From Glaucostegus cemiculus (Eukaryota): a stretch of DNA of 64,000 bases. This document shows, piece after piece, positions 1 through 64,000 of this stretch; position 1 is the stretch's first letter, and every line of letters starts with the position of its first letter. The stretch covers positions 11,408,001-11,472,000 of the forward strand of contig CDPCPM010000213.1 in NCBI GenBank assembly GCA_976551045.1, read 5' to 3'. A program made the translations under genes and the position numbers. Under the pieces are notes generated by a model, which did not search any database, was not told the DNA's origin, and was given only the letters and a program-made list of their open reading frames with translations.

Positions 1-1982
1 CCATAATCCTGCTATCTGCAAAGCAGAAGCTGTCCCTGTTCTCAGTAGTATCTTATACTGTCCTCATTTGCTAAACACCTTTTTCTTCATTGTTCCCACC
101 TAACAAGTGGTATTTCTTTTTTACAGCATTTTGATCGTGGAGATGTTGTGGTGATGGTAAACTTAGCAGTGGTAATTTTATTTCAGACTGAATTACTTTC
201 CCTCTTTGTCATCAGTGCACCAATATGAAAGGCTTATTTTCCTTCTCTGTTTAGCGTTCATTCTGCTGCTTGAAATTCATTACCTTTTTTTCTTAGTAAA
301 ATTATTTAAATGCATCTGTCCTGAGTGTTAATTGTTGTCCATTAGGGATTAAATGGTGCAAAGCGACTTTGTTATATGTGCTACTTAAAAATTCAAATCT
401 ACTCAATATCAATGTGTAGTATTGTCCAAAAGTTGATTTTACCCGTTTGCTGGGCACTTGCACAAGCTACTGCAAATAAACATTTAAATTTAAAAAAACG
501 CTAGTATTACTAATAATTGTTAAATTTTCTTAATCTGTACAGCAACTTAACCTGAGTACCTTCACAATGCACCCAAATAAGTTATACAAGTCAATGACTT
601 CTATAACACCCTTCTTAGTATTGTCTTGTACAGATTAAGTCTGAGCCCAATGGCTAATCAGTATGCTATTTTGTGAATTGGCTTGCTCCCAAAAAAAGTC
701 AGTGTGGGTGGTTATTTTTAATTAAAATTCACCATTTTGCTGTGTAGAAACTAATTTGTGTTTCACCAAATTCGTAGAACATCGAAGGTAAGTAGTTCGT
801 TCCATCACACTCAGCAGGCAGCAGCTGATTGTGTCCTTCTGATTTAGATATGTGGTAGTAAAGTGCTAGGCTGTCCCATTTGCTTTGTTTGGCTGGTTGA
901 GTGGATTAAAAATTTCTGATTCTTAAACATAGTTCAATTAGTACAGTTGAAAGTTTAATTTTCTTTGCATAAGTCCTTTTCACAGCTTAGACTCCTGCAT
1001 CAGCATGTTTGGTCTAAACCTCAAAAGTAATGGGTAAATGCCTGCATTGCAAAGTTGATAAATTATCTGTTGTGGCTTACAGTATATACAATTATAAATG
1101 TGTTATCTGAATTTTAATTTTCATGCAGTTAAGATTGAGGTTGGAAGCACTGCACTTAAAGGCATATTTGTTTATTAAAGCCTTTGAAGGAAGACTAAAT
1201 TATTTTTTAAACTCAAATTAAAAAGTAGTAAAGTGCAGCTGCTGTTTATATAATTGGTAAAAGCCAAATACAGTGTTTATTTATGTTCTCGCAACCAAAA
1301 TGTGTTTTCAAGCTACTTAATGAGGCTTAGTAAACATTTTTGTCTTTGTATATGCAAACATACTTTTCAATTTATTGGAAACGGTCATGGATGAATTGTT
1401 GCCTCCTTTTCCCAATCTCTGTTTAAAACAACTCTTGTAATATGTTTATTCAATTTCACTTTTAAACATTTATTAATTTTTTCATTTTCTTTTCCGCTTC
1501 CTCCCCCCACTACTATCTCCAAAATAAAAAGAAAGTTTTAAAATGGTGTAAATTAGAAACAAGTATTTCTCTAGTTCAGTAAAATAATTTAAAAAATCCT
1601 TGGCCAACACGTCAGCTAAGTCTGTAGAATTTAAAAATAAATTCAATATTTTTGCCCTTTTTGTAAGGTCAGGCCGTATGAACACCTCCATTAACATTTT
1701 AAAGAATCACACAACAGTACATTTGCAACTTTGATTCTAAGCATGCTAAATGCTATGAGCAATAAATTCTTCTCATTGGTTAATTTAAGTAATTGATGAT
1801 TAGTGTGCCGACTTTCACCTGTGTATTATCTAATCTTCACTGTTATAGAAAATGTACAATGAATGCCGCTAAAACTAAGCTGTGAGAATGGCTTCTGTTT
1901 GGTTCACTGTAGCTTTCTGGCCTCTGCACTCCAAGGCAAGATCTTTACCCACCAGTCCCTCTGAGCACGTAATTATAGCTGA

Positions 1983-2105
<123 letters not shown>

Positions 2106-2309
2106 TAGTTGGAATAAGAGCAAACTTTCTATAAATGTTTTTTGAAATTTCATAATTGATTGTGACAGTAAATTTAACTCTAAGCTATTTGTTGGTATAC
2201 CTTACAACAAATTATCTCCAAAGTTGGTATAAAGTGTAAAGATCCTGAGGAAATAAGAAAGGAATAGGCCCTTCAAGCCTTCATTAAAAAATACTGGTCT
2301 TAATAGAAA

Positions 2310-2490
2310 ACAAAACTGATTGCTAGAATCATTCAACATGTCATTTTGCATCTGTGGACAGAATGTATAAATTAACATTTCTGTCTGGCTCTTTGTGATG
2401 TTCCTTTCAGTGGAAAATGCACACTGTTCTTGGAGTTTCTAACATTTACAGTTTTTATCAGATGCCCTTCACCTGCAGTTTTATTTTTGC
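2310..2490. mobile_element. Highly decayed short Penelope-terminus-like repeat
   Basis: gctagaatcattcaacatgtc...gcatctgtggacagaa...ttaacatttc resembles the copies at about 18290, 18810 and 24584, with an opposite-orientation remnant near 2430-2490. Confidence 0.35.
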
Positions 2491-3179
2491 TGACCATCTT
2501 AATGTGAAGTTTCTTCAGCTCTTGAATGTGTATACTTATTAAGCAGTGAGGAAATGTGCCATTTGATCAAAAGGAAGGAGGAGTAAGTGAAGAAAATAAC
2601 AACTGGTCTTTGAAAAATTTGTGATGTGGGTTTGAGTTGTTTGCTACATATAATCCAGACTATGCAAATACAGGGACTTTCTTATGCTAGATGAAATGCA
2701 ACGTCTCATTAGTTAGCTCTAAGATTCAGGTTTTGTGCTTTACTTCCTCAATCACTGATGGGAGCAATAATATTTCAAAGTACCCCTGACCACCAGATCA
2801 TGCTGAAGCTTTGAGTTGATACTAGCTGAAATTACAAGAAGATTTCTATGTTCTCAATTATATTTTCTTTGCAGTATATCCATTCAGATATACTGAATGG
2901 ATATAAGCTAGTAAGCTGTTTACCAAGAATAGTTTTAGTCTTCACTTTGTCATTTAAAAATGTGTTCTAAAATATCAAAGCAGCAAGTCCATCTATGTTG
3001 ACATTTGCAGTTCCTTGTTGATTTTTGCTAGGATTAACAAATCACAAAGGAGATGGGTACACAAATTAGGCCGGTGGGATTAGGTCAAAGATAGGTTTAA
3101 GCAAAAGTTCAGATTGGTTTTAGAGTTGTTCAGTTGCCTTAAACAGAGATTTAGCCTTTGTCTCATCATTTATGAGGCA

Positions 3180-3870
3180 ATTCTTGGACAATGTTCAGGC
3201 ATGGACTGAAAAGTGACAAGGAACATTTGTGCTTGAGAGCTAGGCAAGGATCATATTCCAAAGTCTCCCACCACAGAGCTTGAATTCAACTAGACCAGCT
3301 ACATAAACAACAAATACAGAATCAGGTTAACTATTCTACTCGCCTTCTGACACCCACAACCTTTCCGCCATGTACACGGCACAAGTCGGAATCATATCAG
3401 AATAATTTTAACTTATCTGGATGAATGTTGCTCTAGCAATGATCAAAAAGCTTGACACCATCCAAGATAAAGTAGCTTGAATGGCATCCCATCAACCATC
3501 CTAAACATTCATTCCTACCACCTCTGGTGCACAGTGTGTACTATCTACCAAATGCAGTTCAGTTATTCACCTAGGCTGCTCTGGCAGCACCTCTCAAACC
3601 CAGAACTTCCAAGATCATGGACAAGGCAGCAGGTACATGGCATACCACCCATTTCCAAGATCCCCTCCATCTCACACCATCCTATTTGGAAATGTATAGG
3701 TCCTTCATTGTTGCTGAGTCTAAATCCTTGAAATCCCTCCAAGAGCTGCGTGGGAATACATTGATCAAAAAGACAGCAGAGGTTGATGAAGGTGGCTTAT
3801 CACCACCTCTCAAGGACAACTAGGGAAAAACAGTAAATATTGACCTGATCACTGACACCAAGATTCTGAA
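3180..3870 (+). mobile_element. Decayed non-LTR retrotransposon 3' fragment (CR1/L2 group)
   Basis: aagcttgacaccatccaagataaagtagc and gtgtgtactatctaccaaatgca...cagcacctctcaaaccc recur at about 5790-6090. Related sequence sits near the window end, next to an RT fragment. Confidence 0.65.
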
Positions 3871-4416
3871 AAATAAGTTTGAAAAATGACCAATTTTGAA
3901 TCATTAAGTTTTAGTCATACTAAGTTACTTTTGCAATTGACAGTATTGAGTTTGCTGTTCACTTTTGTAAAATTTATACTTGTGTTTTCAGAATGATTTA
4001 TTGGGTTATTACATTAATAATGCTTTGTTCAGTCTTTCAAAAATCTGATTAGTTTTGTCATCATTTCTACTTATTATCCAAAATTTGAAATGACTGTACT
4101 GAAATTAGTATTTGATTTCCTGAGAAATGAAAAATACTAATGTTGTAGACTTGTTATACAAGGGATTAAATGTAATTGATACAGCAGAATACTTCACTTT
4201 ATCTCAATATTACATTTGTTGTTGCAGCAGTTCTATATCACTCCATTGGTTGGCATATATCAGTTGATAGGATTTTTTAAGATGATCACAGCATACCACT
4301 CCATCTAGTGGTTTGACTGGAAATTGAACACTTCAGAATAAAGCAAAAGATCAGACAAATAGGTATCCTTGTCCTTGCAGTCAGAGAGGCAATGGGGCTG
4401 GTTACACGGTAGTGTA

Positions 4417-4711
4417 GGGCAGGCATGGTAGTGTAGCGGTTAGAGTAACACTATTACAGTGCCAGCAGCCCAGGTTCAATTCTGGCCACTGTCTGTAAGG
4501 AGTTTGTATGTTCTCCCCGTGTATCTGCGTGGGTTTCCTTTGGGTGCTCCAGTTTCCTCCCACATTCCAAAGATGGGTTAGGAAGTTGTGGACATGCTAT
4601 GTTGGTGCCAGAAGCGTGGCAACACTTGTGGGCTACCCCCAGAACACTACACAAAAGATGCATTTCACTGTGTTTCGATGTATGTGTGACTAATAAAGAT
4701 ATCTTATCTTA
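4417..4711 (+). mobile_element. tRNA-derived V-SINE (HE1-like)
   Basis: A-box-like tggtagtgtagcgg, B-box gttcaattc (4474-4482), V-domain ggagtttgtatgttctccccgtg...gcgtgggtttcc...ggtgctccagtttcctcccaca, then aataaa and an atcttatctta tail. Confidence 0.85.
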
Positions 4712-5789
4712 CACATTTGAACCCATGATAAAAGTAAATTTAACTTCATTTATTGCAATTAATGTCAAGTTAGAAAGCCAAGTCATAATTTTTAAAGAAA
4801 AATATGTCAGAAAATGGATATGGGTTTGTTCCTAATTTAAAGGACACTTAAACAACACGTTTAATCATTTGGCTAAGAATGGTAAAAATTTGCATTGCTA
4901 GCCCTTAGAGTGGCTAAGAATACACAGTCCAATTTTATTAATAAAAGTTGAGTAGTGTTTTAAACAAAATGAGAAAAAGATGGATATGCTGTTTTAGTCA
5001 CTCTGCCCCTGTTTTCTGAAATTCCATGTCTTGCTCCTTTTGTCCTGATAGATGCCCTTTTTCCTGCACCTTGAAGATCTTGTAAACTTATGTTTTTAAC
5101 CCAAATTTTTTCTTTGCAGTGCATCTCCTGAATTTTACCAGTTTCCCTTCAATTTTCTGTGCCTCTGTAAAATTATTTTGACACTTCTTTCTAAAATAAA
5201 ATTTGCAGCAATGTTAATAATTGAATTAGCTTAGGATCTTTATACTGCTACATCACCCATAGAAGTTTAGCTGATAAAGTTTGCATTACAACCCAGCTTT
5301 GTGCAATCAGTCTGCTATTATTTTATGTTATTAGATCTGTGGTATAGTCTGTACATCTAATTTTTTAGCTTATATGAGATGGAGATGAGATGGAACTTGT
5401 GAAACTAGTGACTTGTTTTCACTTGTTTAGGCAGCTGATTGCCAAACAGGTAACAACTTCGTCCCGGAACAGACCATTTTTTGAATTTGTCTTTATCCAT
5501 TTCAATATTTTTAACAAGATTTATCTGAAATGTTTCTGAAGGAACATGTGATAGTGAAAACCAAAGCTGTTTTTCACTATTGCTTGCCTTGATTGCTCCA
5601 CCCATCTTGCTCTGAGAATTGGGTAGTGAAGTTCTCATTTTTCCCTCCATGGGAAATGCCTGCAAAAACTGAAAACTGGAATGAGGAAAGAATAGGATTA
5701 GTTTACTAATTATTTGGTGGTTATACCATTTGTAGTGTGCAACATTGGGTCTAATTCAACCTTTGTTTTAGAAGTAATTTTATTTAATT

Positions 5790-6090
5790 CTCTCCATCTT
5801 CAGAGCAGCATGACTGTAATGTGTACCATCTACAGAATACACTAGCAGTTGCTAAGGTTTCTTTGAACATGCTTCCCAGACTCCTGACCTAGAAGGTTAA
5901 GACTGGTAGGCATTTGGAATCTCCAACCTCAAGTTCTTCGAGTTGTACACTGTTTTGACTTGGAAATGCATTACCATTTCATTATTGTCACTGGAACTTG
6001 CTACCTAACAGCATTATTGGCTATCTACATCAGATTAGGATGGATGCACAATGCTAACTTTGTCAGTGATAAAGTGATCCCACGAATGAT
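5790..6090 (+). mobile_element. Decayed LINE 3' fragment, same family as 3180-3870
   Basis: gtgtaccatctacagaatacac...ttgacttggaaatgcatt...ttcattattgtcactgg parallels the 3530-3720 segment. Confidence 0.55.
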
Positions 6091-6134
6091 TAAGAGAACT
6101 TGACACAAAGGAATGTCTTCCATATTTGGAATGA

Positions 6135-6350
<216 letters not shown>

Positions 6351-6871
6351 TGAATGCTGTAGCTTTCCCCATCAATCTTCATTTAAAATGAATTACCATT
6401 ACAATGATGCATACATCTTAATATATAACACAGTTGGATACAGCAAGTCTCAAATTGCATGATTGTGAATTCATGTTCTTTCCAAGTGTTTCCTAATATG
6501 ACTGTAACTTGCTAGAATATTACTCTGATATGTGTTTATTTTCTGAATGTATTTTTAATTTTATTAACAACTGGAAATGCTACAAATTAACACTTTTTTC
6601 AAGATTAGACGTATCAAGCTAGCTGGAGTTAGCTAATGTCATTAATACAATTGAATTAGATTTATACTCAAAGAATTTTAAGCCTGTGACATACAATTAT
6701 AAAATCGAAAATGGCACTTCACATTTTGACTTCTGGACTGAGCCATTGGAGAAAAAGGGAGTTGAACAGCATTAAAATGAATGCCTATTAATGTTAATTG
6801 ATTTTGAAAACTTTGGTAAAATGTTTTATAATCCAGATGCACGGTTTGTAATTCATTGTTGGACTGTGGCT

Positions 6872-7277
6872 TTTATTGGTATTGGTTTATTATTGTCACT
6901 TGTACCGAGGTAGAGTGAAAAGCTTGTCTTACAAACCGATCGTACAGGTCACTTCATTACACAGTGCGGTTACATTGAGTTAGTACAAAGTGCGTTGATG
7001 TACTGCAGGTAAAAACAGTAACAGTACAGAGTAAAATGTCACAGCTACAGAGAAAGTGCAGTACGATAAGGTACAAGGTCACAACAAGGTAGATTGTGAG
7101 CTCATAGTCCATCTCATTGTATAACGGAGCCATTCAATAGTCTTATCACAGTGGGGTAGAAGCTGTCCTTAAGTCTGGTGGTACGTGCTCTCAGGCACCT
7201 GTATCTTCTACCCAATGGAAGAGGAGAGAAGAGAGAATGTCCCGGGTAGGTGGGGTCTTTGATTATGTTGGCAGCTA
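6872..7277 (-). mobile_element. LINE 3' end in reverse orientation (Rex1/L2-like; clade uncertain)
   Basis: Begins with attggtattggtttatt, which on the minus strand is AATAAA plus a short-repeat tail, followed by typical 3' UTR / ORF2-end sequence. Confidence 0.6.
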
Positions 7278-7559
7278 AACCATTATTGGCAAGACCATCA
7301 TTTAATTCTATCCCTGGTTGTCTTGAACACCTGCTGTGAGGTATAGAGATCTAGGAGCTGGCAGAGGAAAGTCAATGATCTATCTGTAGGATTGGTGTAC
7401 AACTTGAATGGGTGCCTGGAGGTGGCAGTAGTCCTCCATGCCTACTCCTATTGTTCTAATTATTACAAATTATGGATTTAGAAGGTATTCGTATCTCCAT
7501 CTAGAACAGACTAAGTTTTCTGAACACATCTGTGATATTGATATTAGGATTGCTTTAAT

Positions 7560-7960
7560 TGGTTTCCATGCCTGTGGATTTTGGAGTGAAAAATAGACCA
7601 TGGATTCTGTTCTTGATTGCTGTCAGCTACAATTGATCATGCTAGTAAGCAGCATTAGAAACCACAGGATTAAAGAACCAGTGACAGTCCATATAGGAAA
7701 TTGGATGAGGAACAGAAAACAGTGTACTGCTGAATGTTTGTTTTTAAATTGATGGGATATTTACTGTGGTGTTCCCCAAGTTATCAAAGCCATTGATTTT
7801 TGTTTTGACGTGTAACATGACCCAATATTGAAATAATTTCAAAGTCTGTAGACGACATGGAACTGGAAGATGTAGTAAATATTGATGAGCACTGGAATAT
7901 AATTCAGAGGGACATAGAGAGGCTGATGAAAGTAGATGCACAGCACATTAAATTTAACAA
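7560..7960 (+). mobile_element. CR1 LINE reverse-transcriptase fragment
   Basis: Degenerate GVPQG (ggtgttccccaag), FADD-equivalent (tctgtagacgac) and IQRDIERL in ORF 7857..8168. Confidence 0.7.
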
Positions 7961-7964
7961 GCAT

Positions 7965-10510
7965 ACCGTGTTGGATACTGTTTTGGGGGTGGGGATTGGA
8001 GGTTGGAATAGGCTCCCAGGGGAGGACTGCAGCAACAGCCTAGTTCATGGAACTATGGTGGCATTACTGTACAGAAGAGGAGGGGACAAGACTGGGAAAG
8101 TGATTGTGGTAGGGGATTCCATTGTAAGGGGCTCAGATAGGCTAGTGACTGTAGAAATAAAAGAATAGGTCAGCTGAATGGCTGAAGGGATGGTGCAGGA
8201 GGATAGGCTTTAAGTTCTTGGATCACTGGATCTTCTGGAGAAGGTGGGATCTGTACAAGCGGAACAGGTTGCACTTTAACCAGAGCGGGACCAACATTTT
8301 TGCTGGTAGGTTTGCTAGTGCTGCAGAGAAAGGTTTAAACTGAGTTGGCAGGGAAAGGGGCTCGGAGTAGTTATTCAGATGGAGAGGAACAATCACCTCG
8401 AGGATAAATAGCAAGTCCATTTTGCAGAAAAAGTGAGTAGGTGAAAATCAATGCAAGGAGTAGAACTAGTAGATGAACTCAAAGATTTAATTAACAATAT
8501 TGTTGCCATCACTGAGACATAGTTGAAGGATGAGCAGGACTCGCAACTCATTATCACAGGGTTTAGAATTTTCGGGTGAGACAGGAGGGGAATAAAAGTG
8601 GAAGAGGTGTTGCACTGTTATTCAAAGATAGTATTACTTTAGTATTGAGGAAGGATATCCTAGGAGGCTTCTCAAACAAGGTCACATGGATAGAGATTAG
8701 AAACACAATGGTGTTGTCATTTACTGGTGGTGTATTACAGACTGCCCAACAGTCAACAGGTGATAGAGGAACAGATATGTAGTTAGATATTAGAGAGAGG
8801 CAATTAAAAATTAGTACTCTGGAATTTCAGTTTGGCGGATACTAACTGGGGTTACCTTAGGGTTAATGGCTCAGAGGGGGCGGAATGTTTGAGCTGTGTT
8901 CTGGAGAATTTTTTGACGCAGTATGTAGAAGGACAGGATTAATGATAACTTGGAAAGGCAGGGACTAATTAGAGATAGCCAACGTGGCTTTGTTAAGTGC
9001 AGATGCTATCTGACCAATTTGATCAAATTCTTTGAAGAGGTAACAAAGTATATGAATGAGGCCAGGGCAGGAAATGTGATTTACATGGACTTCAGTAAAG
9101 CCTTAGACAACGTGTCATCTGGAAGACAGGTTCAAAAGTTAGGGTCCATGAAATCCAGTGCAAGTTGGCAATCTCAATCCAAAATTGGCTTGGCGATAGA
9201 AGACAGAGGGTGATGGCAATAGGAGGCAGGGGGTCATTTTGTGATTAGATGCCTGTGACTAGAGGCGTCCCACAAGGATCGATGCTGGGACACTTGTTGT
9301 TTGTAATATACGCGAATGATTTAAATGTGAATGTGGAAGGCTAGATCAGTGATTTTGTGGATGAAATAAAGATTGGTGGAGTTGTTGATGGTGTGGCAGG
9401 TCGTCTTAGGCTGCAGGGAGTTGGTAAAATGAGCTGAGAAATGGCAAATGGACTTTAATTCAGACAAATGTGAAGTGATGCATTTTGGGAGCACTAATAA
9501 CGCTAGGACATGCACCATGAATACTTGGGTCTTATTTGAGTATTTTGATTATTTGAGTATTGAGAAACAAAGACCTTGGTGTATGTACAAAGTTCTTGAG
9601 AGTGGCATTGAAGGAAGATAACATGGTTAAGAAAGAATATGGGATACTGCCCTGCATTGGTTGGGCATTCAGTGCAGAAGTTGAGAGGTTATGTTCCACC
9701 TTTCATGCTCAGACCTCAACTGGAGTACAGGCAACCCTCGTGGTACAGCTGGTCAGGTAATGAAAATTCACCCTTACAAAATTCACAAATCACTATCCAA
9801 AAATTTGAGCTACAGAATAAAATTCTCAGAATTTGTGTTGGGGGGGAGCGGAAGTAAATGAACAAATTTTTCAATTTGCATTTCTTGATGCACATGCAAA
9901 TGTCGTGGTTTCGCGTTACGGAAGATCACAATATGGACTGTTCTCTAGGAGTGCAACCCCTCCACCCCCTGCAACACAGTGGTTGTCCGTACTGTGTGCA
10001 ATTCTGATCACCAAGGGATAGGATAGGGCTAGAGAGGATGCAGAAGAGATTCACCCAGATGTTGCCTGGAATGGAGCAGTTCAGTGAGGAGTGATTGTAG
10101 AATCTAGGTCTATTCTTCCTGGAACAGAGAATGTTAAGAGAGGACATTGTTGAGGTATAAAAAATTGTGAGGGGTATTTATAGGGTAAACTGCAGGAAAC
10201 TTTTCCCCATTCGAGAGACGGATAAAACTGGGGGACGTAGGAGTAGGGAAAGGTGGAAGACACATAAAGGGGATATGAGGGGACCTTCACCCAGTGAGTG
10301 GCACCTAGAATGCACTGTCTGAGAGAGTGGCTGAAGCTGGGTCTGTGATGGAATTTTAGTGTCTAGGTAAATATTTGAATTACTAAGGCAGAGAGGACTG
10401 TGGACCAAGTGCTGGGCGATGGGATTACTGCAGAAAGGTGCCCACTAGTCAGTGTGAAAGACTTGGGATGAATGGCCTGTTTCCACACTGAACAATTCTA
10501 TGATTCAATG
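7965..10510 (+). mobile_element. Heavily deleted CR1 LINE keeping pieces of the ORF1 esterase, APE endonuclease, RT and 3' tail
   Basis: Colinear motifs: VIVVGDSIVRG (SGNH esterase), WDLYKR..LH, IVAITET, GRGVALL, GLIRDSQRGFVK..LTNLIKFFEEVT..VIYMDFSKA, ggcgtcccacaaggatc, LEY-CVQF, and the tail aatggcctgtttcc...attctatgattc. Many stops and frameshifts. Confidence 0.85.
9728..9989 (+). mobile_element. Tc1/mariner-superfamily (Tigger/pogo-like) MITE nested in the CR1
   Basis: Interrupts CR1 ctggagTA|ctgtgtgcaa with a TA duplication (9726-9727 and 9990-9991). Imperfect TIRs caggcaaccctcgtg / cacagtggttgtccg. Confidence 0.75.
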
Positions 10511-12189
10511 AGAAATGTTGGATTTGTAGGAAGGATGAAGTGTGGTGAGATGATTTAAATGATATAATTTTAATGAGGGTGCTAGAATAGAGACCCAATA
10601 GTGTACGTACACCAGTTTTTGGACCCAGTAAGGTGAATTTAAACGATTGTTACAACACTTGTGGAATTCGTAGCTTTGTTAATGGAACTTAAGAATACAA
10701 AAATTGTTGTGTTCGGAACTACACTGTCTGAAAAGTTGTTGGAAACAAATCTGGTAATACCTTTCAAATGGAAATATAAAAGTACTGAAGGGAAACGTGG
10801 AAAGACGAAGGACATGGACATTTCAAAGAGCCAATGTGAACACTTTTAGTGAAATAACTTCTACTTGTATCACTATATGATTTTATTTCATATCTGTAAT
10901 GTCCTATTATTCCTGAGTTGAGGCTCACCAGGTAAGTCATTTTAGCAAACTGCCAGACAGTGCTTGTGAAATGGTATCCTAATGTGTTTGCGGGCACCAG
11001 GAAAGAAGGAGTAAAATAATACTGAAACCTAGAGTGTGATGGACATTTATGCATCCCTTTTGTCAGCTGCAACTACCCACACTCCTTTATGAGAGTAAAA
11101 AAGCACAATACAACATATGAGGGGATTTGTAATGCATTGTATGGATCCAATGTTAACTTAACTACTTAGAGTTAAGTGGAGGATAATTTGCTGTCAGTAG
11201 AGTTTAGGGCAATTTGGTTTGTGTAAACTGAGGACTTGGATCTTGTGCATTGGAACAGCAAAACCAAATCTGGCAGTAAGAAGTAACTTTGCTGAACTGT
11301 TTGCCTTTAAATGGTTCAGGACTGCTCAATAACACAGGCCATGCCGGAGGATGTTAATGAACAGAACATCAAAAATTTGCTTGGAATTTAACTTACAAAG
11401 ATAAATTTGTGGTTAAATGTTCAGGTAGATATGGAGGGTAGACAAACTAGAGAACACCACTAGAGGTCAGTGATTTGATTAAGATTTTATGGTCTGGGTG
11501 GAAAGTAAAGCTTATGTAAACTTTACAATAATGCAAGGTAAATATGTGCTCTGGTGTTGTGAATAGAGATTGAGTGAATGTGACTCTCTACAAGGACGAT
11601 TTTTTGCATTCGTTTGCATTGCACCACAAGTCTTGATGGTAGGCTTTTTTTAAATATGCCCGACCTAGTTGATTGCCGATGAACACATGCCATAGCCACT
11701 CATTGTTTTGACTGTCTAAGATTTGTAAACTTTTTTGTGCTGCCCTATATTCATGATCTCTTGTTGCAGGCCCAACATTTTTCCTGTTCAATCCATAAGA
11801 CTGCATGTTAAAAGTTGCCAATCCATTCTCCAGCTGCAGCAGAGATAATCTTGATTTCTTTTGTACATGAACAAACAATAGGTACTTTGAGGGTTGTGTG
11901 AGCAATTGTGATGTGAATATTGATTCTTTTTGTAGTAGTGTAAAATATTAAACCCATTTCATCAAAAGTAAGCTTTTTAATGGTACAGATTACATTATCA
12001 GCCATAACTTTATCTCTAAAAGAAATTGTGATATATTTGTCATTCACTAGACAGGTTCTCAGCTATTTGGGGAGACAGATGGCCTAAATTTTTACAATTC
12101 TCCAAACTACTGAAATGTAGATGCATCTTTCTCTGATTCTTTTTAAAAGTGGCTTTAGATGACTTCATATTTTTATTCTGGAGTGTAAT

Positions 12190-13150
12190 GTTAAGGAATA
12201 TAAAAAGGAATGATGTGTTTTGGGAAGTCAAGTTGGGGTAGAACATGTAGTAAATGGTAGGGTACTAACAAATGTTGAAGAATGCGTGGACCTAGGGGCT
12301 CAAATATTAGATAGAATGGTGACGAAGGCTTATGGCATGTTTGTCTTTGTAGGTTGCAGCATAGAATAATAAAAACAGGGATATTATGTTGCAACTTTAC
12401 AAAACATTGGTTAGACTGTATTTGGAGTAGTTTGTGAACTTCTGATTGCCACATTAGAGGAAGGATGTGGTTGTGCTGCAGAAAGTGCCAAGGAGATTCA
12501 CCAAGAGGTAGCCTGGATTGTAAAACTTTAGTTACGGGGAGAGATTTGATGGGCTGCACTTGTTTTCCCAGGAGCGAAGAGGGCTTTAGAGCTGACCTGA
12601 TGGAGGTACATAAAACTGTAAGAAGCATAGTTAGTTAGAATCTTTTTTTCATTATAGGGGTATCAAAAAAAGAGGGCACAAGTTGAAATTGAGAGGAAGA
12701 TTTAAAGGGGATTTGAGGGGAAAGTGTTTTATGCAGAGCGTGTTTGTTTTGTATCTTGTTGCATGTCATGAGAAGGGCTTAATAGGTAGTCCTCTGGGGA
12801 AGATAGATCATAACACAATAGAATTATACATTCAGTTTGACTGGGAGGAACTTGGATCTAAAATTACTAAGGTAGATTTGGATGATAGGGATAATAGATG
12901 AAAATAATGAAATAGATGAAAAGGTAAGATAATGACTAAGCATGGGAGACATTTTGGGAAATAATTCCCAGAAAGGTGTATCCAGTTGAGGAAAAGGATG
13001 TTCCATCTGTGGCTAACAAAAGTAGTTAACAGTGACATCAAAGAGAAAGGCATATGGTGTTGCACAAGAACAGTTATAAACCAGAAGCTTGGAAAAATTC
13101 TAGAAGCAAGCGAAAATTAACTAAAACAAATAATAGAGGGACAAAACAGA
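12190..13150 (+). mobile_element. CR1 LINE fragments (3' part of ORF2, followed by an endonuclease/tether fragment)
   Basis: aaaacattggttagactgtatttggagtag...tgcagaaagtgccaaggagattcacca...ggagcgaagagggctttagagctgacctgatggaggtacataaa, then DHNTIE-like coding remnants. Confidence 0.75.
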
Positions 13151-13799
13151 TGTCCGAGAAACCAGCAAGAGATATAGTGCTTTCTAGATCGCTGTGACTG
13201 GGCACTGTGGGCCGAAATATGGAAGGTGTTGGAGGTCAAATGTGGGTGTTTGTGGTGCCTCACTCTGCCCCTGGACTCACCATTGGGTCTAGAGGTGTTC
13301 TATCATGCACTAAGCAGAGGGGTCAGATGCACATCACCTCTGGCTCCTCAGCTTTCTATCAACTATGGCTGCTGCATGTTGTCTGACATTTAAATGGGGT
13401 CAGTGACAGTCACTAAAAAAAATAGGTGAAGGTAAATGGTTTGCTTTTGCTCTATTATTAATATTTTCAGATAGTTTGTATCTTGCTGATTTTAAGAGAA
13501 TTTATTATTTGTCATTTTATTTTTTTTGACTACTTTTCAACTGTTTCTAAATGTCACTAATATTAGATTTAGAAACGGTGGAAAAGGCACTTGACAGTAT
13601 GAGTTGTCAGGCAGTCAACTGGGCAGCTTGTGAGCAGAGATTTTAATTTCCACTGTCTGAAGACAAGTCACTGCCCATGTGCCACACCACTTAAAGGACA
13701 GACCATGACAGCAATCTCTGGAGGATATTAGGAGCCATACAAATGCAAAACAAAAGTACGACCCAGATACCAGTGTGGGGGTTTGTACAGCAGGTGCCA

Positions 13800-14585
13800 A
13801 CTGGGTCCAGTGTGATGCGGTGTGTTAGGAAAAGATGATGGCAGAGGCCTTGAACAAACATTTATTTAATGCTGAAAGCATTCTATTAATTTTAGAAAAT
13901 CAAGAGGAAAAAGCAAAAGGGGAGAATTTAAAACAATCAGAGGAAGAAGTACTAGATAAATTAATGGAACTAAAAACTGACAAATTCTCTGCACCTGATG
14001 ACCTGTCTTGAAATGAGTAGTTGCAGAGGTAGAGGGCATATTGATAGTAATCTTACGAAATTTCCTAGATTCTGGAAATATCCCAGTGGACTAGAAAATT
14101 GTAAATCTAGCACCCTATGAAAGGAGAGAGAAAGCATGAATCAATAAACATCTGTCATTTGGAGAATGCAGGAATCCAGTGTTATGGAGGTGGTAATGGG
14201 ATGCTTGGAAAATTGTAATACAATTAAGTGGAATCAACACTATTTTATGAAAGTGAAATAGTAATTTACACATTGGAGTTCTTTAGTTTTGACAGGGTGG
14301 ATGAAGTAGATCTAGCAATGGTAGTGTAATTAAGATTTCTGAAAAGCATTTCCCTTGGGAAATCCAGAACAAGAGGATATTATTTCAGGATAAAGGGACT
14401 CGTGTCTAAGAGATGAAGATCTCTGAGATTGAGGATGATGAATACACATATTCTGTATCCATGAGACCTGTGGAGACTGAATGTATTCAAAGCTGACTGG
14501 ATTTAAGGAGAATCAAGTGTTATGAAGAACAGACATAAAAATGAAGTTGAGGCCAAGATCAGATCAGCCATGATCTTACTGACTG
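13800..14585 (+). mobile_element. Decayed CR1 ORF2 fragments and 3' tail
   Basis: Degenerate LKTDKSPGPD-like and DSG.IPVDWKI-like segments, and the tail gttgaggccaagatcagatcagccatgatctt. Confidence 0.65.
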
Positions 14586-14589
14586 ATTG

Positions 14590-14935
14590 TAATCATATAA
14601 CAAGGAAACAAGTCCTTTGGCCCACCACATCAATGCCAACCATCAGACATTCATCAGTGATGATCCCATTCTCCCTCGCATCCCCAACAACTACTTCCCC
14701 CCTCCCCCCCACACCTCCCACCTAGCCCTCCTGCCACTCACTAAACTGGAGGCAATTTGTCGACAGTAGCCAATTAATCTACCAACCAGAACATCGTAGT
14801 GTGTAGGAGTAAACTGGAGCACCTTGGTGAAACCTACATGGTCACAGAGAGAATGTACAGCCTCCACACAGCACCCAAAGTCAGGATTGAACCCAGGTAA
14901 CTGGAGTTGTGAGACAGCAATGCTAACTGCTGTGT
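14590..14935 (-). mobile_element. V-SINE in reverse orientation with an adjacent CR1-type tail
   Basis: The reverse complement holds the V-domain (aaactggagcaccttggtgaaacctacatggtcacagagagaatgtac) and a B-box (gattgaacccagg). Confidence 0.75.
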
Positions 14936-16139
14936 GTGTCATTATTCCACCTTATGGAGCAGATTCAAGAAGCCCTGGAATGATCTCTACTATAGATTTA
15001 CTAATGGGTCCTGAAGTGACATGGGAATTCTGGCTTTGATCCTCAGACCTGCCTGACAGAAAGTCCAGACATTTCTCTGCTGTCTCTTCCTGGGGCCCTG
15101 CCATCCACCTGTCCTGGCTTCCTGCAGCCAGCCTGTTCTTCTCAGGTCTTTGTTCCTTCTCCTGATCCCTTCAACCTACTCCACTGGCTTTGCATTTTAA
15201 TGTTCTGTAATTTCAATTGCTAACATTAAACATGGCTCATCATTACAAAAGAAACCAAACAAGGATGTGTACCTTAAGTCCATTATATTACAGGAAAAAT
15301 GCATATATAGGACATTAATCAATTGAGGGATACTTGTAAGTGGAAAGCCCGGTGACCTTAATACTGATCACTATATGCACCACTATGTGATTCCATTTGC
15401 AATCCTGCTGTTCATTACAGTGCCTGTCCCTTAACTATTGTCTCTTAGCTGTTTTCAAGTCCATGATGCTACAACCAATTTAATCCCATTGTTTAAGTAA
15501 TATTTTTGATTGGAAATTAACCCAATTGATTGAGTCAAATTGGATTACAAAATGTGCTTTTCTCTGGAAAGAAAGAAGCTGAAATCATTATTCTCCTGTA
15601 ATGTTTTGAAATTCAGGCTCAATATGAGGTGCTGTATGTGAAAAGATTTGATGGGAAATTATAGATTTGTTTCATAATTCTGCCTTAATGTATAATCTCT
15701 TTCCGGTGTGCTCTTGTATTCTTTGCTCTTCTGTTCTTTGCATAAGAAGTTAGTAGAGTATGAGATTAATAGAAAAATACCTTTTTAAACAAAAGTCTGT
15801 CTTATATATACTTTAATTTTACCATTAGGTGGTGCTGCATATTCTCTTAATCAAATGACTGTTAAGTTTTCTTTTCAAAAATGAGTTGTCATAATAGCTT
15901 TATATGATTCTTTTTTTCTGTGCAAACTAATAAGTTTGAGAGGTGTTAATACCTTAAGTAACTGCTTGATTAATGGAAATCATATGCATCAGTAGATATA
16001 TTCTAATATTTATTAAAGGAAAAGAAATTAACTGGGTGAAAGCCAATTGCTTGTTTTATGATTGTTTATACCGATTGTTACATTTTACCCGAGATCCAAA
16101 AACAGGACTATGCTGGTAAGCCCACTGTTACTGCTTGGT

Positions 16140-17475
16140 CTTGCCCCACTGAAATAATTATTGCCTCATACCTTGGCACTATCCTCTCTCCCCTTTTCTT
16201 CTCCCTTCCCACTTCACATGCCCTCCACCATTTTGACAACTCCTCATTCCCTGACCCCCACCACTTCATCTTCACTATGGATGTACAATCTACATATCTC
16301 CATTCCCCCATCAGGAAGGTCGCAAAGAACCTTTGCTTCTTTCTGCATTGTTCCAACCAATTCCCCTCCACATGCTTCTACCCTGAACAAATCCATTTTT
16401 TATTCCTCTCACTTTTAATCAAAGGAGTATCCCCAAGCGCTCACATGGGCCCCAGCTATGCATGTCTTTTTGTTGGCTATGTAGGACAGTCCTCGTTCCA
16501 GACCTTCGCTGGTACCAACTCTTTCTCCATTACATTGATGACCGCATTGGTGCTGTTTCCTGTACTCCTGTGGAGCTCATCAGTTTTACCACCTTCTCTA
16601 CTAACTTCCACCTCCCTTTCAAATTCATATGGGCCATTTCTGACACTTGTCCCTCTTTTCTGGATCTCTGTCTCCATCTCAGGAGACAAACTGACATTTA
16701 TTATAAACCCACTGATTCCCACAATTACCATGACTACACCTCTTCCCACCCTGTGTCTTATAAGGATGCCATCCCTTTCTCCCATTTTCTGCCACCGACA
16801 CATCTGCTGTCATTTGCATTTGCGTTCCAAGAGTTCTGAAATGTTACCGTGTTTCAGGAAACGTGCTACCCTTCTACTGTGGTTGATGCAGCCCTCTCTT
16901 ACACTTCCTCCATTTCCCGGATTTATGTTCTCACCCCACCTCCCTCCAAACAGAACAGAATTAGAGTTCCCTTAGTCCTTGCATTTCACCCTACCAGCCT
17001 CCGCATTCAACACATCATTCTTCGTCATTTCTGGCAGCTGTAACGGAATCCCACCACTCGTCACATCTTCCCATTCATTTCGCAGGGTTCACTGCCTCCA
17101 TGACTCCCTGGTTTCTCATCCCTCCCCACTCATCCTGCTCTGTCACTTTCCCCTGCAACAGTAGGAGGTGTAACGCTTGATAGGTGCAACATCCCCACCC
17201 AGCTCCATATGTTCCTCCTTTTTATCCCCGTTATCTGTTGCTTCCACATATCACCCACCTCCCTCTGTCTCCAACTCCACCACTCTTCTTCCATTAGCTA
17301 TCTCCATCTTCCCATCATTCCACCTATCAGTTACTGGCCCATCACACCCCTCCCCTGCCCCTGCTCCTCATACCAGCTACCTTCCCTCTCTACTCTTGTC
17401 TAATGCAGGGTACTGTTATCTCCTCCATTAGTCTGTTTTTTGCTCCAGATTATAGCATCCGCAGTCTCTTGCATC
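16140..17475 (+). mobile_element. Penelope-like element: frameshifted RT fragment plus terminal-repeat remnant
   Basis: PLE RT motifs across frames: FIFTMDVQS, MGPSYACLFVGYV, FLHYIDD, SFLDL, DIYYKPTDSHNY.DYTSSHP...AIPFS, RVPLVL.FHP. The GIY-YIG region appears deleted. Confidence 0.85.
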
Positions 17476-18279
17476 TTATATCCTAGTTACTTCAGAGCAG
17501 ATTTTGGGAAACCTTAAATGAACAAATTACTGGTGTTTGCAAAAGAGGCAAAATATTGGTTTTCTGACCCCAGAAATCATTTCAAGCTTTATTATACATT
17601 CTGAAAGATGAGCTTGGTGTAAGTAACATCTTGCATATAGCGCTGTGGGTAACTACAGTTGTGCAGTAAATAATGGGGATTTCCACTTCAGATGCCACAC
17701 TGAGTGAGTTAATGGGCCTGAAATTGCTGCAGCGAGGTGTTTTGTGCCAAATGACATTATTAAATTTTTATTCTCACCATTGACATTGCACTATATTTGT
17801 GCTGCAAATTGCTGTAACTATGATCCCATGGATGTTAATGCTACATATGGGATCTGGTGAACGTTGGTCAAATGGCTCATCTCCTTGTCACAAAATGTAT
17901 AGAAAAAGAATTGTGTGAACGACAGAGAAGGAAACAAGATGAAATATTGTTAAATGTAGGATTAGAATGAAACAAAGAAAGAAACTAAATTAAATGAGAA
18001 TAAACTGAAGTAGTAAAGAATTGTTGAACTTTAAAGAAAGTAATCAGAAGAGGAGGATATTGTAACTTTTTTGGGTTTGAGAATAGTGATTTGGTGATCA
18101 GTCATTTAGAAGTTAATGGGCAAATAGCAGGATGGATTTATGAATTATACAAAATGGTTTTTGACCCAAGCAGAATGGAAGAAATTTATTGTGATTTAGA
18201 ACATTGAAACTAGTGGGCAGGCTGCTTTCAGGGGAATGCATCCACTGCAATGTGAAAGAAGTGCTATGTAATAAAATCT

Positions 18280-19175
18280 GAATAAGTAGGAAATATTCAG
18301 CATGTCAGCCAACAACTATAGGAAAAGAAACAGAGTTAATGTTTCAGATCAATGACCTTTCAGTATCTGGTAATTTTTCTTTGAAGTTCTGATGTTTTTT
18401 TTAAAACCAATTCCCTTTGTTCTCTTTTATTCATATCTAAGAATTTTATAAGAGATTACCTTCAGATTCTACTTTCTGTTTCATTAGCCTGCTTGCTTTT
18501 GGATTTTAAATAATTTAAGAAAGTAAGTTCTCTTAAAATTTGTTGAATATCCTTTTAAAGTGTTTTTAGTTATTTTCCGGTTTTTGTTCCTTTTTTTTCA
18601 GAATTAGTTCCACCCTCATTTCCTTATAATTTGAGGTTTTCTAACCTATACCTTTTGTCTTACTTATGTTATGTGAACTATAACTAATTTACTAATACCA
18701 CTACTGTTCTTCTGCTCTTATTGTCCTAATGATTCTGGTACAATACCCCTTCTGAGAACCAGCATTGTTTTGTTTCTTGCCTTGAATGTACTGTGAAAAT
18801 GGAATTTGGAGGCAAAAAACTACAGATACTGGAATCTGAAATAAAAGCAAAATGCTGGAAATACTTGTGAAAATGGAGTCTTCTATTCAACAGAAAATGC
18901 TGTTAATAGCAGGTCAGGCATTATCTGTGGAGAGGTAGAAAGCTAACATTCAGATCAATGACCTTTCATGTTGTGATCTCTATATTCTACTGGGAAAGAC
19001 TCAAAAGATGCAACCACTTAAGTTCTGCAGGTTTGAATGGAGTGAAAGAGTTGCAGTGGCATTGGACTCTGGCATTGCTTAACCAGCTGTGAATTTCCAG
19101 CATCTGAAGTCTTTTGCTTTTTCTGTATTTAAACATTTCCAGTACTTTGTTAGATTTCCAGCATATGCAGCGTTT
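18280..19175. mobile_element. Cluster of short Penelope-terminus-like repeats in both orientations
   Basis: actacagatactggaatctgaaataaaagcaaaatgctggaaatac...agcaggtcaggcattatctgtggagag...tcagatcaatgacctttca (related copy at 18290-18362); inverted remnants gatttccagcatatgcag near 19090-19170. Confidence 0.55.
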
Positions 19176-22100
19176 ATTTTGGGAGCACTGAAAACATTGA
19201 TTAACAGGTCTATTTCCTTTCCTCCTTTTGTTTCTTCTGTCTGCCAGCTTACTTAGATGTGGTTGAAAGCTCCCATTATCATTTTCTGTCTGCTGCTCAT
19301 GGTGTAGATTTGCTTATGTATTCTTCCAGTTCCCTTACACTATTTGGTCCACATTATAACCCTATTAAGGTAATGACTTAATTTTAATATAATCCATATG
19401 AATTCTGTCAGTCTTTCTTGTAACTACATATTTTTCCTACTGCCATTGTTGTCTTTAGCAAGTCCATATCCTATTTCTGTCTAATACTTTATGTGCGCAA
19501 ACATAAGGTAAGAGGTCAGATCTATACTGATGGGAATGATGGCAGAGAGAATGCTGTGGATCTATGAGCAGTGATTCCCTACTACTGTATGTAAATGGAA
19601 CTGTGGACTTTCTGACTTGGAAGTTGAACCTTTAATGATTAGGTCAGTTAAGAACCTGTCAGTGGATTTTAGACCACAGTAATTATTTACTTGGAGCTTG
19701 TTTTAAAGTTGGAGAACAGCTCCGAATACCAATGTACTTTTGAAAGTCTTGACTCTTGGGGTCAGGCATGGGTACTTTATGAATTGTAAATGAAGTAAAA
19801 GTAAGTGTTGAAAAAATGCCATTGTTGCTATGTGACCTAGTTATGATCGAAAGATTTATGTGAATCTGTTATCTTTGGCCAGTAACACAGTCTTCTGAAA
19901 TCAGCTTGTGAATTGTTAAGACAACAGCTTGAACATAGTGTTACACTATTTGCATTCACTGTGCAATTTTGTACTGTGCTATCTGGAGCTACATTAAGGC
20001 TGCCAAGGAACCTTATCAGTAGGATTTATCAGTGGGTGCCAATTCAGCATTAATGCACAATGAACACTTGAATTAATTAGTTATTCATTAAAATAGTCAT
20101 TAAGATTTTATTTGTAACCTCAGTCTGTGGCAATAGTTACAGCTGCCCTGCAACTAATGTGCTAAGAATATGCTTCCACTGAGATGTACATTAAAACACA
20201 ACATATTAATTTTAAAATGACAGCTCCCACAGTAGTTTGGTTCATTAAGTCTAAAGCTATATGCAGCTCATATGATTCATAGTCATGGCTTTATCTCTAT
20301 AAGTTGCAGAAAAGCATTCCCTTCAAGTTTTCAAAAAAGTTCAAGAAATTAAGGTACAATATAAATTGAGCATAAAGGCTCCTGCAAATATTTGTGGTGA
20401 CTGCTATATCTCTCACTGCTGGCGTAACCAATTTATGATGCTTCATTTATAGTTGGACTTGCACGCCAACGGATTTTTCCAGGCATTTTGTATGGAAGAA
20501 TATTTGGTAAATTGTGGAACAGTACAGTATAGTACAAGCAATATAGCAGTTTTATGTGAGGGGAACATAGGAAGAATATAAATTTTGGCTTACCTATCAA
20601 AACCTCCTTGACTATTTTCTTCCCCTTTCTCCTGATATTTTCACTCCTTGAATCTGACCTGCCTTGGTGTCTGCAATATTGATCTCACTTTTGCTCTCAG
20701 CAATATTTGCCACTCCCTTGATATCTGTGCCAATTTGTAGAATTATGTCAAAGTTATTTTTGTAGCAGTAGTGATATCCTGAGCATTGACTCTGTAATGA
20801 GTGCATGTCTTCAGTTACTTCCTACATCTAGATGTCCCATTGATAGAACATTGACCACCTGTCCACAAGGTTTAGGGACATTGACTCCATATTTTTCATG
20901 CACTTCATGGGGAGTTGTTGATAAGAAAATTTCCATTAGTCAAAACTGGCAATTACATTTTCCTTTTTGTTGATCAAACTTATGTTTTGAAATGTCTTTT
21001 TTTAATGTTTTAATGAGTCAGGGTACTGATCTGTATCAAATTTCATTCTTTTTAATGTCAGAGTTTCACTACCATTCAGTCAGTGAGCACTGTGTATCAG
21101 AAAATAGGAAAAAAAATCTTCTCACCTCGTGGCTTAGGGTTAAATTTTGTTTGATAATGTGTTTAGGGAAAGTGCCATAAGACATATGGTAATGCTACTT
21201 TATAAATATAGTTTGTTCCTGTTACTGGTCAAGAAGCAACCAATCCAGGCAGTTGATTGTTTAATCTATATTATTGAGAGAAAGTTGGAAAATGTCCTGT
21301 TTGGAGTTGGGGCACAAGAAATAAAACTTAATACAGATAAATTAAATTTTGTAGTTTGCTTTATAAAAATAAAATATTAGTTCTCAGTTTGAACGTGCAG
21401 AAAATTGCACAGAATTGATGGGAAGCTTTAAATCGTCAAGATAGATTAAAAATTCCCATAACTATTCAATGAACTATACCTGCCAATTTGTGTTGTCCTT
21501 ACTCATTTAACCAATATGATGGTTTGTGCTGCACATTGTGATTTGGGAAGCTGTGTGATGCCATCTGGAGCTTAGTAAACAAGGCGAGCAACCAGGCAAA
21601 TTGAAGAATTTTGAAGTTAATAACACAATGAGCGAGGAAATGCAATTTAGAATTGTGAATTTGGTGTCGAGTCATTTTTAGAGACAAAGTTTGGACTGAA
21701 TGAGAGAGAGAGAGAAAAGAGAGCTAAAAAGATTTTTCAAATAATTTGGTAAGGAAACAGTGCAATGCCTTTAATATAAAACTGTAGATATCAATAGTTC
21801 TAACATTAGAAACAGTAACTTAGTTTCTGCAAACATCAATATTTGCCAAACATTAACGTAGGTAATTCCACATATATAACAAGTGCCATTAGCCATGCCA
21901 TTATTTTGACAGGAATTTCTGGGCCATCATTTTTGTCCATCAGTTTAGAGAGAGTTTGATTGCTTTGCCTTGCCATAGTAGAACTACTGTGCAATTTATT
22001 GCATAAATCATATCTTCACATGGGATTTTATGACAAGAGGTGAGGTTTATTTATTGGGGTTAGTCAGTTTTCGTCACTTGCTCTGAAAGTTGAAGATTAT

Positions 22101-22976
22101 GACATTTATAGCAGTCAATGTTAAATACTGCATGCAGATCTTTTTAATTAAATTTGGAAAAACTAACTAGTTGTGTGGGAAAAGAGCTCTTTGGTGATGT
22201 GCTGGCAGATATGTTACCCACGCTTCAGTAAGCAAGTTCGAACAATTGTTTGAGTGACTGTACTACATTGTTGTTTTGTTTGACCACTATTTTGACAGAT
22301 TCTCTTACTGTTTTATGTCTTTAAATTAAGTTGTTGAATGTAAAATTGAGCACAATTCTGGTTAGGATTTAAAAAAAATCAAATTGTTAATTTTTGATTC
22401 TGTCAAAGGCTGCAGTTTGCCTTATTTTTGAAATTCCTGAATACCAAAAGCCACAAGTGTAAGAGAACAATTTTCCCTTGTCTAATTACTTCTGTATTCA
22501 GTCTTTTTTTAAAAAAAACTTTCTTTTCTTTCTTTAACACTGTTATTTCCAGACAAGGGTCAGTCTTTGCTACTTTGCTGGAGGCAGTAAGTAGTAAATC
22601 AGAGTTTTATCAGCCATTTCTGGTCCAGAGGTTTTGGTTCATTCCCCTGTGAGGTGTGTTTATGAGATGCCTCGTCTGTTACTTGCACTGGGATATATTT
22701 TGCGAGCTACTGTCTGCAGATTAGCATTTTTTCCCCTTTACACTGCTAGCAGAAATGTGGTCAAATTTAGTTCATTTTTATAAATTTATGAGAAAAATAG
22801 ATGAATTTCTGCATGTGGATTCTCTTTTGGATTTTCTTCACTGAAGATGTGTGCAGTGATGGGAGCATTTGCTTTGTTGCAAAGGATTTACTGTATATTC
22901 TCAGTTTGCTGGGCAGTCGCGCTGCTGCTGATCTGACTGTTGAAACCGTTGTATGTATGTGTTGTGTGCACAATAG

Positions 22977-23114
<138 letters not shown>

Positions 23115-24384
23115 TAGCTTTATTGTGAACATTTGAAATTCTGACTAAAGTTTTCAATAGGAAATAAGACATCCTGCTATTTCCAGGGATTTTTGCTGGT
23201 CTTTAACTAGCTCGGCTTTGCATTTTGAATTAGCTATAATAGATTTCAGACTGAATGTGGATAGGTTTGTATTTTGTGGTTAAAGTATACTCTTGTGAAA
23301 ATCCTCTCAGCTTGCAGTTACTTCTTTATCAAAGGTGCAAGCGAACATATTTCTGAATTTAATATCATTAAACCTTGTTTTAACTTAGTGAAATAAACTT
23401 TGCTACATATCAATGGCTTAATGTGTTTGTATGTTGTTGTATAATACATCATACAAATGTAGTTAAAAATCAACTGATAATGTTTCTAATTCATATGTTT
23501 TTTTAATTTTTATTCTCCCAATTTTGTCTTGCACTGTCAGATTCAAGTTTTTTTGTTGATCTAATGTCCAGCAACAGGGTGATGAAACGTAAGGGAGAAG
23601 TTTACAAAATGAGTGCTGTCTCTTTCATACAACAATTATCACCAGGGTTGTTAACTTAATTTTGTACACCAGATCGGTAGTAAAATTTGGATTGAACTTG
23701 AGATTTTATCATATTGCATTGATGTAAATTGGATTGGGAATTTTTGCTTAGGATACAGTTTGCATTATTCCTGCAGTTATTAATCCATAACCACTATATT
23801 AATTTTAATTAATTTGAATTTGGAGTTTATGCAGAAAATGAAAAATTATTTAAAAATACAAAGAATACAAAATTGTTTATTTCTGTATTGCCCTTGTTTT
23901 GAGGAAATTGCTGAGCATAAATATTTTTGGTCATCAATAAATCTTTTGAAAGTAATGTATTGGAGAAGAAAATTTAAATCCTATCTCAGCTAGTTCAGGG
24001 AGAAGTTGTTTCTTTGATTTGCCATTGACAGAAATTAAAATTTTCTAGGCAATCTGGAGTGATCAAATGGTATTAATGTAATTTAATCCATTCTAAATAC
24101 TTCACTGTTCTGGCTCAAAAAGAAATAAAGCAACTTAAATTCACAGCCACCACAGTATTTAAGTATGTCTTAATATTGCCCTTCAGAAAGATAAATGTTA
24201 TGAAATCAAAATTAGACATATTACCTTCTATGATGAAAACAAATTGCCATTTTTCGTATAAAGTATTTATGAAATGATTGCTAGCTTGAGCAGTGAAGTT
24301 TTTCTTTTGAAAGAGAAGAAAGAATTATATGGAAAAGTTTTCTCTTAATCTATGAATATTGCTTTCCAGTTCATAGAACTAACT

Positions 24385-24545
24385 TGGACAGCATCATAGC
24401 ACAGCTGTTTGTGCTGTTACCAGCAGCCCAGGTTCAATCCTGACTTTGTACATTCTCCCTGTGATCTCACATATCCCAAAGACACGCTGGCTACTGTAAG
24501 TGCCCCCTAGTGTTGATGGTGGCAGAAAAATGCAGGGATTTGATG
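24385..24545 (+). mobile_element. Decayed, internally deleted V-SINE
   Basis: cagcagcccaggttcaatcctgac...tttgtacattctccctgtga...cacatatcccaaagac parallels the 4417 copy. Confidence 0.65.
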
Positions 24546-24583
24546 AACATAGTAAAAGTAGGCTACAGGGAAATAAGTGGAGG

Positions 24584-24756
24584 CACAGAGACTGTAGCTG
24601 CTGGATCTGGAACAACACAAGGTGCTGGAGGAACTCAGCAGGTCAGGCAGCATCTATGGAGGGAAATGGACAGTCGACATATCAGTTTGAGACCCTTCAT
24701 CTGAAGGTCTAAACCCGACCTGTTGATGTCCTGCAGTGCCCTTTGTGTTGCTCCAG
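24584..24756. mobile_element. Palindromic (fold-back) Penelope-terminus-derived short element
   Basis: ctggaacaacacaaggtgctggagg is an imperfect reverse complement of cctgcagtgccctttgtgttgctccag; central near-palindrome gacccttca-tc-tgaaggtc. Confidence 0.65.
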
Positions 24757-26299
24757 GGAAGTGAGTGGGAATGCTCTGAGAGTAGGCAGAGACTCTGGGT
24801 GAATGGCACAATTCTGTGTGACAGGAAATAGAAGAAATAGTTCTTCTGACCAAAGTGTTCTCCAGTCATTTAGTTGGATGCTTAGTTGACATGTCAGCAT
24901 TATACATAACTGATTTTACTACAATGACTTTTTTTATAACAGCATTTAAGTAAACTTTATTTGATCTTGCAGGACGTTGTTCACTGACTTCCTTAAAATC
25001 CTCTCTACAATCTTTTGGTCCTGTGCCAATAATTATATACATATCTTTTTCTCTACCATGGTAACTGACTTAGCAGAAAAGATGCTTTCCTCAGAATGAG
25101 CGCTAATGGAAACAGTTCTTCTAAAGGAGTCACTGTGGCAGTATACGTGTGGGGATGAGTTACGGACGGAGCAGCAGTTCAGGCAACCTGCTATGAACTT
25201 CTGCCTCCTTGCAAATCTGGCATTGTTTACTTCGTGGCTCATTTGTGGAGAAGTTGCTTAGGAGAGTTGATGTTTGGTGGGCTGGGCCGAGCAGAGGGCC
25301 ACTCAGTATTGAGGTATGGGTGTGAGGCCTGCACCCTGGTCAGCACAGTGAATGCAGGCCATTGTTGGGAACTGGCATCACTTCCAAATGGACAGACTTC
25401 CTGGTTCCTGTTTCTCTCTCATCACCTTCTTTTGGATATGAAGGAAACCACTGTCTTCTGCTCTTCATTTGGCTGCATATCTTTCCCCAAATTGGAGATT
25501 TCTTTTTGGAAACTAGCTCAATGGGTGGTCACTAGCCTTTGAATTTGTTACCATAAATAAATATCTGGACTGTGTTGAGCTAGGTGGCCGAACAAGGAGA
25601 AGACGAGACATCAGCTTCCATCACATTTAATAGGAAGTGACAAGAGACAGCATAGAATCCTGGAACTCTGTCAGTACATGGACCATTTGCTGCCAATCCC
25701 CTCACCATGGCAACCAGGATGCATCCTCAGCCTAACATTTCAGTGCTGAGTAACTGCATGGCTTGTACCAGCCAGCCTAATGCCAGCCTTAATATGCAGT
25801 CTCTCCACACATTGTGAGAGTGTTAGTGGAGGGCAGTGATTCATGTCAGGTTCCCAACACAGCAGTATAAAGACCCAGCTGAAATCTTCTAAAGTACATG
25901 AGGATATGTAGTTGTATATATTTGTACAGGAGGACCAAAACAAATAAGCACACTCTAAGGCAGCACTGAGCAGGGTACTAATATGGCATTTGTCTAGACT
26001 TCCAGTACAAATGTCATTCGCAGAGGAAAGCTATCTGATTTTGATTATTTTTTTAAGAATCTATTATGTCCAAATGTTGGAGTGAAGTGCCTTAAAATGG
26101 GTAAAAACATTTAGGTCTAGGAGAGGATCAGCAGTGTGGATCTCATTGTTACCCATTTGTGTGAGAGAAACTGGATGATGCGACTTTTTTTTTGCTGACC
26201 TCCTGATTTCCATTACAGATTACTCAAACTCTTCATGAAGTCAACTATTCATAATGTGTACTGTAAGTGTCTCATGCTTTGCTGCTCCTCCACAACCTG

Positions 26300-27425
26300 T
26301 AAAACTTTTCACCCATGTCATTAAGGACATTGTAATAGGGCACTTAGAAAATTGTATCATTGTATACACTGATCATGGATTTCTATAGGGGAAATCATAT
26401 TTGACAAATCTGTTCACAATTTTAAAGGTTGTAATTTACTCAGTAGGTAAAAGTGTGTCAAAGGATGTTAAATATTTGTGTGTTCAAAAAGTATTCAATG
26501 ATAGGCAGTGCATGAGGTTATTGCAAAAAAAAATAGTTCTCATAAAGTTGGTTCAATATATTGAAGATTGGTTATTAGACAGAGAATAGGAATAAATGGG
26601 TCATTTTATTGTTGGATGGCAGTGAATAATAGAGTACCAGTAGGACTATCGTTGGCCCTCAGTGATTGATAATTTCTATCGATGACACAGATGAAGTGAT
26701 TTTAATAAAATGTATCCAGGCATGTGGATAACATAGAGGTAGATGGAAGTGCAACCTGGTATATAAAGATATATAAACCATTTAAGTGAGTGAACAAAAG
26801 TCTGGCAGACAGTAGTGTGGAGAAATGTGAATTCATTAACTTTGATGGGAAAGATAGAAAGCAGTGTTTTGTTTAAAATGTGAAAGATTGACACATCTTG
26901 ATATTGAGAGGGACTTGGAAGTCTGCACAAAATTCAAAAAAAGTTAAGATACAAGTACAGCAAGCACTTGGGAAAGCAAATTGCATTTTGGCTGTTATGG
27001 CAAAGGAATTAGAAAGGAGTAAATGAATCTGTACTCTGCACAGTTTTGATATCGTTACGGCAGGAACTATATAATAGCCTTATGGAATGAAGGTACTAGA
27101 CTAATTTCTCAGATGAAGGAATTGTCCAGAGGGAGAATATGAACTAGATCAATGTGCTTTGATTTCACAAAAATGACAAGTAATCACATTAAAACATTAA
27201 AAGGTGCTTGATTGTTTCTCCTACTGGATGTGTCTGGAACAGGGAAGACTTAGAATAAAAGTCATAGGGTTGACCAAAATCATCAGGATTGTGAAGCTGC
27301 AGTTTTCAGTGCCAGAGTAATCTAATGCTGAATTATTGAGTATATTCTGCTTTTGGATGTGAAGGAAGTTGAGGAAGATGGGGGAAGTGGATGAAGGTGA
27401 AGTTGAGGCAGAAGATCAGTCATGG
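26300..27425 (+). mobile_element. Decayed CR1 LINE, RT to 3' tail
   Basis: catggatttctatagggggaaatcatatttgacaaatctg-like segment (HGF..GKS.LTNL), IEDWLLDR, and the tail gttgaggcagaagatcagtcatg. Confidence 0.7.
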
Positions 27426-28189
27426 AAGCAGCTCCTTCTTCTGATGATCAGAATGGGCTCATCATCCAACACTCTCTGGTCTCTCAGATGGTGTTGGATA
27501 ACATAGATGCTCAGAGTAGGAACTGAGAATAACTTCTACAGTTACTTCCTATCCTCTGTAATAGGTTAGCTCTTCATTTACCTTAGAGGCTTCCTCAGTT
27601 TAATTGTAATCTTATCCCATTCGCCCCACACTTGCCTCTTGATATCCTACCCAGTCTAATCTCACTCTGCACGCCTTCACAGATCCTTAGGTATCCCTAC
27701 CCTGTCTAATACTACCCCATCAGCTCTCCATATCTTTTAATGTACCATCTGTCTAATCTATACAGTGTTTATTTCCAGCAGCTCTTCTTTACTCCTGCTG
27801 TTGCAGTTGACACCCTGATTTTTCTTTTGTAAGTTAGGCCATTATTGACCAAACAAGGACAGGTTGTCACTTCCATGGCCTCTTGCTGCAATACATGTGT
27901 AAGCTTTTCTAGCCGTCTAGCTCTTCTTTCACCTGTAATCTTTAATGTGTTTCTCTGCTCCAGTGTTGATTGTAGGTGTCTGGATGAGAAAGAAACTTGG
28001 ACTTGCACTTGAGTCCTGAGCTGGAAGGGAGTGGAAGGTTTTAGCCAGGGACTGGCGAGAATGAAATAGATCAGGAAGCCTGGAACTGAACAAAGATATT
28101 GGAATACTTAAGGCTGGGAAAGGAAATTGGGATGAGCAGAAATGTTGCAAATGGGCAGTTGGAATGGATGTTTTAATGCAAAACCAAAG

Positions 28190-28350
28190 CAGCTTAGGTG
28201 GAGTATGTAAATATGAAGAGGCATTTAAACAGGTGCATGAACAGGCAGGGAATCGAGGGATTTAGACCATGTGCAGGTAGATGGAATTAGTTTGAATTGG
28301 CAATGTGGGCCAAAGGGCCTGTTTCAGTACTGTACTGCTCTGTATAACAG
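28190..28350 (+). mobile_element. CR1 3' tail
   Basis: gtgggccaaagggcctgtttcagtactgtactgctctgtat, a typical CR1 3' hairpin and tail. Confidence 0.65.
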
Positions 28351-29049
28351 ACCTAAAGCATGCAGTGCTTGGAGGAGTGGGCAGCTGAGTTAGAATGTGA
28401 TGTGGATAACCTGAGAAACATACAAAGGAATCTAAACGCAGTAGATTAATGTTGGGAGAAGAATAAGAGATAGTCACAGACTGGAAAACTGGTTAGATTT
28501 TATCAGTGCACAGTGCAACATTCCAAAAAGCAATCTCAGGCACTAGATTTTAACTAGTAAGTTTGTTCATGTAGCCTAACAATTGCATTTTTTTTGCTGG
28601 AAATTATAGGATTGCCAACTTGGATCCACAAATATGTGAATGTGATCCCTCTCAATCAGAGAAATAAAACACAGCTGGGAAATGAAAATGGGAGGGGGAT
28701 TGGGCAGGGGGAGGTGAATCTGCTACTTTCGTCTTAAGCTTTGCCACCTTTGTTACTGTAGTCTGAAGTTACATATATTTAATACTGCATTCTGCTTTCA
28801 TTTTTGCCTGTAAATTCAAAAGGTTAAATATGTTAACAACATTTTTTTTTGAGAATGATTTCCATGATGGGATATCTGAGCAGATATTACTTGCTCCAAA
28901 AAAGAGCATGCTTTTGGCCAAAGTTCTCGGGATAATGGTTTCAGCTGTTGTTTTTCTGTAATCACGATGAATGTTTCAGCTGATTTAGGTGAATGCCATC
29001 TAGCTAGCAATACTGGATCAGCAGAGGCAAAAAGGAGTACAAAATGACA

Positions 29050-30010
29050 GTATATAAGGAGGATTAGACCATTCAGGCCATCGTGTCTGGCCGACTATTC
29101 AATAAGATCATAACTGATCTTCTACCTCAGTGCCACCTTCCAGCACTAAACCCATATAGAGTCATTGAGTTGTACAGCATGGAAACAGGCCCTGTGGCGC
29201 AACTTGTTTATGCCGACCAAAGAGTCTACCCAAGCTAGTCCCTTTTGCCTGCGTTTGGCCCATATCCCTCTAAACCTTTCCTATCCATGTACCTGTCTAA
29301 CTTTTAAACACTGTAATTGTACCCACCTCCACCATTTCCTCTGGCAGCTCATTGCGTATATCTACCGGTCTCTGCCGAAAAACTTACTTCTTGCATCCCC
29401 TTTCAATCTTTCCCCTTTCAGCTTCTATGCCTTCTAGTTTTAGTCTCGTCTACCCTGGGAAAAAGACTTTGACAATCCACCTTATTTGTGCCCCTCATGA
29501 TTTTATACACCTTAATAAGGTCACCCCTCAACTTCCTTTGCTACAGTCCCAATCGATCTGGTCTCTCCTTATAACTCAGGCCCTCCAGTCCTCAATTCAT
29601 GTCTATATATAATATCTAGTTTTCTGTTGTTTAGTAATCTCTTTACAGCACTTTTTCAAATGCCTTCTAAAAGTCCAGATACACTACATCAGTTGTCTGA
29701 CCTTGTACATTCTTCTAGTTACTTCAAAACATTTATTACAGGTATGTCAAACATAATTTTCCCTTTCAGAAATCCACATTGACTCTACCTAATCCAATTA
29801 TTATTTTCTATGTGCGCTGTTACCATTTCTTCAATAGATTCCAGGGCTTTTCCTTCTAGTGATCTCAGGCTAGCTGATCTATAGTTCTCCCTTTTCTCTC
29901 TCCTTAAATAGTTATCTTTCAATCTGTGGAAACAGTTCTAGAATCTATGGAATTTTGGAAGATGGTGGCCGATGAATCAACTGTATTGACAGGTTGTCAT
30001 ATCCTGGGGT
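29050..30010 (-). mobile_element. Two nested or adjacent CR1 fragments, reverse strand
   Basis: Two different CR1 3' ends (ggaggattagaccattcaggcc... at about 29055 and tacagcatggaaacaggccc at about 29170), then reverse RT remnants (aaatgccttctaaaagtccagatacactacatc). Confidence 0.7.
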
Positions 30011-31829
30011 TTATCGTCTTTCTGTCCCTCTATTTTGTTCAATACTTTTTACAGTAATGATAACTTTGAACTCTCATTCAATCTATGCCATTAGTTCTCT
30101 ACTCCAGTATGGTTTCAAAGTTGCAGTGGTTTTCAGGTCTATTGGTTTTTCTCAGAATTAACAGGTATTTTGGTTTTAATTAATAATATACACATGGGAC
30201 ATCTCTGCAATTAATCTCAATCTGCAGATAATTTTCATTAAATAACCGATTATATATAGTTAATGATTACAAGTCCAGGAGGAACAGGGGACATCGTTAC
30301 CAAAGCTTGGGAGGAACAGATTACTTTGAATCTATAGTTCCCTATGCTCTCTACATTCAGAATCTCCCACATCATTTTTCCAAATCTCTGAAGACTAATT
30401 CAGTGCATTTCAATTGAAATTGCTGTTCCTCTCTCATGGTTATGGTGCCACCATTTTAGTAGAAAATACTGTCCTGTGTGTACCATACAGATAAATGCAC
30501 TTGCACTCAATCTGCACCTATCACCATTCAGATAGTAAGGAAGTAAATCATTCACAATGATCAAAACTTATTTACATACTTGCTTTCTAGATTTTATTAT
30601 ATTCAAATATATTAAAGCACAACTATATGCTGTGTGCGCGTGAACAATGAGTTCATATGCCCAACTATGACAGCATTTTTAAATTTCCTATTCAAAGTGC
30701 AGTTACAACCATTGGGTTGATGCGTTAGTAAAGATGGATTGGCATCATTGGGCAACAGCTATTTTGTTACGTAGCTACCAAGATGGCAGACAATGAACTA
30801 AATGTACATGGACATTCTTTTTAACCAATAATTACTACACAGTGTATGAAACAGTAGGAATGAAATTCACAAAGTTCCTCAAAATATAATATTGAAGTAT
30901 TGTAATAATTTTAAAAGTAAAGATATTTCTTTTCTTGTCTAATATATATCAAAATGATTGTGCTAGGAATGATTTTGTCACTTTAAGCTGGCTAAATTTA
31001 CAAGCATACGAGGCATGTTTCATTGACTATTTATTAAAATTTAAAAGATTTTTTGAGCATTGTGCTTTTGTTTTACATTATTTATAGATATTACGAAGAG
31101 TAGAATCTAATGTCTAAATATCACCTAAGATCAAGTCTGTCTTAGAGATAGATACTTTAGTTTTAAAAATAGGCTGTTTTGGAAAGATGAATTTCCATCC
31201 CTTGTTTTTTTCTTGATACATGAATGATACACAAGGATCATTGTTATGAATGTATAAAGCAAATGCTTGTGAAACATGATGTCAGCTTTGATAACTTAAA
31301 TGCTTTATTAATGGTCAATATGATTTTTGTTGTAGCTCCTAACATTGGGAATGGCTTTGTAGCTGCTGTCAGGTGCTTTTTCCCAAAAGATTCTTTTGAA
31401 ATAAAACAAATTATGGGAAGTTACTATTGATCCATGCTGATTCAAGAGGAAATCCAAATCTTGTGTTTGTAGTTGAGGCACGGTTAACCTTTGTTGCAGA
31501 CAAGTACGTGTTATTTGCTGAATTATTATATTTGGTAGATGTATTGGATTGTGCTTTATATGAGTGGCTTCAGGGTAGAATGAAATTCATTGAGTGCTGA
31601 GCTCTAAGGTGAAATTAAGTTTCTAAATGCATTGGACTGGCACGTTATTACTGCCCAATATGTGCACTGAATCTGGACCGGCTCTAAGCCATGGCATTTA
31701 GACAATTATTGCAAGAATTAAATGCTGTGCTTACAAGCATGGAGTATAAATAAGTAATACAAAATTACTTTTCCCATAGAAGGTTACTGAAGAAAGCTTG
31801 GTCAATCCAAATTTGTTCATCAGTTAAAT

Positions 31830-32190
31830 TAAGTCAAACTTGCATTTGTACAGAACTCTTAACTAAAAATTTAATTGATGTGATGAATTTTAAAATGCAT
31901 CTCGATACTGAAAATATAAATTTTAAAGAGGATCCAAAAGGAGGAAAGAGAGGTGGAGAGATTTGGAGAATGAATTTTAAAGCTTGCAGGGTACTGTATG
32001 ATTAAAATCAGGTATGTTTATAAGACCAGAATTGGAGAGGATCTTGAAGGTTGTAGGATTTGGGGAGATTACAAAGAATGGAGCTAAGTCATTGAAAACA
32101 AAGATGAGAATTTTAAAATCAGATGGGAAGCTCTGAATTCAGTGATGAGCTTAGACTTATGTAGGGTGGAAGTTTGGAGCATTGAAACAG
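31830..32190 (-). mobile_element. Old L2-like LINE 3' remnant
   Basis: aaacttgcatttgtacag...ggaggaaagagaggtggagagatttgg...gaaaacaaagatgagaattttaaaatc; the reverse complement resembles the + strand remnants at about 41650 and 46800. Confidence 0.45.
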
Positions 32191-34859
32191 AGTCTGTAAG
32201 TAAAATTTTCACACATTATAATAATTTATTACTTACTGCAATACAAAATGATTTCTAATCCAAGCAACAAACAGCTGGACTATCCTTCAATAGATATACT
32301 GTGGAATATGACAGTTGTAAAGTATTCCTGTTTTTACAGTATCACATTGCCACAATAAGATCAATACTATATGTGACCTACTTTTCTCACAGAAAATCCA
32401 CGGAAAAATGTTAAGGAACCTGGCAGACAGAAATGATGAAACAGGAAATTGAATTCACTTTTAACTTTTTTGGTTTTATTAGAACTGCAACCACAAATCT
32501 TTGGATTTATAGTATGTTTTGTTTTTGGTTGGAAAAATGCATCAACACAATTGAGGTGATGTCCTTATAGTTTAATGTATTTATTATACTATTCTGTTAA
32601 AACCCCCCAACATATAAGGAATTAATTTATGAATGTTACAACTTTGATCCAGTAGGGCAAATTATTTACCATGGTGTCAAAAAGTATGCATACCCAGGTA
32701 TCCAGATTAAAGCACTGAGATTATCTGTGTATATTTTCTTCAATAAGTTGCTGATGACCAATTTTTGAGATCTAGTTCTGTGATCTAGCATTAAGTATGT
32801 AGTATATTTCAAAATTTGATGGTGACTATTTATATATTAACTTTTGCTTCACACTGATTCATAGGAGTTCATGCTTTGCATAATTGTATCAGGAATAAGT
32901 ACTGCCAAACCTTTTGGAATAATCAAATAAATGGTGTAGATTATACATTATGGAATTTAAACTGAGGATTTTTTTTCTGGCTCAGTGCATTCTTGGGATT
33001 AAACTTGAAGCAGTAATGATTCATGACTCATTTTCAATGATATGTCTTTTACCTCTCTAAATGTCGTGTTAGTAACTTGCCTCTTTATTTTTACTTGAAC
33101 ACAGTGGATGAGAAAAATGGTAACATGCATAAATACACAGGAAGGCCGAGATCATGAAAATGGCAAAACTATAATTTATAAATTGAGTGACTTGTTTCTA
33201 AGATTACTAAAACTAAATGCTGAATTGTTTTCCAATTACATTTCCAATCTGATCTTTTATGGTCTGTCTCTTAGTCCCTACCCCACTGAGATGATCTGCA
33301 ATGTGGAGTTTATTAGCCTGTAATGTTCAGTGAAAAACGAATTTGATATCACTGCAGTATGAGTCAGAGCACAGCAGCATAAATGATGTGCTGCAGAATA
33401 CCACTGCAGTTTGAATTACATTGGGTAGAAGAAAGAGCCTTGCTGTATTCGATCACTTGCATGGTGAAGAAAAAGGATGATAAGTAAATCTGACTTGGTG
33501 ATTACTGGGTGAACCATGACACCTCTAAGTTTTTGACATCCCACTTGGAAAATGATATCAATTCCTTAACTGAAAATTCTGAAATAAAATAGATTATGGA
33601 CATATTCTAAGCAAATGTGGTAATCTGGTCAGTCCTCATTTAAATGAGAGTAAAATGGATGCTGTTGTCGCAACTGTGCCTTTCAGTAGTGAAAATGCTT
33701 GAAAGGTTGTTTTTTGCAAGCCTCATCAATTTCTTTCTCCCCCCACCCCCGTAAGAATCATGTTTCAAAGAAGAATTATTATGTTCTCTCCAGGCTAAAC
33801 AAAACACGCATAAATGCACAGAAAGAAAGTGCAATTATTGTAAATCATGTCTGTTTGCATTGTTCAAGGGAGTCATTGATCTAAGAAGTGGTATCAGGAA
33901 GAATTAAGCTCCTCTTGTGATTCATTGATACATTTGTGCACCTTATTACTCCATTATTATAATATTTTTGAATAGTAATGTTTTATGTTGAGTGAAAGGG
34001 CTTACCTTTTGCATTCATTGTCAGAAAATGCTCATGGATTGTGATTTCAATATTCCTATCAACACTTACTTTAGAACTAATTTGTGCATGAAGCAGTGTC
34101 ATAGGAACAAGAAATTTCACCAGTGGGTTTCAAGAGGTATCATCACTGGTTTTGCTTTTACAGTATTATTCAGTCCAAGAAAGCAGTTATTAACCACTGT
34201 TTCTCTAAATAACCATTCTTTTCCTCCATTCCTCAAATGGCAATTGTCTGTCCATTATAATTTTCCCCTGTGATCAGATGGGTCATTCTATTAGACCATC
34301 ACAATTTCTTTAGCCTATCTGTGGCCTTAAGAATCTTTGCATGATGACTCCTACAAGTCAATTGCTGCCCCATATCCCATTTCAGCTTGCAATTTTCCCA
34401 CTTAACCATTTATGCATATCTCAGCAACTGTTGTTCATTTGCCTGAACTGCAAAAAATGCTTAGTTATCTTGTGTATGGTCACTGTGTCTGACAATGTTT
34501 GGGTTGAGACTGAGACTAATATCCATACCATAAAAGATCCTTCAGCCAAGGTCATGTATCAGTTCACAAATATTTATATCTAACAGTAATTTTTGCATTA
34601 CATCCTTACCATTTATGTGCTCCTTTTTCAAACACACTCTGTTCTTCTGATTTAAATCCTCTTACTTCACCAGCAGCATTGCATCTGTGATAGTGTATTT
34701 GGCTGTTCTCAGCAAAACACTGTAGATTGATGTAGTATGTTCCAAATTAACCTTATCAATAGAATCTTGATATGATATTTTACCCCAATTTAAATTGGGG
34801 TTTTAGTTTTAATATACATGTACTGTATGAGCTTTTAATTGACAGGGTTAATTTATGGG

Positions 34860-35060
34860 ATGAAAGTCCAAAGAGTATAGTGGAAAAAGTTAGTGGAAAT
34901 CTGGCATTCTCATGCTCTAAGAGCTGCTGAGGCTTTATCACTTAATAATCTCAAAACTGACATTGAAAGATTTATCAAGCTTGGTTGTAGAACCAAAGCA
35001 GATATGGAAGATACAAGTAAGCCACGATCTATTGAAAATGAAATAAGCTTGAGGGAGCTG
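34860..35060 (+). mobile_element. Decayed CR1 3' remnant
   Basis: agtggaaatctggcattctc...gagctgctgaggct...tcaaaactgacattgaaagattt. Confidence 0.45.
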
Positions 35061-38000
35061 AATCATTGTGGCTCCAGAGAGCTCCAATTTGTTAAGTCAG
35101 CCTAATTGGTAGCAGGTGTGGCATCATGGTTCGCTGAAATTAATGCATTTTTGGAAAACTTCTCCCACTTTGCACTTAGAACAGCACAATGTAATAAATG
35201 TCTATGGTGTACTTCAGATTGTATATCCTACCTGAGTTGCTGTTTTGACCCTGTGAATCAAAGAGCTATCTTGTTTTGACAGAAAACCCATCTCAAAAGA
35301 GTTCTAGGATATAGATGCACATGCTAAGATTTAACTTTCCTTACAGTTCTGAAAATGGTTACTTATTGGTCCAAGACTTCCTAGCTAGTGGTATTTTCTA
35401 TCTGCTTTGTCATTTGCATCTACTTGAGAAAGATCTGGGTTTGAATTTCACTTTTCTAAAAGTTAGCTTTTTTTTTGATTATTGAGCTGTGCCTTGGCCA
35501 CTAGACTCCATAGTTTCTTTGTAGTCTCACTAAGTGAGATCCAATCATGTTAGAAGTTGGTTAAAACAAAATGGCAGCAAAGTTTATTCCTTACCCTTTT
35601 AACTTCTGATTAACCTTTTAATCTTGTTTCTCATTCACTGTTGTTTCTTTGCAAGCCAATGGGAAAAGTTGGTTAAATTGGTTCAAATTATACTGTTTTC
35701 TGTCACCAAGTATAAATTCTGGTACTTTACAAACAAAAATCAGTCATTGAGAAAAGTCAGACTTCTAAAAAAAATAACTAACTTTCCTTGAGTTTTGACC
35801 ATAATTTAGTTTTAACCATGATAATGAAAGCTAACAGAGAAGAGAGAATTAATTCAGAATTGGCCTTCTTGTGTTGGATCTTTCCTCTGTGAAGAATGTC
35901 TTGATCCACTTCCTCTTTTTGCTTTTTATTTCATAGTTCTATTAGATGGTCTTTGTGCAGTTTATTCCTCAGTTAATTTCATTTGTAATGTTTCATAATG
36001 TATTCTTAATTTGTTTCATTAGTGATTTTTGTTAATTTTGAAGATGAATAACTCCATCCCCAAGTTACAGTTTGACAATATAAATAGCAGTCAAGTATCC
36101 ACCAAAATATTTCTCCTTTCCAACTTTGCCTGAAACACATTTGGTGTCTTCTGACTACAGTTATTCATGACCACCCTCTTGTAGGAAAACAATCGGTCAT
36201 GCATTAATCAATTACATTATTCAACAGTTCTCATAAGAAATAAATCACACTAGAATATCATGCATGGTGGGAGGGTTAGGAGGATGCATGGAAAGAACTA
36301 TTATTATACATCAGTTCGAGTATGCTTCCTTTCAAATAAAAACTGGTCATTACTGGTTTGGCCAGAAGACATAAATGCATTATACAATTGTTGACTCTAG
36401 AGCCATAATAGACAATATTTGTTAGCTGCTTTTAAATTTTGAGTTTACAGTCTTCAGGCAGTATACAAAGTAGTGCACCTGGGTCAGTAAAGCTGCCTTG
36501 TCATTCCACTTCGAGTTCTCTCTTCCAGGTTGAAATGTAGTATTGTGTGCATTGATCAAATGTTATGGCATGACTTTACATTTCAACAAACAGTATATTA
36601 TTTGATTATTATGAACATTCAAGCAACATGGCCCCCAGTTATATGCCTTTAAATTTCTATGCCCAGAGTACAATACACTGCTTTGAATAGTTCAAAACAA
36701 ATAAATTATAGTTAGCCCATGATCGGGATGCTTTTGTTACAAATGCTGATTAAAATTGTTTATATTTAGCTTTATATTGTTACAGTTAACAGAAGAAATT
36801 GTGTGCTTTGATTAATAGGATTGATTGATTGAAAAGTGTATTTGATGTCATGCTTGTGTTTATTTTAGACAAATAGTGATTGCTACTTTGTTCTTAAACT
36901 CCTTTGGCGACTAAATATTTTCAATTAAAGTCAGCATTCTGCAGCTAATGACTCACTGTCTCTTTGGAAGGTGCCAGGAAAATGCTGAATTAATGTTTTA
37001 TGCACTTGCCGCTTTTTAAATAGTTTGCATTTAAGAGAAAGGTTGTAGAACCTTGTACATTAAATGAAGATTCTGTCCATTATTGGCTACTAATGGTGTC
37101 AATGGCAAGAATGTACTGTCATACCAGTCAGTTAAACATCTATTTAGCCTGTCAGTTAAAAATGCAGAATAATATGCTGTCAGTTACTAATTAATGGAAT
37201 TTGCATAGAAATTGCTTGGATTCAAGACATTCTACGCCAATGCCTTTGTATTATGCAGGAGTGGGAACATTATGGAAGTGTTTATGTCAAACGGTAAGAG
37301 GCATAACAGTAGCTGGCACTCATCACTGGGATTATTTGAATTTCAATGACAATCAGATTGTTTTCCCAAGATGAATCAAAGGAAGGCAGGTTGCTAATTA
37401 AAATAGCAGAGAGATGGGCACCTACATTATTGTGGCGTTAGAAATTCCAAGAGGAAACTTCAGTCTTTCTGGTTTCATTTTGATGAGTCCAAATGAAATC
37501 AGCTGTTTATACTTTTTACCTTACATTCTCAACAGTTTTTTCAAAGCTTTGGTTTAGAAGCTTTGAGCTTTATTCAAAACTAAGCCCATGAATTGATTGT
37601 AGAATTGCCGATTGTAATTGTAAGCAAATTTTCAAATAGTATTTTTCCAGTAAACTGCTAAAATAGTCAAACTTCCAACTCTGACCATTCAACTTCAAAG
37701 GAAGTACAAGATTTGTAATTTGGAACACATTTGGAAATGTAGAATATTAATCTGGAACTTTTTTAAGGATTCTGCAATCCAAATGTTCTTGAAGCTAAAA
37801 TATTGAACTTGAAAATATTCTAATCAGGTTATCAGACTTTCATAGGGGTTTGTAATAAGCTTTTAGCTGGAGGAAGATGAGAATGATTATGAGAGCAGAA
37901 CAGAGGAATTAAGACATGTCAACAAATAAAGAAGCATTAGTGATTAAAACATTGTAGAAGTTCAACTTTACAATACAGGGAATAAGAAACATGAATAATA

Positions 38001-40360
38001 ACAGATGACTAATTTCCAATCCAGTCCATTTCTCACGAGAAATGTAATCCTATCCAATTTCCAGAGTGAAATACAACCACCACCATGTTTTTATGTTGAA
38101 TCGTGTCATAATGGAAATTTGGCTAGCTATGAAAATGTGCATTAATCTCAGAAAAGAATGTGCATTTGCTCAATACACCTGTCATGAGTGATCAGCATAA
38201 TGGATTGCTTATTCTAGCTTTGTACCTCAACTGTACAGCACCAAAGCTCCCCACCTAAAACCAGCAGATGTGATAAAACAAATACAAGGGTAGCCAGTCT
38301 TCACACTGGAGAAGGCAGATTTGCTAACTAATTTTTATACAATAGACATGACTGTCCTGGTCTACCTGGTCCAATATTTCCAGGTAGAAAACAATTTCAA
38401 AATCAAAGGATTCTTCCACTGTTAAAAATGAAATATAAAAATATCAGCTTGGAATGGGGGTCAGTGACAAAGAAGCAATGTTTTCCCACACCATTGTGGT
38501 ATCTTTACAGAGAATCTGTGGTGTGGGTAAACAGGGGAAAAAAACAAATTGACTCTATACCAGATTTCATGCCCTCGTTATGTTATTATTCCATTTGGAG
38601 ACTAAACAAGAACATGAAGTTTGAACATTAAATGCACTGTAATTTATAAAACTTACTATATTAATTTATACTGCCATCTACCTGTTCTACTATTTGCAGG
38701 TCCCTGTCTACTCATTCCGCTATTTGTGGAGGTCTATGCCCTCTGCTTCTCTCTGCTTGTTTTGGCATTCCATAAGTAGGAGTCAACCGGAATTCTTGAT
38801 TTGGCAGTTATACATGGAAAATCCAGATATCACCCAAGTATCCCACTTGGGATCCAGCCTATTAACGCAATATTGAAATCTAACCCTTTTGATTTCTCTT
38901 TTGTCTCCCTCTCTACTCTTACACTACATTTCTTGAACTTGAATGTGACTTTGTGTGGACTCCATTGTGAACAAACAAAAGTACATATATATAAACTACG
39001 CAATCACTTTCACTGTGGTTCACAGAGTTCAAACCAGGAAGTATAAAGAAGTATAGTAAGTTCTATAATTTTCAATGCAGTTAATGTTCAAACTTAATGC
39101 CCTGTTTAAACTCCAAATGGAATAATGGCATAACGAGGGCATGAAATCAGATATTTAGAGCCAATTTGTTGTTTTTCCCTGTTTACCCACACCACAGATT
39201 CTCTGTAAAGATACCACACTGGTGTGGTCAAACTTTGTTTCTTTGTCACTGACCCCCATTCCAAGCTGATATTTTTATATTTCATTTTTAACAGTGGAAG
39301 AAATCTTTGATTTTGAAATTGCTTTTTGAATCTTTATCTGTTGTGGGATATCTTTGGCACTACAATGTCTCCCATATGACCATGCTGCTGAAAGATTGGA
39401 ACATACTCAGCCCTATGATTTATATGAAATACCAATACTAGAGCTAGCTAGTTCTGCAGTACTCCAGGGAATAATTGATGGTTGAGCAGCTCATTAATAG
39501 GATTTGGAATAGGAGCCTGAGACACTTCACTTTCAACATTGTGATGGATAAGGATGTTCTTTCTGGAAAAACAGTTGGACAATAGGTTTGACAGTGAACA
39601 AAATTTCAGATATAATCTCTTGAATGTGCCCGCTTGAAGAAAGCTCAGGTCCACATTAATATTACATTACTACTTGATGTAGCAGAGTATGTACTAATGT
39701 GTTAGATGTATCAAATTGATTACAAAGTGATTTATTTAAATACATTAACTTTTGAGCAAGACTTTTGAATTTCTCCTGCTGAGTTTGGGTTGGATGTATC
39801 TTATGAGTGTGAATAGTTGTTCTAAGTCAAAATGTGAAAATCTATAATGTACTTCATATTTAAGTGTTACAATTTAAGTTATTCAGCTTCTATCATCGTA
39901 CTTGTCATCTTTAACTTGTAAAATTGGAAACTTCCAGCAAAAGTTTTACAAGCTTAGTATTTTATATGCAATAGGATCATTCCAGTGAAATATATGATGG
40001 CTATCTGATCTTCTGGTCTGAGAGCTAGTCAAAGAAAAAACATTTGACAAGCTTGCATTGTACTTGGTTCATTATAGTGCAGGCACTTGCACACACAATC
40101 TTCAAAGAATTATGTGCAATCATGGCTTGCTTCATGGCACTTTGATTTTATAACTTGGCTTTTGCAATCTGTTAAACTGCTTTTTAACATGCAATAAAGA
40201 AATTAAAATTCAAAACCCTAGATTGAGATGTTGTAACGAATACTATGTATGTGACAATGAAAATGTACTGATTAGAGAATATTCACCATTTGTTCAGTAA
40301 TGTAATAGTGTTACGAAGTACCTTACTATAGGCAAATATCCCTTTAAGATGTAACAAAAT

Positions 40361-40378
40361 TGGGGGCTCGTCCGGGAT
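40361..40378 (+). promoter_or_regulatory. tRNA-Pro primer-binding site TGGGGGCTCGTCCGGGAT
   Basis: 18-nt match to the classic tRNA-Pro PBS (as in MLV), 4 nt after an LTR-end-like GTAACA (40351-40356). Confidence 0.9.
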
Positions 40379-40393
40379 CTGAAAAAAAAAATT

Positions 40394-41073
40394 TGTTACG
40401 AAACCAGCAACAAAAGAAGCACACCAAGTCATACTTCAGTGTTAAAACTACTTTATTAATAACTACATCCGATAATACATAAAATAAGAATAAAAAGTTA
40501 GTATATTAGTACACAATAAAATGTTAGAATCTTAAACTATAACCCCAAAACTACTCGTCGTGTGTGTGTGGCAAGTTCCTAAACTCAAAGTCCAGGAATT
40601 AGTTCTTAAAGTTCAGTTTAGTAAGCCGTAAGATGAAACACGAATAAAGGCTTCTTCACAAGCACTGATCACCGAAGACAAAACATAGATATAGAGAGAG
40701 ATTAGAGAGGAATCACGAAATCCAAATGTTCTACTCGAAACTCAAACGACACTTCGGGGCTTACTCGGTAGTGACTTTCTCACCCTGAAAACTCCTTGAT
40801 CGTGACTGTCCATGCAAATACCTGTGTTCTTCTACAGGTTAGCAGCAAAGTGAATTCCATCACTTTGTTCCATAGTATCTGCCACTCTGAAGAGCATCCA
40901 AAATGTGGTTGTTCACGCAAACACCTGTGTCCTTCTACAGGCCACCGACAAAGTGAACTCCACTGAACCACTCCAGAAATCCATCCGTGGATTGTAGTGA
41001 CAAACACAGTTACTGTCCTTCATCCATCGACAGAAACAAAACAGGCTGCCATCTCTCCTTCTTCTTTCTCTCC

Positions 41074-41109
<36 letters not shown>

Positions 41110-41236
41110 TATCTTTTTTCTTTCTTGTAATGACCTCATCACGTTAGTCTTATCTTCTGTTGATGTAATACGTTGCACACACACACAATGTCCCATCTTA
41201 AAGGGATATTTGCCTATAGTAAGGTACTTCGTAACA
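40394..41236 (-). repeat. Complete 843-bp LTR (Ty3/Gypsy- or ERV-like), reverse orientation
   Basis: The minus strand reads TGTTACGAAG...GGTTTCGTAACA (TG..CA with short inverted termini). AATAAA (tttatt at 40452-40457) lies about 58 nt from its 3' end, and there are internal direct repeats and a (CT)n tract. Confidence 0.8.
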
Positions 41237-41419
41237 ATAGCAACTGATTTTTTGCAATTTCTGCAAATAAGAATATTATCATCAATTAGAATGATCAAAT
41301 TCTAGTCTAATATTCCTTGTTGTCTTTTGGCTCTGTGTGCAGCACACTAAAGTCACTTTTTAAGGAATAGCCACAAAGTTTGGTATTTGTCCCTGCAGTG
41401 ATAACATGAAGGGTTCTTG

Positions 41420-42010
41420 TCCTGCTCAGGGTACAATCTGATATCACTTGTTTCCTTGTAAAAATCTATGCCTCGTTTCTTAACCTGTTGCAGCTCTTAC
41501 CAACTTCCACCTATGTAAAATAACTTGACCTCCAGTACCTCAGCTTATCAGCTAACATTCTTTACTGTAGCTATTTTTAGATCTGTTTTAATCCTCTTCT
41601 GACCAGCCTCCTGTTCTCCACTATAAATGCCAGCTCACCAGGTCTGTTCTGTCCAAGCCCCTCTTATTTATCATTGTGTTCTCACTGACCTGCACTCAGT
41701 ACCTAAATTTTAAATTGACATATTTGTTTTTAAATGTACCTTGATCTCCCTGAATCCTCTATAAAAACAGTCATAACAACCAGGACAGCCAATTTAGTCA
41801 CACCGATATTGTAATCTTGACTTTGTTATCCTTGATCTCATTTTTTTTACTTTCTGCCACCACCCAACTCCATCCCTCAAAACTCTACTGGCCACAGCCT
41901 TGTGTGTACTATCTTCCCTGCCTCAATCATTCACACCCATGTTGTCCCCTTACCAAATCTCTCCTCTTCATCTCTCAAACAATTCCTGAGCAACTACATC
42001 TTTGACCAGG
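41420..42010 (+). mobile_element. Old L2-like LINE 3' remnants
   Basis: tatcattgtgttctcactgacctgcactc...ttttaaattgacatatttgtttttaaa resembles the L2 ITPVL.DLHWLP...FKIL region. Confidence 0.45.
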
Positions 42011-42577
42011 TCTTTCAATCAGTGCTTTATTTTGACTTTGCGCCATGGTGCTGAAAAAGTGGAATGTATTCCTTTTACTTGGTCTAGCAAAGGTTAATTT
42101 GAGTTTGTGGAACCGTGAAAATGGGCATTGAGAGAACTACATCACACAGATTTTCCCAGTGGGACAATGAAGTGTACATTGGAATATGGAATTATAATGA
42201 GTACAGCTGAAGATGCAGGGCCTATTTTGTGGACCTAGAACAAGAAATAGTTTACCCATCACCTTAAATCATTAAAAAGGCAATGTCATAGTTCTTGAGT
42301 CTAGTAATTCAGAAAAATTTGTCCAGACAGAGTTTGCTTAATCATGAATTCTTTGGACTCTTTACACGTGTTTGATTTTGTGAAAGTAATAAAAAGCAGT
42401 GGAGGATAGATTGTGAAAATAAGGCAGGAGAGAGTGATGCTGAAAAATGTTGATTATGGTTACCACATCATTCTTTGGACCATTAGTGTGATTATTTCTT
42501 TGTCAAAATAAAATTTATTGTTAAGATTCATTTTTGTACCAAATAGTGGTGATATTTCATTAGTTTTATAAGTGAGT

Positions 42578-42775
42578 ATGTAGAACTGTACAGCACAGGA
42601 ACAGGCCCTTCGGCCCACAATGTTGTGCTGAACTAATTACATTAATGAAATGCCCAACTAAACTAATCCCTTCCACCTACACAATGTCCATATCCTACCA
42701 TTTCCCATGTGCCTCTTGAACACCCCTATCATATTTGCCTCCACCACCACAGTCAGCGCATTCCCGGCACCCTTG
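42578..42775 (-). mobile_element. CR1 3' tail, reverse strand
   Basis: tagaactgtacagcacaggaacaggcccttcggcccacaatgttgtgctgaac. Confidence 0.7.
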
Positions 42776-44304
42776 AAAGTTTAATTAAAAATGAATGGAA
42801 AATGGATAAAAGTTGATGTATTTTGCATCAAAATGTATAATTTTATTCCAGAAAAATGTAAGAGAGAGTAAACAGATTTCCCAAGGTTGTTCTTTGCATT
42901 TTATCCTGAAATTGATGATGTAACCTTTTACTAGCTTCTACAAAACCTGACAAATGCTTCCATTTTCTGAAATCTGACGTTCAAGTAGGTTAGCCTGAGA
43001 TGTAGTGTTTAAGTGTTTTTATGTTGGCATTGTTTCTGCTTAGACTTTGGGGAACTGGTATTAGCAAACTGGCTCATTCTGCTTAATACCCTGTAGTGTG
43101 CTTAGGTTTCTAGTTGAAAGATTCATAAGCTGTTTCTCAAGCACTCCAGTCACCTGCAACCAGTGTTTTAAATTAACAGAAGTCATACTGGCTTAGTTTG
43201 AGAAAGAAGATAGCTTGACAGATGGCAGACTCTTCATTCTGAGGAATGGAAAGAGCTCACAACATCAATCCCCTGCCTTATTTAAGAAAATTCTATTTTT
43301 GCTTCACTCAGTAAATGAATTTCTAGCATTCTTCACAAAAGGAATATTGCAATGCAATTTAAATATATAGGGTCCATTGGCAGGGAGTGAGGTGCATGTA
43401 GGGGAAGAGTGGCTGGAACACAGCTTGAAAGTGAGCACTTGATGTTCATGATGCTTAGCTTCAGATTGCACATTTTTTTAAGATGAGGAATGAAATTTTA
43501 TGCACTTGTAGCTTCTGTGTTAATTTGGGCTTAATCAAGCATGATTAATGACCTTTCCAAATGAAGGCTCTGGTTTTAATCAGTAATGTGTGCAGCCATT
43601 GCAGTAGATGCTATTGAATGCTTTTCTTAAAAATGAATTACTGCACAATTTGAGGCAGCTGTTCCATCTTGCTGCACATCTTTGTGATTTAGAGCCTCAA
43701 ATGTGGTTTGTGCACTGGTACAAATTATAGTTCACAACTCTTGCCAAATGACTACCCTGCGCTTGCTTCTGAGAAAGAAGATAGTATTATGTGTTTAAAT
43801 CATATTGTATTCCTAAATATGCACATCAGTTATCTACTTGGATATAACTTGCGCAGCAAGCAGAGATGCAAAATACTTGTATCATTGTTTGGGTGTTCAT
43901 AATGTTGTAGCTTTGTGTAGTAGTAAGCATTTGCACAATTAAATGTGTACATTTGAGCCTTAAGAAAGGCAAAATGCTGAACTGAATGAAAATAAGAGCT
44001 CTCTCTATCAATTCAGTATTTATATTAATTATAGCACTTCTTCAAATGCACTTACTTTGCTTTAAATATTTTAGTTCATTTTGACCCAGATGTTTGTTTT
44101 GGTGAGCAGATTACTTTTGTGCCCTCTATTGCCAGTGTTGGCTTGAGACATGAGCAGTTGTATCTACTTCACGATTCAATGATTTCATGTGCTTGATTAC
44201 CTTTAAAACGAACTGCAGGATCTCTCTCAAAGCAATGTAAATTCCTCTGCTGAGTGAAGAAAAGACCTTAATCTAAAATTTGCACTTCACACCTTGTGAT
44301 AATG

Positions 44305-44585
44305 CAGCCTGTCCCCATGTTACGAATGCCCGACTTGTGAACACCTTTGCATGTGAACTGGCTCCTATAATATTATGAAATTCAAAAGTCTGATACACGT
44401 ACACGCTAACAGCAGAACTATTTCTTTTGTCTCTCCACTTTTAGTAATTGTTCTTATCAGTCTTACACACTTTTGATGCCACTCTTTACAATACTGTGGA
44501 GGTACGGTTTCTGTATTGTGATTTATTTTCCAATTTATGAAAACGTATGTAAAAACAGAACCTGTTTGTTTCCTGGGTCTGTCTG
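44305..44585. mobile_element. Decayed Tigger/pogo-like MITE
   Basis: Imperfect TIRs cagcctgtccccatgttacgaa / ttgtttcctgggtctgtctg, followed by TA. Confidence 0.5.
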
Positions 44586-45790
44586 TAGTATAATTCTTGC
44601 CAAAGATCTATTCACTTTTCTGAATTCAGCACCTTCATTCTGAACACATCTGACACTTCTATAGAAATTTTGCTAGGTATATGTGTATAAAAAATGAATT
44701 AATGTTAAGTTGAAGATTTCCAAAGAAACTTTTCCTAATAAAATTAATTTTAGAATTGTAAATCAGCTAAATTATATCTACGGACTTATCACAGCATTAG
44801 ATAGTTAGATATTTTGTACAACTGTATGTGCTTAACTTCAGTAGTCTATCACCCACAGTGTCTGAATGACAGGCTTCAACTTATGCCAGCATTATCAGAA
44901 CCACTTTTTTTTTTAAAAAGAATGCTTCTAATGTTTTAAAGAAAATAGTGATTTTCATGTATCTTCTGTAAAGCAGTTTAAAATGCTGCCTATGTTATGC
45001 TACTTCTGAATTTTTAAATCTGAGTTGGTGAAAATTTACTGTGTCGTGATCTCTATACTGAATAGAATTCCTGTTTTTTTAAGCAAATATTTTGCAGGAA
45101 TAATGACACAAGTTGAAATGTTATTATCCCTGAATCTGTGTTCAAATCAGCTCAAGTGACTTGCATGAAAGTCTCACCCACTTCACCGTCCTTGCTGTCA
45201 GGATTCTACATCATGTGTTTGAACATTCTCCATCGATTTTCTAGTAGCTGGAGGGTCTTAATACAAAGCCACTTTTGGTAGAGAATATTGAATTGCCAAT
45301 TTTTATGGATTGCTGACACTGGAAACAGAAAAATTACATTCTTGTTTTTATGAGGATTATGCTACTCTTCTCTGGCTGAGTGGAGAAGACCTGCATTGCT
45401 TCTAGATATGGTTAGCTCAACCTGAGGCTTGATACTAACTCTAGGTTTTCAGATATGTAAAACAAAACTCGTATCCTACAGTCTTTTTTCCCTAAAGGTT
45501 TATCTTATTGTCATAGTTATTTGAGAATTTACATATTTTTCAGAATAGAATACAGACAGATTATGAGGGACACAAAAAAATGCATAAGAGTATCAGTTCC
45601 TCCAGTTCACAAAGTCCTGAATCATAATAGCTTAATTTATGCACCAAATACCATCTTTGTAAGGTATTACATATAATTAGGTATACTGACAAGAACCAAT
45701 GAGTAATTACTGGAAAAGTATAATTGCGTTACTTCTGACTTTTCTTCAGTCCAACATACTAATATTTTCCTTCCTTTTTCTCATTCTTAG

Positions 45791-45946
<156 letters not shown>

Positions 45947-46759
45947 TAGGCAAAGAACGAATATTCTGAAATCTGTCACTCAGGATTAGTAGAAAAACTA
46001 TATTTAGTCATTTGCTGAAGGCTTCAAAGTTTCAGATGTAACTCAAGTTCAGCCTTGGAAACTTTGTTATAAGAGATCTAAATGGCTTTGAACCATGAAT
46101 AATCTTTGATTTTTTTTTTCTTAACTATTCACTTTAGTTGGGTTCATGATTTCTTGACCAGTTTACGACATGACACAGGCAATTTGCACCATAAGGTCTG
46201 TCTTTTCCCAAGGAAACGGTCTAGGCACTCCATTCCACTTCCCTTCCTTATTTCCCTAATGTGCATACTCTATACAAATAGATGGCATCCAGCTTCAGGA
46301 TCAAACCTAAGTACCTAGAGCTGTGACACAACTGTGCTAATTGCTGCTCATTTTGACTTGGGAGATCAGATGGCTGAGTTGGTTTTACTGAAAGTAATTT
46401 TCCACAATTTAAACCCCTGCTACTGATGCTTTTTCTCATACCTGACAGAAAAGCCAACTTCCATGACATTTCTACTTTGTTCCAGAATATGTTGTGAAAA
46501 ATAAGGATGCAAAGATTTACAGATGGTCAGTACAAAAGCAGGCAATAAGATTGATCTATTATTTTGATGGCCAAAGCCAACTATTTCCACCTCCCATAAA
46601 TGTTGCTTATCTACACCCTGCCTCAGCCTACCTGATGATGAAACCCTCATCAATGTTTTACCTGCAGATGCAACTATTTTAATGGTGTTTGCACCTGCAC
46701 TGCATTCTGTCTTCTAAGCTATAGATTACCTAAGACCTTTCTCCCTTTGTTTATTTGCA

Positions 46760-47120
46760 CCAACCTTGTGTGCTCTGATCTACATTGATTGAAGCATTTT
46801 TTGATAAACAGCTTTAAAGTTCACAAACTTGTGTTCAAATGCTCCATGGCTTTGCATCTTCCTAATTACCTCTATCTCTTCAGTCCTCAAAACTTCATCC
46901 TCTTGTGGATCTGATTTCTTTCTACTCCACCATTGTGTTTAGCTGCCAATGCCATAAACACTGTAATTCCTGCCCTGAATACTTCTCCCTCCTTCACTTT
47001 GCCATGTTATTAGTTACCTGCCCTTTTGCTTCCTTGTGTGGCTTAGTGATGATTTTTGTTAAATTCTTTGAAGTAGTATGGGGCATTTTTCTTCATCAAA
47101 GAAGTTGTTTATATGCAAGT
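46760..47120 (+). mobile_element. Old L2-like LINE 3' remnant
   Basis: tgctctgatctacattg...tttaaagttcacaaacttgtgttcaaatgctccatggc...aattcctgccctgaa...gttgtttatatgcaagtt. Confidence 0.5.
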
Positions 47121-47539
47121 TTTTGAGTTGGGTTAGTCCACCCAACATTACTAGCTTCTAATTGCGCACCTCTAGGTCTGAATGGTTATTTCAAAAGATT
47201 AAGATGAAAACCTGAGATATTAATTTTACTTTATTTGTCAAAAAAACTTCTGTAAACATGTTTGGAAGAATAGTGTACCTACAGCATTTCTTTCCTTATA
47301 GTGGTAGCCCATGCACCTATAGAATTGCATCTCTGGTTTGAACCCATTATGACTATCTCCCAATAGCACATCAGAAGCGTCACATTTTTAATAAGTATAA
47401 TTGTAGAAGCTCTTGATACACTGACTTACCTTTGCAGGAGTAAATTTAGAGGATTAGTAGTTTTCCAATGCACAAGAAATTCCTTGGTTTCCCTGTATTA
47501 TTTGCAAAGTGCTATTTATTCAGGTTTTACATATAATTA

Positions 47540-48122
47540 AGGCCAATGGATTGTTGCCCTTTATTGCAAGGGAATGGAGTAAAACAGTAAGGAAGTCTTG
47601 CCACAGCTATGCTGGGCTTTGGTGAAGTGTGGTCTCTTGATTTAAGAAAGGACAGATTTCCTTAGTGATGGTGTAACAAAGGCGTACTAGATTGACTCCT
47701 AGAATGAGAGTCTGTCTCGTGAGGAAAGATTAAGCAGAATGGGCCTATTTTCAATTGAATTTAGAAGAGTGAGATTTACTCTAATAAAAATATAAAATCG
47801 TGAGGAGACCGCAAAATGATTGTTGTGAGGATTTTTCCCATAGTAGGGGAGTCCAAACTAGGAGGCATAAACTCAGGATAAGGTGTTGACCACAGAATAC
47901 TTAAGACTTTGGTCAGGAAGAATTCTATTTCTTGGTGTGAATCTTTGGAATTTTGTGGATGTGTGACTGTTAAGTATATTTGAAGCTGTGATAGTTGTGG
48001 GCAACAAGGTAGTTGAGGGTAGCGGGAATTAAGCAGGAAAATGGAGTTGAGGCCAAAGATCAGGTCAATTATAATTGAACAGCAAAGCTGACTGAAGGGG
48101 CAGCCAGTACACATTCCTATTT
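47540..48122 (+). mobile_element. CR1 3' fragment
   Basis: aggccaatggattgttgccctttattgcaagggaatggagtaaaacagtaaggaagtcttg...ggagttgaggccaaagatcag. Confidence 0.7.
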
Positions 48123-49441
48123 CGCTATGAGTTTACAACCTTCCAGTTTCAGAGTTCTATCTATCAGCTGGTTTCTATATTTCAGTTTTTTCTGTAACAA
48201 AATAATTCTTAGTTGGTGTCATAAATCATTTAATATTTCAAAAACAGAACCAGGTTCTCCCGTTTATTTTCTCTTAATTTCATTTCCTGCTCTGAATACA
48301 TAGAAAGTATTGTAGGTTACTGGTTAATCAAATACCAAGTTCCCCCTCTCGGTTTGGATGGCTGGGAGCAGAAGTACCCAGCAGAGTTGGGCCACTTCTC
48401 TAGAAGAAGCAAAAGTCACATGTGCTTGCCGTAAAGTGATTCAAAAGTTTAAATTGAACAATAGAGAGATTGTGTAACTGTAGTTCATTCAGCTGTTTTC
48501 ATATTACTGTTCTTATTTTCAAATATCATTTACTAGTTCTTTAATCTTGTTTTCATGTAAAGCTGTTCCCACTTCAAAATTAATCATATTTGGAAATTAC
48601 TCTCCTATTGTCTTTTGCTCCCCTTCATGGATGGTTGGATCATGGAAATTTTTATTGGTCATTGGTTATTCCACTTTATGTATTGACGCAGAAAAACTTC
48701 ACGGACCAGTTCCAATTTTCCGGCAGGTTCCACTTTTGGCTTGTCCTCTTTTTAAAATGTAGTTCCTAGTATCCATCTTTAAGATTCAAAACCAAGCCCT
48801 TCTTTTCAGACAGGAACATGAGTAACTGATTCATATATATTACTTTAAAAATGGCAGATACGGTGGACTTCTTTGTTTAGAACAGCATGAAAACAACTAA
48901 ATTTTTGGGAAAAAAAATGATCATGCTGTAAAAGTGTTAATAAATATGGCAAAGTTCATAAAATGTATATAGGTGAGTACAGAAGATTAAGCTATGTTGT
49001 CTCCCTCAGTTTAATACTATGCTGACTCTGCTTAACACTGAGGAATTACAGTAAAACATGTGCGTTGGTACTAATGGACTTATTTTTCGCAGACTTGCTT
49101 TTTAATATTAATAGGGTGAGCAAAGTTATATTTCTGCACTTCAGGAGAAGAAAATTTGTTGCGTTTTTTGGGTTGCGGAAAAAGTGGTTGTGGTGATTGC
49201 ATGGTAAGATGCTGATTAGATGAAGTCAAGGTTAGGTATTAAAAATCTGCAAATTCTTTGAGGAAGGGAAAGTTGATAGAGACAGAAACTCCACTGTTTA
49301 ACACTCATGGAATAAACAACATACTGATTTGTTAACTGTGAGACATTCCAGCAGCAAGATATTTTACTTCACTATATCAAGTTAATATTGTTAATTCCTT
49401 TCAATGAAAAAGTTTCAATTTCCATGCAACAAATTCACATA

Positions 49442-49853
49442 CCGTCAGTCCAAAATTGTCTTTGTTATGAATTGTGCTAGTTTAGCCGGAGCCTAATAAT
49501 ATCTGTGACATTGATTTTCACACGAATATCTAATGTTTGCAAATGTTATGGAATACTCTGATGACAAAATCTGTTCTACCTTGGATTTGATATTGTGGGG
49601 AGTGGGGGGGGGGGTGTATTGTGGTGGCTGTGTGTTCTTAGAAAATGGCCCAAGTTGTGATTTTTTTTTTCCACAACGCGAACCCTTGTCAGCTGGACAT
49701 GCTTCAAAAAACAAGATTTGGAAAAAAAATGTGTATTACCTTTTCCCCTGTATAACTTCCATAAGAGTGAATGCTATTCCATATCTCAAATTTTTGGGTA
49801 GTGATTTGTGTAGATTTCTGTTACCCAGACAGCCATAACAAGGGGGTTGCCTG
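49442..49853 (-). mobile_element. Tigger/pogo-like MITE, same family as 9728-9989 in the opposite orientation
   Basis: Ends ggggttgcctg|TA (reverse complement of TAcaggcaacc). ctcaaatttttgggtagtgatttgtg is nearly the reverse complement of cacaaatcactatccaaaaatttgag at about 9785. Left boundary uncertain. Confidence 0.65.
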
Positions 49854-52800
49854 TATGGTTTCCCTTTTAATATTTCACATGACAAGCATTGGTCCTGAAA
49901 ATCTGCACCTCCCTTTATGTACTTATATGGAAGTGCCATTACATCTTAAGTGGAAGCGTAGTACCTTGCCAAAATCTTACCCATTAGATATTTTACAGCA
50001 GATTTTAAAACATGAGTGAATCTTACTACTCTGGGTCTCATGGTTTGTACTTTGGAATGAAAGTGAGTATGATGTTATCCTAAAAGTCTTGATTGTTGTA
50101 ATGCATTAAGTCACCAATTATGTGTTATGGAGTTAGAAATAAAGGACAATCAATAGTCTGACCATTTCAGAGCATTCTTCCTTTCCTGCTACTCTTTTTC
50201 AGTTGAGAATAAAATTATGTATTAAATATTATTATATACCATGTATAGCAGATGTACTGGTTTTATCTGTCCTGTGTATTTTGCTCTGAATGTATTAGCA
50301 AAATAGAAACATACATCATTATTCAAGTGGATTGTTCCCTTGAAATTAAAATTTACTTTAAATCAAATTTGATATGATACCATTTACTGCACAGGTGTGT
50401 TTCCCGTCATTTAATGCTGTTTCTCTAGTTTCCTTCTCATCCTTTGATATGATGCCTCTACCATTCCTGTCATTTTACTTGTAGAATTCAGGAATTCAAT
50501 CTAGAGCCCTGATACCATATTTGCCTTCCCAGTCTCCTTTCCTGCAACTGTAAGTCTCTCTCTACGCTGGCCGCCCATCCAACCAACCAAAAGCTCAGGC
50601 TGGTCAATTAGGTTAACGTACAATTCTTATTAGCATTCTTACCAGCATTGCTTAACATTTAATAGGTCATGATTTCTTTCACATTGATGCAGTGTTGCTA
50701 TTTGCATTCCAAGTAGTTTGGTTTGATATAATTATGCAAGTTTTAGAGTTCAGAACTATTATATGCATTAAGGAAACAACTACTCTTTTTCCTTTCCTCT
50801 CATTCCTGGATATTGGGATTAACACTTGGTTGACTCACCATTCTTTTCACACTTGATAGTCCCACTTTTTCTGTTGCCATATTGTGGCCAACATATTAGT
50901 AAGTTCCTGAATGTATCTGAACACTACTCCAGTTCTGGCTCCAATTTCCTTGTTCGTCGCTCATGAATTTCTGGTAAGGCAAATAGTACTTTATTCAACA
51001 CAGTTGATATCAGTTGATGGTGAAGTGTATGCCCAGTGAATTTGTGTGACCAGTGCATGACGGGTATACTCCAGTGTATGGAAATATACAGGAAACGTGA
51101 TCGTGCTTTGGGTAAAATTCAGCTAAAATCAAATGTTGCACCACACAGTAGAAATTTCTAGTGCACTATTAATTAATTACCAAGGTGAAATAAAGCATGC
51201 TGATTTTTAAAAAATTAAATCTTGTAGGTAGAAATTTGATGTTGGTTGTTAATCCTAAACGTGTGAATTTCAACTGTCGGTTATTTTCACCTCCACACAC
51301 GCAATTCTATTCACATCAATAGAACCAAATGTGCAGAAAATGCAACAGCAGCAGTGCCTGTATGTATGTTTAACAGTGGTGAAAAATGTCTCCCCTCTTC
51401 AAGGCCATGCCTATACTTGTCTGTGCTTATACTCTGTTTTCAACATGCACTAATCAGTAACAACTTGGCTGTAAGTTGTTTTTCTCGTTTTTGATTAATT
51501 TAGGCTATGATCAACATATTTTCTGTGTATTCCAAATTGGGTAGGGAAATAATCATTTTAACCTTCAACACGTGAGCTGTAGTTGGTTTATTTAACAAAT
51601 ATATGGCATAATACCTTTCACCATATTACTGTGAGACTGAAAGTATAAAGTTAATAACAATTGTATTAAATACAAAGCTAAGTTGCATCTAAATGTTGAC
51701 CTTTTTAATTGTGATCGGTTTAATTTCTTAATTTTTTTCACTGGATTAAGAGCAAACATAAGTGATCATTGTAAACAGGTGTCCTAATACTTAGTATCAT
51801 ATTTACAAATGTGGCTATTCAAAAAAAGACAAATCTCCCCATGGATTCTTTGTGTGATAAGCTGCTGTCAACATTTCTTGTTGATGTTCTCCCATTGTTT
51901 CATTTCTCCACATTTGCTAATCTATTCCAACAAACAGTCTGGTTTTCAAGGGTTTCTCTTACATGACTTGCTGGTGATGTTGCTTTTAATGTAGGTTATG
52001 TTCTATTTTAAGCTTTCCTCGTGGGAAGTAGGGAGGTCTGCATAAGCTAAGGCTAATGGCTGGTAGCTGCTGCAGCTAAATGCCAGAAGGAAGAAAGTCT
52101 TAAACAAAATTAATTAGAGCAAAAATTGATTACGGTCAGTGCTGATTCAGTCATCCCAACAGTAATGGTACCTTGATACAATTACCTGTAAACTTGATTC
52201 ATGTCATTAATATTTAATAAACAACCTAGAAGAAATTGCCCTAAAAACATTTATCACATTTATCTTCCAATGAAATAAGCTAAAACATAAGCAGGAGTGC
52301 TTGGAGCTTAAAAAGATCCTTAAACAAAATGATTCCATTTCCTTCAAGCTCCAGTTTCTTCAAAAGAAAAAAATATAGTATCACCAACAATTGCATGACC
52401 GAAAGATATAATAAGTCTAAAATTCCATAACTAATCAACACACAGTACTTGTAAATGGTTTTTAAAATGCTCCCCCATGTGCACTTTTGGGATACAACTT
52501 GTGATTTTTTTTTCTCTTACCCCAAACGTCTGCACAAATTGCTGTCCTGATGATTGATCAACATTTTAATTCCCATTTTCTATGGATGCTGTTCTTTCAA
52601 TGATTTTATATCTGTGATCTTACTCACAAAGTAGCAGACCATACTTACTCTTTCTTAGGTTATTCTTTGTTCATGTTCCTATTGTTGACATGAGCAACTG
52701 AAACAGGAATGAAATTTAAATATATTACAATTTCATCACACACATTCCATTATGAAAACCTACTTTATGGAGTGGTAATAAGTGAAAAGTTTTATGCTGT

Positions 52801-53169
52801 GATGTTGGAACTTTTAAAGACTGGGTCTAAAATGTCTGAATACAACAAAACCTTTATTTAACGATTAAATATGGAAGGTTTTGAATGCACATATCCTGCC
52901 TAAGTTGTTCTGTTATACTATATTGCCTTCAAATCTTAGGATGGTGATGCATAATGTAATAACACCAACCCAAAAAACATGCCTCCTAACTAGGACATTA
53001 CTTTCTCTTTCTTTTTTAGTTATGGTTGAAGTTAAAGAAGCGTGCATTTTTTTTCTAGGTCAACCTTTTATGTTTAGTTTACACTTACTACAGTGTGGTA
53101 AATTATTTTATTCAGCTTACAATTATGGTGAAAAATATTACTGAAGAAAGCTTCATTTATAAAATTGTC

Positions 53170-53435
53170 TATCCAGGATGTTACCTGGATTAGAGAGTAT
53201 TAGCTACAAGGAGAGGTTGGACAAATTTGGGTTGTTTTCTCTGGAGTGTTGGAGGCTGAGTAGCAACCTGATAGAAGTGTATAAAATTATGAGAGGCATA
53301 GATAGGGTAGATGGTCAGAGTCTTTATTCCAGGATGGAAATGTCAAATACCAGAGGATGTAGCTTGTAGGTAAGAGGGGAAAGTTTAAAGGAGATGTATA
53401 AAGCACGTTTTTAAAATAGAGTGGTAGGTGCCCTT
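53170..53435 (+). mobile_element. CR1 ORF2 C-terminal fragment
   Basis: ORF 53178..53369 MLPGLESISYKERLDKFGLFSLECWRL..NLIEVYKIMRGIDRVD is a typical CR1 ORF2 end. Confidence 0.85.
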
Positions 53436-53479
53436 TGAAACATTCAGTGTGATATAGCACATGATATTTTAGGCGTCGT

Positions 53480-53845
53480 CTCATCAAGTCCTTGTAAAAT
53501 TGTATGAGGATATCCTTGCTCTAGTACTCGGACCCTCTCGTAATGCAGGCCAATGCACCACTTACTATACCATGTTTGCTTTCAGTGACTGATATATGTT
53601 CACCCAGGTCCCTATGCCTGTCAACATTTCCTAGTCCATCATCTTTTAAATAATACTCTGCCTTTCTGTTTTTCCTACCCAGGTGATAACCTACCATTTA
53701 TCAACCTATACTGTATCTGCCATATATTTGTACTCATTCTCAACTTATCTAAATCACCTTGAATGGTCTGTATCCTCTTCACACCTCAGTTTCAGAACAT
53801 TGACAAACCTAGAAATGTTACATTTGGTTCCTTCATCCAAATCAG
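53480..53845 (-). mobile_element. Decayed CR1 RT fragment, reverse strand
   Basis: cccaggtccctatgc...atatttgtactcattctcaacttatctaaatcaccttgaa...gttccttcatccaaatc. Confidence 0.55.
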
Positions 53846-54501
53846 AATGAGGGATGAAAATTAGTACTCTGTGGTAATAGTTAAGTTGACTTTCTCATGC
53901 TTTCAAACTTCCATCTTAAGTTCTACCACTGCTGAGGTTCTGCATACCAATGTTGTCCCTTAAATGTCAATAGTGTCTACAGATGTGTTCATTCTGAGGT
54001 TTTCATTTCATCCATTTCAGTACCAACTATTTTTTCAATGAAGTGATGCAATAATTAAATTCGTATTCTCACCTTCAGCATGGCTTCTGTAGCTCACATT
54101 AAGTATCCTTTATAGGGTCTTCCGTTCTGTGTGTTTTCTGTTTTCAAATCTGCACTGTATGTCTGGACCATTGCTGGAATCGGTGACTGCTGTTTAACTT
54201 GCACTGAGTAACAGTGATAGTACAGTGCTACTGTACATTTCATCAATTTGGAGAAATTGTTCTGAGAGTGAATCTGTAGGACCACTGATCTTCAGTATAA
54301 GATGAATCTTCAAACCCTAACTTCATCTCCAAAGGGAAACTCTTGCATGCAAATTGATTCTCTATCTACAGTGCTGTTTATTTTTGGAAAGGATACTTGT
54401 AATTTCATTGTGCAGAGATGGTATCTATTTTTTTTTAAAAAAGTGAAATTCTCTGGACTATTCTTCAACAGCATTATTTTCATCTTAGGGAAGTTAGTTG
54501 A

Positions 54502-54738
<237 letters not shown>

Positions 54739-55888
54739 TAATGTGAATATTTGCATCTCAGTGGGGTCTGTCATGCAAGAAATTTGATTCGGAGGTCACG
54801 TGCTTGTACAGAACTAGTTTTGCTTAAAAAATTGCTGTTTAGGTTGCCTATTCTCTTATATCCCTCAGAAGAAACTACAGGCAGAGGAATGTAGTGATCT
54901 GCCCTTGCACTGGCCTCTGATAAGTTTCATCAGCTTTCCGAAATGGTGGGAAAAATATCTTTCTGTTGTGTGTTATTCGATACAATGGCACCTCTAGAAA
55001 GAAACTGGAAAAAGTACATGATCTGAGGTTCTTACAACTGCCTGCATCTTCTCTCATCAATTTTTTGCATGACTGGGATTCTGCAATTTATAATTCTAAA
55101 AAATTCCTAGTTGGAAAAAATGTGTGATAAAGAGAACAGATTTAAGTGACAGCTATCTTTTAGTTTTTTTGAAAAAAAAGATTTATTTTAAATCCATGTG
55201 GCTTTGAATTTATTGAGTTTTTCTTTGTCATTCTGATTCAAATTGAGAAATACAATGCTATGTCAAGGAAGTGCCTTTTGAGTGTTATTTTTTTCCTTTG
55301 TTTTGAAACATACAGGATGCTCTCTTCAGTGCTCTTCAAGTCTTGTGCTTCTGCCAAGATGTTTTGATCCATTATGACAGATCTTCGTCTGGTGTTGTAG
55401 CTTCTTTTTAAACTGTTTGACCTTCTGCATAATGCTTGGATTTCTTTTTTTTTTATTGATCTTAATTGTCAAGGATTGCTGTCCCTGCTTTTCTTTAGGT
55501 GGCAATGCCTCACAAACATGCCTCAAGTGAACTGTCGCTACTCATTATGTAAACAGAAAATGGAAGTACATAACAGATCCATCAATAACTGAAAAGGTGG
55601 TTTCAGGTGTGGACTCCTTTATTAGAACAGTCCTAATGGTGGATCTGTACCTGAAACATTAGCCCCTGTTCTCCATGCTGATGGACCTATTATGTATTCT
55701 CTGCATTTTCTGTTTTTACTTTTGCAATTTTTCCTTTTTTACCTCTTGCTAATTGGCTTCTTTCTAGCTTTAGCACTTGATGCCTGTGATTTTTAACTGT
55801 CAAAAATGAATTGCCCGTTTTCTTGTTGAAACTAAATACCAATCTGTCACCTGCAGAATGAGTTGACTTATGTTTTGTTTTGGTACAG

Positions 55889-58800
55889 TGCCCCAGGAAG
55901 TGGCCCAATGTTTAAAACTACAACTGTGGCTGTTGACGAAGATGGTAATGACAGAAAAGTTGTCAGTGCAAGTGATAATACTGGAGGAAAGACAAGTGGT
56001 CCCACATCGCCTTCTGTTAACAGGACCATATCTGACAACACACTGGAAGATAGCAGAGGAGAGACTGACAACACAAGCCATTGTGTTACTGGAAGCTCTG
56101 CAGGATTGGGTCAAAACAACCAGCCAGTGCAACCTTTTAACATCAGTCAGCTTAAGAGCAATTCTGCCATTCCCTTACAGAAGCTAGGAGTGTCATTTTC
56201 TTTTGCAAAAAAGGCACCAGTCAAGCTTGACGTTTCAGCTTCAGTGTTCAGTGATGTTGCAGAAGAGCCCAATGAATCTGAAGCAACAAACCCAGATGAA
56301 AAAATGTCTTCTGGTCAAGGGTCACCAAAATCAATGGAGGCTGAAACTGCATTAATCTCTGATAAGACTGAAGGGGCTAGTCAATCAGAAAGTGATAATG
56401 ACTCTATAAATAGTACACTATCAAAATTGAAAAAGATGATGAAGAAAGAAGATGATGTCTGTCAGTCAGAACCAGAGTATTATCATTACATTCCTCCTGC
56501 ACATTGTAAAGTGAAACCCAACTTTCCATTTCTGTTGTTTATGAAAGCAACAGAAGAGTCACATAAGTGTAGTAACAAGAAAAGCTTAGAGACCACGAAA
56601 AGTAACCCTGATTTACAAAATACTTTAAAGTTTCAGGAAAGCAAAGAAGGAGAACACACAGAAAATGAGATGCCAGCTTTGCAGCAGAGCAGCAACACTG
56701 CAGATGGTGCAAGAGACCCAGACCTCAAAGAAGCTAAGTCTCCTGAGACTGTGAGCAAGGAGAACTGTAACACCACAACATTAAAACCTAGTGCTTGTGA
56801 AGAAGGAAAGCAAAGCAGTTTAGCAAATGAAGAAGTCCTCAATGGGCCTAAACAACCAACAGGGCCATTTTTTCCGGTGTTGGGCAAAGATGAAAGTACT
56901 ACTCTTCAGTGGCCCTCAGAGTTATTAATGATTACGAAGAGTGAACCGCGCATCTCTTATAGTTGCAATCCACTCTACTTTGAATTCAAACTGACTAGGA
57001 ATAGGGATACCAAAGGAAAAAACAAAGAGAGACACCATGAGAATTCACATGAACAAAATGCACAGAATATGGATCAGGATTCACAGGAGAAGACTAACAT
57101 GAACACCAGTAAAGCTGCATCGAAGACTAGCTTAAACACAGTAGGAAGCGAGGTAGATGTGAAGCCTCAAGAACAGCCTATCCCGACGGTAAGCAAATGT
57201 GAAGCCCAAGTTGGTGAAAGTGACAAAAGCACCAATAAAAAAGACAAGGGCATGAAATCACATAAGCATAAAAAGAAAAAGAAGCACAAAAAATCAGGAA
57301 AACATTTGAAGGAGAAAACTACGGAGGAAAAGGAAAAGCAGAAGGATAGTGAAACGCGTGATGAGACGTCAAAAAAAAGGAAAAAGCGTAAACGCAAAAA
57401 TAAAAACTTAGATGAGAAAAGCAAAGACGCTGGCTTAGAGCTTTCTGTTCCGATGCCTGCAATTAAGGCTACAGAGGAAAGCAGCCTCACACCGAAGAAA
57501 AGGCACAGATCACAAGATTGCCAGTATTCAGCTGTGACTGTTGAAGATGGTAGTAGAAAGGAAGATGTCTCTGAGGAACCCATTAGTAAAAAACAGAAGA
57601 CAGGTTCTTGTAGTGAGTTAAGGAAACGAATATCTGGTCGGAAGGATAGCCGAAGCAGGCATAGGAGCAGAGACAGCAGCCGAGATGAAGAATCTGATAG
57701 CTATGATGAATCTCATAGAAAACGATCCAGACACAAGTCATCGTCCCATTACAGTGATGATTATGATTCAAGAAGTGACAGAAGCTACTCGAGAAGATCA
57801 AGAAGGCATCATTCATCATCCCAGCGGTCATCGCGTAGGTCATATTCTTCCGGATCTGATGTATCGTCAGACTGCAGTAGATACAGTCGTAGAAGAAGCT
57901 ATTCTGCCAGTTACAGTGACTACAGTGACAGATCAGATCACTCTAAGCGATCTCATGATTCAGATTATGACTATAGAAGGTCAAGGCACCATGGGAAAAA
58001 GCACAAATATTCTTCTTCAGATGATGACTATAGACGGAGCAGAAGCAGATCCAGAAGTAGCAGCAGGGAAAGTACTCGGACCGTCAGTAGAACACGCAGC
58101 CGAAGTCGAACTCGTAGCAGCAGTCATAGCAGGAGCCGAAGCAAACGACGCAGTCAAAGCACAACGCAACGGAGCTGGAAGCGGAGCCGAAGCTACAGCC
58201 GCAACCGCAGGGGCAGTACAAGGCACCGTACCTCCCGAAGATCGATTTCAAGGGACAAAGGATCACATAGCCATGATAGCTCTGGGGATAGACGGTCCAG
58301 TCGAAGAAACTCTAGTCGATCTTTTTCGCGAGATAGGGTATATCGATCAAAATCTCCATGTTACAGCCGAAGCAGAATGTCAGGCAAAAAAGATGACTAC
58401 TCGAAAAAGGAAGAAAACAAAGGAGATGGAACAAAATCAGGTAGTTCTTTCCACAGGAATCTCAGCGGCACCTCCACCAGTTCAGGAAAAGGGCACGTGG
58501 AAAGTGAGCAAACGCCAGAAGAGAGGAACTCCTTAACAGCTAAACAGTTGTTGGAAAAAATTCAGTCTAAGAAGTTTGAAAAGAAATCTGAAACAATTAA
58601 TGAAACTGCATCTACATCTAATAAAGTAGGAATTAAATTAAAAGATCCCCCACAGGGTTATTTTGGGCCTAAACTTCCCCCAGCTTTGGGCAATAAGGCA
58701 TTGCTTCCTTTAATAGGAAAACTACCGACAGTGAAAAAGCCTGCAACAAAGAAGTCTGAAGATCTTTGCTCAGAGAAGGGGGACAAAGACGATGAGCTGT

Positions 58801-59786
58801 ACCTTGCAGAGCCTAAAGATGTGACAAAGGAGGAAGGCGGTCAGCTATCTAATTGGATGATACAGGAAGAGATTCAAAGCAGAGAAGAAAAATCTGACGG
58901 TGAAGAAGCATCAGGTGGAAATGAGAAAATCCAAACCACTTCTTGTGAAAATCAGTTTGTTCATAAAGGTTTTGTGCTTGATACTCAAGCCATCTCAGAT
59001 ACCTATATTTCTGATGTAAGCACACCAACCGAAGTCATCACAAAGCCTTCAGAATTAGGAGCACCAGATGGTGATGAGGCTGTTATGATGCATTTTGCGC
59101 CAGATCCGGAGCCATTCTCCAATTATATTCCACAAGCTGAAGTACAAGAAATTGAAGAGGATTCCCAAGAGGGTGCAGATTCATCAGTGGCTCCACTTGA
59201 CAGACAGCCTATAACATTCACTCCTGAAGAAATGGAGAAATATAGCAAACTACAGCAGGCGGCTCAGCAGCACATCCAGCAGCAACTTCTAGCTAAACAA
59301 GTGAAGACTTTCCCTACCTCAACTGCCATTGCTCCTGCACCAACTCTCCAGCAATTTCACATTCAGCAGCCATCGGCAGCTGCGACAGCAACATCAATCA
59401 CTACTGTCCACCATGCAATATTACAGCATCAGGCAGCTGCGGCTGCTGCCATGGGTATACATCCACACGCCCATCCACAGACTCTTGCTCAGATCCATCA
59501 CATACCCCAGCCTCACCTAACCCCAATTTCTCTGTCCCATATTACGCCGTCTATTTACCCTACTCATCCTGCCACTTTTCTAACTAGCCACCCAATACAT
59601 ATTATACCTGCGTCAGCCCTCCACGCAGGACCTCTGGCCCTTCACCCGGTCCCACATGCACTCTATCCAGCTTTGTTTGCCCCACGACCTGCAGGAGCAG
59701 GTGCTTCTGCTCTTCACCTCCATCCTTTCCTCCATCCTATCTTTTCGAGTCAGGAGCTCCAGCATCCTCCCAGTCATGGCACTTGA
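55889..59786 (+). CDS. GPATCH8: GPATCH8 large terminal coding exon (3898 coding nt): APGSGPMFK..., Lys-rich basic segment, Arg/Ser-rich domain, C-terminal Gln/Ala/His/Pro-rich tail ending LQHPPSHGT*
   Basis: Lies in ORF 55863..59786; acceptor tgttttgttttggtacag ends at 55888 and the phase matches the previous exon. Recognisable motifs: EPEYYHYIPPAHCKVKPNFPFLLFMKA, FFPVLGKDESTTLQWPSELL, LKDPPQGYFGPKLPP, QPITFTPEEMEKYSKLQQAAQQHIQQQLL. Confidence 0.96.
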
Positions 59787-60620
59787 AGCAAGCTGCAGGG
59801 AATGAAAATAATGACATTTGTCTTCATTTCACTAAGATAAGTCGATTAACAGGTAGTCTGGTGCGAAAATACTACATTGATGCATTTCAGACTGATTTTT
59901 TTTTCCAACAGCCAAAGAGTTCAGGCTCAGGCCCAAGAATATGTTGCATTTTCTGTGCTTGCAATATCAGGGATTTCCATTTACTTTATAGAAACAAGTA
60001 TTAGAACGGATAATGTGGATGTCCCAAAACTCATAAGTGCTTTACTTAAAAAAGCAATGTTAAATAACTTAATTATTAATGACAGAATGCACCGATATTA
60101 TATTCGTGGTTTGGCCTCTTTATCCCATTGCTAGCTCCCACCATAACACAAAGAGAAATACCAATTCGTGTCAATCTGCCTAATTCTATAGAATCCTTGT
60201 AATGTGTACAATGATATGATGGTGGAAGAAACTGTTGCTTGATGCAAGGGTTCTAATACAGGATGTTGCAACTGAGGATCCCATAACTTCTCATCAGTGG
60301 CTGCAAAACGTAGCCATAACGACTACACATTGTTTGTGTACTAATGTTCATAAATCGAATGGCACCTGTGGAGGTCCTACCTCAATGTGGCATGCCAAAG
60401 AAATTTGGGCAAATAAAGCTGAGGAGTCCGAATGCGATAGCCCTAACAGCTCAGCACTGCTGCAACAAAAGTTTGAATTCTGAATGAGAGAATGCAGACT
60501 TTGGGGCCCTGATGTATTGAAACAAAATTGCAGAGAAGCCTTGTTGTAACTTCTCAAATTTCAAACATGTTTTAGTTAAACTAGCTTTGGTGTAGCAATG
60601 GAATTTGGAGAGATGTCTAA

Positions 60621-60666
60621 AATCTTTGCGATAAAATGTCTATAATCTTTGCGATAAAATGTCTAT
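60621..60666 (+). repeat. Perfect 23-nt tandem duplication (aatctttgcgataaaatgtctat x2)
   Basis: Directly visible, with units at 60621-60643 and 60644-60666. Confidence 0.95.
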
Positions 60667-61237
60667 TCCCACTGCTGTTGTAAAGTACAACAGTCTTTGT
60701 ATAAGTTATAGGTTATAATTTAAAAACTTGTGGAAAGAATTGCACTGAACTCTGTACAGGTGATGCTGCTTTTGTAGGTCCATCCAAAACAATGATATAC
60801 ATGCAGAGTGCTGCAATAATATTTTTAAAGGATGAATTCATTTGGTTTTGTGGTACTGTTCTAACATAGTGCTTTGTGTAAATATGTTTGTAGGTTAAGC
60901 AATCCCTTGTATAGGTAGGCATCATAAGTTTCTGTTTATGGCAGAAATTAAGCATGTATATTTTACCAAAACCCATGTATTTTTTGAAGTTTTTATGTAC
61001 TGTAAATGTAAAATTTGAAGTTTGTTTTATTTTGTTTTTGCATACACAAAGTATTCAATGTAAAAGCAACTCTGCAAAACAAATGGTGCTTGGGAGAGTT
61101 TGGTGAATCGTTAAGCTAATGCATACAGACACAGAGAACTGACAGCTGTGTAAATTATAATTGATTAAATTAACCAAATCACCATGTTCATCATAACAAA
61201 ATTAACTTTAAATAACTTATGCCATGAAAACATTGGT

Positions 61238-61243
61238 AATAAA
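61238..61243 (+). terminator. Candidate polyadenylation signal AATAAA
   Basis: Canonical hexamer downstream of a UGUA/U-rich distal UTR region. Alternative hexamers exist nearby. Confidence 0.4.
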
Positions 61244-63339
61244 TCACCTCTCATTGTAAAATGTATTCCCAGCCCAATTCAGACAGTTATATGATTATCA
61301 CCCCTGCTTATTCTTTTAAGGTTGAACATACTTTACTAACTGCTTTGTCCTTAGTAGCCAGGTTTCACTTCATGATTCACCAAGGATTAGAAGCTTTTCT
61401 GCCAGGGATGCTTTTCCTACAGCTTCAACATAAATAATGTCATGTGTGTTTGGATGCCTGAAAAGGATTCATCTCTTGAGGGTTAGTTATACTGATAACT
61501 ATGTATAGAAACTCTGTTTACACAATGAAATCAAACCCAATTTTTCATCAATATGATCCATTTTAATTTACTTACCATTTTATGGTAAGTATCTGGAGGG
61601 TTAATTCTGCTTGAATTTCAGATTGTTAAACCTTTGACACAATAATATAAGCTGTATATGCTGCCTTCCTTTCAAAATGCTGAACAAAATAAATTGGATT
61701 TGATATATTTCAAGTTTGAAATTCCAGTTTGTCAATATATGGATGAAAAATTAATTGCATTTGGATGAGATTGGCAGTTGTAGGGTGACTTCAGCCTTTT
61801 GAATTTTCATCCAGTAAAACAACTTTGTCTTTAGAATTTTCAAAGCTGATTACAAAGAAATGATATTTGTCTAAATAATTGTATTAAATATAGTAATAAA
61901 AATGCAGTATTAAAGACCTGGTATGTACAAGAGTACTAGGGAATTTGCATAGCAAGATCTATACATGGACTTGCTTGGAATCATTGCCAGTCTGAGAACA
62001 TTATGGAGTTTGCAAGCCATTATAGGTAAAAGCACTAAGATTCAAGTCTTTTGGGGGGAGAAAGTCAACATTTTTTTAAAGTGGTAATGCCCTTTTCCCT
62101 TTGTAAAATCTGCTTCCAATCATCCATTTTATAAAACAGTTTATTTGGATATATCTTTTTCTCATTGTAGGCATCAACCTTGTTTTTCTCTAAGATTGTT
62201 TGCAATTACTATTTCAATTTCTGAGCACAGATGACAAAAGTCAAGTAATGCTGTTGAGCTGACTATTAATCATGATATTTACATGTGTTTAATAAGGACT
62301 ACGTTTCTTTTGATGACATTTTCCCATGTTGTCAGTTCTGTTTGATCTTGAGCTTTCTGATTCCATTTGGTATCCTAAACAGCCCGACACCTTACAAAGC
62401 AGCAGCATCCATCTGTTTTAAAATCTGTTATATAACAAAACTAGAAAGAAATGTAACTAGCTTATTGCATATTTTATTTAACTTTCTGTCACAAAAACAT
62501 GCAGAATATTACTGTACAATAGGAGAAAACCTTTATAACAATAAAGTATGGATAATTTGTGAACTCTCCTGTTATTTATTGCCATTATTGAACATGGTGC
62601 TGTTGTCTGTACTGGATATAAATGTATGTGTGCGAATTGATGGCCATGAAGATCTGTCCCAGTTATGAGTGGTGACCCAAGGACTCTTTCCAGTGATTGA
62701 TTGGACCGGTAGAAATGTTTGAGTGCAAATTCCTTTGCATAGAATGGCAATTTTGCTTGAGTTAGTTCAAATCAAGATTTCATTGATATGCTGCTCTAAA
62801 GCTGTCAATTTATAATTCCTCCCTTAGTTTTCTAGATAACCATATTCATTACAGATGGATATCTGTTGTCCTTGTTTTTATTTAGTTGCCATTGGATCTC
62901 ATAACATTTCTCATGGACTTTCAAGGCAAATGAGTATAAGGCATGATTTGGGAATTTGTCTTGTATAGTAGAAGAGTGTAACTGTCATGATTATTGAATA
63001 ACAGGGTTAACCAAATCACCACGTTCTAATGATAGATAAAGCCCAACCCCAGCCATGATTAAAACAGAAGGAGTGCATGATAAAAGTAGCATCTTCAATA
63101 TATTTAATATACATTGAATTGTTCACTGATCTGATCCATGCCACTATAGGAAGTGTGCAGAATGAGGTATCAGTGTATGCTGATAGTGTGTCTAGCTACC
63201 AAGATTTGAAATTTAAGTATATAGCTAGATCACTATCAAATGAGTACAGTGTAGGAAGTTTGTTCCCTTTTATTATTTTCATGACATAACATTGTATATA
63301 AGATGTGAATGATGCAGCCATGCTTCCTCCTGATGTGGC

Positions 63340-64000
63340 TCCACCAAAGCCAGTCAATTTGATTCACTTCCATGATATCAAGAAATGGCTGGATACACTT
63401 ATGGCTGTGGGACCAGGCAAGATCAGGCTATGGTACTGAAGATCTGTGCTTCCGAACCACCTGCATCTTTCACTGGGTATTCCAGTAGTTACAACACTGG
63501 CACCTACATGACAATGTGGAGCATTGCCCTGTTTTACATGTTCACAAAAAGTTTGACATCCAATCCAGGCAGTTTGCCATCTGTCAGTCTACTCTCAATG
63601 GTAATAGAGCAATGGAATGTATCCTTGGAAACACCATCAAGTACCATTTGTTCATCAGTAACCTGCTCACCAATATCTACTTTGGGTTTCAGCTTTACAC
63701 CTTAGCCAAACCACGTACCCTTAATATTCAATGACATTACCATTGGTAGATCCCACAACATCAACACTCAACCAGATCAGCCACATGAATGTTGTGGTTT
63801 CAAGAACAGGTCAGAGGCTGAGTACTATAGTGAGTGACTCACTTTCTCACATCCCAAAGACTTTCCATGATCTAAAGGGCACATATCAGGAGAGTGCTGG
63901 AATACTCTGCACTTGCTTCCAAAAACACAAAGCTCAATTGTGTCCAGGTCAAAACGACCTGCTTGATAGGTTCTCTAAGACCAGTATAAAGCTGGAGTTA
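63340..64000 (+). mobile_element. Decayed LINE RT-region fragment (CR1/L2 group), running to the window end
   Basis: VLKICASE...SSYNTGTY.TMWSIA / HVHKK / SVSLLS across frames resembles the RT-proximal WK.A.V.PVHKK...YRPISLLS region. Its 3' part parallels 3290-3480. Confidence 0.7.

Follow-up and report, generated by a model that had tools for sequence, protein, structure and literature searches.

How a derivative of an LTR retroelement could come to carry the outline of a DNA transposon with terminal inverted repeats (TIRs) is the question raised by a unit at 40305-41240 on the plus strand of a 64,000-nt stretch of Glaucostegus cemiculus DNA (hereafter, the window). The unit is bracketed by a 4-bp TSD, with ATAG on its left (40305-40308) and an identical ATAG on its right (41237-41240), an agreement expected of two random 4-mers of window composition with P 0.0056. 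Read along the plus strand, the left TSD is followed by a collapsed LTR of 48 bp (40309-40356), which joins LTR positions 1-43 (the U3 start) to the final 5-6 nt (the U5 tip), then by a 4-nt AAAT spacer between U5 tip and primer-binding site (PBS; 40357-40360), the tRNA-Pro PBS itself (40361-40378), CTG (40379-40381), a run of ten As (40382-40391) and TT (40392-40393), the A-run and TT together making a turn-around linker (40382-40393). The remainder is a complete LTR of 843 bp on the minus strand (40394-41236), with its U5 end pointing inward and its U3 end toward the right TSD. Only 15 nt thus separate the PBS from the inverted LTR, and no recognisable internal-domain sequence lies between them. 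The two arms of the outer inverted repeat (left, 40309-40351; right, 41194-41236) are identical at 43/43 positions (BLASTN E 7.6e-15, window against itself), and both outer junctions end exactly in CA next to the short TSD. The complete LTR additionally carries its own perfect 9-bp terminal inverted repeat. In the collapsed copy 795 bp are missing, with 1 nt of microhomology at the deletion.

The structure is real, exact and beyond chance. A first-pass annotation had proposed this layout, and every part was found in its place, including the perfect PBS (18/18), the 43/43 inverted repeats and the single TSD; only the collapsed LTR required correction, as it had been read as 43 + 6 nt and is a 48-bp segment that parses as 43 + 5 or 42 + 6, with one G common to both pieces. 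The derivation from an LTR retroelement put forward there likewise stands, given a TG...CA LTR with a short terminal inverted repeat, a poly(A) signal, a PBS and a 4-bp TSD. The unit is an unusual variant of an LTR-retroelement insertion and is non-coding: the four frames of at least 68 aa that overlap it gave no Pfam match, and no transposase is encoded. Its LTR pieces are inverted rather than direct, and it has no clear PPT ahead of a sense-orientation LTR; a G followed by the ten As does precede the inner TGT in the plus direction, where the LTR is antisense as judged by poly(A) context.

Orientation of the LTR could not be read from the PBS alone, because the two LTR ends share 9 bp and the PBS follows a 6-nt tip that is common to both. 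A poly(A) signal was used instead. On the minus strand, AATAAA at 40452-40457 lies 58 nt before the LTR end, and with 54% T upstream and 76% G+T downstream it ranks first on both measures among the 140 AATAAA sites found on both strands of the window. In the plus direction the LTR has three AATAAA sites, which lie 588-742 nt from the LTR end and have poor downstream context. On this evidence, and disregarding the 9 bp in common, U3 lies at each outer end, as had been claimed, and the full LTR runs antisense to GPATCH8, the gene in which the unit sits. Two 58-nt direct repeats (79% identical, spacing 103; 40802-40962) occupy the U3 half of the LTR and may be an enhancer-like repeat, and a TC/TCTG microsatellite (41052-41109) also lies inside U3. 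Both features fall in the half of the LTR away from the poly(A) signal, as expected of U3. The parent element was probably tRNA-Pro-primed and either of Gypsy type or an endogenous retrovirus. As single-stranded DNA, the LTR termini are predicted to form 9 pairs at probability 0.83-1.0 between 20 and 37 C, a prediction made with no shuffled control. A strong hairpin at the junction was also considered and rejected, as the 71-nt centre folds no better than its shuffles (z +1.17).

The PBS occurs once in the window when up to 3 mismatches are allowed, and 0/100 shuffles gave any match. Its 18-mer is the core of an MLV PBS probe (PMC4587795) and the start of a reverse primer for human tRNA-Pro-TGG (PMC12217144). 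Immediately beyond it (40379-40383, overlapping the first two As of the A-run) the window reads C-T-G-A-A, compared with T-T-G-A-A in the tRNA-Pro complement as given by the primer printed in PMC12217144. The sole mismatch is opposite tRNA A58 and the next 4/4 bases match, to about position 54 by inferred tRNA numbering; of these only the T and G are independent of the A-run (P about 0.06). Reverse transcription is described as stopping a base short of m1A58 and, in the case of tRNA-Lys3, a base short of position 54 (PMC8599865, PMC11251516), and read-through products fail plus-strand synthesis according to a figure legend (PMC11251516). As the extension matches to about position 54, the turn-around sits where strong-stop DNA would end. 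Retroviral genomes are, however, also described as conserving complementarity past the 18-nt PBS (PMC8599865), so that the extension could be part of a normal leader; the whole run of post-PBS bases, A-run included, is possibly leader sequence of the parent element.

Retention of CpG suggests that the insertion is young. The LTR has a CpG observed/expected ratio of 0.67, whereas 68 of 75 tiles of equal size average 0.19 and none exceeds 0.41, tiles over the unit and over the last GPATCH8 exon having been left out (two of the exon tiles reach 0.81 and 0.59). Youth had previously been argued from the perfect arms as well, and on this point the earlier argument weakens, because 0/43 differences bound divergence only to below 6.7%.

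Several known systems share part of this anatomy. With a solo LTR or an internally deleted, tRNA-Pro-primed provirus (Gypsy or ERV) it shares a TGT...ACA LTR with a short terminal inverted repeat, a poly(A) signal near the 3' end, a 4-nt spacer, an 18-nt PBS and a 4-bp TSD, whereas its LTR pieces are inverted, both of its outer ends are U3, and the PBS has been kept without an internal domain or a clear PPT. With plus-strand strong-stop DNA it has in common U3-R-U5, the spacer, the PBS and a few bases complementary to the tRNA, up to near the m1A58 and position-54 stops described above; strong-stop DNA is a transient intermediate, whereas in the unit this content is integrated and runs head-to-head into another LTR copy. 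Inversion circles formed by autointegration, as reported for HIV-1 and Arabidopsis SISYPHUS (and for Ty1 as cited there), resemble the unit in that an LTR end has become attached to internal sequence on the opposite strand, but they are described as extrachromosomal dead ends, whereas the unit is chromosomal and has a clean TSD. TRIM elements such as Helenus are likewise short and non-coding, with LTR-PBS architecture and, in animals, a 4-bp TSD; their LTRs are direct, with a PPT ahead of the 3' LTR, and those of the unit are inverted (PMC10886601). DIRS1-type elements share inverted terminal LTR-like repeats, but are described as using a tyrosine recombinase, and the unit has a PBS and a TSD. 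To our knowledge, DIRS elements have no TSD and no tRNA PBS.

The first-pass annotation had also linked the unit to Ginger DNA transposons. Ginger1 elements are described as having TGTNR ends, TIRs of 40-270 bp and TSDs of CCGG (75%) or CCGT/ACGG (24%) (Bao, Kapitonov and Jurka 2010, PMC2836005). The unit agrees in its end motif (TGTTA), its 43-bp TIR and the 4-bp length of its TSD, but ATAG is not among the TSDs given for Ginger1. For Ginger2/Tdd the same paper gives TIRs of about 50-180 bp and a preferred 6-bp target, RTATAY; the TIR of the unit is 43 bp, and its 6-bp context matches RTATAY only at the outer two positions on either strand, although this motif is a preference and one site is not decisive alone. 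In contrast to both groups, the unit encodes no transposase of its own and carries a PBS and a whole LTR. Membership of Ginger was thus rejected on target motif and on the lack of an encoded transposase, and the proposed link is not supported. The resemblance arises because the two LTR ends are identical. For Ginger1 itself it is suggested that the TIRs might stem from two opposite LTRs, and the authors call the chain of events leading from an LTR retrotransposon to a Ginger-like DNA transposon unclear (PMC2836005). The present locus is a concrete structure of that two-opposite-LTR sort, by what would be a different route.

Of the origins proposed earlier, a one-off aberrant cDNA provides the best explanation. 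We consider the chances about even that the unit arose once, as a dead-end by-product of reverse transcription that turned back on itself, or primed on another molecule, at the PBS and entered the genome through two U3 ends; we infer the mechanistic steps, their order and the single-copy status. The source would have been a tRNA-Pro-primed LTR retroelement, whose integrase would have carried out the insertion. Strong-stop DNA of the plus strand, made up of U3-R-U5, the spacer, the PBS and the short stretch reaching the second tRNA stop, would have missed its normal jump. With the A-run attached, its 3' end would have met a plus-strand LTR, in the same molecule (fold-back) or in a second strong-stop molecule, and primed there where U5 meets the spacer. 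The primed strand would then have copied that LTR back to the U3 start, and fill-in would have yielded linear DNA flanked by two U3 ends, which integrase would have inserted with a 4-bp TSD. Because the U3 and U5 tips share 9 bp, integrase could treat such DNA as a normal substrate. Loss of 795 bp from one arm might have occurred during reverse transcription, by a jump across the 9-bp panhandle of the LTR, or later, as a long palindrome was stabilised.

Several observations favour this strong-stop origin. The boundaries all lie at landmarks of reverse transcription (the U3 starts, the U5 tip with spacer, and the 3' end of the PBS), and apart from the A-run and TT the content corresponds to plus-strand strong-stop DNA. 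The exact CA ends and the 4-bp TSD fit two-ended action of an integrase, whereas aberrant, host-mediated ends are described for HIV as usually involving much larger duplications or deletions (PMC5041404). Also on this side stand the lone mismatch opposite A58 beyond the PBS, the predicted pairing of the LTR termini, the unmirrored flanks and the CpG retention. Against it, only 1-3 base pairs would hold the primer, and the linker lacks one T to be a complete copy of the spacer, its TT being the complement of the spacer's first two bases; the junction centre folds no better than its shuffles. The deletion offers no help, as its imperfect match of 4/6 is equalled at 46/837 LTR positions, and a meaningful imperfect microhomology was rejected on that count. 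Moreover, as the tips share 9 bp, the TSD cannot show that the two U3 ends were those integrated, and no report of such a U3/U3 product integrating in vivo was found in the literature searched.

The same ambiguity of the tips is the weightiest objection and also bears on the earlier statement that the element "integrated with" a TIR outline: the outline is present, whereas integration in that form is our reading of it, because the LTR has its own 9-bp terminal inverted repeat and a later rearrangement can therefore also keep ATAG on both sides. Such a rearrangement is unlikely overall, though the most probable of the rivals. A normal provirus at ATAG would have broken, or had a fork stall, shortly after the PBS; fold-back synthesis would have run backwards through the 5' LTR, and the 9 bp in common would have served to rejoin the outcome to the 3' LTR tip. 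In a variant of this reading, a second copy would have inserted inversely into the leader, followed by deletions. The 9-bp repeat is a ready source of microhomology that leaves the TSD intact, its two copies are the termini predicted to pair, two opposite LTRs are what Bao et al. propose to arise by nested insertion (PMC2836005), and a guppy ERV with an "inverted LTR", mentioned in passing (PMC5210030), is the nearest case in the literature searched. However, three junctions would be needed, an element several kilobases long would have to fold back at a centre no more than about 15 nt from the PBS end and 2 nt from the U5 tip, and no internal sequence survives. An artefact of library or assembly, whole or partial, is far less probable; its likelier form would be the collapse of a genuine, near-perfect palindrome of 1.7 kb, leaving the left arm short, and long palindromes are difficult to sequence and assemble. 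Yet the window contains no N, the junctions fall on biological landmarks, and the flanks are unique and unmirrored (best local score 7 over 200 bp) while sharing one TSD. A fold-back read chimera was dropped from consideration, as the flanks are not mirrored.

Two further routes are very doubtful. In autointegration, the processed U5 end of a cDNA would attack its own leader, on the opposite strand and 37 nt beyond the 5' LTR, in the manner of an inversion circle; an LTR-PBS-LTR palindrome would then be released and integrated. The inner junction would then start exactly at the LTR terminal CA, provided that the next AA is leader and not spacer, and HIV-1 and Arabidopsis elements are known to form such circles, but these are described as non-productive in the same sources (PMC7197481, PMC2644782), and with one U3 end internal and the other already joined, two further cuts would be needed. 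Slightly less probable again is a reading along the plus strand as a minimal, TRIM-like element with LTR, PBS, a purine run serving as PPT, and LTR, in which the 5' LTR would have been deleted and locally inverted through the 9-bp panhandle, leaving outer ends derived from U5. The tip before the PBS is common to both LTR ends and so leaves orientation unfixed, eleven purines and TT stand ahead of the inner TGT, and fish have animal TRIMs with 4-bp TSDs (PMC10886601). Poly(A) context speaks against it: the AATAAA sites in the plus direction are distant (588-742 nt) and poor in downstream context, whereas the minus-direction site, at 58 nt, is the first of 140. An almost pure A-run would also make an unusual PPT.

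If the unit were instead one of many, it could belong to a multi-copy, non-autonomous family moving as DNA, with a Gypsy- or Ginger-type integrase reading the paired U3 ends as TIRs. The ray would then harbour a young family in which two LTR U3 ends have turned into TIRs, that is, an LTR retroelement caught becoming a TIR transposon, a very improbable prospect. A milder version, in which the parent element repeatedly yields U3-U3 strong-stop products that insert independently with different junctions, is still doubtful but deserves appreciably more credence. The outline does fit a family of this kind (TGTNR ends, a 43-bp TIR within the 40-270 bp range of Ginger1, and a 4-bp TSD; PMC2836005), and CpG retention suggests youth. 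Conversely, the target matches neither Ginger preference, movement as DNA would call for an excising enzyme in addition, and the available text of PMC2836005 gives vertebrate Ginger only as domesticated genes and leaves excision unexplained. Ordinary retrotransposition would, by its arrangement, be closed to the unit, because RNA from the full LTR would meet the PBS backwards and without a purine tract.

Searches for relatives returned little. A self-BLASTN of the window found no second copy of the unit in 64 kb, which also counts against a family, and a lone copy of the 9-mer at 44318 lies without LTR context. The translated LTR frame had 0/21 candidates at E<=10 against 90% protein clusters, the junction frame had 0/6 against longer proteins, and no exact 24-mer match turned up in GTDB genomes. 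Protein and GTDB searches have hardly any power for non-coding DNA of a ray, and these empty results are uninformative on copy number. Against 1.84 billion representatives the junction frame produced one match, set aside because its identity of 26% is too low for a DNA-level copy. Rfam and ARAGORN reported nothing in the window, and Pfam returned four weak matches below cut-off, none of them in the unit, from 141 frames of at least 68 aa, a set that left out frames inside the last GPATCH8 exon. The literature searched, which lay outside most subscription journals, supplements and Repbase/Dfam entries, yielded no description of a folded-back U3/U3 structure, and no ray LTR family that could be matched was found in it, an absence that carries little weight; repeat libraries issued with ray genomes could contain the parent.

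Should the strong-stop origin be correct, the locus would be a germ-line fossil of a reverse-transcription intermediate. It would show that DNA with U3 at both ends can serve an integrase as substrate in vivo, and that a single step suffices to give an LTR element the outline of TIRs plus TSD. Were a family to exist, it would represent a conversion that for Ginger1 stayed hypothetical in Bao et al. 2010 (PMC2836005), and the value of the finding rises sharply only if there are more copies. For annotation the locus carries a warning, as a TIR-and-TSD finder would call the unit a MITE.

The host gene provides the remaining context. The unit lies within a long intron of GPATCH8 (6321-45790, plus strand), bracketed by coding exons at 6228-6320 and 45791-45934. 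An ORF at 55836-59786 corresponds to the last exon of GPATCH8, and the best named relative of the protein is that of Pristis pectinata (96% over the region searched, 97% over 1298 aa).

The folded-back LTR-retroelement derivative (40309-41236) in the long GPATCH8 intron carries its tRNA-Pro PBS in the sense orientation within GPATCH8 pre-mRNA. Pairing of its 43-bp arms, which form the outer inverted repeat (40309-40351 and 41194-41236), was predicted when modelled as single-stranded DNA, so the intron of the transcript might contain a short double-stranded stem. The GPATCH8 coding exons (~2025-2096, ~6228-6320, ~45791-45934, ~54535-54669 and ~55890-59786) together span 2025-59786 of the window on the plus strand.

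A second, separate inverted-repeat element was found ~1 kb upstream of the derivative, at 38388-39325. Self-BLASTN of the window resolved arms of ~290 bp that are 89% complementary and separated by 361 bp. Erosion has affected both termini, around which no TSD could be recognised; the element is older than the folded-back derivative and looks like a non-autonomous DNA transposon.

Translations of the window revealed frames with frameshifts at 16040-17400 that resemble a Penelope-type reverse transcriptase; a Pfam search of these frames returned 0 matches. A G-skewed stretch (7800-11000) contains a frame (7821-8168) that resembles the esterase motif of a CR1-type LINE ORF1, also with 0 Pfam matches. 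Window self-BLASTN additionally identified two opposite-orientation repeat pairs, 29378-29521 with 53266-53412 (72% over 148 bp) and 9784-9825 with 49769-49810 (86% over 42 bp), these short dispersed fragments probably being old SINE or LINE pieces, as well as two imperfect short palindromes (13533-13586 and 2875-2905).
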